A DNA stretch of 64,000 bases. Origin: Blasia pusilla. Taxonomy: Eukaryota. Position 1 is the first letter of the stretch, and the number at the start of each line of letters is the position of its first letter. The stretch lies in assembly GCA_050084515.1 (NCBI GenBank), contig CM114271.1:310001-374000 (forward strand). Reading direction: 5' to 3'. A model generated the notes under the pieces. That model worked only from the letters and a program-made list of their open reading frames with translations. It had not been told where the DNA came from and did not search any database. A program made the position numbers and the translations under genes. Of this stretch, positions 1 to 64,000 are shown piece after piece.

Positions 1-282
1 TCCAACTGTAGTCTGGCTACTCGGCTTCGATTCCACCACCACATCCCCTACCGCCTTTATTACCTCGCTTTGCCCTACTACCAAGTCCGAGTTCTCCCCC
101 GCTACCGGGAGTACCGAGCCATCCGCCCACACAGAGGCCCTCGCTGGTTGGCTCAGCTCTGTGAACTCGGGATAATCGAAATCATCGCCCTGTGTGTTAA
201 ACTCTAGAAAAGTGTACGCATCATCGTGCGCCTGCGTTGCTGCATCATACAAATTGTGCGCTGCTGCTGCCTGCGTCGCCAT
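1..282 (-). CDS. UPF1: UPF1 (regulator of nonsense transcripts 1, NMD RNA helicase), N-terminal coding part; continues past the left edge
   Basis: Open minus-strand frame from ATG at 282 to position 1, translated by hand: MATQAAAAHNLYDAATQAHDDAYTFLEFNTQGDDFDYPEFTELSQP... The YTFLEFNTQGxxFDY motif is characteristic of the plant UPF1 N-terminus. It is absent from the ORF track because it has no stop inside the window. Confidence 0.88.
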   Translation of the reverse strand, partial: MATQAAAAHNLYDAATQAHDDAYTFLEFNTQGDDFDYPEFTELSQPARASVWADGSVLPVAGENSDLVVGQSEVIKAVGDVVVESKPSSQTTVG

Positions 283-378
283 CTCCCCGTCCCTGTCTTT
301 CCTCGCCTTCGCATCCGTTCTTGTCACCTCTCCTTCAAATCTATGGCTATGGCTTCGAGAGCTTCCCACTCAGTCCCC

Positions 379-531
379 CTACCACCCCCCTCCCTTCCCC
401 GCAACCACGAAGGCTTTCCGCTGCTTTCCCTCCTCCTCTCTTCCTCCTCCTGTCTTGCCTTCCTCCGGCCTAACCTCGGGTCGTAACCTCAACTTGCTTC
501 TCGCCCCACCGCTCACTCGTCTACTCATCAT
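379..531 (-). promoter_or_regulatory. Putative 50-codon uORF in the UPF1 leader
   Basis: ATGATG at 531 reads MMSRRVSGGARSKLRLRPEVRPEEGKTGGGREEEGKQRKAFVVAGKGGGW to TAG at 381-379, in a purine-rich leader-like tract. Transcription start site unknown. Confidence 0.45.
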
Positions 532-1480
532 CCACCGCCTCTGGTCAGCGACCTACGGACACTTCAAATAAGACTAGTCCTTCGTTCGCCATTAAAGCCT
601 AGCTCGGATCGTAATCGCGGATTGGGCCGGCCGCTTTGTCATTCGTTTGTTCTCTCTCTCACGTTTGCTTACCGACGGCGGCCTCAAACAAACAAAACGT
701 GGAAGGTTTCTTTCGGGTAACAGGTCTATGCCAAATACTCCGACAAAACACGCTGGAGTCATACGAACAAATCTACCAATCTATTTCTTTGTGTTCCGTC
801 CCGCTCTCACACGTGTCTGTTCAAAATATACATTGTGACCTTGAGTGTCACATTTCGGTGATAAAAATCGATCGGTTATTCGCAGAGGGAGCACAGCATA
901 CAAATACATGTATACTATTAAAAAATCACATTGAAGCTTCTTTACTATTGGATGGAGATCCTCTTGGGAAGTGGATTTGTTAGATTTATTGTCATATTTT
1001 ATTGCATGTGTTTGTATATGCATGAAATTAACACTATAATTAAAAAAGTATGGAGTTAGAGAAACCCTCTTCAAATTGTTGACATATGTCCTTTCAGAAC
1101 TCCTCCCTTGTCGACATATGTCCGATTTAAGAGAAACAAACTAAATTCACATGGCAAGGATTTAATAGATGTCTAGAGTGTCTTTCCCCTCACCCCACTA
1201 GAGCGATCGTAGAGGTAAAAGATGCTAAGAAATCTTCACCTTCACATATGGCGGGCATTATGCATGTCTTGTGATTCCTTAGTTGTGTCGACATGCATGT
1301 ATACCTGTCATATTTATCTATTTATTTATATAAATAACGGAAGCAATCCACACCTTAGCTAACATGTATGTGAGCATTTTTTCATCCACAAATGTATTCA
1401 AATAATTTTGTGAGGTGTCTCAAGAAGGGCTAGGCAATTGCAAGAACTTACCTAGGTTAAGATCACTATCACTTTATACA

Positions 1481-1508
1481 TATGCATAGCACGAGCATTC
1501 TTACTAGT
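1481..1508 (+). mobile_element. Helitron-like 3' terminus remnant
   Basis: TGCATAGCACGAGCATTCTTA-CTAG-T: short hairpin followed by CTAG|T, the typical Helitron 3' end. Confidence 0.4.
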
Positions 1509-3651
1509 ATCCAAAAAAATTGTTTCTACTTCGTCATAGTTTGTTGGGTCATAAGGCAAGGATGGAAACCAAGAATGGCAAGGGAAAAATCCAACACCAT
1601 GCACAAGAGAAGAAATTTCCAAAGTGGAGAATGGAAATCATTTTTTGAGAGGCCATTTTCACACTAATGTTTTTTATTACTATTTTTGGTGTTTTTTGGC
1701 CCTTTTGTTGGTAAGACTTACTAGACAACCTTTCTCATTAATATTTCCTATCAAAAATAGATGAGAGGTGTTTGGACACATTATTTCAATTCTAAATATT
1801 ATTAAGCACGTGAACATTTCCATTTTGATATTTTATGTGCTTTCATCCAATGAAAATATAACATGTGTGTAGCCTTTTGATACATTTCTCTATTTGAGAG
1901 TGTAACATGCGAGAAGCATACGAAAATAACAACAAAGATATTAGTCAACATGCTATGAAAATTCTACAAAAAAATTTATCCATATGTTTAAGTACACCTT
2001 TTCGGAAAAAGATTATCAAAATTTTAAATAACACACTCTTTTTTCTTCTCCAAAAAATCTCCATATAGAATTTCACATCCAAAATGACCTCCATAACTTG
2101 AAGGTGTATGAATCCTTTTTTCAATAACACAAAATATAATTCAACATAAGACACTTCGTACATTTGGAAATAAATTCCCAATTTGTTGTTGAGTTGCATC
2201 TTAATCCCTCGTAATTCTTATATTAATATCCCAATGAATAAGGAATGATATATACATTCAATATCTTCGCATATATTTGTCCTGACCTTTGGGGTCATTT
2301 ACAATATTTGTTTTTTTCATACGACCCATATTCAACCCTTGCACTAACTATTGGCATGCGGATTCTAAACCCGAAATAGAGCAATAATCCTCCGTCCGAC
2401 CACTATTGTGGGGCTCTAAAGAAACCTTCAAGAATTGTCATGAACCTTGAGACATTAGAAAAACTACTATCATGGTCAAGTTTAAAAGTGAGAGGATACA
2501 AGATGAAAGGTTGGGAAAGTGGCTTTGCAATTAAATTCCTCTTATGACTATATTTCCATCATGTGTAAAACCATCTCCCACTCTTTTGCTCTCACATATT
2601 AAAAAAAAAATTATCCTGATGGACAACCAACATTGTTAGTTATAATCCTTCACCCTTCTTCTCTTACGTTTGCCTATCTAATAAAATTTACCCATATGTG
2701 GTTCCAACATAAGCACGTGCGCATCTAGTGCTTTCTACACTCGAGCAATTTTACCATCCCCACAAATTATTCTACCTTGCCCTCACAAATAGATTCACAA
2801 CTTCTACAATAAGATGCTAATATAGTAGGTGCATTTGATGTTGGTGAGATTATGTCCATCTTTGCATTTATGAAGTCCTCCTCTATGTGTACTCATATCT
2901 ATTATCTTCGTAAGCTAATCCCTAACGTCTTGTTCCAAACAGATTTTATACTTTTCTACATTCCATGACCTTGTTGGAGGACTATCGTATATTTTAATTA
3001 CAACACTAGTAATGTACCCATGTGTTTCTGTTTCTCAACTTCAAATGCCCACTAGAAACTCTGGAAATATGGAAGAATTTACAATCAATTCCTTGGATAA
3101 GTTGAGTTTTTTCATGTTCAAATGAATTGAATCCTTTCACCACACAACTGTGCAATGCCTTTTAGGCCACTTCTATAATTCTTGGGAATTCTTCTAATCC
3201 AATTTATGATAAATGTAGTAATTCCTTAAAAAAATAGGAGCAATGCAAATATATTTACCTTCTTCTTGAAATTACTCAACCTAGCGGTATCCTTAATATT
3301 TGCTAGATATTCCCTCTTATAGGGAATCTTCCTAAAATCAAAATTTTCATCCAAAATCCACTTGAGTCTCTTCCTTCGCATAAAGTGTCACTTTTATGAC
3401 AATGAATTTGAAAGTTGCTTATTCTGCCAAGTAAGCTTCTTCAATACAGCAGACTCTATGGCATAATTCCTCTCTAACTTGAGTCCTATAGCTTCTTTAA
3501 TTGTAAAAATTATAAAAAAATCATCACCTGACATCTATATGGTTAATGTTAGGTGATGATTCAACTGCTTTTTAAAAACATTTTTTATTTTTAACACTAT
3601 AAATACCATATGGGATATTCACAATACTCTTTGTCCATTGTAATCTATAAT

Positions 3652-3680
3652 ACTAGTAAGCTGCACGTGCTATGCACAAG
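3652..3680 (-). mobile_element. Helitron-like 3' terminus remnant (second copy)
   Basis: Minus strand reads CTTGTGCATAGCACGTGCAGCTTA-CTAG-T, with the same GCATAGCACG core as at 1481. Confidence 0.4.
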
Positions 3681-6455
3681 AAATATATAAGTGTTTGAGG
3701 AGCTAATGTATAGCACGTGCAAGTAATAGATTAATGATACTACACATAAATTCAAATTTGTTTTTTTTGCCCGTAGCATGTGAAACCTTTTCTTGCCGCC
3801 CATTTGCCACATGTCAAGCATAGAGGTGTTTGCAAATCAAGAAGGAAATCTCCTATAATAATTTAGATTATTGGTGATGGGAATTTTAGCAACAAACATC
3901 TCTATGCTTCATACTTGTCCTTTTAGGTGGCCTGTGCTTTTGACACTTCTCCTCTCTAAATGTTTAGTTCCATCTAACTAAGATGGAAAACCGAGCAAGA
4001 TGAAGGTCAGAGATCTCCATATGGCTCTTCTTTCACATGTGTTAAGCATGTGAATATGGTATTATTAGATAACATTCTCTGGTTATTGGCCTAAAGTCAT
4101 CCCTAACACTTTTTAAATATCTCTCTTGTATACTTCCCTTCTTTGGCGTGCCTTATGCTATGTTCATAAGTTAACGTAAGTTCAAGACTAGCTTTCACTC
4201 TATTTCTTTTATTTCAATTGCAGATTTTTGTTTTTATTTTGCTTCATACTATTAAAATTAGGGAGCTTGGTTCAAGTAGCCTACCAAGAGGATAACATTG
4301 TATAAGCAAAGATACTTATGGAATGTCGATGAGACACAATGTTTAGTGCCTCGTATATTCCCCTCTCTTCGTGGTAAGTGATCTAGTAAGGGGATCCTAT
4401 CCTCTTATTGTCAACTTAGGTAAGACATAGTTCAATACATATCTAAGTTGAATAAAACATGAGCGGTTACATAAGATAATCATATGATTTTCTTCATTCT
4501 TCAAGGTCTTGAAAAAGGTTAAAAGTCTTTTAAGAACTATATTTATGTGAGAGAGAAATATTTAACTTTTTAAGAATTAGCCCAAGAATTAATTAGTTAG
4601 GAGATGCACCTAGTTGGCAACAATAACTCGCCAAATATGCAAAAGAGCATCCTATTTGTAAATGATAAATCAAATAGAGGTAGAGGTCCAAATAGAAGAT
4701 TTCATGGTCGTAACGGATATCCACAGATAGAGAAAGAGCCATCTGACATAATTTAACTTTGTCACATCTGAGTAGCCGATAGGCCGAGATCTATCGTGGA
4801 TAGGGCGTAGGAGCCAGCGGACTATCTTGAGTGTAACTTTGTCCCACGGTGTCGGATGAGGTTGAGGATAAGTCCATTGTGTCAGGAACGTCGTTTCTGA
4901 CAACTTTCATGTTGAGATCTTTTACAGCCGGATGATTTGTTGACCAGGTCACCCGCCCCTGGTAACTTGTGCGCGCAGGTTATCAAGGGAAGGGCTATTT
5001 TTAGGGAAAGAGCCTTTTGGCTCTTCCCAACCCTATATAAGAGAGGAAGATGGCTTTCCTAAGCCATCTTTCTCATGTTGGGCCGTTGGAGCACCTCCCT
5101 TGTATGTGTGTGAGCTAGGAATAGGGTGCTAGCGTCCGGATTCCTTTATAGCACAGGGTGGATGAAGCTCGATATGCCGATGTAGATTGAGGAGTGGAGT
5201 TTTAGGTCGGGTGTGCCGTTTTTACTACTCTTTATTTTTACATGAGAAAGATGTCAGGGGGCTGGTGGGAATTCGTTGTTTGCAGGTAGGCAAGCGAGTT
5301 GCCTTGGTCGGGAGCCCCTGGAGACGTGTGTGTGACGTTTTGTGTCATTTTTCTGTTCGGAAGGCCGTGGGCGGAAGCGCTGTCTGTTTTTCTCAGATTT
5401 TGCTGGTGCGGATTGATGGGGGACAACAGCCGAGTGTAGCGTGTGGTGGGGCGTCGGGTGTATGCAAGTGAGGGTGTCGAGAGAGAGAAGAAAGGAAGGT
5501 TTGGGCTTGCAGCCGCCGGGGGCTGTTAAGTAAAGACGGCTAGCTAGGTCGCGGCCGGGCTAGGGTTAGGTCGCGGGCGAGGGACGCGGACGGCAGACGG
5601 GCTGGCCAAGCCCTCCCCCGCATTTAGGGCCCAAGGGGCCCGCATAGGGCCGCCGACCCAAGTTCTCCCCAAGTTCTCCCCCCCTCTCCAACGTGGTAGC
5701 ACCGACCATAGTCGGTCGGACAGTTGTAGCGAACGTGGTTGGTAGCACGGACGAGGTCGGTCAGGCAAACGCGGTGACGCATGGGCAACGTGATGGCAGG
5801 GAGGACGTCGACGTGTTGAGTGAATGACAAGGTGAACAGCGGGCGTGACATGATGTTTTGGGGGCGCGATAGGGCGTTGCGAGAGTTTACGATGGAGGGG
5901 CAGTGTGCATGATGCCGACGGGTTGACCGCATCTGTTGACGGGAGGACCGACGTGTTGGTCGAGGGGAGTGTTATGTTGCGGAGATTGTCATATCATGTG
6001 GAGGAGTGCATATTGACGGTGCAGCAGGTTGGAGGGCGTGATCAGGTTACCCATTCGAGTCCCTTTTCCCGCACTTGTCGTGTGTGATTGAGAGTGCTGG
6101 GTATCGGGTAGTAGCTGGTGCTAGATGGGTGCATTGATGGTGACGAGTGTAGATTCTTTTCATGTGTAGCATGTTGGTGGATATACGGCGGTTGCCGAGT
6201 AGGGGTCGCGTGTATGACCCGAGAGAGTGTCGCTAGGTTAGGTGAGTTAGTTGGGAGGCTCATGGTGAGCCCGAGTGTTGAGCGTGCGTGAGGCCGGGTA
6301 TGTCATCACGGGATTGACGTTAGCATAGGTGAGCTAGTGAGGCGTGTGGGAGACTCTCGGTGAGTCTGAGTGCTTGAGCGGGTGAGACAGGGTTTGTCAT
6401 CACGGCGTTCTGCCAGGGTTCGGAAGAACGGGGTAGTGCGAGCAGTGGTAGTGGT

Positions 6456-8285
6456 GTGACACGCAGTGGAGTGAGATACCGAGGGGTTACCAGTGAGGAG
6501 CTCCCTCGACATCCATCCGTGACTGGATCGTCATCACTGGACACTGGTCTTGGTGACGAGATTACCGAGAGAGACAGTAGTACTTTGCAGGAGATGGACG
6601 ACATGGGCCATCGGGGCATGCGTTGTTTCTCAGGTGCAGTGGGCACCATCGACTTAGATGATTTCATCCAAGAGTTCGACACATGGTGCAACTTCTAGGA
6701 GATACGGACCCCGACACGGTTCAACCCTTTCATGGCATGGAAGGGGTTGTTCCAGCACTTGGAGGGTCCTCCGATGGATGACTACATGGAGTTTCGATCA
6801 CTATATTCAATAGAGATCGATGCCTGGAGGATATATTGGGCTCCAGGGTATGTGTCCACTAGTGGTCGCGAGGCATATGATGGGATTGTGAGAGGAGAGA
6901 GACCCACACCAGCAGCCCGGAGACTAGATGGAGAGGAGGGCAGTGAGACAGGTGATGTGGCAGAGACCTCTGGTGGTAGAGGGCCACCCAGCTTTAGCCC
7001 CACAGTGGAGTTCTTCCGACAGTTGGGGAAGAGCTACCAGGGCGTACGCACCGACAAGCTGAAGAGTCTACAGGATTTTCAACGACGATCGGGTGAGAGA
7101 CTGAGATAATCATTCACACGCATAAGGAGGCTGATCATTGCTACGTTTGGAGTGACTGAGGCGCAGTCAGTCAACATGAGTGAGGAGCAGGTAGTGACCG
7201 CTGGATTTTCTCGAGAGTCGACGGGTCCACGAGCGCCGGTGACCCCACAGGTGCAACAGCGAGCACCAGTACCACGGGAGCGGGCCAGTGTGCCTAGAGA
7301 GCAGGGCGGGTACCGTGAGCCTATGAGGCAACGACCCGCACCTACATATGTTGCCCAGTAGGGACCGATGTGGTCTTGTTGGACGTGTGGAGGGGCCCAT
7401 AGGCAGAGAGAGGCGCCTGGCCTAGAGAGGACCACGGCGCCTCCGATTGCTCAGGAGCCATAGAGGATGGCCCCACCACAGCACAAGTGTGACCATTGCC
7501 ACAGATATGGTCACACTAGGGATAGATGTTTTGACCTTCGACGAGGGGCACGTCCAGAGGTAGGCCGAGGGCCTCGGGGCGGTCGTCCTGGAGGAGGTCG
7601 GGGAGTTCTTCCTGGACGTGGTGGTAGAGGACCACCACCAGCTAGAGGAGATGGAGCACGAGCACTAGAGCCGGCGCTTCTCTCACGCATCGATCAGTTG
7701 GAGCAGAGGATTGCTACCATGACGATGATGCAGCTTAGGGAAGGCACAGAGCTGCGAGCAGCTAGTGTGACTCCAGTCTCTACCTCTTACCCTGAACCGG
7801 GTGAGGATCTCTCTAGTATGGGATTCATGTGTAGTGTAGCCTTGGTTGAGGCAGCTGCAGTGGTGACTCGGGGTGCTGCGAGAGGCACCGAGCCATCGAG
7901 AAGTGGAGTTGAGATTGACCCACCAGAGGGGAGCGATGGGCGGCAGGCCAGGGTTCCACAATCGTTCACATTGTCGGAGGCACTACACACACCATCGATG
8001 GTGCCTCGACGACCAGCGGTGCCTACAGTTCAGGCACCTACGTCGACGTCACGAGGAGTTGGAGTGAGAACTCCTATGCCGGCTCGAGTGGAGTCAGCGT
8101 CGACCATAGTGTTGGAGATGACCACTAGAGTGAGTCAGACTACGCTATTTTCCGCCATAGAGTTGGCGACGTTGGGAGTTGGACCAATTGAGGTGTTCCG
8201 GTTGGCCGCCACATTGTATGAGCGTGGAGAGATGACTGCTTCTTGTTCAGAGGTAGTTGAGGAGGTGGTGGACTTGCCCTCATAG
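6456..8285 (+). pseudogene. Gypsy Gag with two zinc knuckles, disrupted
   Basis: TRSGVRY start, DDFIQEFDTWC, a degenerate CWTCGGAH knuckle, CDHCHRYGHTRDRC (CCHC) and an RG-rich tail. Several in-frame TAG stops. Confidence 0.75.
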
Positions 8286-8379
8286 CCTGTGCTTGGGACG
8301 TTCCCCAAAGAGTCATGGCATGCGGCGGCGGCAAAGTTGGTAGATATGCCAGCTCTACCAGCCATACAGCGAGCAGTGG

Positions 8380-8830
8380 TGACACTGGAGTAGTGTTACT
8401 GGATAACCGAGCTCGAGTATTTCGCTTGGTTAGTCCGACGGGGACGGTATACCACCCGTTGCGCGTCCTACTTGATTTGGGAGCGCAACCCTTGATGTTA
8501 GGGAAGGCGGCGTGTTTAGCGTTGGGGTTACGGAAGGCCGACATTGAGCCTTGTCCCTTCCAGATCTGAGACCTCGATTGGGGCGTATCACCCACTCGAG
8601 ATATGACTCGACATGAGATTGTTGTCGAGTCCAAGAGAGCATGCGACGGATAGTGCTATGGTGCGCACGCGTGCGATTACGACACCACCGAGTAAATGCG
8701 ATGTGTTGGTGGGGAGTACAGTGTTATATCCCCTAGGATTCATCCTTGACTTCTGGGAGGAAACCGTTGCTTATCGGCCAGGATGGCGGTCAGGTGACGG
8801 CCGGATGAGTCAGTTACCCGTGCAGTTTGC
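8380..8830 (+). pseudogene. Retropepsin-like aspartic protease of the gypsy element
   Basis: RVLLDLGAQPLMLG (DSG motif with a probable TCG>TTG change), followed by DVLVGSTVLYPLGFILDF. Confidence 0.7.
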
Positions 8831-9183
8831 GGGACGAGGTGGTCGATCACGAGGCGAGTCTGTGACCACGTTGGCGGCTTTCACATGGAGTGTTAGATGG
8901 CTAGGAGAGTTGTTGGAGGGGAACGCACATGCGGAGGATGTCCCAGTAGCGGATAGTCCCACGGAGAGACAGGCCATGGCGGGTGTCTCTTCCCATGTTG
9001 GCGAGGCCTCTTCACCATTGTGGGGTACGACTCGAGAGCTACAGAGGAGTGCCGACGACCTCGTGAGGCAAGCGTGGAGTCATGTTTTTATCCTAGAGCA
9101 GCGAGAGTCACGTGGCGATCGGGCTCTTGGAGTGGAGACGATGACCCCACTAGATACCACACTTGTTGTGTGGCAGTGCCAAG

Positions 9184-10159
9184 AGGAGGGTGTTAGATCT
9201 CTTCGGAGGGATTAGCACCGGATTGGCTGCCATATTGCAGGCGGGCATACGGGTGCATCAGTACCTTTATGTGGAGAGAGATGACACCGCGCGGCGAGTA
9301 TCATTACGTCACTTGGCGAGATTGGTCCAGAGGTATGTTGAGTTGTTGTCGGTATCTGCAGTACGGGGATACCAGCATACGCTACCCGCCGATATCTCTT
9401 TGGTGGGGGTGCAGGATCTGGATAGAGTTGGCACCATTCATTTGGTGATTGCTGGATGGCCATGTCAGGGTCATTCATCAGCTGGCCGAGGATTTGGATT
9501 GCAGGATCCGAGGTCAGGGATGTTTTGGGAGATGCTGCGAGTATTACGACACTTGCAGGAGAGTCAAATATGTAATCCAGCGTACATTTTGAGTGTCGTT
9601 GTTGGGAGACACTCGTGCACGTGTGATGACGAGTGTACATCAGGTGAGGTCCTGGTTGGGACTTGCTGTGTTGTTAGATGTAGCGAGAGTTGGGTCACGT
9701 GCCCATCGTCCACGACTATGGTGGACGAACCTGATACCATCAAAGGTATTGAGTCAAGCCTACAGTGGAGTCCAGAGAGCACCACATCTCACAGTGGATG
9801 CTATTTTGGGCTCAGGGCGTCGATCTCAGGTGGTGACACGGGATGATAGACCACTGTTGGCCATGGCCAATAGGGTGGGGGAGTTGAGGGCAGCCTTACC
9901 TACGTTGGTGAGCTTCCCAGCATCCCATGCCTTTCGTCAGGGAGGGCCAGGCATGATTTGGGATGAGGTGACCGGAGCATTGGAGGAGCCTACAGCAAAT
10001 GAGCGCGAGCGCGCCATGGGGTTTACCACCGGTACTACGGCGGTGCCAGGGATGACTGAGGGATCACGGAGACAGGTGTTGGGGCAGGCGATGGACCTCA
10101 AGAGTCTCACATGGATAGTCAGCCTAGGTATGGCTGAGCACAGACGGATGCGAGTGTGA
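9184..10159 (+). pseudogene. DNMT3-like C5 cytosine DNA methyltransferase domain inside the gypsy polyprotein (frameshifted)
   Basis: Motif I RVLDLFGGI, motif II YVERD, catalytic motif IV AGWPCQ, motif VI (ENV) broken by a small frameshifting deletion at about 9590, motif VIII AHRPRLWWTNL, motif IX ERERAMGF, motif X RRQVLGQAM. Confidence 0.9.
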
Positions 10160-10429
10160 TCCATGCCGTCACATCCACGAGTTGGACCATTTCCTACAGG
10201 GTCTGTACAGGCATTGGCTGGGGGCGAGACGAGGAGAGATAGGCACCCATGGACTTCCTAGGACGTCGTTCGAGCAGAGAGTGCGAAGGCGGCTAGAGTA
10301 GCACATATTCATTTTTTGGATGAGGAGCATGGTGTAGGAGGTCAGAGTGGAGTGGCTCTTGTGGAGGTGTCTAGGATTGCTACATAGCAACCAAAGTCGG
10401 AGGTTTCATCCTCTCCGAGTGAGGTCACG

Positions 10430-12120
10430 ATGGAGACTTGGGAGCCTGTGATAGGTCTCAAGTTGATAGGAGGAGAGCGACGGCGAGTTCATAGGTTTCT
10501 GAGAGGGCATGTCAGTTGTTTTGCCTTCAGTATGAGAGACTTGGGTATGCTAAAGGGTCCCGGGATACGGATTGAGTTGGCTAGTGATACGCCAATCTTT
10601 CGTCAACCCTACAGGTATTCTGATATGGAGCGAGCCTTGATTCAGAGCAAGAGTCAAGACTTGTTGGAGGCAGGACTTGTGGAGTTATCACATGGGGAGT
10701 ATGCATCTGCCATAGTCATGCCGGCGAAGAAGGATATGTATGGCAATTGGACAGATAGGCGGATGTGTGGAGATTACCGTCCTATCAACCGACAGACGAG
10801 GTCAGATCGGTATGCCATGCCTACTCCTGAGGAGATCTTTGATGCGGTAGGGCATGCAAAGATCTTCAGTACTTTAGATCTCCGTGCTGGCTATCATCAA
10901 CTTCCTATATGGTTGGAGGACAAGGAGAAGACAACATTCTGGGGGATAGATCGGTTCGGGAGAGATTGCTTGTATCAGTGGTGGTTCTTACCATTTGGAT
11001 TGAAGAACGCGCCTGCGGAGTTTCAGAGAGTGATGGATAGGATTCTGGCTGGCTTGGATTTTGTACGATGTTACATAGATGATATTCTTATCTTCAGTTC
11101 CACGGTTGAGGAGCATGAGCGACACTTGAAGGAGGTATTTCGGAGATTGCAGTTACATGGACTGAAGTTACATCCAGGCAAGTGCAGATTCTTTCAGGAG
11201 CAGATTGAGTACTTGGGACACACCATATACCCGAGTGGGTTAGGCGTTCAGCAGACGAAGGTAGAGGCTATTGCGCACATTCCACGCCCTACAGATGTGA
11301 GTCGAGTCCGAGCATTTCTTGGACTGGCGAACTTCTATCGACGGTATGTCAAGGGTTTTAGTGCGATCACAAAGTCTTTGACCTTGTTGACGAGACTTGA
11401 TCAGGTGTGGTTGTGGGGAGATGATCAAGAGCGAGCATTTCAGAGCTCAGGACAAAGTTGACGTCCTCACCCATTTCTGAGAGACCGGTTAGGGGTCGCC
11501 CATTCCAGTTACATACGGATTGGAGCATGTTGGGTCTAGGAGCAGTGCTTACTCAGAGGGATGACGAGGAGAGGGAGTTCGTTGTGGCTTACGCGAGCCG
11601 ATCGAACAACATTGCAGAGGCGAAGTACATCTCCTACGAGGGAGAGTGCTTGGCTACAGTGTGGGCCGTGGCACATTTTAGGTGCTATTTATTCGGCAAC
11701 CCTTTCACACTTATCACTAATCATCAGCCGTTTAGGTGGTTGATGGAGTCCGACAAGCTTACGGGAAAGCTTGCCATGTGGGCTCTATTACTACACGAGT
11801 ATGAATTCGAGGTGGTTCATAGGCCAAGTCCGCTGAACCAGAATGCGGATGGGTTCAGTCGTAACCCATGTCCGAGTCAGAGAGATGTCACAGGAGCTCG
11901 ATGGCACGGAGAGAGTGATGAGGAGATGGTGCCCGGTTGGCATGCATCCGCCTATCTTTGTTGGTTGACTATGGCAGGTGAGCCACAGGTGATGACTCCA
12001 GTGGTGGGATTGGATGATGAGTCTTTGGATTCGGAGGTTAGTGAGGAGGCGACAGGTGGTCGTGATATCCATGACGACGTGGAGGTTGTGGAGTTCTTGC
12101 GACCTTTGGCGTCATTGTAG
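10430..12120 (+). pseudogene. Gypsy reverse transcriptase and RNase H
   Basis: RMCGDYRPIN, FSTLDLRAGYHQ, PFGLKNAPAEFQR and YIDD; RNase H LHTDWSMLGLGAVL...YEGECLA...NQNADGFSR. Frameshift at about 11455. Confidence 0.93.
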
Positions 12121-12199
12121 TACAATGAGTGCTAGGGAGCGGGATCGGATCCTACAGAGAGCCAAGAGGTTCAGGTGGGAGGGGACTCACATTTTAGGG

Positions 12200-13360
12200 G
12201 TATGGGGAGATGGTAGGATACGAGTGGTACCTCATCCTTCCCAGCGAGCACGTGTAGTGCGACATGCCCATGAGGAGTTGGGACATTTCGGAGTAAAGCG
12301 TACTTAGCGCTTACTCCTGGTTCAGTATTGGTGGCGCGGCATGCATACTAGGATACAGCAGTTTGTGTCAGATGTATGGTATGTGACAGAGTGGGAGCAT
12401 CCTTCAATGCTCCCACTCCGCAGTTATGGGTTTAGGTTATCGGTGGAGTTTAGACTTTGCGGGACCTTTGCCATTGACAGAGCGTCATCATAGGTACGTG
12501 TTGGTTATGGTGGAGCATTTCTCAAAGTGGATAGAGTTGGTGGCACTACCAGACAAGGCGAGCGAGGGAACAACTTTTGCGTTTCTAGATCGTGTGCTAG
12601 TCACTTTGGTGCACCGGCGGAGGTATTGACTGACCAGGGTACCGAGTTCAGGGGAGAGTTTTAGGCCTTGTGTGATTAGGCGCTGATAGATCACCGCACC
12701 ACGTCCAGGGATCATCCTGAGGCGGATGGGTTGGCGGAGAGAGAAGTACAAACGGTGAAGAGAGGATTGCGCAAGTATGGCTTGGAGCGGGGACAGTTGA
12801 GGGAGTGGGACCTACAGTTGCCATGGTTGGCTATGGGTTATCGCTTTAGTCGGTAGGCATCCTTGGCATCATTTTCACCGTACTTTTTTCTCTTTGGGAG
12901 AGAGCCAGATTTACCTGCAGCGATTCAACGTAACATGGCGGAGGTGTTAGATCTTGATGATCCAGATGTGTGGGTGCAAGCATGTTCTCAGAGGGCAGAA
13001 GTTTTTCATAGAGTTATGCCTATGGCCTTTGAGAACTTAGCTATTGCCCAGCATAGAGATACATTGAGGTACGTGATAATCCCTGGATGATAACCTCCAT
13101 TCGTGGAGGAGGTTATCGTCCAGGGATTAGGAGGTTTCATCCTGCAGATTACGTGTATTTACAGCAGGCGGCACCCATGACGCTAGATGTCACTACAGGG
13201 CGCACGATCCCACGTGTGCGCGAGGTATTACCGACCGGAGTCCTCATGTTGGAGGGACGGGATGGTATGGTTTGGAAGGATCATGTGCGCAATTGTGCGC
13301 CATGTCATCTTCCGAACGTAGATGGGATGGTGGATCTGAGCTTGGCAGTGGTACCTGCAG
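12200..13360 (+). pseudogene. Gypsy integrase
   Basis: HHCC zinc-binding part (HAHEELGHFG), then SLDFAGPLP, LTDQG and GLAER (the DDE triad), and FSPYFFLFGREP. Stops and frameshifts present. Confidence 0.88.
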
Positions 13361-13362
13361 GC

Positions 13363-13462
13363 GTGAGGTGTATGTTGTGCGGATCTACGAAGGGTGCAGC
13401 CACCATGTTTGGTATGTGATGGTTGTTCTCGAGGGTGGCATATGTCATGTCTGACCCCCCTC
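13363..13462 (+). pseudogene. PHD finger C-terminal to integrase (truncated)
   Basis: VRCMLCGSTKGAATM-(frameshift)-VCDGCSRGWHMSCLTPP gives C-x2-C...C-x2-C-x3-WH-x2-C; the final W-x-C-x2-C is lost at the truncation. Confidence 0.8.
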
Positions 13463-16400
13463 AAGAATCCTCATTCCCATATGATGTTCACTATGATCCT
13501 CCCCTTGCAAGAAAGTTGATCTCTGTATGGATAAATTGTAGAATAAGATTATCAAATGAAGTTTAACAAAGATGATTGCTTCATTAAATGAATAGATGAT
13601 AATACTATAATTGCAAAAGGAGTAAGATCTGGTAGAATGTTCAAATTAGATGTTTCTATGCGAGAATTTAAGATACAATGTATGATCAAACTGGCCAATA
13701 ACTCATAGATTACAAGATATCGCGTATGAGAATTAGACATACGAATCTTGAAAGACTATATGGTATTTTATGATCTAATTTAATAATAGGATTCCCTAAA
13801 TGATGGATTCCGAATGTATTACAGATTTTGCCCTGCTTGCCAATTTGGAAAATAAGATTTTTATTTCCATTTCTAAAGGATGGCAAGAGAGTATCCAAGA
13901 TATGGGAGTTGATTCACAATGATGTGTAGACAATATTACATCATTGTCTTTGTGGTTGCAATTATTTTGTTTCCATTCTTGATGATTTCTTTAGGTATAT
14001 ATGACTATATTTTCTGAAAGCCAAGTCAAAAGTATTCTTAATGTTCTAAACATCCAAAGTTTTGGCAGAGAAGTACACGTGGCAAAACATTATTAAATTG
14101 GGATGTGATGGAGAAATAAAGTTTCTCTCAACAAAATTTGATGACTAAATTTTTTTACATGGCTAAATATTCTAAATTTTAGTCATCAATTTTTGGTCAA
14201 AATAGCATCCAACAACAAGTCACTTGTCGCCACATCCGACATTAAAGTGGAATGGTTGAGCGTCAAAATTGACATATTGTTTAGGTAAGACATGTAATAT
14301 TGAATGATAAGAATATTTCTAAGGTGTATTGGATAGTGTCGCGGCCCTCATAACCAAACGAACACCGAACAGACGTTAAGCAAACATTGGAACTTTAGCG
14401 TGCTTACGAAACGATGATTGCTCTTTGGAGAGGTCTCTTGGAAAAGTCCAAAAGACGAAACATGCAACAAATTTTGTGTGTTTCATGTGTTTATGATCGT
14501 GAGTAGGAAACCTGCACCAAACCTGAACTAAGACTTGAGATGACTTGAGTCTAGGAAGGTTGGTTGCCAAAGAGATGAGAACTAGTTTTGCAACACGATT
14601 ACCGTTTGGGGATTTTGAGTGTGTTTCGAACTATAACATTTAGTCCTTTGAACAAGTAAGATGGCGTTAGAAAGCTTATGCCAAGACAATTATAACGCAC
14701 TAAAGATCTCAAAAAATGCTCATACAAATCTTGAGATACTTGCCGAAAACCACTATAGTTGGAGTTGGGTTGAGGGCCAAATCGAGGGGCCCGACTGTCT
14801 TTCCCTAAAGGTAGAGGGAGGGTAGGGATCCCCACAAATACTAGTAAGGGTGAGTGTCTCCAAGGATTCCTTGGAATTTGAATCCCATTTTGAGCATCAA
14901 TGGCGTTTCAAGGGCAGAGGATGAAATGAGAGTTTGACATTAGAACTCCAAATCCAAACCTGATCCAAGGGAGTGGATTTTGTAAGCCACACTTGGATTC
15001 GAACCCACGACAGATTTTGTGAATTGCAATTAGGAACTCATTGAATGTCCATTGGATAGTTGGAACTACGAGGCATGCAAACGCCGTTTGAGCTTCCTCA
15101 ACCGACCAAAAAGTCTATCAGATGTCTTGAAAGACTTGCCTATGTTGTAAATCGCGAAACTAGGAAGGTTGAGCTTGATGAGAGGCCGAGTCGATGAATT
15201 GGAAAGTTAGAACACTGATTGACCTAGACTTGACAAATGTGAGTACGTGTTTGGGTACAAATCAGGATTGGGAGCGTGTCTTAGTAAACGCACACTTCCA
15301 TAACATTAAAGATTTACGTTCAAGGAGAGTAGGCGTACGATAGATAGAGATTGCAATGCGTGCACACTCTTCTTAATTAGCCGAACTTCAACAACATGAG
15401 TTTATGATAAGACTCTATTCAAAGTCCTTATAGGAAGTAAACTTGATTTCTCATTCTTGAAAGTCTTTTGTTGTATCCGTTATGCTCATATTATTTTTTA
15501 AACACATCAAAAATTAGATTGGAATATTAGAGATGTGTCTTGATTGACTATGTCGATGAAATTAAAGGATATGAATGGTATATTCCATGTTAAATATATA
15601 TTTTCATAAGTGAGGATATTTTTTTATGATTTAAAATCATGGTATGCTGGATCTGAACCTATTCTACCTTTAAACATATTTGTTGAGGGGAAGAATATGT
15701 TTGTAAACCAAAACATGTTGCCTTTCAATTCCCCCAAGTATTACTCGAGGATTGAGAGAGATTATAGACTTTTTAGTTAAATCTCTTAATCCAAAGCTGT
15801 GTGGAGTACGTACTATTTAGACTATTGACATCAGTAGAGCTAAAGTTAGATGTTAGAGGTTTCCATCTTTGAACAATAATTTCATAGATCAACCGCATTC
15901 ATATTTTTTGGTCATATATTAATAAATGAAGGATTTTCTTGGAATACATTATGCATATATGATGACTCCCCTTTAAGAAAAAAATTATGTTGTTTTGAAG
16001 AAGCGCATGTAATGTCGAATGGATCAAAGCTACGGAGGAAGAAATTGTTATATTAAATTATCAATAAATTTGGGAGATGGTTGATATACTTATTGGTAAG
16101 AGAGCTATTGATTAGAAATGGGTTTACAAGATCAAACGCAATCAAGATGGTATAATGAAGGAAAACAAAGTTTAGTTAGTAGCCAAGTGCATGCCAAAAT
16201 AATATGGTATCCACTACAAGGAGATATTTGACCTTTTTATAAAATCAAAACTACGACAATTGTGGTTGTAGTTGTAGAGAATAAGAAGTAGAGACTACAT
16301 CATAATGACCTCAAGAATGTCATCTTGAATGGAGATTTGCATGAGGAAGTATATATGACTCAACCACATGGATATAAGCATCTCAAGTTTCCATTATATG

Positions 16401-17530
16401 TATGCAAAATAAAGAAAGCTATATATAGGCTTAATCAAGCTCCAAGAGTTTGGTATGGAAAAATTACATATGTTGTACAAAAACTTGACTTCAACGTTTG
16501 TGATTTTGATTCTTGGCCATGTGTCTTGTGAGGACAAAATAATATATTTATTATTATATTATATGTTGATGACCTCTTGGTTATTGGGAGTACTGAGGAT
16601 ATGATACTATTAGTCAAACTAAAGTTACACATAAAATTTGATATGAAGGAGTTAAGAGAACTCAAGTACTTTCTTAGTGTTAACTTTATCAAGGTTAGAG
16701 AGAGCATTTGGTTATTACAACGACAATGTGTTGTTCACATACTTTCAAAATAGAGTATATGGCTTGTAAGTCAATCTCAACATCATTAGACTACATTGTG
16801 AAGCTAATAGTGGATGAAAGAGATTTTCTTTTAGATTTTAATACGTACAAACGTATGATTGGAAGTTTGATATATTTGACTATAACTAGATCAGACTTGA
16901 GCTGCAAAGTTAGCTTAGTGAGCTAGTTCGTGCAAGCATCTCGAAAATCTCCCCTTGATGCTGTGAGGAGAATTATGTGGTATATGAAATTATTTATTCA
17001 ATTTGGGCTTCGATTTGAACCTTCTCAAAGCTGACAATTACTAGGATTTATAAATGTTGATTGGGTAAGAAGCATCTATGATAGAAAATGTATACTTGGT
17101 TAATTATTTCTTAATTTAGGAAATCATTATGATAAGTTGGGATTCAAAGAAGCAATCTACAATTGCTTTATCTTCAATAAAAATCGAGTATAAGGAAACA
17201 AACAATGCAACATGTGAGGCTGTATGGTTTCAATGATTACTACTTTAGATTGGTATTTGTAACTCATGATCTAGTGTAATATATGTAGATAATATTAGTA
17301 GCATGAAATTTCTTTGATAATCCTTTGTTTCATGGTCGAACAAAGTATGTGGGGGTGCACTATCACTTTATCAAAGAGAAAGTGCTTGCAAAGTTGATAT
17401 TATGTACATACGTACAAATCAACAAATTGTTGATATCTTTACAAAGGCATTGTCTAAAGATAAATCTGAGAAGTTTAGAAATGATTAAGGTGTTACAAAT
17501 ATCAGTACGCTTTTGAGGGGAATATTGAAC
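13463..17530 (+). mobile_element. Highly degraded Ty1/copia element
   Basis: Remnants NGDLHEEVYMTQP, KAIYRLNQAPRVWY, LYVDDL, MIGSLIYLTITRSDL and FHGRTKYVGVHYHFIKEKV. PPT-like TTGAGGGGAA at about 17514. Confidence 0.85.
14337..15342. mobile_element. About 1 kb solo-LTR-like insertion in the degraded copia integrase
   Basis: Begins TGTCGCG and ends CGTACGATA, flanked by the 5-bp TSD GATAG (14332-14336 and 15343-15347). Removing it rejoins the copia YW-x-E motif. Confidence 0.7.
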
Positions 17531-18818
17531 AGTGAGTTATACTTTAACTCATTAGAGATACAAATTTTTACATTTGGTACTCACATGAAGTAGGAGATCT
17601 TAATTTTGGTTAGTCGATTATGCATGATTATCTTAACTAGGGTTAGTTAGCCATAGATAGTGTACTTGAAATTCTAGTTAGGGTTAGGATTGCTTATACA
17701 TTTTTTACATAATTGAGAAGGGAACTAACCCCCACTTAATTTCTCATTGCAAATTTTTGTTTTCCATGGTGGTGTGTGAATGCGAGAGCCACATCCCATC
17801 AATTATGCTTACTTACTGATTTTATAGATTTTGGAGGTTAGTGCATGTGATATTGATATGTTATCAAGAGATATGTATGTGCATATGTATCCTCTCCTTA
17901 TCTCCATCTTTAAGAGGGAGAACAAACTCAAGTCAAGAGGGAGACAGAAGGTAGGGAAATACAAGAGTCATTAAGGACAAGGGAATGCGGAGGAGAAGGA
18001 AAGGAGGATCATGGAGAATATAGAGCTACAAGAGGGCGAGAAGCATTGGAGAATCAAAAGGATGGTGATGGAAGGGAGATTAAAGGCAGGAAATGGAGGC
18101 AAAAAAGGAGGGATAAAAAATGATTTTCTATTCATATCCGTGGAAGGAGGAATTCATCTTGGGCTTTGCACTAAGATGGTTCTTAGTGCATAGCCCAAGA
18201 TGGATGGTTCATGAAAATATACACAAGAATGCTTCCTTGATTGGGGCCTTAGTTGACCCACTCCATGGCACGGGCTCCAATGTGTTCATAAGCCCTACGG
18301 GTATGAGTTTTTTTTCATCCTTGGTCAAAGATTGTGGAATAAGGCTTTTTAACTTATTAATGGACGCTATTATTTCGGCCGGCTCTCAGAAACCGCCTAT
18401 GAATAGCACGTGCATTTTCTTATCCAATCGTTCACGGATACGATTCGTTTCTTTCCTGATCTGTTCTTACAATTGCGGTGGTTCCCTAGCTATTTTAGAG
18501 CATTTACAAATCCGAACATATCGTACCAGCATCCGATTAGAGTCATAGTTTATTTATCTGTCCATCTCGGTATCAATTTCTCAATTGCTGTGCTGTTCTA
18601 TCACTGAAAACCCAAAAAAACTATCACAATCGCCCTTCGCGTCCGCATAGGTTTGATCGCACGTGACAGGTAAGGGGAAGGCGCTACACCAGAGGTACAA
18701 ACAGTGAATAATAATCAGGAGAGCTGGAGTCATCGGTGAGGAGCGGGATAGAGACGGGCCAAGGAAGTCGATTGGAAGAGGACGATGTAGGTGACGAAAT
18801 TTTGGGAAGAGGTCGTGG

Positions 18819-18932
18819 ATGAATTTGAAGGGAATTGTAGAAATTGTAGAAATCTGCAGTGCGGGAGCACTGCGAAGGGGAGGAGGAGGAGGAGCGGTGT
18901 TGAGGATAGTGGATTCTGGTAGATTGGAGTAG
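18819..18932 (+). promoter_or_regulatory. Putative 37-codon uORF ending 5 nt before the ASG2-like start; G-box CACGTG at 18660-18665
   Basis: ATG at 18819 reads MNLKGIVEIVEICSAGALRRGGGGGAVLRIVDSGRLE to TAG ending at 18932. A minimal ATG-TAG also occurs at 18785. Confidence 0.4.
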
Positions 18933-18937
18933 GAAGG

Positions 18938-21900
18938 ATGAAGCAGGTACGATGTGCGGACGGCAATATTCTGGGGTTACTGGATGGGAGGACAATTGAT
19001 TCTCAGCAAGCAAGTTTCTTCGCCTCCTTTCAACCTTCCTTGTCTTCGTTGCTGATTGTTGTCATCGGAGAAATTATTTGTGCCCGTGTGTTTGGTTTAA
19101 TTCGGAAGCGAAGTTACGATGTGGGAGTCCTTTTCGATTCGCTCGTGCCTCTCGTTTGGATCACCATGGGATTTCAATCTCACATGACACGGCTGAGTGA
19201 CTTTTATGATTGCCATCAGAGATGTTAAGATTGCTTGATCTGCTGGAATTTGTGGTAATCTTCGCACTTCTGAGTTATACGGCTGTCAAAGCAAGAAGCC
19301 AGAAGGAGCTTGATGAATAAGAGTTCTGATATGAAATGTCAGTTATTTGTCAAAGCACGCGGTAACAGTACGTCCAATTACAGAAGTGCAACCTAGGATT
19401 TTTGTGGCGAAATTCGCCTTGTCTGTCATGAGTGAAATTTCTCCTTGCCTGTCACAATGTTATGTCAAGATCATAAATTTGTACACTGAGTGGTAATACA
19501 GAGCTTTCTTGTACTACGAAGTTAGAAAGAGCTTGTTGTGTTTTCCCGCCCTGCCCTATAACGTTTGATTCATGTCAATGACGAACAACTATTACAGTGT
19601 TCGTTGAAGACCTAGCTTTGACTGTAAAATGTATTTGTGGCTATTCTGTACTAGCAACCCCAGCTTCTAGAACCTACATTTGAATGAAACATGCTTGTCT
19701 ACAAGCAAGACACTGCAGTTTGGCGTTAGGTTGTCTCCATATTACTAGCTTAGATTAAAGGGTTTGGATGGTTTAATGTGCATGGATCCAGAACTAATGG
19801 TAGGTGGTTGGGACGGGAGCAGGTGCCACATTCCTATCAAGAGCAACATGTCATGCGATCACTACAGATGCACACTTCACTAGTCCATCGACTGGCCCGA
19901 GAACTGCCTCTAGAGGTACGCAGACTGCTAAATCTTGAAAGGATTGCATTTGTGAGCGCGTGCAGATACACGGAAGTGAGGTAGTCAGGCTAGAAGAAGG
20001 AAGATTCACACTTCAGCATTCCACAGTTCTGTGTATTCCAATCCAGGTGTCATGGCATGTTCATGATTAGAACTCTTGTCTCCCCAATTCAGCATGCAAG
20101 TTTTAAATGAATGTTTCTGCTTCTGCACTGCTGAAACTTGGAGCACAGTCTGAAGGTTCAGTAAATAAGCACTGATCTTTCAACCCCTGCAGCCTGTTGT
20201 GTGCTGTTGGATTCAGCCACTGGGAAACTTCCGGACAATCTATCACAGAATAGGGCTGAAGGAATAAGTCGCTTCGTTGCGTGAATTTTGGAGATCTGGT
20301 GCTTCAGATTTGAGAAATTGGACCGGTTTGAATTCCCCAGGAATTCAACCTGTTTTGATTACGTAGTAGCGTGGAGAAATTTGCCAGGCTAAGTTACAAG
20401 TTTTCAAACCTATACAGAATAGAAGGTCTCCAATGGTTGCCAGTAGGAAGTTTTTGCGGATCACTGTCACAAAGGGTGCTCTTCAGGATTCTTCTTGAAG
20501 ATTCTGTTTTAAAACTGTTTGTGTTTGGGGTGAACATGGTCAAATGATATGAGGGTGTTCGCCTCAAACACATACTGGGAATAGATGACTTTTGGGTGTA
20601 ATGAGCGTGCTGTCATATCTCGTGGTGAATGTCTTCTACTTGTTTTAGAATAGCCAATGGACTCTGGAGATATGGTTCTTGCTGTGAATAGGTGTTTTCA
20701 TCCGACTTTCAACTGGGGCCAGTCATGCGCAGAGAGCTAAAGACAGATTGATCTTTTTACTTCAATAGGAAAGTTGCTTTGTCAGACGCTCTGGAGCTAT
20801 GATCGTAAACTTGCAGGGTGTGAGAACAGGAGCAAAGAACATTATCTGAAGTGCCATCAAACTGAAAAAGTCAGTATTGTTTACTTATATGTGATATTCT
20901 CTGTCAGGGTCATCAAGGTTGTGTAAATGCATTAGCTTGGAACTCGAAAGGATCACTTCTGCTATCTGGTTCTGATGATACAAGGGTAAGTGGAAAATGG
21001 GCCTTATTTATTTGGAAATTTGAATTTAGAACTAGCATGTATAGTCATTGGAAACACTCTCTTGTCTATCCTCATTAGATTTGAGCTTACTGGTGGTGGA
21101 AGCACTACTTTGTGAGTAGTTTTGGGATCTCTCATGATTGTGGACATCATGACATCTACTCTTAAGTGATGGAATCGTTCCGATGGTCAGATGTTTATTT
21201 GACTGAGATTTCTGTTCTCTGTGAGGTGTCTAGGAATGAGATTGTGATATTCTGATGGGGTAAGCTCTGACCAATTATTGACAGGTAAACATTTGGGATT
21301 ATGGCTCGCGAAATCTGGTTCATAGCATTTACACTGGTCATTCCGGAAACATTTTCTGCACAAAGTTTATGCCAGAAACTGGTGATGATGTTGTGGTTTC
21401 AGGTGCTGGAGATGCAGAGGTAATTCGGTCTAATATCTCACTTCATGTTATGGAGGTCAAAGATTGTCTATTAACATTGTTATATAGACTTAGTACACAC
21501 TAGAGTCTTTTGTCCATATTCCCCATTCCCGGGATGCACAGTGCCATAAGGAGTTCGGAAAGAGAGGCAAGACATGGTTGGAAAAGCTCTCACGATGGCA
21601 GGGGTTAGTATTAACATGAAGTTTAGGGCCTATAGGGGTAAGGGGGGTATACAGGCCTTTAGGGTAAGGCCCTCATCAACACATCTATAACCTGCTTTTG
21701 AATATCGTGATCAGATTGCATCTATGTAGGCCTCATCTCGGCTATTTTGAAAGAGGAAAAGATTTAATGAGTATTATCTTCATCATGAGATCAAGAAGTA
21801 AAGGCGGTTTGTCTGAGAAACGAATTTTGAAGTGGAGAAGAAAAGTGAACAAGAGTATGTACTCTGTCACTGCACCGAATTCAGGGTCTTAATATATCCA

Positions 21901-24900
21901 TGAGCCAATCTAGTTTCTGCTCAAAGGAATCAAGAGCCCGCTCTGGACTGAGATGGAGGAGGGGTATACAGGTTCCCATTTAAAGCTTTCCTGGATCTTT
22001 GTTTTGGAAGAACAGTCTAATCAAGGCAAGAAATGTTACAAGAACAGCCTAATTGAGGCAAGAAATGTTACAAGTACGTAAATTTTGTGACAATGATCAA
22101 CAGTCCTCAGTGTATTTTTTGAAATATCTTTATCTTTTAGCAGATCCTATGGTTAGTTGAGAGCCTAGATTTGTGACAGTTTTCCTGGATTGTGTTCTTC
22201 CAATCCTTTTTCTGTGTCAGAAATCTCTTCTTCATTGAAGTAGCAGATGACAAATAATGTACGGTGGCTTTTAGTGGTCTAAAGGTACACAGTGTGGAGG
22301 GCAGAATCCATTCCTGCCAATCAGGTAACTGTCTTTTTAAAATCTTGTCCAACTTTCAGAATGGGTTCAGATGGCAGTCTCATAAGTTAGGAGATCTAAA
22401 GAATAAGGGTAGACTAAAGGTATAACATTTTTTCTTTTGAAAAATATACATGGTTGATAGAGTGTGAGGTCTCTGCCCCAAAATAAAGGTTGAGCTTCCG
22501 AGCCCCTTAAAGTCACACAAATTAAAGTGTACTCGTGTCGTTCAAGTACTTTCTTACAATTATTTAATGACGTGAAGATTCGTATCTAGAGAAGTATAGG
22601 TCGTTTGTGAATTGGTGTCACTTACCAAAATTCCTTGAATCTTCCATAATCAGTGGCTATGCCTTCGGATTATTGGATTTGAAATGGCCAAAGAATTATT
22701 TTCTGTTTGTCAATTAACATTCCATCTTGGCAGAAGATATGGCTTTCAGGTGGGCTGGATGATTTTCTTCCCTGCCCCCTTGGACCCATTTGTCAGGAAG
22801 TGCTTGGTTTTCTAAGGATGGTTGTGATCCAGGCTTGTAGAGTTTGGCACGAGCTTGTTGAAGTTTTGGAATATTTGAGGAGTGATTAATACTTCCTGTT
22901 TTTGTCACCAGGTCAGGGTACACAGAGTTAGTCGTTTAGTGGGAGGAAAGGTTGGCAGAACATCCTCCTCTGAGCAAACGGCTATATTTCGTTGCCATGC
23001 CAAGCGAGTGAAGAAATTGGCGGTATGTGTCACAGACATTACTATATGATGTGGGTGTCTGTGTGTTGGGTGTTAGTAGTCAGTCAAAGCTTATTGAAGT
23101 GTAATTTGAATACACAGGGAGTTACGTTTCTTGCTTTAGGGAAGTGGTGTATACGGCTACAATAAGTTGGATTTCTGCATGTTGAATGGGAGATGTCTGT
23201 TTCAAGTGGCAGCTTTTAAGGATTATCCTGGTGTTCCCAATTATTTATTCGGTATTTTCATAGCCTTCAGATCACAGATTTTTCATCTAACTACCCAATC
23301 ATAATTTGTCTGACACTCATGTAAATGCCAGGTTGAGGAGGGAAATCCTCATGTTATTTGGAGCGCTAGTGAGGATGGTACTTTAAGACAACATGACCTT
23401 CGTGAAGGCATCCGATGTCCTGCTCATGGTGCTGCTGAGCATGATTGTCGGAATGTTCTGGTTGGCCTCTCAAACATCATGACCCCCTAGGCCCCATCAC
23501 TGGTGTATGTATCGGTCAGATGCAAGTTCTAAAGTTCCGAAGTTCATTTGACTAGACATCTGTCAGTACTGGCTGACTATTTGGATTGATGTGATTATCA
23601 GCCTCTATTTGAAATCGCAGATGACCAAATCCATCTCATGAGCTTTGTGTTTAGAAACTAGTAGACTAGTGTATGCTCAGGAGGGCATTCAGCATTATCT
23701 CATTCATTATGACTGGAATTATTGCTTCCTTTTCAAGAACTGGCGTTGAAATGCTGTAAGAGGAAAGAAGGAAGGAGAGTCATGTATTTGATTAATTCTT
23801 TTCCTGACAATGATTGGAGGGGTTAGTAATCTAATACGAAAGATGTGAAACCTATGATTATTCAACCACAGGTGTCAAAAGACACGATTTGAATGACTTT
23901 GATGGTTAAATCGGTGATGGCCTAACAGCTGGATCTACGAGGTGGAGCAAAGAAATCACTGCAAGATGCTCCAAGGCATCTTCTTCGCTTGAAGACATGT
24001 GCAATGAGCCCCACTCGTCCCCATCATCTTCTTATTGGTGGCAAGTACGGTGAAGCAGGGACAGAGAAAGCATATTTTGGAAAAGTCTTGTAGTAGATAG
24101 CAAGGTCTGAATTTTATTTTTTGCCTGAGGACACACTGACAAAAAAGGCGAATCCAACATTATGGATTCATATCAGATTAGGGTTCTGTTTTGCCTAGAT
24201 CGAGGTTTTCAGAGTTCCGGCCCTTTACCTAGGCAGGGTCTGACGAATAGTCTTATGCCTACTGAAGCTTTTTTGACTGGCTTTGACAGTGATGCCTTCG
24301 CTCGTCTTTATGACCGTCGTATGCTACCCCCACTGACTTCTGTTCAGCAGCCGACCAAACCACCTCCTTGTGTTTGCTACTTTTGCCCTGCCCATCTTTC
24401 AGATAATGTGAGTATCCACTAGGGGAGAATACTCTGCTGTCTGGAAATGGTCAAGGGAGACAGTGAGAAATTTGATTTGTTGGATGATATTGTATATTTG
24501 TACAATTTGACTGGAATTCTCACAGACGTATCAGCAAAAGTTTTGATATGACCTTGTTAATTTGCTCCAAAAAAGTCAGTTAGTCTACATCACCTTGAAA
24601 ATTTAATATTTTGATTTTGTGTCTCATAGAATCCACGATTTCGCTTTGTAAAGAAAGTTTCAGTGGTGGTGCCATGATGCAGTTGAGTTAGATTTCAGTG
24701 TTAAATGGACCTCTTTTAGTTCACTGCCACTCACTGCTTAAACCCAATGTTTGATCACATCTCAAAAGAATTATTGTGGCACTTGGAGTTAAGCAATCTT
24801 CTAGCACCAGACGGTTTGTCTTACATAATTCTAGTGGATAATTTTTGGTATGGATAATGTGCAGAGTCGTTCTGGGCTGCATCTCACTCATGTTACATTC

Positions 24901-27900
24901 AGTCCTAATGGGGACGAGGTGCTTCTTAGTTATAGTGGGGAGCATGTATACCTCATGGACACTTATACTGGTAAGCAGGGAATTTCTGTAGTAGGCGAAG
25001 TGATGAAGAAACTTGTAATATTTGTTGTTAGAAACTAATTTTGTGAGCGGGTCTGCCTATAGCAACATGGAAGGGAATCCAATGTTGTTAAAGGTGCAAG
25101 CAGATGTTATAACCTGGCATTTTAATTGTTCCTAGAATGATCTTGCCATCAAACTTGGATGTACCCAACTACAGAAGGATGGAGTCAGATCTTGGTTGTG
25201 AGATAAACTGCAAATTGGGAAGTTATGGTGGTTGTCGCACATAACAATTGCTGCAATGATGTGTAATTCTGCCCAGGTCAGGAGGATGGAGTGTACAGAG
25301 TAAGTGATACACCTAAACGAACTTCAGTTCTACCTATTACAAAGGGAGTGAAGGCAAGCCAACCGACGACAGCAGTTGGGGTTAATGGTCATGGTCTCAG
25401 ACGAGATTCATCTTGGGTATGTCAGAGTGACCTGTCCAGACATTCTTGTCTTATCTGTGATTGGTTTAATCACTGTTCAAAGCTCTGCAAGATGCTGACA
25501 ACATTTCCTAAATTAATTTTCTTTTTAAGTTGCTTGAGAGAATCACTTGAAGGCATTTGTTCTCACCACACATTTTTTTATAGCTAGTATTTTTTTTTAC
25601 CTGAGAAATCAATTCATTCCTAAGAAGGCATTTAGGACCAGGTAAAAGATAACTTAAAAGTTAATGTCAAGCCTTGAACAAGGATTTACTAGGGACATGT
25701 AGTGGATGGAAGTGGAGATTGTAATCAGTGTCTGGGTTGAGGCTTGACCCTTGTGCTATCAGCTTGCACCATTGGATTCTCTGCTGAAAGTATTATATGT
25801 TAATAATTGAAAGTCATTAGTTTTGCAGGTTCGGGAGTGTGAAGAGCTTTTAGAGGATGCCAGAATTTCGATGAGGTTGGCAGACAATTATCTGTATGCT
25901 GTTGAGGCAAGCAGTGAAATAATTGATGCAGGGGGCCCTGCTATTGGACCTCAGCTAAGACATGATTGTCTTTGCTTTCGAGCGTCTGCCTTTGTGAAGG
26001 TAACAGAATTCAAAATGGGGAATTCAAGGGGCTAGATTCTACCTTATTTTCAGTTTTGTTCTTGATTTGGAATCAGTCACCTCTTACATCTGAGGAAAGA
26101 TTCTCCAAGAATCGTTGTTACCTTTCCTTCGCTTGATTGTTCATAATTGTGACAAAAGTGGAAATGTTGTTTTTTTATCACAGCGAAACTGGAAAAACGA
26201 TTTTCACATGGCCATCAGAGATTGTAATGAGGCGCTTGTGATTGATCCCATGTCTGTACAAGCTTACCATAATATGGCTGAAGCTCTTTCGATGGTAATG
26301 TTGTCAAATGAACCTGCCAGTTTATGAGTAGAGTTTGATTAGAGACTAGGGCTTCATGTTGGGAACTTTAATGCTCTTGAGATGGAATGGAAGGACTACT
26401 GATTGTGTAGGGTATAAAATAAAAAAAATTCTATGTCGCAGGGTTGATTTTGTACAGATGCTTTTCATTTCTTGAGGTTTTGTAAATTATTCATCGTGGG
26501 GAATTTTTTTATCTTTGTGCAGCTTCACAGGCACAAAGAAGCACTTGAGTTTGCTGTAAGAGCTCATCAATTAGAACCATCGGATGCTAAGCTCTCTGAA
26601 CATGTAACTCTGCTACGCACGAAGTTGAAGTCAGGTGATTCCTATTTGAAGGTGGAATTACAGAGGGATAAGTTGAGGAACAGGTTTGCAGCGTTTTTGC
26701 TTTGTGTAAAAGTGAGCATATTCTTCTGGCAGTCCCAGGCCATAGTGTAGTCTGGACCTTTGCTTAAAGTCAAAATTAGTCTAGTTGCAGTGCTGAAGGC
26801 AGTTGGGAGTGCTTTAAGGCAAGTGGGAAGTGTGGGAGATAAGCCAGTACCCCAGGACTCACCCTCATGAGTAATTTAAAAAGGACATGATTGTAAGAAC
26901 AACAAATTCATCTGTTCCATTATAGGCTTAATCAGCATTGTACTATCAAACCTGCACATATATGTTTAAGAGTCACTCTCAGCTTGGATTGTTTTTACTG
27001 GATTAAGAAAGATAAGAAATGTAAGTGGCTAATCTAATGTATATATATCTCCCACTGAATTGCTTGTAGGAAATCAATTAGTCCAGCGAAACAAATCATC
27101 AGAGTACTGATCCAAGAATTGATCACACGGATCAATCGATACGAACGACCTAGATTAGATTAAAATCAATGTTCTGTTTATGACCATTGATTACTGCTAG
27201 TAACGTTTCATCTTGTGAAACGATACATAGCTATGAGACATTTCTGAAGTGACACAGTTACCGTCACGTCTTTTGATTACGGCTCTTAGTTTAGAGCAGA
27301 CTTTACTACTTATGTATTGGCTTTTCAATCTATCAATACAGAGAACACAGAGAGTACAAACGCAATTTCAATTCATTCCGCAATTCTCACATGGTATCAG
27401 AGCCTGGTCGCTAGTCACTACTTTTACAATTTTCAAGAAAGGATTGGAATTTGAGGGACGCTTCAACATTCCTAGAGTAGAGGGGACGCCTTCTGCTCAA
27501 ATGCCTTTCTCGTTTCTGATTGCTTGGTGGCTGCAGACTTCCGATTCTTACGAATTCGAAGTCCTTGACCCGTTTCCTATCATTTTCATCAATTCACGAT
27601 GGTGAATTCTAACATGTTCCTCAAAATTGACGACATCCTGAAATTTGACGGGACCTATTTCTATATCTGGCGATTGCGCATGAGATTGTACCTTGATGCC
27701 GAAGATTTAGTAGGCATCGTAGAAGGAACAACTCCAAAGCCAGCAGCGGCTACCGCTCCTGCCACCGGCGCTGGGAGTGTCCACGAATGGGAGATTCTCA
27801 ACCGAATTGCCTTATCCTTCATAGCAAATCGTTTAGACAATTCGCAAGTTCATCATATCAGTTCCGCTACGACTGCAGTGTTGAAATTGCAACTGTAAGA

Positions 27901-30900
27901 TCTGTTTTTTTACTATGAAAAGTTACTTTTTTTATCTATAGGTAAAATTCTATTTTTAGGTTTATTTACTAGACCTTTAGGTTTTCGCAATAGCCCTTTT
28001 AGTCTTAGTTAAAAACCTTTAGGGTTTTCATAATAGCCTCCTTTAGCCTTAGTTAAAGACTTTTAGGGTTTAAGATAGCCAGGGGCTATCCTATCAGAGC
28101 AAGAGGCTTACCAGAGCACTCTTATTCTCTTCTCTACTTTCCCAGCTCCTAGACCTGCGAACTTCATGATTGCTGCCCCTCAGCTTGGGTGCCTGACCTA
28201 TTGTGATAGAAGGAGTTGATGTTTTGGAGGACCTGCTGCTGGAGGAGATAGTGTGCTGCCTGAAAAGGCATCCACAGTGTAGAGAGTCTCTTCTTCCTAT
28301 AGGGAGGAAGTTTATGAGTAGTAGATCAATCAGATCTCTCTCATATTTTTGTAAGTACAGAGTTTCCTTTTCTTATTTGACCTCTGTGAAGCTATTCCAT
28401 GTATGTGTAATCTGCTGTAACTTCTTGGAGCTTGGAGAAACAAATTAGCTCTGTAATCAAAGTCAGTATTTGTTTACTCCTGTTTTTCTTTTATGCAGCG
28501 GAAGCCTGGACGAAATTAGATTCTTTATACCAAGCCCAGGACGCTGTCACAAAAATGTATGTGCAAGATGAATTGCAGACTCTTAAGATGAAAGAAGGCG
28601 ATAGTGTTACCAAACATGTCCATCAATTTAGGACATTGATTGATCAACTCCACGCTGCTGGATCGGTGACTACTGATGAAAATCAGTATCTTGCATTGAT
28701 GCGATCAATGCCCAATAGTTACCGCAACTTATTGACCTCATTGCTAGGTCAGAGTAACCTTACTTTGCAATCTGTGATCACTTTCCTTCTTAGGGAGGAG
28801 AAAATGATGAAGACGCAGACTGCTGAACCGTCCTCAGCTTTTTTTGTTGGACGAGGTTCTGCCCCTTTTCAATCGAAGTCCAAATTCGGCAAATTCGAGG
28901 CAAGGGGGCTCCTTCAGAGGTTACGGTCGAGGCAAAGCTCCTCAGAAAGGCTTTGGTCCTTTCAAATCAGGATTTGTTCCTGCTTCTATGACGATTCCAC
29001 ACGGCGAATCGTCCAATCATCCAGCTGATTGGCAGGCTTCATCCTCCAATCAGCAGAACACTTACAAGAAAATGAAGTGTTTCTACTGCAATTTGCAGGG
29101 GCATCATATTAAAGATTGCCGAAAACGTCTTGCAGATCAGCAAATGCAGTCCAGATTGTCTGCTCCAAAAGCGAATTTTACGTCTCATCTCTTCTTTACC
29201 GTTGCCTATTCAACTTCGGCTTCAGATATTCAAGATAACACATGGTATCTTGATACCGGTGCTACTCATCATATGGCCTTCTCCAGTGATTACTTTTCCA
29301 ATTACACTCCGTATGACAAATCTTCGTATGTTTTCCTAGGTGATAACTCTAGTCTGGAGATAAAAGGATCTGAACACGTTGAGATCCTTCTGACTAATGG
29401 TATCCGATACATTCTTCGGAATGTTCTCTTTATACCAAGCTTGAAGAAAAATCTTTTCTCAGTCAAGCAACTAGACACTTCAGGAGGATCTGCCTTGATT
29501 CACAACGGAAAGTGCATACTCCGTGATTCTACAGACCAGATCATCACAACATGTTATTTAATCAATGATTTGTACAAACTCGGAGAAGTTGTCCTTCCAC
29601 CCTCCCGATTTTCTCCCATTACAGCTGCCACTGCGATTCTTCCCACGATCGCTGATCTGTGGCATCACTGTTTGGGTCACATCAGCTCCGCTCGTGTTTC
29701 TCAACTTCAAAATCAGCAAATGGCTGGCGGACTTCCATGGCATAATCCCTCTCAGATTTCTTGATGTCGAGCCTGCCTACATGGCAAGCAGACTCGCAAA
29801 CCTTTTTCTAACACTTCTCCAGTCTATAGAGCTCTCAATGTTTTAGAATTAATTCATACAGATATTTGCGGGCCTATATCTCCCCCTACTCATTTGGGTT
29901 TTCGTTATTTCATGGTCTTTATTGACGATTTCTCCCGGTATACTACTGTTTACCTCCTCCATTACAAATCCGAAGGTTTTTCCCGTTTCACTCAATTTGG
30001 GGCTAATGTAGAGACACAACATCAACCTCGACGCATTCAGACATTGGGATCTGACAATGGTGGGGAATTTAAGTCATCTGTTTTCTTAGACTTCTGCCAT
30101 TCTCGAGGAATCTCCAGGCAGTTCACTGTTCCCCACACACCACAGCAAAATGGTGTTTCAGAATGTAAGAACAGAACTCTTTCTAATTCGTCCGTTCTAC
30201 GCTTTTCCATTCTGCTCTCCCCAAGACTTATTGGGGTGAAGCTTTGGTCACTGCTAATTATTTGCAAAATCGTCTTCCGAGCAAAGCATTGCCACTTTCC
30301 AAAACACCCTATGAGTTATGGTTTAATTGTAAACCTGTGTTATCTCATCTTCGTATTTTTGGAAGCCCTGCATTTGCTAAAATGAATGATCCTCATTCAA
30401 AGCTGGATTTTCGCACTGAGGAATGCATTTTCCTTGGTTACAGTGACCAAAGCAAAGCCTTGCGTCTCGAGAGACTGAGAGACAAAACTATCATTCTCTC
30501 CCGTGATGCTGTAGTTCTTGGAGATCAGACTGCTCAGACCACTCCATCTTTCGCTTCTTCTGATGCAGAAGATCTGGCTATCAGATCTGATCCTCTATTT
30601 TTCCGCTCATCCCCTAATCCTCAAACTTCCATGCCTATTCCTGCTACTTCCCCGATTATTCCCTCAGTGGGAACTCCCTCTCCTTCCATGTGATCTTCAG
30701 CGGGAGTTCAACCTTTTTCAAGTCCGCCACAGCCAGAGGATATGCCTTCACCAACGGTCTCTTCCACTGCACACCCCGTACTTGGTCATGGGCGTACCCA
30801 TCTTTACTATGAAAGAAGACAACGAGCTCCTACTCCTCCTCTTGCTCAAAGAAAAAGTCCTCGCATTACTCGGGCTGTTGAGCGTTACGATGCACTTATT

Positions 30901-33900
30901 GAAGCTGAGAAGAACAAGAAGCGAGCTGCAGATAAGCGTTGGGCCTTGCTCTCTTCTACTAGTTCTTTTCTTGAACCCCAATCTTATGAAGAGGCTATCT
31001 CTGGACCTGACTCTTCACATTGGAAGGCTGCCATTTTTGCTGAACTTCAGAATATGGCTAGAATGAAGGCTTGGACTTTGGTTCCCCTTCCTCCTAATCA
31101 GAGCACCGTTGGTTGCCGTTGGGTTTTTAAAATTAAACCTCATGTGGATGGCACCATCCACAAGTACAAAGCCCGTCTGGTTGCTAAAGGATTTACTCAA
31201 GTTCCTGATCTTGATTATGACGAGACCTTTTCTCCTACTGTTAAACTTCAATCTCTTTGTATTCTAATTGCTATCGCTGCTTATTTCAACCTGGACTTAC
31301 ATCAATTAGATGTAATCGCTGCTTTTCTATGTGGATTCCTGCAACACAAGATCTACATGGCCCTTCCTCCAGGCTTGCCAGTTCCCCATAATAACTTGGT
31401 CTGCCTTCTCGAAAGGTCCATTTATGGTTTGAAGCAATCAGCCCGTATGTGGTATGAACGCTGTCACTATGTTTTACTCGACATTGGTTTTGTCAGCACC
31501 ACTGCTGACTCTAATATTTACATTCTGAACAAGGACTCCAGTTTTCTGATCCTTGCTCTCTATGTAGATGACACTGTCATCGCCAGCTCCAGTTCTGCGC
31601 TGCTTCATTTTGTCAAAACGAAGCTCCGCCAAGAGTTTGAAATGACTGATCTCGGTGAAGCTTATCATTTTCTGGGAATTCATATCCAACGAGACCAACA
31701 ACAAGGATGCATCAGGCTCAACCAGACGACTCACATCACCAACAAGCTCAAACAGTTCAACATGCTGGGCTGCAAACCTATCTCCACTCCCTTTGATTAT
31801 GGCCTTCATCTTAGTCAAGATCAATCTCCTGTTCATCCTGCTGACATTGGAGCAATGTCTTCTATTCCTTATAAAAGTGCTACAGGCAGTTTAATGTGGG
31901 CAATGGTGTGCACTCGCCCGATATTGCCTATTCTGTTAGCACTGTTGCACAGTTCATGACCAATCCTGGTCCTATACACTGGACTGCTGTCAAACGTATT
32001 TTCAGGTATCTCCAAGGGACAAAACATTACTTTCTCCAATATCAGCGCTCATCTACTCCTTTTCATCTTCAAGGATATTCTGATGCTGCCTATGGAGACA
32101 ATATGGACTCCCGAAAATCTACTAGCGGATTTTGCTTTCTCGTTGCAGGAGGAGCAATTCGTTGGGCAAGTAGAAAACAAAAGTCAGTTGCTCTTTCAAG
32201 TACCGAGTCTGAGTACATTGCAATGACTAAAACTAGCACTGAAGCTATTTAGATCAGAAGATTACTTTACGAAATTGGTTTTGCTCAGAAGATAACTGGG
32301 ATCTTCTGTGACAACCAAAGTGCTATTGCTTTGGTCAGTTCTACAAAACATCATGACGGCACCAAACACATCGACATTCAATACCGCTATATCAAAGATC
32401 AAGTATCAAGTGGCGAAATTATTTTGACCTATATTTCAACTGCAGAGATGACTGCAGACATTTTTACTAAGGGTTTACAGAAAGGACCTCATCAGAAACA
32501 TACTAAATCTCTAGGGTTAACTAGTAATGAAAATGGCTGATTTGTTCCCCTGAGTGGGAGTGTAGGAAATCAATTAGTCCAGCGAAACAAATCATCAGAG
32601 TACTGATCCAAGAATTGATCACATGGATCAATCCATACGAACGATCTAGATTCGATTAAAATCAATGTTCTGTTTATGACCATTGATTACTGCTAGTAAC
32701 GTTTCATCTTGCGAAACGATACATAGCTATGAGACATTTCTGAAGTGACACAGTTACCGTCAGTTTTTTGATTACGGCTCTTAGTTTAAAGCAGACTTTA
32801 CTACTTATGTATCGGCTTTTCAATCTATCAATACAGAGAACACAGAGAGTACAAACGCAATTTCACTTCATTCTGCAATTCTCACATTGCTCTCCTACAA
32901 CGTATTGTTTTCTTCTTTATTGAGCCTTTTTTTAAGAATGTGAGGAAGGATATGTTTGATTGTGCATGTTTGACTTGTGCATATGCTATAAGAGAAAGAA
33001 GGATTTGACGTCCAGATGGCTTATCTTGGAATTCTAGCAGAAGGTATCTGAAAGTTGAATTGGAGTTTATGAGAAAATGATTGACCAGCAGAAGTATCTC
33101 CTTGTACAAAGTCAGAGCTAGCATCAGCTAGACCATCCATGATTTCAGCTTGTACACAATCAGCAAATCAGTTCCTATCTCTATTGCCAAATCAGAGCCC
33201 TACCATGATGTGACTCTTCTTACTATCTAAGAGATACTAAGAAGGATTCTACAGTCACACCTTGCACTCACACTACAGGTCCTCACATGTCACCAGCTCA
33301 GAGATCAGACATGGCTCACCATTGAGCACAAACAATCTCCATCAGCATACTAGACAAAACAACCTGCCTTCCAGTGAGGCTCTAGCAAGCACAGCAATTA
33401 GTCTCAATCTCCTCTTCCTACTCTCTGATCACTCTGCAGCAGGACCAAGAGACTCAGGAGTCCTCACCAAAACTGTGCATGCTGTAGAATTGACTTCTGC
33501 TCTCTAAACAGAGACATTATATACATGAGGGAGAGCACTTCTGGCCCTTAGATCTTCTTGAACAGATCCATACCCTAAATAACAGATGGTGGCTAGCCCT
33601 AACTCGAGAATTTCCCTAATTCAAGGTTACCCTAAAAAGATAGAGGAACACTAAGTTATCTCTAGCTAACTAAATTAGTATCCAACTAAGTTAGTATTTG
33701 ACTAACTACTTTTAGGGCATGACTAAACTTAATATTAACAAATTTCAACAGTTTTGATGTCCAGATTATGAAGAGGGTTTGATCTTAAGACATGCAAACG
33801 TTCTATGAGTGTCATGTGTACTATTTTTAAGTTTGTTTTCTGTTATCCTTCATTGTGCCGGGAATTCAAAGTGATCCTCATGAAAATTTGTCGGCAATGT

Positions 33901-36900
33901 TTGTGGAAAACCAAGTTCAGCAGGAAGCTGTTGGAGTATGAGAACCATGTAGTAGCCTTGCTGAGAGCTATAATTTCGTTGTCTGTGGTTAATTGCCTAG
34001 TAACAGTTTCCTTCCTTTAGGCCGGATGTACCTTACCAGCTGCCATGGTAAGAGGGAATCTAGAAATCGATAATTTGTTTGCATGATGCAAACAATGTCA
34101 GCGTATGGATGAAGGATGAAATCATGTGAATGAATGAAAAATAGATTTTTTGTCCACGGGGACCCCACAGGGCCATGGGACTTAGTTTTGAGACTTAACA
34201 ACAATTTTGGAGAGAGAGCAAGCACCAGCGAGGGCCTTAAGGGTCCTCAGAGCCAGGTGAGTGTCCCTGGTCTTCACACAACTATGCAAGAATTTAGCAA
34301 TCTGAGTCTGATTCTGCCTAGTCATGAACGGGAGGACCCTGGGAGCTCTGTGAACAAAGAGATCCGGGAAGTCAAGCCTAATGTGATCGTGAAAGGTGCA
34401 GTCGAAGAGGTAGTGATGTTCATCATCAACAAGCCCCGAGTTGCAAAATCTACATAATCTGTCCTCTCTTTTCTTCTGTGAGAATTTTCCTTTCTCAATC
34501 TCCAGGTCAGTAGAGCCACATCTGAATCTTGCTAATGTATGATGTAACTTAGTGGGAATGGGGGCAGAGATGTAGGAGGCTTGCTGCATGGATCTGCAGT
34601 TGTTCATGAGGGTGTGGTAGCGCCTCATTCTTTCACCATTTTTGTGAGAGGAATTCCCCCTGCTTTCCCAGAGGCGCTGGTGTCGGCCCCAGTTGATGGC
34701 AATGTAATTGTTGTGTAATTGTTCAGCAAGGTCCTGGTGGGTGGCCGTAGGCAGGTCACCGATGGATATTCCCCATTTCATGAGCCACTCCGTGCAGTCA
34801 TAGTACCAATTTTTAGCCCCAAGGGTGGCACTACTTTTTGAAACCACGTAGGCCCTGGCGGATAGACGATTGGGATGGTCCCTGAGATATCCTCAAGGTG
34901 TTGGAGAAATGTGATCAGATTCTTAACAGCATGGATCTCCATTGGTACCTCCCCAAACTCAGCCAATAGAATGTCGTGGGGAGTGGTTTTCCTAATGCCC
35001 AGACTCTGACGCATGAAGAGTTTCTGGGGGGCCTCAAGGCCCTGGGGCCAAGCCTTGGAGCTGGGGCCCCACACTTCAGATGCATAGAGTGTGGCTGGGA
35101 TCACCAGAGCTTTGGAGAGATGGAGTTTCTGTGGAATATGCCAGAGTTCCATTCTTCTGCAATTGGATTGTAGCAGGTGTAGACCCCTCAAGCCTGCATT
35201 GATCTTGTTACGACTCCCATTAGCTCTCCATTGGTTGTTGGGTTTGAGTTGCACCCCCAGGTATATGTACTCACCCACAATCTCAAAGATCTCCCTTCTC
35301 ATTCCCTGGCTGAAGGTGAAAGTGTGTGACCGCTGCGCCGTAGGGAGCTGTGATCCAAAGATGATTATCTTCGTTTTCAGCAAGTTGACTTCCATGCCCG
35401 ATTTGTTGCAGAAGCTTGAAAGTGCATTCAGGTAAAGTTGGAGCCCATGTGCTGTTCTAGACATCAGAACTATATCATCTGCATACAGGAGCAGGGGGAT
35501 GAGGCAGTGTGCTAGCTCTGGTGGATCTCCATTCACTCCAGAAAGCACCTCTTCAAGTTCGTCAATGTAGAGCCCAAACAATGTAGGTGAGAGGGGGCAT
35601 CCTTGTTTGATTCGGTGTTGGAATAAAAGAAAAACAGGAGTAAACAAATACTGACTTTGATTACAGAGCTAATTTGTTTCTCCAGGCTCCAAGAAGTTAC
35701 AGCAGATTACAGATACATGGAATAGCTTCACAGACATGTTTGGTAACACTATCGCCTTCTTTCATCTTAAGAGTCTGCAATTCATCTTGCACATACATTT
35801 TTGTGACAGCGTCCTGGGCTTGGTATAAAGAATCTAATTTCGTCCAGGCTTCCGCTGCATAAAAGAAAAACAGGAGTAAACAAATACTGACTTTGATTAC
35901 AGAGCTAATTTGTTTCTCCAAGCTCCAAGAAGTTACAGCAGATTACACATACATGGAATAGCTTCATAGAGGTCAAATAAGAAAAGGAAACTCTGTACTT
36001 ACAAAAACATGAGAGAGATCTGATTGATCTACTACTCATAAACTTCCTCCCTATAGGAAGAAGAGACTCTCTACACTGTGGATGCCTTTTCAGGCAGCAC
36101 ACTATCTCCTCCAGCAGCAGGTCCTCCAAAACATCAACTCCTTCTATCACAATAGGTCAGGCACCCAAGCTGAGGGGCAGCAATCATGAAGTTCGCAGGT
36201 CTAGGAGCTTGGAAAGTAGAGAAGGGAATAAGAGTGCTCTGGTAAGCCTCTTGCTCTTATAGGATAGCCCCTGGCTATCTTAAACCCTAAAAGTCTTTAA
36301 CTAAGGCTAAAGGAGGCTATTATGAAACCCTAAAGGTTTTTAACTAAGACTAAAAGGGCTATTGCGAAAACCTAAAGGTCTAGTTAATAAACCTAAAAAT
36401 AGAATTTTACCTATAGATAGAAAAAGTAACTTTTCATAGTAAAAACAGATTTTTTTGTTCCTGATCTTACAGTTGCAATTTCAACACTCCCACTCAACAT
36501 GAGTTCAGGTGTATTCCAATTAACTCCATGCACCTTAGGTGTTTAACCTTGGTGAGAGATTTTGTGAACACGTCAGCTGCCATGTCCTGTGTTGCACAGT
36601 GTTCTAATTCAATTTCCACTCCAACCTTTTCCCGTATAAATTGATGTTGTATATCAATGTGCTTTGTCGTCGCATGGTGTATCGGATTCTTGGTTAGATC
36701 AATACTGCCCCGATAAATAGCATACACTTTTGTAGGTCTTGCTTGATGGCATCCAAAACCATCAAGGAGGCGTCTAAGCCATATTGCCTCCTTGGCAGCA
36801 TGTGTTAGGGCCATGTATTCTGCTTCACATGTGGAAAGTGCTACGGTGGATTGTCTCTTGCTGCTCCAACTAATAGCTCCTCCACACAGCAAGTAGCAAT

Positions 36901-39900
36901 ATGCAGAAGTAGATTGTCTATTGTCTAGATCTCCTGCCCAATCAGCGTCACGGTAACCAATTAGATCTACTTCTGCCTCTTGGATATATGTGAGGCAGAA
37001 GTTGTGAGTGCCTTTCAGGTATCTCATCACACGCTTGACAGCTTGCCAATGTTGCAAGCCAGGGTTGTGCATGAACCTGCTCAAAACTCCCACTGTGTAT
37101 GCAAGGTCTGGCCTTGTGGCAACCATTGCATACATAATGCAGCCCACTGCATTCTGATATTGTATGTTAGCCATATCATTCATCTCCAATTCAGTTTGAG
37201 GACACATTTCCTTGGTAAGCTTGATTCCTACCTCCATGGGTGTCCCTACTGGATTACAATCACCCATAGAAAAACGATTGATGACATTCTTCACATATTT
37301 GGTTTGGCTCATCTTGATCCAACCAACATCTTTATTTCTAGTGATTTGTATTCAGAGTAAATAATTTACTTCTCCTAGATCAACCATTTCAAAAGCTTCA
37401 CTCAGTCCACGCTTCAGCCTGTGCATAGTTTTCAGGTCTTCACAGAGGAGTAACAAATCATCTACATACAGTGCTATGTGAACCACAATATTCAACAAGT
37501 GATAAACACTAGGATCTGCCCTATTCTTGTGAAAACCCAACTTCTGAAAATAACCGTCAATTTTCTCATACCAGAGTCTTGACGCTTGCTTGAGTCCATA
37601 TAAGGCTTTCTTCAGCAACCATACCTTGTCTCCATCCTTGAAACCTTCTGGTTGTTGCATGTAAATCTCCTCATGCAATTCTCCATGGAGGAAGGCGGTT
37701 TTTACATCCATTTGATGTATCTCCCAATTATGCTTTGCCGCTAATGCTAGCAAGCTTCTTATGGAAGTAAATTTTGCTACAGGATCAAAAGTTTCTGCAT
37801 GGTCAAGTCCTTCAATCTGACTGTAGCCTTTAGCAACTAGTCGAGATTTATACTTGAACACCTCATTCTTAGGTCCTCTTTTCACTTTGAAGACCCACTT
37901 GCAACCGATTGCCTTCCTCATGGGGGGCAAATTCACCAACTCAAAAGTCTGATTGCTTTGGAGCGATCCCATCTCTTCATGCACCGCTTGCTCCCACTGG
38001 ATGGCATCATCTCTAGTGAGAGCTTCTTCAAGACTTAGCGGTTCATCAGCCTCTAACATTCCTGATGTACAACCTGCATTATAAAGGGCTTGGTAACACA
38101 CTTCAGCCAGATGCGATTCCTCTGTGAATCTTTCTTCTTGCTGGTCAGTCTCACCTTTTCCAAGACTTATCCCAAGTCGAATTGGAATTTTGGATGTCCT
38201 TGTTGATTTTCGAACTGGAGGTTGTTGCTCTGTGCCTGTAAGATAACTATCGGTACTCTCTAATGGTACTTCTGATGTTTCTACATCAGGCTTTCTCCTT
38301 ACGTAAAATCTGGTTGGAGATGATCTCCTTGGAGATTTATCAACCTCATCATCATTTTCTTCATCCTTGATATCTTTAAAGAATGTCAACTCCTTTTCAA
38401 AACTGACTTCTGCAGTGCTAGTAATGCTGCTACCAAGATCTTTCTCATTGAAATAGACATCCCTACTTCTGATTGCTTTCTTAGTGCTTGGATTGAAGAG
38501 TCTGTACCCTTTACATCCAGGTTCATACCCTAAGAATATGCATTTCTCCGATTTGGAGTCTAGCCTTGTTCTTTTCTCCTTTGGAATCAAAGCATAAGCA
38601 CAACACCCGAAAACTTTCAGGTGAGAGAGATCTGGTTTCTTACCACTCCATGCTTCCTCTGGTGTCAAGTTGTCCAATGCTGTTGAAGGACTCAAATTCT
38701 TCAAGTAGTTGGCAGTAGTTAGGCTTCTCCCAAAATTCTCGACCAAGGTTTGCTGTGGAGAGCATGGACCTGGTTCTTTCAACCAATGTCCTATTCAATC
38801 TTTCAGCTGCTCCATTCTGCTCTGGACTGCTCCTTGCAGTAACTTGACTCTTGATTCCCTTTTGAGATAAGAAATCTTTGAACTGTTTGTTGATGTATTC
38901 TCCACCTCCATCAGTTCTAAGCACTTTCACTTTCAGGCCAAGCTTATTCTCAACCTCATTGACAAAGTGCTGAAATCTGTACAAGAATTCATCCTTTGTC
39001 TTCATCAAGTAGACAAACGTCCTTCTTGACTTGTCATCAGTGAAAGAAACAAAGTATTTTGCACCTCCGTGAGATGCTACTTTCATTGGTCCACACACAT
39101 CAGAGTGGATGAGCTCAAGCTTTTCTCCTACTCTAGTTTTGGACTTCTTAGGTATAGAAGTTCTACTCTGTTTCCCTTCTATACAACCTTCACAAAAGAA
39201 TTCTGAACTATCAGGTTGTAAATGGAATCCAACAACCATCTTCTGGAGTTTCCTCATATTCTGAATTCCCAGATGTGCTAGTCGCCTATGCCAAATGTCT
39301 AAAGAATTTTCTTCAGATCCAATGTTGGCTGATTCTTCATCAACATCTGTTGTATGAAGTTTATAAAGCTGATTGTTCACAATCGAAGCTTTTCCGATTT
39401 CAGTTGTATCATGATAAAAAATAATGCAATGATCATCTGTTAACAACACTTTGAAACCCTCACTTGCTAAGACTTTCACAGAGATCAGATTTTTTCCTAT
39501 CTCAGGAATATAAAGGACATTTTTGAGAAGTAATTCTCTACAACCTTTCAGATTTAGATGAACTTCACCTTTGGAAGAAGTTTCCAGCTTGTGATTGCTT
39601 GCCACTGTTACATTGCGTGTAGAGATTTTCTGAATGTTGCTAAAACAACTTCTCTTACCGCACATGTGAGATGTTGCTCCACTATCAATGTACCAAGCAT
39701 CCCCAGAACTTGATTCGAATGGTACATCACCTTCCAAAGTCATGAATAGTTGATCATCATCGCTATCTTCAACCACATGAGCTTTCTCGGAAGTGTTGAA
39801 CTTTCCCAAGCTTTTCTTCTTGCCTTTCAGGCCTCTCACCTTTTTCCAACAGACCTGTTCTGTATGGTTCAGCATGTTGCAATATTTGCACTTGAGCTTC

Positions 39901-42900
39901 TTCTTGCCCTTTTCATTGTACCCTCTCTTACCAACCTTGGTAGCAAGAGCGATCTCATCAGATACATTGTTCCTACCAGCATGCTTCGATTCTTCATTGA
40001 TGAGTTGTCCGTTGACATACTCCCAGGTAAGTTTCTTTTTCTCTTGAGCTTCCAGCACAGTACTCACAGTCTCAAAACTCTTAGAGAGAGTGCTGAGGAG
40101 TAGACCTACTTGGAAAAAATCGTCTACTTTGAGACTTCCTTCGATGAGAGTAGAAATCATCCCTTTCACCCTCGCCACATGAGAAGCAACAGGCTCAGAT
40201 TCGTCCTGGCGCAAGTTCACAAGGTTCCGAAGGACACTAAAGATGTGTCTTACAGATTCAGTTTGTAAGCCTTCTTTCACAGTCTCCCACATGGCATGAG
40301 CATTTGGTTTGTCACGGGCCATCTCTATAGCAGAGTCTCCCATGTTCATAACCAATGCAGCCATTGCCTTATTGTTGGATTTGATCCATTCTGCATCCAA
40401 CAGTTGCATTGCTGTTGGTGCACATTGGACCACTTCCCAACAATCCTTATGACAACAAAGGATCTTCATTTCAAAAGACCACTTTCTCCAATTAGTAGCG
40501 TCTAATTTCTTGCTAAGCCCAGTGATCCATATCACTTCGTGGGCCCATAACCTAAAAGAAAGCCAGGAGTAAACAAATACTGACTTTGATTACAGAGCTA
40601 ATTTGTTTCTCCAGGCTCCAAGACGTTACAGCAGATTACAGATACATGGAATAGCTTCACAGACGTCAAATAAGAAAAGGAAACTCTGTGAGAGTATGAT
40701 TGACCAGCAGAAGTATCTCCTTGTACAAAGTCAGAGCTAGCATCAGCTAGACCATCCATGATTTCAGCTTGTACACAATCAGCAAATCAGTTCCTATCTC
40801 TATTGCCAAATCAGAGCCCTACCATGATGTGACTCTTCTTACTATCTAAGAGATACTAAGAAGGATTCTACTCAGCCACACCTTGCACTCACAATACAGG
40901 TCCTCACATGTCACCAGCTCAGAGATCAGACATGGCTCACCATTGAGCACAAACAATCTCCATCAGCATACTAGGCAAAACAACCTGCCTTCCAGTGAGG
41001 CTCTAGCAAGCACAGCAATTAGTCTCAATCTCCTCTTCCTACTCTCTGATCACTCTGCAGCAGGACCAAGAGCCTCAGGAGTCCTCACCAAAACTGTGCA
41101 TGCTGTAGAATTGGCTTCTGCTCTCTAAACAGAGACATTATATACATCAGGGTGAGCACTTCTGGCCCTTAGATCTTCTTGAACAGATCCATACCCTAAA
41201 TAACAGATGGTGGCTAACCCTAACTCGAGAATTGCCCTAATTCAAGGTTACCCTAAAAGATAGAGGAACTCTAAGTTATCTCTAGCTAACTAAATTAGTA
41301 TCCAACTAAGTTAGTATCTGACTAACTATTTTTAGAGCATGACTAAACTAGATATTAACAAATTTCAACACTCTGTACTTACAAAAACATGAGAGAGATC
41401 TGATTGATCTACTACTCATAAACTTCCTCCCTATAGGAAGAAGAGACTCTCTACACTATTGATGCCTTTTCAAGCAGCACACTATCTCCTCCAGCAGCAG
41501 GTCCTCCAAAACATCAACTCCTTCTATCACAATAGGTCAGGCACCCAAGCTGAGGGGCAGCAATACTGAAGTTCGCAGGTCCAGGAGCTGGGGAAAGTAG
41601 AGAAGAGAATAAGAGTGCGCTGGTAAGCCTCTTGCTCTTATAGGATAGCCCCTGGCTATCTTAAACCCTAAAAGTCTTTAACTAAGGCTAAAGGAGGCTA
41701 TTATGAAACCCTAAAGGTTTTTAACTAAGACTAAAAGGCTATTGCGAAAACCTAAAGGTCTAGTTAATTAACCTAAAAATAGAATTTTACCTATAGATAG
41801 AAAAAGTAACTTTTCATAGTAAAAACAGATTTTTTTGCTCCTGATCTTACAGTTGCAATTTCAACATGGAAGATAAAGTTTCAGATCTGCCCCTCTTAGT
41901 GGCAATCTGTGCAAACACCTGAGCATATAAGACCTTGATCGCTGTAAGTTGTTGTGGTGGGACACCCAACTCTTCAAGTCGTTTCCAAAGGAGAGCCCTT
42001 GGGACTGTGTCAAAGGCCTTCTTGAAGTCTACAAAACAGCAGAACAATTTACCGGGCTTGTGACCAATTCTCGACTTGGAAGTTTCTTCAATAAGTACCC
42101 GGAGTTTGAGAAGGTGATCCAGGGTGCTATGTGAGTGTCGGAAACCTGCTTGTCCTCTGGCTCGCACCTTCTTTTCTTCAGCCCAGTCGCTGATTTTCCT
42201 TTTCAGCAGTAGCCCATACAACTTGGCCATGAGGGAGCTCACCATGATCGTTCTGTAGTTGGATGGTATCATTGGGTCTCCAGCCTTGAAGAGTGGGTAG
42301 ATCGTATTCATTTGCCATTCTGGTGGGAAGCCTTGTTGAACTGCAGTTTTGAACATTCTGGTGAGGGTTGGGCCAATTGCCTCACTTGCGAATTTGAACA
42401 TTTGAGCCTGGCACCCCAGGCCATCCTCTGGTTTGTTATGTAGCCTTTTGATTCCTGATGTAACATCGGCAATGGTGAAGAGGTCCGGTAGATCCTGAAG
42501 CCCATTCGGCCAGGGGTCGGTGGGAGCGGCAGTGTTGGAGTGGTAAAGTTGGGTACCATATGTGGTCCAGATCTGTAGATCCTGGAGTGGAATGATGTTC
42601 TGTCTATTCCTGAGTATTCTCCAGAATTTGGCCGATTGGTATTTCATCTGTTGTGTGAACTCTGTGATCCTGATGGCAATGTATTTGTGTTTCTTCCTAC
42701 GTACCAATCGTTTGTAAGTTTTCTGCAACAATCGAGTGTGTGGAGAGTGTGGATCCTCCCTCAGCCGGTGATTCAGCTCCCTGCGGGCCACTTTGCAGTC
42801 CTTGTCAAACCAGGGTTGGGAGATCTAATGTGTTTGCCTCCAGACAGTTGGAAAGGTAGGACTTTTCTGCAACATTGATGTAGGATGTCGCTGAACTCAG

Positions 42901-45900
42901 TCGTATTCACTGTGGGTGAGCACTCTGTAAGAGCCTTGTTGACGAGTGTGATGAGTTCATCTTTCTTTTCCTGAAGGAAAGTGTATCGACACTTGGTCGG
43001 CAGGGTTAATTTTTCTGCAGCCTCTGGGATGGTTTTGGAGACCATGATGACAAAGTAGAGTGGTTCATGATCAGATTCTAGAACGGGTGTGACCTGCACA
43101 TTGGCAACCAGATGTGGTAGTTGATGTACTTCCCCAATCAGGTAGTCAACCACTGATGTCGAGGTTTCTCTGTTGGAGTCAGAGTGTCCAATGGAAGTGC
43201 GACCTCCTGACTGTGGCCACATAGCCATGCCATTGGCGAGTACCAAACAATGTGTTGAGCAAAGTTGGAGAAGTTTCTCTCCATTGGCTGTTTTTTCCTT
43301 GTCCACTGAGTTGCGCTGCATGTGTGGAAAGAATACTTCTCTGAGAGACCCATCAGCCGACTGAGTATCAATCCCTTCCACGTTGGTGTTGTTTGACATG
43401 TAGATTGGAGCTTGAGTGTTGGCCGTTCTCCCGTTGAAATCTCCTACTAGGAGGATATTTCCCCTGTGCATGTGGTGCTCAATGGATGTAGAGAGAGCCT
43501 CATACGGGAACTCTCTTTTGAGCACCGTGGGACTGAAGTAGCAAACAGCAATGAGGAGATCTTTCGGTAACCCCACTTCTTTGTTGACCTTGATCCAGAG
43601 GAAGTGTTTCTCCTCATCAATGTTGGCTATGGAGACAAAAGGTTGTAACCATGGTGCTACCAAGCATGCCAGGCCCCTGTGTCGTTTGCTTTTGCTGTTG
43701 GTGAGTGGGTTGTGCGTAGCAAAAACCTGGAAGTCCTCTGTGTTGGGAATGCGGTTGGAGTCATGTTCATGTGTTTCAGCAAAAAAGATAAGGTCCAGTT
43801 TTGTGCCCAGATATGTAATGCCATTGCCTCTGGACCAGAATGGTCCTCCACAATTGTGAAAAACTGCCTGAATGGATGGGTTGGTAATATCCTTCCCATC
43901 CTCCATTCCCTATAGGGAGGTCTTGTCATGTAGGTTTGTCACCTCCAAGTCCTGATTCCGAGTTGTAGAATTGCTAATTCCCTGGTTGGAATCCGAGTTT
44001 TCGCTCATTGCCCCTCCTGTTTGTCGTGTTGGTGCGGCATTTTTGTTTCTCCTAAGTACTGGTGTCTTGGCCTTTCCTTCCCTGAGTTCACTCCAAAGAC
44101 CGTTGTTGCGGGCAGCCAGAACCTTCTCCCTTTCAATAGGGAGTGCTGCTCTTTGCTTGGTTGTCAGATCTGGGAAGATACGGATAGCAGATCCTTTCAG
44201 GACTGCTTTACTGCGGAGGATGGCCAACCTCGTTTCCATCGCTGGTCCCCGTTGTGAGGGATCAAATTGTACCAACATTGGTGCTGGTTGGTCCCCTGTT
44301 CCTTTCCCAAGTCTGATCCCTGTGAAGGTTGATTGTTGGTGTGACCCCGAGAGTTGTGAAGACCTTCTCTTGCAAAACTGAATTACAGTCTTCTTCCTTG
44401 GAAAAGTGCAGTCCCATGATAACTAAATTGAGTTCTCTGGTTTTCCTATCCTGGATTTCTAGGACCCTATCTGCTTCCTCTTTTGCTACCTCTTTGGCTA
44501 CCTGTGTTGCAACCTCCGTGATTTGTGTTGTGGTTGTGTGCTTGCCCACTACTTCAGTCCAGGTTCTAACAGGATTTGCAGGGCTGTTCCCAGTTCCACG
44601 GTACTCTTGCATTGTTTTCCCACGATGAGTGTTATCCTCTTTAAAGCAGGCAGCTAAGTCCTTCTTCAATTGCATGTTTTCAGCCCTCAAAGCGACCAGC
44701 TCCTATTTTGAAATATACTCTCTCGCTCAGTGTGACAAGGAACGACTCCAGGCAGCTGTCACACATTCAACAGAGGTTATACCATATCTGGAAGTGGCAT
44801 CCATCACCAGACGGTTCTCTGAGCTAGAAGGAAAATGGGAAAGCTTTCAGGCCAACCAGATGTTGGCATGGAATACAATGATGCAGGCAGCAAAAGAAGA
44901 GCAGGGCAGATGGATGTCCAGCAAGGAATCGAACCTCCTCGAATGGACGGCTCAGAAGACAACTCTGGAATTAGAGCTGGTCGCTTTGAGGGCTGAAAAC
45001 ATGCAATTGAAGAAGGACTTAGCTGCCTGCTTCAAAGAGGATAACACTCAGCTTGGGAAAGGAATGCAAGAGTACCGTGTAACTGGGAACAGCCCTGCAA
45101 ATCCTGTTAGAACCTGGACTGAAGTAGTGGGCAAGCACAATAGGACCAGGTCGCTTGGTAACAACAAATTACTATTTATATTGGTAAAACAAAAAGTTAC
45201 TGTTGTAACTCTATAAGTTACCATTCACTATAGCAAACTCCAAGTTACTATGTTTTTTCAACAAAGCAACTGGCAAGTTCAGGTAGGTCTCCATTCACCT
45301 CAGAAAGCACCTCCTCTAGTTAAACAATGTAAAGCCCAAATAATGTAGGAGACAGTGGGGAGCCATGTTTGCCTCCACTGCTGGATGAGAGAGTATTCTT
45401 TTGGTGATCTTTGCCAACACCTTTGCTTATGACACTGTAGTTGCAGTGATTGTGACATGGGAAACTGCATCTTTTTTGGACGTTTCTTTAAGAGTACCCT
45501 TGGTATGGTGTCAAATACTTATTTCAAGCCAACAAAGCAACAGATTAGTTTTTTAGATTTAGAAAGAGTCATAGTGTTGGAGGTCTCTTCAATGAGTACC
45601 CTCAGTGTCAGCAGGTGATCAAGAGTGCTACATGATTGCTGGAAGCCGGCGCGTCCTTGAGCCGGAGCATTAATCTTGTCTGCCCAGTCAGTCAACTTTC
45701 TCTCCAACAATATTCAATACAATTTGGCCATGAGTGAACCCACCATAATAGTTCTATAGTTGGAGGCTGCCATCGGGTCCCTACCTTGAAGAATGGGTGA
45801 ATGGTATTAATCTACCATTTAAGTGGGAATTCTTGGCTAGTGACAGTATTGAACGTAGTTGCGATTGTGCCAATAGCCTCATTTGCCATTTTGAACATCT

Positions 45901-48900
45901 GAGCTTGACGTTATAGCTCATCTTCAGTTTTATTGTGTAGCTTGTGGATGCCTGATTTGACTTCCCCGAGGGTGAACAGGTCTAGTAGATCCCTGTGCCC
46001 ATCCTGCCATGAATTGGTAGCATGGCGGTGTCATCTCCATGGGGGTGTCATCTCACTCAGGTTAGCACTACTAGACACTTTGCATCACAAGACTCACTGA
46101 ACCCCTCAGGTCAGCAGACCTCTCAGTCTGTAAGCAGAAGCACACTGAACTACTGAGGTCAGAAGCACAATCCACTCAGGTAACCAAAGCACACTCAGTG
46201 CTGCTCAATCAGCTCCTCTGCTCAGAGAGTTGTGTACCAGGGCACCCTCAAGGGGTTATATACAGCCAAGAGAATGAGTTTCTAGGTTTTAGGGTTTTAG
46301 GGTTAGGGCCTGCTGCCCATAGTAATTCTCAGAATTACTGAGGTAAATCTAGAGTAACAAGAAATTACTATTTACTGTGGTAAAACACTAAGTTACTATA
46401 GTAATTCTATCAGTTACTTTTCACTGTAGTAAACTCCAAGTTACTATGTTTTTACAAGAAGTTCCATCACAGGGTAGTCAGCCTGGAACTATCTAACCTG
46501 CATGTGTATAGAATATTAATTACGGTGCCTAAAGATTCATAATGACTGCTGAATTTTTGTGAAGTTGATGGGATGAGAGTTTTATTGGAAGGAAGGAAAA
46601 AGGAAGAAAGAAAGATGACGGCGTAACTCATGTCCATTGCATTAAATGGTTCTGTTTTTCTAGTCTGTCTGTGCTACTGTAGGTTGATCTTCAGCAGGTT
46701 TAGCTCACATGAATGACTTTTGCTTTTGGACTGCATGTGGGTAGCTGAGGATTCCAAAAACAACAGGAGCAATGAAGGGGACATGAAGTTGGAAAAGAAG
46801 ACATCCAGAATACGAACAATAAGCAATTTGTTTTTCAGGTCAGATGCAGAACAGAATGAAGCATATCAAGATGTATGGTGTGAAGACAGGGATGAAGCAG
46901 ACTTACTTGAAGATGATCTAGAAATGGAGATGGAGATTGAAATGTCTGTGGCTGAAGAAGATGAAAGGGATAGGGAACATGGATTCCCACCTGGTTCAAG
47001 CTTGAACTTGCGGCTTCGACCCAAGCGGGAAGGACGAGAGCAAAATAGTAGGAATATCCCATCAGGATCTGAAATTTCCACTTCAGGAACAAACATTGAG
47101 AGTATCTCGTCTGAGGTGATTTACATGTCAACACATGTTTGCCACATTTTCAGAACTTGTGCAAAAGTTTTTGACTGCTAGTATGGGTCACATTGAAGAT
47201 GGGCTGTTGTTGCTTTGTACAGCATACACTTGAAGCTATTGTGAGGCTGCCACAGTGTTCCCTTGATTATACCTTAAGGTTTTTCCAATTGTGAACATGA
47301 AGTCTCATATCATGGTAGTAAGTGCTAGCTTTCTAACTGATGAATGTAGGGGTGAGCATTAACAACATCTTGGTGGCTAATGAACCAGATAGAAGTCGCA
47401 GTTGATATGCGGCAGCGCTACGTCGGGCATTGCAATACGGGTACTGATATCAAGCAAGCAAGCTTCCTTGGTGAAAGAGGTTAGTCTTTTTCTTCTTTTA
47501 TGCTGCGTGGTAGTTGCAATGGCTTAGATGAGCTCAAAGTTGAGAGTGCATTCTGAAGAAAGGAATAAGAAGCCAGTGTATTCAAAGAAGGAAAGGAGGA
47601 TAGGTGCGCAGCCAGTGGCTGCCAAGCTAGATGGAGGCTGCCCTAAAACGAACTCTTAGATATTTCTAGAAATGGGGCAGAGAAAGTTATTGCTCTAAAA
47701 CAGCTGTCCCTGAACTTAGAACAGACTTTAGTCAAAACTATGTATTTATAACTTTCTTCATACTGTACTAGATGAGGGCAGGGGCAACTACGGTCCATAC
47801 CCTTTGTCAATCATAGTTCCTAGCTGATTTCTTGACATAATACAATCCATATGTTTTGTGTTAAGAATGGACTGCATATTCTTCTTCATCAGATGAAGGA
47901 CTTGCTATTCTGCGAGTGACAGTGGAATCATCTTTCTCATTGAAGGTCACAACCCTCTCAAGAAGAATCGTCTTATGCCTTTTTCTCTCAAGTCTGTATG
48001 CTTTGGTTCATCTCCATATCCGAGGAGTATGCAATCCTGTTACTTGTAGTCAAACTTACCCCTATGGTCTTTGTGGACTCTAGTATAGACTGTATACTTG
48101 CATTGTTTCAAGTGACTAAGATTAGGCTTCCTACCCGTCCACAGCTCTTAGGCAGTTTTACCCTCATGAACAGATTTAGTAGGAGCTCTGTGCTGTGAGT
48201 AATTAGCAGTTAACAGAGTGTCTTCCCAGTAGTATTTTGCAAGACCAAAGTGATGCAACATGGATAAAAGAGCCTCCCTCAAGGTTCTGTTCTTGTGTTC
48301 TGCTACCCTGTTCTGTTGCCGGGTATCATGGACTTTGTTCTGCCTCAGAATATTGTGGTGCAACCAAAAGCCTGTGAACTCCCCTGATTTATACTCTCCA
48401 CCATTATCTGATCTCTGAGTTTGAATGCTTTTGGACTGCAGTGCTTCTGCTATTCCTGTATACTGCCCAAAATTTTTAAAAGCTTGCCTTGTGTCTCAGA
48501 AGGTAAGTAACATCATATCTTGACCAGTCATCAATAAAGGTTATAAAATGGAAATAACCAGACTTGGTTGGATTTCTCATTTTCCCAGCAATGTCTTGAG
48601 TGTACTAACTTTAGAGCTGCGGTCGCTTTAGGTCAATGGTGATCCACCTGAACTCGAACATTGCTTGATACCATTGATGTTTTTGAGGTGCATGTTGAAG
48701 AACAGTCTGGATATGTTTGGACACATTCAGTCCCAAGACCCCACCCGGATACTGACATGGTGTTCCAGTGTAAGTGCTGAAACCTGGCACAAGAGGCATG
48801 GCCATGTCAATTTCAAGAGGATGCAACTGCTGAAGTCCATGTGAACTGGACTTGGGACTGAGAAACTTGATGAAGGAAACTTCTGCCCTTCCTGTTTGTT

Positions 48901-51900
48901 TGGCAAACAAACTAGAGTTAAGTTTCCCCCCTGAAGTGTCTACTACAGCCCTGTTTCACTCCAATGCTGACATCAGTGTCTCTGATTTGCCCTTTTTTGA
49001 GGTGAACTTTCCTGGCACCTTGGCATACAACACTTTTTATTGCGGTGATGGTGTTCAAGGGAACTTCCATTTCCTTAAGACGTTTCCATAAAAGTGCCCT
49101 TGGTACAGTGTCCAATGCTGCCCACTGTCTCGTATTATATTTGGACTTTACATTCAAGAACTCGAGGAAGTGCTCTCTCAGGTGAAAGGAGACCCGGCTG
49201 AATTGGCCACTTTGTTGATACCCTGCTACTCAATGGGGATGACATCATTTTGATATCCCGAACAGTGCAAGGTCTACTACTATATCTGTATGCACGATGG
49301 AGATTCTGAGAAAATGATTGACCAGCAGAAGTATCTCCTTGTACAAAGTCAGAGCTAGCATCAGCTAGACCATCCATGATTTCAGCTTGTACACAATCAG
49401 CAAATCAGTTCCTATCTCTATTGCCAAATCAGAGCCCTACCATGATGTGACTCTTCTTACTATCTAAGAGATACTAAGAAGGATTCTACTCAGCCACACC
49501 TTGCACTCACAATACAGGTCCTCACATGTCACCAGCTCAGAGATCAGACATGGCTCACCATTGAGCACAAACAATCTCCATCAGCATACTAGGCAAAACA
49601 ACCTGCCTTCCAGTGAGGCTCTAGCAAGCACAGCAATTAGTCTCAATCTCCTCTTCCTACTCTCTGATCACTCTGCAGCAGGACCAAGAGCCTCAGGAGT
49701 CCTCACCAAAACTGTGCATGCTGTAGAATTGGCTTCTGCTCTCTAAACAGAGACATTATATACATCAGGGTGAGCACTTCTGGCCTTAGATCTTCTTGAA
49801 CAGATCCATACCCTAAATAACAGATGGTGGCTAACCCTAACTCGAGAATTGCCCTAATTCAAGGTTACCCTAAAAGATAGAGGAACACTAAGTTATCTCT
49901 AGCTAACTAAATTAGTATCCAACTAAGTTAGTATTTGACTAACTATTTTTAGAGCATGACTAAACTAGATATTAACAAATTTCAACACTCCCTCTTAATG
50001 AGAGTTTAGAGTAATGCCCATCATAGATATACACTTTCTATGTTTGTCCTGTGACAGAGGTTTTTCTTCACTCTCTTTACAGTGTCTAAGCTCCCTCCTA
50101 GCATCAGAAGATCATCAACATACAATGCTATGTACATAGTGGAGTCTAAGGAGTACACTCCTTGATCTGCATTGCTACGCTGGAATCCTTTCCTGATCAG
50201 GTAAGCATCCATCTTCCCATACCAGCATCTAGGTGCTTGCTTTAGGCCATAAAGGGCTTTCTTCAAGAGACACACCTTGCCTGGATGAGTATAACCATCT
50301 GGTACCTCCATGTAGATCTCCTCTTTCAGTTCTCCATTTAAGAATGCAGTCTTCACATCCATCTGTTCCACCTCCCAATTATGTTGAGCTGCTAATGCCA
50401 AGAGAACTCTGATGGATCCATACCTTGCAACAGGAGCAAAGGTCTCCTGATAGTCTAAACCAGCCTCCTGATTGAAGCCTTTTGCAACCAGACGTGCCTT
50501 GTACTTCAAGATCTCATTCTTTGGTCCCCTTTTTATTCTGAAGACCCATTTGCAACCAATGGTCTTTCTACCAGGTGGCAAATCTACAAACTCCCATGTC
50601 TCATTTTTCTCTAATGAGACCTTTTCTTCTGCCACAGCCTGCTCCCACTGTTTCGAATCATTTTGCTCATAGCCTCACTCAAAGAGTTGGGCTCTACAAC
50701 TCCTTCTTCAATAGAATGAGCTTCGTTTATCCCCAACCTTTCTACAGGTTCTACGGCGCCAAGACATGTGATGTTACACCGGAGTCCACCCACCATCCAC
50801 TGCTCCTCTTGAGATCTTTCTCACACGAGGCCATCATGAAAGAACAACAACTTTCATATTCAGTAGTCATCACTCCAGCAACCTTTGCCTTATCCTTCTC
50901 CCTGTAGGAGGTACTTTGCTTCTCCATCAACTTCTCTTGATTCTTGACTGCAGATCCACTCCTTTTGACTTTCTCTGCCCTTCTCAACTTCTTTGGACAA
51001 TTGCGAGCAAGATGTCCCTTCTCTGCACAAATGTAAGAAGTTCTGGTCTCTTTCCACTTCCTATCCCTGTTGAGCATGACTGTTTCTTCCACAATGACCT
51101 CTCGCTTCTGATCATATCTCAGGAGCTTGTTGGTCACAGATTCCCATGTAAGCAAATCTGCCTCCCAGGTTTCAAAGATTGTAACCATTGTATCAAATCG
51201 AGGAGGTAAGGAGGATAGCAACAGGGTTACCTTCCATATAGGAATCAGTTCCTGTCCAACTGCTTTCACTTGTGCAAAAGTTGACTCCATTTTGGCAATG
51301 TGAGCTGCAACTCTATCTGTGTCAGCCATCCTTGTCGAGCTCAATGTCTTCCATCTTTGCATAGCTAGAGTCAAAGGTGACTCCTTGTTCAAACTCTTCA
51401 GCTTGGACCAGATCTCGCAAGCATTGCTTATACCATCCACCAACTCCCTCATAGAGGAGTTCAGGGTCCGTTTGAGTAAGATAGCAGCCAACTGATTTTG
51501 CTGTCTCCAAGCGAAGTTTACCACAAGCTCTTCTAGATTGTGAGGTTTCATCTCAACATACACCCACAACCCTTTCAGCATTAGAATGTCCATCATGGTT
51601 CTGGACCATTCTCTATAGTTTCCAGCATTCAACTTCTCTACACTGCTGAAATCACTAAGGAGAAAGGTTTGCGGTGGGCCCATAACCTGAGAAAATGATT
51701 GACCAGCAGAAGTATCTCCTTGTACAAAGTCAGAGCTAGCATCAGCTAGACCATCCATGATTTCAGCTTGTACACAATCAGCAAATCAGTTTCTTTCTCT
51801 GTTGCCAAATCAGAGCCCTACCATGATGTGACTCTTCTTATTATCTAAGAGATACTAAGAAGGATTCTACAGAGTCACACCTTGCACTCACACTACAGAT

Positions 51901-54900
51901 CCTCACATGTCACCAGCTCAGAGATCAGACATGGTTCACCTCATTGAGCACAAACAATCTCCATCAGCATACTAGACAAAACAACCTGCCTTCCAGTGAG
52001 GCTCTAGCAAGCACAGCAATTAGTCTCAATCTCCTCTTCCTACTCTCTGATCACTCTGCAGCAGGACCAAGAGCCTCAGGAGTCCTTACCCCCATTCTGA
52101 GCAATTTGCATCTGCTGCATGCTCAGCAATCACTGCATCCTCATTGTGAGTTCTGTTGATGAATTTCTTCTTCATCTTGGAGTTCTTATTCTTGGGACAA
52201 CTGAGGAGATAGATGTCCCTTTTCCCTGCAAGTGGAACAGATTTGTGTATCTGTTCTTTTGTCTCTCCTCTCATTAGAAGTCCACTTTGCAGGTTTGAAC
52301 TTGAATGGGGATAACAGAGCTGAATCTGCCTCTTCATCTTTCTTCCATTCTTCATCCTCTCTTATGACTTGTGTTGTCACATACTCCGACGATAGCTCTG
52401 CATCCTTGTTGTGAAGGATTTTGATGATTGAATTGAACCTAGGAGGTAGTGTGCCTAAGAAATGCAAGATGGAGTTCTTGCCGTCAAAGTCAAGTTGTAG
52501 AGCAGGTTTCACCTTGAACTGCATAGTTCGAACCTGCACAACATGAGTTTGCATGCTCTGACCTTCTTCAAACTCCAATTTTCTGGAAGTTTGCCAGAGT
52601 TGTAACCCTTCACATACAACAACTTTCTCATACTGGTTTTGCAAGAATTGCCAAACCTTCCAAGCTAGACTCTCTTTCCTAAGAGTTTCAGCAATAGACC
52701 ATTCTGTATGAAGATAAATGGTGGAGTATGCATCACCATTCTTGTTTTCAAAATCTTTGGTTAGTTAGAAATGCCTTACATCTGGTAGTGGCCATCTGAT
52801 CAATTCTGGAGGGTCCATATTTATGAGAAAATGATTGACCAGCAGAAGTATCTCCTTGTACAAAGTCAGAGCTAGCATCAGCTAGACCATCCATGATTTC
52901 AGCTTGTACACAATCAGCAAATCAGTCCCTATCTCTATTGCCAAATCAGAGCCCTACCATGATGTGACTCTTCTTACTATCTAAGAGATACTAAGAAGGA
53001 TTCTACTCAGCCACACCTTGCACTCACACTACAGGTCCTCACATGTCACCAGCTCAGAGATCAGACATGGCTCACCATTGAGCACAAACAATCTCCATCA
53101 GCATACTAGGCAAAACAACCTGCCTTCCAGTGAGGCTCTAGCAAGCACAGCAATTAGTCTCAATCTCCTCTTCCTACTCTCTGATCACTCTGCAGCAGGA
53201 CCAAGAGCCTCAGGAGTCCTCACCAAAACTGTGCATGCTGTAGAATTGGCTTCTGCTCTCTAAACAGAGACATTATATACATCAGGGTGAGCACTTCTGG
53301 CCCTTAGATCTTCTTGAACAGATCCATACCCTAAATAACAGATGGTGGCTAACCCTAACTCGAGAATTGCCCTAATTCAAGGTTACCCTAAAAAGATAGA
53401 GGAACTCTAAGTTATCTCTAGCTAACTAAATTAGTATCCAACTAAGTTAGTATCTGACTAACTACTTTTAGAGCATGACTAAACTAGATATTAACAAATT
53501 TCAACAATTTATCCTTCAAATGTTGGGCCTTAGTATCAATGGAGAGTGCATTGCTTTATTTTGTAGGTTCTGTTCTCGTAGAAGGTGTTTCTTGTACCAA
53601 AAATGACTCTGTGTGCCTTCTGTTGTTGGAGTAAGTATGGTTTGGTTCCGGAAAGGACCATTCTGACTTCTGGCCTTAAGTTAAAACCTACTTCTGGTAG
53701 TGTTCTCTGCTTCAGTACATAGTGTGTATGTGTTCCATGCTGAAATGGCTGAGTCTGGCAGGAGAGTTTGTGGCAAGTGGCAGTGACGATGGGCGCTGGT
53801 TTATATGGGTGAAGAAAACTGGCAGGCTGGTGAAAATGCTTGTCGGAGATGAAACCGGTATGGTCAGCTACATTGTATACTGCTTCATTACTTATTTGTA
53901 AAGATTGTTTGTGACATGTTTCCAAATGTCCGTGAATTTTGTTTATTATCCTGCTATCATCAAGTTTAGCTTATGCAATGATGATCCTTAGAGTCCAGGT
54001 TGATGCAGATTCGTTCGGTTACTTTATGTACTCATGTTGTTACCTTGGTTGCTGTTTCATTCATGAGATCTGATATTTTGTTGGATTGAAAATTCTATTT
54101 GCCATTTTGCTGCTGTCATTTAAAGACCTGAATCTACTCTGGAAATGCTTCCTTAAATGTGCAATTGTAGAACCTTGACTTTCTTAAGATTGCATGCCAT
54201 CTCAATGAGATGGGACTGTACCACAATGAGGATTAGCCTTTGCAGCTAGAGCCCCCAGCATTTTACAAGAGAGAAGATATGGGTTCCTTGAACAACTACT
54301 TGGAAATGAGTTTTGATATATCTTTTGCAAATTGGGATTGTTCCTGGAGTACTTTGTCTCTTTTGACTTCATCTGTGATAAATTTGGGTGAATGCAGTTG
54401 TCAATTGTGTACAGTGCCATCCTTTCGATTGTGCAATAGCAACAAGCGGGATTGATAACAGTGTGAAGGTATGACCACATGTTTATAGATACCATAGATA
54501 ATAGGTCTTGACGAGGGTCTTGAGATTTGCAGTTTGCGATTCAGACTATTTCTCATTCCAGAGATCTCAAAAGAAGGAGCTTCATTCTGAGGGTGTTTTT
54601 GCAGCTGTGGACACCTAGTGAAAGCGATTCATCTATGCCAGGGGGTGTGATGCAAGGTCCAGAAAGGACAGATCTCCTGCGGGTGATGGATATAAACCAA
54701 CGTCATATGTGCCGACCAGGACTGTAAGTTTTACTCCTGCGAATGGAAGATTCAGTATAGCTTGGACCATTCAGTTCAATTCTGAGAGAAGACTGAGTTT
54801 GATCTTTACAATCTATTTATGAACTCCATTTCTGATGCTTTTATTGATCTGCATGTTATGATTAGTAGACAAGTTTAATGGCTTTTGTCCAGAAATTGTC

Positions 54901-55209
54901 TTTACTCTCATCTTCGTCCTTGAAAGAAGTAAAGCAGCTCTGAACCTGTACGCAGCGTTGAAAGATGTATCACATTCCATTTTTATTAGCTTGGTTGTGG
55001 GAGTCTACTTGACTGACTCAATCTTTTTAGAATTTGTACCATGTGCTTGGATTTTTCCTGTTCAGCATGTTCATTACAAGTGGACTGTACTACTTATTGT
55101 GTTACTGACCTGGACATGGTGCAACAGACCTGCAGAGTTCCTTCAACGGTTGAGAGTGCAGGAAAGTATCGAAGGTGCTTCTCATCCCTTTGAATGCACG
55201 CAAAGCTGA
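18938..55209 (+). CDS. ASG2: WD40 and tetratricopeptide repeat DWD/DCAF protein (ASG2 / WDTC1-like), 19 coding exons, about 773 aa
   Basis: Exons: 18938-19009 (GC donor), 19823-19915, 20908-20985, 21285-21419, 22912-23022, 23332-23460, 23929-24044, 24290-24407, 24865-24970, 25277-25416, 25829-25999, 26184-26294, 26523-26634, 46745-47115, 47389-47479, 53762-53857, 54398-54468, 54605-54723, 55128-55209. They sum to 2322 nt with consistent phases. Motifs: GHQGCVNALAWN, GHSGNIFCTKF, SASEDGTLRQHD, DAFARLYDRRML, a TPR segment (AIRDCNEAL), YVGHCNTGTDIKQASF, ASGSDDGRWFIW, and terminal CTQS. Confidence 0.92.
27065..32886 (+). mobile_element. Full-length Ty1/copia element A in intron 13
   Basis: LTRs 27065-27391 and 32561-32886 (TG..CA; about 10 substitutions and 1 indel), TSD TTGCT, PBS TGGTATCAGAGC (tRNA-iMet 3' end) at 27392, PPT TGAGTGGGAG. 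Gag-PR-INT-RT-RH with frameshifts (WYLDTGAT, FIDDFSR, LYVDD, GYSDAAY). Confidence 0.95.
27879..28493 (+). mobile_element. Solo LTR of copia family B inserted in the gag of element A
   Basis: TSD TGCAG (27874-27878 and 28494-28498), termini TGTTG..TTTTA. Excision restores gag SATTAAEAWTKL. Homologous to the LTRs at 35860 and 40553. Confidence 0.92.
33070..33750 (-). mobile_element. Solo LTR of copia family C (copy 1)
   Basis: About 680 bp, TGTTG..TCTCA on the minus strand, near-TSD GTTTA/GTTTT. Near-identical to the copies at 40689, 49307, 51688 and 52824. Confidence 0.9.
35624..41866 (-). mobile_element. Ty1/copia element B nested in LINE ORF2
   Basis: TSD TGGAA (35619-35623 and 41867-41871). 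5' LTR 41866-40553 (interrupted), 3' LTR 36486-35860 plus a duplicated LTR end at 35735-35624. PBS GGTTATGGGCCCAC, PPT TTGAGTGGGAG. gag-pol 40535-36494 with frameshifts (WYIDSGATSH, HSDVCGP, LYVDD, DADWAGD). Confidence 0.95.
40689..41370 (-). mobile_element. Solo LTR of family C (copy 2) inside the 5' LTR of element B
   Basis: Perfect TSD CTCTG (40684-40688 and 41371-41375). Confidence 0.93.
44537..45139. repeat. 166-bp inverted repeat (44537-44702 / 44974-45139) of LINE ORF1 sequence
   Basis: The arms are reverse complements with about 6 mismatches and a 271-bp spacer. Both encode ELVALRAENMQLKKDLAACF...WTEVVGKH. Confidence 0.9.
45290..46030 (-). mobile_element. Degraded RT fragment related to the LINE at 34-45 kb
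   Basis: LERKLTDWA...AGFQQSCSTLDHLLTLRVLIEE and NYRTIMV resemble the RT at 41.9-42.5 kb. Confidence 0.75.
46050..46458 (-). repeat. Degraded LTR-like remnant; its end segment recurs at about 45158-45262
   Basis: Shared AAATTACTATTTA...GGTAAAAC...AAACTCCAAGTTACTATGTTTTT block, a TATA-like site on the minus strand and a TTTAGGG cluster at about 46285. Confidence 0.45.
47750..48910 (-). mobile_element. Degraded copia integrase-region remnant in intron 15
   Basis: QQNRVAEHKNRTLREALLSML...YWEDTLLTANY, plus SDNGGEY-like and FIDD-like remnants. Confidence 0.7.
48945..49306 (+). mobile_element. LINE RT fragment with a 5' inversion, cut by LTR C copy 3
   Basis: Minus strand 49115-48945 encodes DTVPRALLWKRL...GVKQGC. 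Plus strand from about 49117 continues CPLSRIIFGLYIQELEEVL...GDDIILISRT. Confidence 0.8.
49307..52088 (-). mobile_element. Internally deleted copia family C element (gag plus partial RT)
   Basis: 3' LTR 49987-49307 preceded by PPT AAGAGGGAG. PBS GGTTATGGGCCCACC at 51687-51673. 5' LTR 51688 to about 52088, truncated. Gag ORF ends at the protease start WWVDSG; RT fragment 50635-50021; no integrase and almost no RNase H. Confidence 0.9.
52090..52820 (-). mobile_element. Copia gag remnant of another family
   Basis: FLGTLPPRFNSII and a degenerate knuckle CSTCREKGHL. Confidence 0.65.
52824..53506 (-). mobile_element. Solo LTR of family C (copy 5)
   Basis: Perfect TSD ATTTA (52819-52823 and 53507-53511). 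Confidence 0.93.
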
Positions 55210-55804
55210 AGACAGTGAAGTGGTGGTTTGCAGTGTAGGGTATGCATAGTGCGTCCTCTATTCCTTTGTCTCTCTCTCGCCCCTGGATGGAGTGCTTGCA
55301 AATTAGATTTTTGTACTGCTCTATACTCAAGGTTATGGTGACCACACGAATTTTCTTGGAAGTAGTGCTGGTATTTTATCTCCTTTAGATGTCGAGAGGT
55401 CATGACATCAGAATCCATTAAGCCATGTGTAAATATCAATCCAGATGTACAGAGATTCAGCTCCCTTGGTGCTGTGAAAGGTATAACATCAGATAATCTA
55501 GGAGACATATCTGATGTGGCCAGTGTCTTAGCTTGCCTATGTAATTTAGTGTGTACTCAAGAATCCAGGTGACTCAAAGCCTTTATGGAGCCCGAGTGGG
55601 TATTCTGAGACTGTACTTTCAAAGGAAAAGAGTTTCGATGATGACTTGGTAAGAAGTTATGGGCATGCTATTGTTAAGGGTTTTTGAACAATTTGTGACC
55701 TGTTACCAATCTTTACAGTGGAAGTGGGGTGACTTGTAAGTGTTAGGTATGAATATCATCCATGATTGGTCATTACGGTCATGTCTATATCAATCAATTA
55801 ATTG

Positions 55805-55915
55805 AGAATGAATGAATAGATTTATTTTCCACGGGGAACCCATAGGGCCACGGGACTTAGTTTTGCAAAAATAACAGCAATTTTAAGAAAGCAGCAACAA
55901 GGGCTTAAGAGGTAC
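55805..55915 (-). mobile_element. Short 3'-end copy of the RTE-X-like LINE
   Basis: GAATGAATGAATAGATTTATTTTCCACGGGGAACCCATAGGGCCACGGGACTTAGTTTTG matches 34125-34190. Confidence 0.7.
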
Positions 55916-58900
55916 TTTGAGAGTAGTACAACTTGAGGGTTAAGTGGAAGTCTTTGGTGGGTTTAGGGTCTCACAAAGAGGGTCCTCCACAATTGGATCC
56001 TTGTCTACTATTTGACTTGGACTTGGACTTGGAAGAGATGAGAGAATATTTTGACTAGGCAAAAAATTAAGCTTGAAGAAAACATCAAGGGTTTAAGGAG
56101 TATGAAGATAGCATATGGATCACTCTAATGGCTAATTAGAGACTCAATAAGCAATGTCTTTCAATGTGTTGGAGTTAGACAAGTTGCAGGAAATGAAAAG
56201 TGAAGAGGAACAATGCTGCACGTGGACAAAATAAGTGCTCGCATACTTATGTCCATCTCGAGCACGGACATCTCCTTGTGGGTTAGGTGGTTGCATGTAG
56301 ATTGGGTGGGTTAGGGTGCCAACAGGCCCCAAGTGGACGTGTCTGCCCCAACAGTATGCCCTCGTTCGGCTAGTACCCATGTCTCCCCAACGTGTTTTTA
56401 TTTACCCATTTTTAGCCTGTATTGGGCTTGCATGCCCTTTTGAGCCGTACCATTCCCATTGGTCATGAATAGTCCGTGTCGAGTGAGTAAGAGGCCCCCA
56501 GGTGACCCGCATATGACCCAGAAAGTTGCATGTGGACTAAGTTAGTGTTCATGGACTTCTGTTTGTGCCAAGGAGGGATAGGTGCATTCGGGTCTCGTTG
56601 TGGACGGTAGTTGCACAATCCGCAAGGGTGTAGTATTATGGTTTCACCTTAATACTAAGCCCTTGCTCAAGTAGCTTGTATCTCTTCCCTGCAATCCATC
56701 CCCATTTGTCTCATCCTATTTCTAGCTTACAATTGGTCAATGGGTATCGTGTCGGCGACGAGTTAGGCCCGTATGCCCTCAGAAGCTAGGTTGTCAACAT
56801 TCGTTGTGTTGAGTCCGTGAGACGCCAACGCGAAGCCCAAAGACAGTCCCTATCTTGGCGAGCCAAACCTACAACTCGGCACGCATCAAGTGTATGCCGA
56901 TATCCACGACTAGCTTGAATGCGAGCATGACTCGCGCAAGTGGTGTGCGTTGGTCCGCGTCTTGCCCCCTTTCCTTCGGCCTATCACAAGTTACGACATG
57001 GTAGCCTTGAATTCGTCCTCAGGGCTTGCATGTGATCCACGTCCCACAAATTCCACATGGACATATGGTGTGCTCTTATTTCTTGAGGCTAGATGTAAAC
57101 CCGTCTCCCCCTTTCAAAGACCTAAAATGAGATAAAAACATAAAGCGAAGGGAGGATTATCCCCTATTTAGCCCATGTTTATCCCATTTCCTACATGTTC
57201 TCCTCCTTTTCTTTGAGAGCAACATTAGCTTTGGAGTAAACCTCAAGTTTTTTCTATTGGTTTCACTAAACTTGTTTGGTGACCTTGAGATTTTTTATTT
57301 ATCATCTCGAGTTTAGGTATCTTTCATGGGCTTTCCTTAGCATATCGGGGATGTGGAGGTGGTTAAGGAAACTTATCTGAGCACACAAATATTCCTCTTG
57401 AGTGCTAAATCCTAAACCGAGCCATTATAGCATCACGAGTTGTCATCTTTTTGGTACTTCCCAATCTTCACCTTAAGATTTTGACCTATCTAGTGCTGTT
57501 TTCCTTTTGTTGGTTGTATAGATAATGTTCCTATCTTCCTTCTCTAAGATATATATGTTTAGTGGATTTGAGGCTAGGGTGGTGGCAGATAGTTGAATGG
57601 AGTCGAGTGATGGTGCAAAGAGGCAAAGGGTCAATTCCAATAATGGCTTCAAAATGGCTATAAAGAGGCATGTCTAGATTGATTTTTCTAGACGCTATTA
57701 GGTTCTGATTATGCACGTCAAATTCTTGCAACTAGATTCAAGAGGGAGATCCCCAAAGAGGCGGCCGTCCAATGGACAGATCGTTCCTAATCACTAGTTA
57801 AACAATTGGTATTTCCATTCTCTAATCCCGTGGACCAACGAACAAACCTTGGCAGAGTTTGTCCCTTCTATCTCTTATCCGTCCATCCATGGGGGTGTTT
57901 GAGATGTTTTTCTTGATTGGAGGACACGATTGGAAGGACGCACTATTTTTTGTCTAATCACGCAAGTAGATTTGAGATAATATTTGAATGTCTGACTATA
58001 AGGTGGTCTTTGTCAATTTGGCATAGTTCTTATTGTTTCAATGTCAAGCCATTGCACGCCCAAGGTGTGCAAAAAAACTTGCAAAATATACGTTGTCAAA
58101 ACTTTATGGAACATTTTATCTTCGTCCTATGATCCTCGGTGTCAGAAAGAGACTTGATTGCTTGCAAAAGCAGATGAGCGGACCTATTGTACATGTTATG
58201 GGTAAGATTTACTATTCATATCTAAATGGACTAAAGTGCTAATTCTACATGGAATTATGACTTCAAGGAAATCCTAAGGAGTCGAAAACCGAGAAATGTT
58301 TCAATCCACCAAAAGTATCCAAATTGGTGTTAGAGACGATCCTATATTTCAAAAGGAATGCATGGATTCCATGACTTTATCTTGGAATTGCAAGGATTGT
58401 GCAAGAGAATTTCAAAGGTGTGGAATTGGGAAGTCGATCGTGCTTGTGAGGTTAAGTGCACTTTTTGCCCAACAAGGTGTGAACTTGAGAAGAGTGTATG
58501 TCTATCTCAAGACATACGAGAAGGAGAATCCCATCGTTGCAGAGACAAATTTACAAGAATTTTTTTTATAGAGTTAGAAAATGCTCAATATCTTTATAAG
58601 GGACGTAATACTCTAATGGGGAAGATATTGGTAGTTTCACGTGGATGTATGTGGATTTTCAACAAGGATGTAGTAGTAGGAGATGATCCTAAGGATACTT
58701 TCGACTGAAGTTAACATATTCCACTTGGCTTTATTGAAGCTATTTACTATTGCATTAATATGTTAAAGGCAACATCTCCGTTATATTTGAGACAATCAAT
58801 GATGTCATAGAATTTATTTGCTAATATTTTACATCGAGGAATTGTTCCCATGGTTGTAAGGTTGGTCGAGGATCCACCCCGTGCATCTATCCGTACTTCA

Positions 58901-59640
58901 ATAGTGGGCACCTTGAAAATTGGATCGAGCATGTCATACCTTGAAGAACAGAGGGGGGAGTGTAGGAGAGTTACATAAGATTTGGAAAATGCCTTATGGG
59001 ATAATGAGTATTCCATGAACAAAAAAGTATGTTGGGCACATACCACAAGAGTTGACAAGAGGACCTAAGAATATTTATTGTAGCATAGCCATAGAAATCT
59101 ATGGCATAGTAATGAATCTACTAATGACAGTGGAAATTTTGAACTTTATGACATACAACCTTATTTTTTTATTTCTCTACTTCAACAATTACCAAGAATT
59201 TCAAAATTTCTGCTCTCAAAATTGTTATAACTTCACGCTCAAATGTTGAAATGGCATGTCGTTTCTTTGACAATATGCACAACTTCTTGATCTACGACAT
59301 TTTCAAATTTATTTCTCTATTGCACCTTTTCTAAAAAACTAACGGGGACTGTCGAAAGTCAGTTCTCCTCCAAAAATGTGGCAGCGCTTCCGTGCTAATT
59401 TCTCCCAGGAAAATGAGAGAGCTACATGGTGCCCTTGAGAACACCAACATGGAGCAACTCGCTCCCATACTCATACTCAATTTCTACCAAAAATTGGGTA
59501 GCGCTTCCACGCTAAACTCTTGTGTATGAAAAAACTGCAAAGAAACGACACCAAATGGAAGGCTCTTGCTCCCATGAGCAGTCATGTAAGTCATGAAGCG
59601 GGGAACATCATCCCCGACCTGCAACAACAATGAGGAACCA

Positions 59641-59742
<102 letters not shown>

Positions 59743-60134
59743 CTATCCTAACGAGAGGCTTTGATTACACGAAAGGCAAGGAGAACCATAGCCTCGCTGC
59801 CTTATACTAAGAGGTTCAATCACGAGAGAATGAGCTTTCAAGCTCTCTCTCCCTTTGAACTTCCTCTCCCAAGCTCTTTCCAACGTAACATATGCTCGTA
59901 GGTCACTTCTTTGGCTCTTGAATTGCTACAGCTGATCAAGGGCCACTTCAAAATTGGAAAGTTAACTTAATATGAAATGTTACCCGAAATAGTAAGTTTT
60001 TATATATGGCTCCAAATGAGTTGAAACCAAGGAGAAATGTACTCTCTTAGGTTACTAGTGGTCTCAACTGGTCATCTTGGACCTTTTGAAGGTGCTCTAC
60101 TAGATCTTTTAGATCTATCCTAACAGACGTGACA

Positions 60135-60800
60135 ACTCCCCAAGAAAGATAACTCCTATATGAGCACATAAAAGGATTGGATGAAAGTGGGTTCATTCAC
60201 TCAAGTAAGTTTCTTTTCATCTTGAAGAAGGATACATCTATGCGCTTTGAAGGCAGGTCCACCACCTACGAACGAGAGGCATTCACCTCTCTACGCTCAC
60301 ACAACATGGCGAATAGGTGCAATATGTCTGATGGTCCAACTCTAATGGAGATTGTACACATCATTAGGGTTGGCCTAATGGCAAATACCAATAATATCGT
60401 CGACACTAGCTACATCTGATTTGCGATAGGATTCGCCTCTCCAACTCTTGTGGAAACGGTTGGTGATTGAGGTACCATCGATGGTGTGTATAATGCCTCC
60501 GATAATGTGAATCACTGTTGATAAAGATGAATTTTCTTTCACGGAATTTGATTTAGAGACGTCCACCATCTCGACACTAGCTTATTGTTTTGCCGTGTCA
60601 AAATTGTGAGGGACGTCTTCGGTGTTGCACGCTTTCCTTCATCAGACCACTCAATCCGTAGGAGGAGGCATCCTCCATTTCAACACTGTAAGTCCATTGC
60701 ACATGAGTTCTTTCTTGGGCATCTTTGTCATGACCATACGGATTATGTCGTAGAGTATACTGTACTAGTAGAGGCCATATCTTATGTAGGGCCGTAGTAT
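60135..60800 (-). mobile_element. Minus-strand remnant of the gypsy Gag C-terminal/linker region; apparent PPT and LTR start at 60134
   Basis: The reverse complement contains TTCACATTATCGGAGGCATTATACACCATCGATGGT (compare 7965-8003) and GAGCGTAGAGAG...GGTGGTGGACCTGCC (compare 8220-8280). GGGGAGT is followed by TGTCACG at 60141-60128. Confidence 0.6.
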
Positions 60801-62329
60801 CGAGGTAGAGATGCGGTTTCATACATAGGATTGGGGGTTACTCAGTTGAGGGTGACTTTTCCAGTAGGGCCCGCTCTTAGGTTGGAGGATATAGTATGGA
60901 GTGCACTCAAAGAACAGTTAGTTATTTGAGTTGAGCCTGTTGCGTTGGGAGTTAGCTTGGTGGTTCCCACAAGCTTGGACGTGGATTCTCCCATCTTGAA
61001 GTGGTTTTGGCTCAATTTTATGTGATTCTATACGTGTTTTATGACAATAGGTTTCTCACGGATTTCACTCAAAGAACTCGAGGAGATCAATGGTAGCTTC
61101 GATCATGGATCAGTAGGATCTAGTTAGGGTTGATTGTGTATCCAACCGTGGATATTCATCGCTTGTGGGCTATGTTGGAGGTGTGAATCTGGTGCGTGGT
61201 TGGTAGGGAAAGAAGCGCCTTGCTGAGAGCTTTCCAATGCGCTTTAGATCGCCGGATTTTGTGAAGGGAGTTGGAAATTATCAAGGATTCAAGATTTTGG
61301 TTCGTGTTCGACGGTTTTTTGATGTGGAGAGCTTGGAGTGTGGAAGCTCTCTTGAAGTTCATCCAGATCGAGTGAGAGGTTCCTATTGCTACATGTATTG
61401 TGATCTTATGTGAAGCTATCTGCTTGGGTGTGTGGAGCGTTGGTGATTTCTGTGTGCATGAATCTGGGCGGAAGCGCTATCGGATTTGCGATTCTGGAGG
61501 TGTATGGACAGCAAGTTTGTCTGATTTTTAGCTCGAAGTACAGAGCTAAAAGAGGCTTCGAGGCAACTCGTGGTAGCTTGGGGCGAGTGGGCATGAGAGG
61601 CGGAACAAGGAGCAAGCAAGCAAGCTTGTTTGCTTGGACGTGAGGCAGTTTTTGCAGGATTTGTGGGTTGAGTGTTGTATAACAGGTCACCCATCTTTGG
61701 GCTATTCTGCCTGGAAGATGCTTAACTGTTGAGTTCTTAACTATGTCAGTGTACACACATGTGTAGCTCATTTGGTGTTGTTTGGAGATGTGTTAGGCCC
61801 TTTATGCATCTCGGGTTTTTGGTTGATGGACCTCTAGCATATAGTGCAGGTGATATTTTTAGGTGCTGCAAGTGCGACTAGCGCGTCATCGACCAGCGGT
61901 GGAGTGGCTTTTGCGTTAGAATTGTGTGGTGGGTTTTGTGGATTCAGGGGGCGCCACATTTGGTGGATTGTGTTACCTTGATTTCCATTAGCGATTGGAG
62001 GGTTGTCGTTGGACTTCTTGTGTTTGGATCCCCTCCATCGTTGCTTCTTGCTTGCGCACCCATTCTTAGGGTTGACGTTGATTTCCTTAGTAGTTTCACT
62101 CTTGTGTGCTATTGGTAGTGAGGCTGGAATGATGACCAGTAGAGTGTGGGAGGCTTCTTGTGGTGATGACAGGTTAGGTTGCCTACATCCATAGCTAGTA
62201 GAGCTAGAATAGTACAACGACATCGACGTCACTTGGTTACTTAGTGGTGGTGATTTGGTGGTGGTGCGGCATCAGCGTTGGTCATCACGGAGCTGTCTGT
62301 TGGTCTGGTTGGGGACCGTGGTGCGGACA

Positions 62330-64000
62330 GTGGTGGTTTTACACGGAGTGGATTGAGGTATCGGCTATCTTTTCCACTTCCGACGGTTGATGAAGAGGAG
62401 GACGAGGGTGTTCCAAACATCGAGTTATCGAGTGTTGCAACTCCATTGATTTGGGATATGGACAGGATATATGGGGCCATGAAGGGCCCACGATGATACT
62501 CGGGTGCAATGGTTACCACTGAGTTGGAGGACTTCATTCAATAGTTTGATACGTGGTGTGATATGCAGATGTTGCGAAACGCCACGTTGTTTACATCCTT
62601 CTTGTTTACACCATGTTGCTGAGATTGAGACGTGGAGACAATATTGGTCTCTAGGCTATGTGTCTATCACCCATGGTGGTACAAGCCCGACGTTGAGTGG
62701 TACAAGTACGATCCGGAGTGGGGGTACAAGTGGAGGTACCAGTGGGGGTACTAGTGGAGGTACTAGTGCCCCACCATCGTTCAGCCCGGTTGAAGAGTTC
62801 CTCAAGAGATTGAAGAAGAACTATCAGGGAGTGAAGACAGAGAAGTTGAGGAGTCTTCAGGAATTTGAGCGAAAGACTGGTGAGAGTCGTCGTGAGGCAT
62901 ACACTCGTATGCGACGCTTGATTTGAGTTACCTAGGGTGTAACCGAGGCTTAGGAAGTCAAGTTTTGGTCATGGATCTTGGACAGAGAGTTGCGCCGCAG
63001 GGTATGTGATGCTACTCTTATGAGTGTTAATTCATCCACATTGACCCATGTGTTTGCTCTATCTGAGAAGATTGAGCTTAATATGGTGGAGGAGAGAGTG
63101 GTGACATCCGCATTCAGTAGAGATATAACTACTTCTTCTCGTGTTCAGCAGTCCACCTCACAGTCTCATAGTAGTGGTGGTGGTAGTAGTAGTGGGAGTC
63201 GGGGGGGTACACACGACCTCAATCAGATCCTAGAGGGACACTTGCGCAGAGACCATTGCCTTCATTTGCTGCCCCGCAGCAAGGACAATCATGTTGGACA
63301 TGTGGAGGTGATCATGTTAGGAGGTTTTGTCCCCAAGAGGATGGGAGACGGACTTTGGAGGATGGGCCTCAGTCGGCCCCAACTCATTGTAATCATTGCG
63401 GGAGACCAGGTCATCCTCGAGAGCGTTGCTTTGATCTTCATCTAGAGTTGAGATCAGGCCGCGGCCGTGGTGGAGTAGCTCCAAGAGGCCGAGGTGGTAG
63501 GGGTGGTAGAGGTGGACAGTGGTTGGAGAGCCTACGGTGGCTACCCTTACTACTACAACAGAGTCAGCTATGGCTGCCAGGATTGAGCAGTTGGAGCATA
63601 AGTTGGCTACTATGGCTGGTATCCATCATAGAGCAAGTTTGGGAGCATGTGCTTCCACCTCTTATGGAGAGGATAATCTCTCTTATATGGCAAGTGCAAC
63701 ACAGGTTGAGGCATCAGCTGTAGTTACGAGAGGAGCCACTTGAGCGTCAGAGCCACGTGGTGCTACCGTGGAGTTGGACCCACAGAGGGATGAGGTGGGA
63801 GGCATACTTGGCTTCCCCAGTCATTCTTGTTGTCTGAGGTGCTTAGGACTCCATCCATGGTTCCTACGCAACCTATTGAGCCTACAGTGGGGACTCAAGC
63901 ATCTTCATCACGTGTAGTAGACACGGATGCAACATCCAGTGCAGTATTGCGGATGGAAACTTCAGTGTTGGGATCCCCATTGTTTTCAGCCACAGAGCTG
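62330..64000 (+). mobile_element. Second gypsy element, with Gag related to the DNMT-bearing element; runs off the right edge
   Basis: TRSGLRYR, FDTWC, SFSPVEEFLKRLKKNYQGVKTEKLRSLQEF, CWTCGGDHVRRFC, CNHCGRPGHPRERC, ARIEQLE, SAVVTRGA and LSEVLRTPSMVP are collinear with 6456-8200. Confidence 0.85.

Follow-up and report, generated by a model that had tools for sequence, protein, structure and literature searches.

A decayed gypsy-type retrotransposon copy in Blasia pusilla and the bryophyte family with a DNMT3-like methyltransferase to which it probably belongs

Features of the element copy

The analyzed window, a stretch of 64,000 nucleotides from Blasia pusilla, contains on its + strand a retrotransposon copy of Ty3/gypsy type (approximately 5040-13456) in which a cytosine-5 DNA methyltransferase (DNMT) domain lies between the protease and the reverse transcriptase (RT). 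All features described below are on the same strand. The GC content climbs from 0.375 to 0.565 near position 5000, and the first repeat of related copies (A1) begins about 4.56 kb upstream of the C-terminal half of the DNMT, which would place the start of the element at about 5040; the border of the 5' repeat and leader (5040-6593), based on this GC rise and on the spacing in relatives, is approximate. Alignment of the 5' region with the repeat of the related locus L039 was not significant (score of 35, shuffled maximum of 44). At the other end, RNA reads of relatives diverge from the window after position 13455 and the GC content drops to 0.40, marking the end of the element at about 13456. 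No direct or inverted repeats surrounding the copy were detected in the 64-kb window, and neither two long terminal repeats (LTRs) nor a target-site duplication was found; beyond about 13456 the copy lacks its 3' end.

The coding parts appear in the order typical of Ty3/gypsy elements (gag with a CCHC knuckle, protease, RT, RNase H and integrase), based on motifs, Pfam matches and comparison with proteins from a related metagenome locus (L034) and from Marchantia. The gag (6594-8372) aligns from residue 1 of the Marchantia ORF1 protein P0003 in ungapped pieces sharing 39-88% identity, carries the CCHC zinc knuckle CDHCHRYGHTRDRC at 7488-7529, and is interrupted by in-frame stops at 6696 and 7107. 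The aspartic protease region (8387-9194) passes from frame 3 to frame 2 and back to frame 3, with the motif LLDLGAQ at 8468-8488. Its ORF at 8607-9215 had no Pfam match, and in relatives the scores for PF13650 (Asp_protease_2) were under the cut-off of 24.3 (22 bits in P0083, 22.4 bits in L034 ORF1). Downstream of the DNMT, sequences were assigned to RT (10388-11461; PF00078, E = 1.1e-30; YIDD at 11072-11089) and RNase H (11443-12102; PF17917, E = 6.8e-31, and PF17919, E = 3.7e-25). The integrase (12122-13407) aligns to residues 577-1002 of L034 ORF2; six frame changes fall within or border it, four stops interrupt it (12305, 12662, 12677 and 12854), and its core domain reached 27.6 bits for PF00665 on 12387-12629, under the cut-off of 32.6. 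The copy closes with the remnant of a C-terminal PHD finger (13369-13459), frameshifted and cut at about 13456, with 76-88% identity to the corresponding PHD segments of L034 ORF2 and Marchantia P0052; PF00628 (PHD) was assigned to these two proteins with E-values of 2.6e-10 and 4.4e-9, respectively. A PHD finger thus forms the C-terminus of the integrase in the relatives, and chromodomains were absent from the Pfam matches of both the window ORFs and the relatives.

A preliminary description of this DNA, made from the letters alone, had placed five C5-MTase motifs between protease and RT on the strand of the polyprotein, and all of them were recovered there by motif search: LDLFGG at 9193-9210 (motif I), GWPCQ at 9454-9468 (motif IV, with the catalytic Cys), AHRPRLWWTNL at 9701-9733 (motif VIII), ERERAMGF at 10001-10024 (motif IX) and RQVLGQAM at 10070-10093 (motif X). 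The N-terminal half of the domain (9190-9600), with motifs I and IV, shares 73% identity with residues 883-1019 of P0003, and the PF00145 search proposed at that time was positive for this half (ORF 9154-9846; E = 1.1e-7, 32.1 bits, curated cut-off of 22). The C-terminal half (9602-10156), with motifs VIII, IX and X, lies in the frame of the RT; its ORF by itself had no Pfam match. A chance origin of the motif and domain matches is excluded by their E-values. In the protein atlas, the domain matched only generic 'C-5 methylase' clusters.

The two frameshifts reported earlier for this domain are real. The one upstream of motif I lies at 9190-9194, the protease frame (3) extending to 9194 and the DNMT N-terminal half (frame 1) starting at 9190. 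The other, a shift from frame 1 to frame 2 at 9593-9601, removes motif VI, the window reading AYIL without ENV where relatives read YILENV, and the copy is therefore unable to make the enzyme. The extent of the damage had nevertheless been understated, since frame-by-frame alignment to relatives revealed a dead copy with 11 frame changes and at least 8 premature stops, in addition to the absent 3' end. Of the catalytic motifs I (FxGxG), IV (PC), VI (ENV), VIII (RxR), IX and X, motif VI is lost here and the whole set is kept in the family; judged by its sequence, the window copy is a pseudogene whose family retains the C5-MTase motif set.

A second member of the same family, frameshifted and represented by gag only, is cut by the end of the window (62458-64000); its five frame pieces share 59-77% identity with residues 1-535 of P0003. 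The ORF at positions 1-369 had no usable match in the protein atlas.

Affinities of the domain, ORF layout and distribution of the family

The resemblance to DNMT3 suggested by the preliminary description was supported by both sequence and fold comparisons, in which DNMT3 proteins were the nearest among characterized methyltransferases. When Marchantia P0003 was compared with solved chains, 25 of the 27 matches were DNMT3A, DNMT3B or DNMT3C (best E = 1.7e-8), the others being M.HaeIII (1e-3) and chain 4onj (2.6e-3). The window C-terminal half alone had DNMT3B as its best solved chain (E = 0.014). A predicted model of P0001 (pLDDT 88.2) retrieved with Foldseek exclusively DNMT3A, DNMT3B and DNMT3C among the matches listed, down to rank 48 (best E = 7.7e-20; target-normalized TM of 0.83). 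PF00145 was likewise assigned to P0003 (35.6 bits) and L034 ORF1 (51.1 bits). The motif order (I, IV, VI, VIII, IX, X) is not permuted, unlike that of plant DRM and as in the catalytic domains of animal DNMT3A/3B/3C. Identity to the animal proteins is, however, just 20-24%, and Pfam searches of P0003, L034 ORF1 and the window ORFs detected no PWWP or ADD reader N-terminal to the DNMT, a position occupied here by gag and protease. Motifs VIII and IX are separated by about 90 residues in the window domain, a gap that is shorter in DNMT3A. That a methyltransferase occurs together with a histone reader of PHD type is reminiscent of the ADD domain of DNMT3, yet in this family the PHD finger belongs to ORF2, where it follows the integrase.

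In relatives, the DNMT closes ORF1 (gag-protease-DNMT), and RT, RNase H and integrase follow a conserved in-frame UAG-CAA-CCN stop. The single Gag-PR-DNMT-RT-RH-INT frame envisaged in the preliminary description did not hold, as this stop splits the coding region in two. In the window, the ORF1 tail (10157-10384), which aligns to the C-terminal tail of P0003 up to residue 1245, contains two premature stops (TGA at 10157 and TAG at 10259), and comparison of the junction across loci assigned 10385-10393 (TAG CAA CCA, in the RT frame) to the conserved stop that ends ORF1 and the codons next to it. Among the 45 metagenome loci with a locatable DNMT/RT junction, the stop was present in 40, and in 37 it was TAG or TAA with CAA and then a codon beginning with C behind it. 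The nearly intact locus L034 illustrates this layout, with an ORF1 of 1369 aa, one stop, and an ORF2 of 1047 aa in the same frame that includes RT, RNase H, integrase and PHD according to Pfam. Leaky stops between gag and pol are known from gammaretroviruses, and UAG-CAR-YYA is the known read-through context of tobamovirus type. The window (UAG CAA CCA) and L034 (UAG CAG UUA) conform to the latter, although most related loci have CAA CCC. As in gammaretroviruses, a single in-frame stop separates the upstream ORF from the polymerase ORF; here, however, the upstream ORF additionally holds the protease and the DNMT. From the conserved context alone, we infer that the stop may be read through.

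At least 57 proteins homologous to the N-terminal half of the DNMT were found (best identity of 74%). Among the matches listed, the names given by the sources were Marchantia polymorpha (18), Calypogeia fissa (4), Sphagnum (3) and a bacterium (1), the other 31 being without name. The protease-DNMT-RT layout recurred in proteins source-named Marchantia, Calypogeia and Sphagnum, as well as in 57 metagenome loci, and intact ORF1 genes are annotated in Marchantia polymorpha. The C-terminal half retrieved 834 representative clusters with E-values up to 1e-3 (452 up to 1e-10 and 36 up to 1e-30; best 7.4e-68). Further relatives of the DNMT domain among the matches listed came from Marchantia paleacea, Riccia sorocarpa, Sphagnum tenellum and Mesostigma, and from the algae Monoraphidium, Haematococcus, Chromochloris and Cymbomonas, with Scenedesmus added by a separate search; no Klebsormidium-named protein was present among the matches listed. 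Polyproteins of green-algal gypsy elements matched, with E-values from 1e-110 to 1e-160, the same profile as the canonical DNMT3-like protein P0335 (E = 4.6e-12), and DNMT and PHD finger co-occurred in most proteins long enough to reach the integrase. In the FastTree phylogeny of the DNMT, the window C-terminal half grouped in a clade (99) with rows from Marchantia, Calypogeia and Sphagnum; this tree has only two outgroups (P0335 and the bacterial enzyme P0057) on branches longer than 2.5, and placement among DNMT classes is beyond it. As far as protein sequences can tell, the family is of the jumping-gene kind known from Klebsormidium and is common in liverworts and peat mosses.

Conservation, transcription and nearest known systems

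Conservation was counted over 104 proteins covering the domain. The catalytic Cys was present in 98 of them, the remaining six having gaps; in motif VI the E was found in 103 and the N in 102, the two motif VIII arginines were retained in 101 and 103, and the motif I glycines were near-invariant. The residue preceding the catalytic Cys was Pro in 47 proteins and Glu in 45, while the bryophyte clade retains the canonical PCQ. The dN/dS comparison proposed earlier yielded DNMT values resembling those of the RT, with pairwise medians among loci of 0.47 and 0.62 for the C-terminal and N-terminal halves of the DNMT, and of 0.45 and 0.30 for RT and RNase H, respectively. These copies are mostly decayed (stop-free in 3 of 30 for the C-terminal half and in 10 of 35 for the N-terminal half), and the values of 0.47-0.62 are just moderately under 1. 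Between the window and the loci, dN/dS was 0.11-0.13 with saturated dS.

Three RNA-seq runs labeled as the same species contributed 721-832 reads each to the element, including the DNMT bins. Most reads were 90-95% alike to the window, which indicates that they come from related copies. The first mate mapped mostly to the - strand, corresponding to sense RNA if a stranded library of the common kind was used. The observed/expected CpG ratio was 0.78 in the window copy, 0.44-0.55 in the flanks and 0.49-0.55 in other copies; a value of 0.78 is not the signature of long-methylated sequence.

Related copies have A1...B1-A2-B2 repeats 8.75 kb apart instead of two plain LTRs, an A-coding-B-A-B layout observed in all four related loci with complete 3' ends (L039, L035, L050 and L041). 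The nearest described system, KnitGypsy-Dnmt3, comes from the charophyte Klebsormidium nitens and is an LTR gypsy element whose polyprotein includes an intron-free DNMT3-type domain; key catalytic residues are conserved, the DNMT is under purifying selection and the repeats are arranged 'A-coding-B-A-B' (de Mendoza et al. 2018, PMC5890265). The present family has in common with it the DNMT3-type domain in frame, without introns and inside the gypsy coding region in many copies, as well as the conserved catalytic residues and the split repeats, but its hosts are land plants (liverworts and Sphagnum). The same paper describes the C5-MTase-carrying retrotransposons SymbioDIRS-Dnmt3 and SymbioLINE-Dnmt of Symbiodinium, in agreement with the known cases named in the preliminary description (dinoflagellates and Klebsormidium). 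SymbioDIRS-Dnmt3, also DNMT3-related and with A-coding-B-A-B repeats, carried out de novo CG methylation in yeast (PMC5890265), yet these dinoflagellate elements belong to other classes, with tyrosine recombinase or endonuclease rather than protease and DDE integrase. The EpiLTRs of Cymbomonas and Euglena also combine several epigenetic modules in one LTR-element polyprotein, namely an adenine methyltransferase, a DNMT sister to DNMT4 and a chromodomain (bioRxiv 10.64898/2026.05.21.726589), whereas the family described here combines a DNMT3-like domain with a PHD finger, without DAM or chromodomain matches. Chromoviruses (Neumann et al. 2019, PMC6317226) similarly fuse a chromatin-reader module to the integrase C-terminus; as a PHD finger (PF00628) takes the place of the chromodomain in the present elements, the family falls outside that group.

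In the article texts covered by the literature search, gypsy elements with a DNMT were not described from bryophytes or any other land plants. The available text of PMC5890265 does not mention Marchantia, liverworts, Sphagnum or Physcomitrella, and the main text of PMC6317226, in its available portions, contains no methyltransferase, PHD, Marchantia or Sphagnum. Nothing on such land-plant elements was present in the available portions of PMC6453930, PMC5784723, PMC11982613, PMC9033089 and PMC6317226, while PMC12344493 and bioRxiv 10.64898/2026.05.21.726589, in the portions available, merely refer to 'streptophytes', citing the 2018 paper.

Interpretation and alternative readings

Taken together, these results very probably identify the locus as a dead, 3'-truncated Ty3/gypsy-type copy whose intact relatives would have two in-frame ORFs, the first comprising gag with CCHC, protease and a DNMT3-type C5 methyltransferase and the second RT, RNase H, integrase and PHD finger, split by a UAG/UAA-CAA-CCN stop. 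The same judgement covers the DNMT as a stable, selected component of a family occurring in liverworts and Sphagnum, within a much larger green-lineage gypsy group that pairs DNMT with an integrase PHD finger. According to the mechanism proposed here, ORF1 would be made in excess and ORF2 would be obtained only when the leaky stop is occasionally read through, in the manner of retroviral gag-pol, so that the methyltransferase would be produced in step with Gag. The protease of the element may free the methyltransferase, which may be packaged in particles, although both steps are guesses. The DNMT would then methylate the new cDNA or the fresh insertion de novo, and the PHD finger would direct integration via histone H3 tails. 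As a whole, identity plus mechanism, this is the explanation that we consider likely. Self-methylation as the actual role of the DNMT is a possibility that falls somewhat short of probable.

One rival reading is a one-off event, in which a fragment of host DNMT3/DRM or another mobile element was nested in this particular gypsy copy, or in which the assembly is chimeric. It is favored by the lack of detectable LTRs and target-site duplication in the window copy, whose borders are for that reason not directly checkable. Yet the protease-DNMT and DNMT-stop-RT junctions were found again in several bryophyte genomes identified by name, as well as in the 57 metagenome loci, and the nested insertion was rejected on account of this recurrence. 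All 57 confirmed loci carry the DNMT at the same position, although they were retrieved with the DNMT itself as query; the domain had no termini of its own, protease and DNMT being contiguous in single ORFs (Marchantia P0003 and P0018, and L034 ORF1). The shared frame of the DNMT C-terminal half and the RT, and the coverage of the region by RNA reads of relatives from the same species, argue in the same direction. A recent capture of a host gene, a doubt raised in the preliminary description, is contradicted by the distance to the nearest canonical DNMT3-like protein (P0335; 27% identity, E = 4.6e-12), the sole one among the matches listed and the bearer of PWWP and ADD-type Pfam families, and by the far stronger matches of the green-algal gypsy polyproteins. 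A one-off origin is thus extremely improbable.

Two further alternatives accept the family and question what its DNMT does. The domain could be a pseudo-enzyme, or a structural or DNA-binding module with a non-catalytic role such as CpG DNA binding or recruitment of host factors, as might be suggested by the Glu that replaces Pro before the catalytic Cys in about half of the wider family and by the absence of methylation by KnitGypsy-Dnmt3 in yeast (PMC5890265). That result was called inconclusive by its authors, and it is weak evidence because human DNMT3B was likewise inactive in the same assay (PMC5890265); moreover, the near-invariance of the catalytic Cys, ENV, motif VIII arginines and motif I glycines, together with the PCQ of the bryophyte clade, argues for catalysis, which makes a pseudo-enzyme improbable. 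Alternatively, an active DNMT may have other targets, either host or competitor DNA, or may lay down gene-body-like CG methylation that shields new insertions from host silencing instead of damping the element. The location of the enzyme in the abundant ORF1 product and not in the integrase-bearing ORF2 is consistent with this, as are the sense transcripts of related copies, which imply that the family is not fully silenced; in its available text, the discussion of PMC5890265 does not settle on a role and brings up accidental action of the enzyme on host DNA. We regard this use of the enzyme as rather unlikely, though clearly less so than a pseudo-enzyme.

More speculatively, and returning to an enzyme acting on the DNA of its own element, the window copy might be the first recognized land-plant member of a large, undescribed green-lineage gypsy superfamily whose elements are equipped with two epigenetic modules, a methyltransferase of DNMT3 type and an integrase with a PHD finger. 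Among the bryophyte members, the DNMT would have been relocated to the gag-protease ORF, which is abundantly expressed and precedes a leaky stop, and intact members in Marchantia polymorpha would methylate their own new DNA or landing sites, adding to bryophyte methylomes. This combined reading is tentative.

Retrotransposons bearing an enzyme that hosts use for silencing constitute a paradox, previously encountered in dinoflagellates and one charophyte alga, where the function was left open. The persistence of the gypsy-DNMT3 kind in land plants, with annotated intact ORF1 genes in Marchantia polymorpha and probable sense transcripts in Blasia pusilla, offers a route to experiments and, if the combined reading is true, the purpose of transposon-encoded DNMTs becomes testable in a tractable model plant. 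If confirmed, an integrase PHD finger, a leaky stop grouping DNMT with Gag, and DIRS-like split repeats alongside a DDE integrase would be new for plant transposons, and these companion features would matter for the annotation of the family ORFs. At present, these ORFs are annotated as 'hypothetical protein' or 'DNA (cytosine-5)-methyltransferase'.

The methyltransferase domain and its carrier element

The five C5-methyltransferase motifs that a preliminary description had placed at 9184-10159, on the strand of the polyprotein, were all located there; they lie on the + strand and run I (LDLFGG, 9193-9210), IV (GWPCQ, 9454-9468), VIII (AHRPRLWWTNL, 9701-9733), IX (ERERAMGF, 10001-10024) and X (RQVLGQAM, 10070-10093). 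The ORF with motifs I and IV (N-half, 9154-9846) matched PF00145 above the 22-bit cut-off (E 1.1e-7, 32.1 bits), and the ORF with motifs VIII-X (C-half) had no match by itself in the Pfam scan. Searched on its own, this C-half ORF hit 834 representative protein clusters at E<=1e-3, the best at 7.4e-68; 452 of them reached <=1e-10, and 36 reached <=1e-30. As had also been proposed, the domain sits between protease and RT on the same strand. Its 5' neighbours are gag, with a CCHC knuckle at 7488-7529, and protease, whose motif lies at 8468-8488; its 3' neighbours are RT (PF00078, 1.1e-30), RNase H (PF17917, 6.8e-31) and an integrase that scores 27.6 bits to PF00665, under the cut-off of 32.6.

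The frame path of the window copy was traced by aligning natural relatives to the window. On the + strand, ORF1 (gag-protease-DNMT) runs through frames 3 (6612-8372), 2 (8387-8566), 3 (8640-9194), 1 (9190-9600) and 2 (9593-10384) up to a junction stop at 10385, and ORF2 (RT to PHD finger) through frames 2 (10433-11455), 1 (11446-11958), 2 (12125-12370), 1 (12370-12426), 3 (12423-12599), 2 (12599-13081), 1 (13099-13407) and 2 (13409-13459). The copy is a pseudogene, with 11 frame changes in total and eight stops within aligned pieces (6696, 7107, 10157, 10259, 12305, 12662, 12677 and 12854). Both frameshifts described earlier, before motif I and in motif VI, are real according to this alignment; the second deletes motif VI, where the relatives read YILENV and the window reads AYIL before switching frame.

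The element ends at ~13456, in the middle of the PHD finger, since GC content falls there from 0.52 to 0.40, homology to ORF2 of the nearly intact metagenome locus L034 and to the PHD-bearing Marchantia protein P0052 runs out at 13459, and RNA reads of related copies continue past 13455 with sequence unlike the window. A GC step and the spacing in relatives place the 5' border at about 5040; the alignment of the 5' region with a relative's repeat was not significant, and no direct repeats flanking the main copy were found within the window. The observed/expected CpG ratio of the dead copy (5040-13456) was 0.78, the values being lower in the flanks (0.44-0.55) and in other family copies (0.49-0.55).

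The resemblance to DNMT3 noted at the outset was borne out by comparisons of sequence and fold. At E<=0.01, the sequence of P0003, an intact protein from Marchantia, had matches to 27 different solved chains, 25 of them DNMT3A, 3B or 3C (best 1.7e-8) and the remaining two M.HaeIII (1e-3) and 4onj (2.6e-3), which we take to be a plant DRM. The AlphaFold model of the natural protein P0001 (mean pLDDT 88.2, pTM 0.87) retrieved from the PDB with Foldseek only DNMT3A/B/C among the rows listed from the best 48 ranks (best E 7.7e-20, target-normalised TM 0.83; identity 20-24%). The motif order is not permuted, and the enzyme is therefore not DRM-like. A FastTree phylogeny of 164 rows, built after setting aside 62 near-duplicates and those 200 of the 422 stored proteins in which the domain is not covered, grouped the window C-half with Marchantia, Calypogeia and Sphagnum rows (support 99, starred), and with only two long-branched outgroups this tree cannot position the family among DNMT classes.

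Relatives of the element and their architecture

The methyltransferase is a regular feature of the family, as opposed to a one-off, recurring in Marchantia, Calypogeia and Sphagnum proteins and in 57 metagenome loci gathered through the domain itself (C-half identity 33-66%). At least 57 proteins were found with the N-half (best identity 74% among the matches listed), the listed matches being named as Marchantia polymorpha (18), Calypogeia fissa (4), Sphagnum (3) and a bacterium (1), with 31 unnamed. Protease, DNMT and the following tail share a single ORF in the Marchantia proteins P0003 (1278 aa) and P0018 (1248 aa), and gene models such as P0023 extend into RT and RNase H. A profile built from 20 sequences of the domain added Marchantia paleacea, Riccia sorocarpa, Sphagnum tenellum, Mesostigma, Monoraphidium, Haematococcus, Chromochloris, Cymbomonas and Scenedesmus among the matches listed, none of which bore a vascular-plant or Klebsormidium name; the only canonical match listed was P0335, with PWWP and ADD-type Pfam families (4.6e-12, 27% identity).

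Only four of the 57 metagenome loci retained a + strand ORF of at least 400 aa. In L034, ORF1 (1369 aa; PF00145 at 51.1 bits, Asp_protease_2 slightly under cut-off) is followed in the same frame, after one stop, by ORF2 (1047 aa), which encodes RT and RNase H, the zinc and core domains of integrase, and a PHD finger; a stop divides what had been sought as a single Gag-PR-DNMT-RT-RH-INT frame. DNMT is part of ORF1, and the in-frame stop at the junction with RT is conserved, being present in 40 of the 45 loci with a locatable junction and missing from five. In 37/45, the stop (TAG or TAA) precedes CAA and a codon starting with C, typically TAG/TAA CAA CC(C/A); the window reads TAG CAA CCA (10385-10393, + strand) and L034 TAG CAG TTA. 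Annotated Marchantia ORF1 proteins terminate at the same place, 61-63 residues past the domain. CAR-YYA is a read-through context described in plant-virus work. The conserved stop suggests, at the sequence level, that the polymerase ORF may be expressed through a leaky stop.

The integrase C-terminus carries a PHD finger (PF00628; P0052 4.4e-9, L034 ORF2 2.6e-10, also P0082 and P0108), of which a remnant lies at 13369-13459 (+) in the window, whereas chromoviruses have a chromodomain at that spot. The finger accompanies DNMT in most polyproteins extending to integrase. The layouts met most often in the 222 proteins covering the domain were RT-DNMT-INT-PHD (83), DNMT alone (70) and DNMT-INT-PHD (21); DNMT preceded RT in 10, and ~19 more long "DNMT alone" proteins were of ORF1 type. 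Two architectures were distinguished. DNMT precedes RT in the bryophyte-type clades; in chlorophyte-type polyproteins it sits after RNase H and before integrase, and the 110 polyproteins of this second type kept in the tree all fell within a single cluster of 127 rows (support 83-86, unstarred).

Four related loci with complete 3' ends (L039, 5439-14642; L035; L050; L041) showed repeats arranged as A1...B1-A2-B2 (A ~340 nt, B ~115 nt, A copies 8.75 kb apart), matching the "A-coding-B-A-B" layout given for the Klebsormidium nitens element KnitGypsy-Dnmt3 (de Mendoza et al. 2018, PMC5890265). These loci lack two plain LTRs, yet encode a DDE integrase.

Conservation, transcription and possible role of the domain

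Residue conservation was counted over 104 stored proteins covering the domain. The catalytic Cys was present in 98 (the other six being gaps), E and N of the ENV motif in 103 and 102, the motif VIII arginines in 101 and 103, and the second Gly of motif I in 103. The residue preceding the catalytic Cys was Pro, the canonical one, in 47/104 (including the bryophyte clade) and Glu in 45/104. Pairwise Nei-Gojobori dN/dS was calculated among the metagenome copies aligning without gaps, others being dropped (C-half 30/56, N-half 35/45, RT 21/37, RNase H 28/33); medians were 0.47 for the DNMT C-half, 0.62 for the N-half, 0.45 for RT and 0.30 for RNase H, pushed towards 1 because the compared copies are mostly decayed, and DNMT therefore behaves like RT. 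Window versus loci, the ratio was 0.11-0.13 with dS saturated (~2-3). The DNMT domain is conserved at the family level and, judging from these comparisons, appears to be kept by selection.

Three RNA-seq runs bearing the species label of the DNA runs that best match the window gave 772, 721 and 832 reads aligned to 4800-13700 (depth 0.4-10 in the DNMT bins). Only 9-24 reads per run had >=99% identity to the window and 561-636 had 90-95%, so the RNA derives mainly from related copies and not from the window copy; the family therefore has other copies in the same species, some of them transcribed. Almost every read in the coding part had its first mate on the - strand, which for usual stranded libraries indicates sense RNA.

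The anatomy of the element, its likeness to DNMT3 and the transcription of its relatives are established. Upon these, a course can be proposed in which ribosomes would read through the ORF1 stop, the element's protease would free the DNMT, and the enzyme would methylate de novo the cDNA or a new insertion of the element itself; the integrase PHD finger may read histones. Such self-directed methylation is put forward tentatively, at somewhat less than an even chance. An enzyme active on other targets is conceivable, if rather unlikely, and a non-catalytic domain appears improbable. Capture of the DNMT as a one-off event is scarcely credible, given that the arrangement recurs in Marchantia, Calypogeia and Sphagnum proteins and in the 57 metagenome loci.

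Precedents and other features of the window

Gypsy-DNMT3 elements are already known as a kind. For KnitGypsy-Dnmt3, a Ka/Ks <0.2 was reported in Klebsormidium nitens, and activity in yeast was undetectable, a result its authors call inconclusive; Marchantia, liverwort, Sphagnum and Physcomitrella have no mention in the main text of that paper (PMC5890265). Two later papers from related groups (PMC12344493; bioRxiv 10.64898/2026.05.21.726589) cite, in their accessible text, only "streptophytes (Gypsy-DNMT3)", and the main text of the REXdb plant LTR survey (PMC6317226) does not mention methyltransferase, PHD, Marchantia or Sphagnum. Searches of freely accessible articles, in their main text, found no report of DNMT-bearing gypsy elements in land plants; likewise, land-plant hosts, DNMT in ORF1, the putative leaky stop and the PHD finger did not turn up as features of such elements in the literature searched.

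Elsewhere in the window, an ORF open at the window start (1-369, -), in a GC-rich stretch (0.51), had no usable match in the protein atlas; it contains YTFLEFNTQGDDFDYPEF, which may resemble the N-terminus of UPF1 helicases. Short ORFs at 16292-17500 (+) are putative fragments of a copia-type reverse transcriptase. A gag-like fragment at 60248-60517 lies on the opposite (-) strand, with 43% identity to the gag of the main element. A second family member, also frameshifted, occupies 62458-64000 (+) and is cut by the window end before protease and DNMT; its gag is closer to residues 1-535 of Marchantia P0003 (59-77% identity) than that of the main copy (40%).
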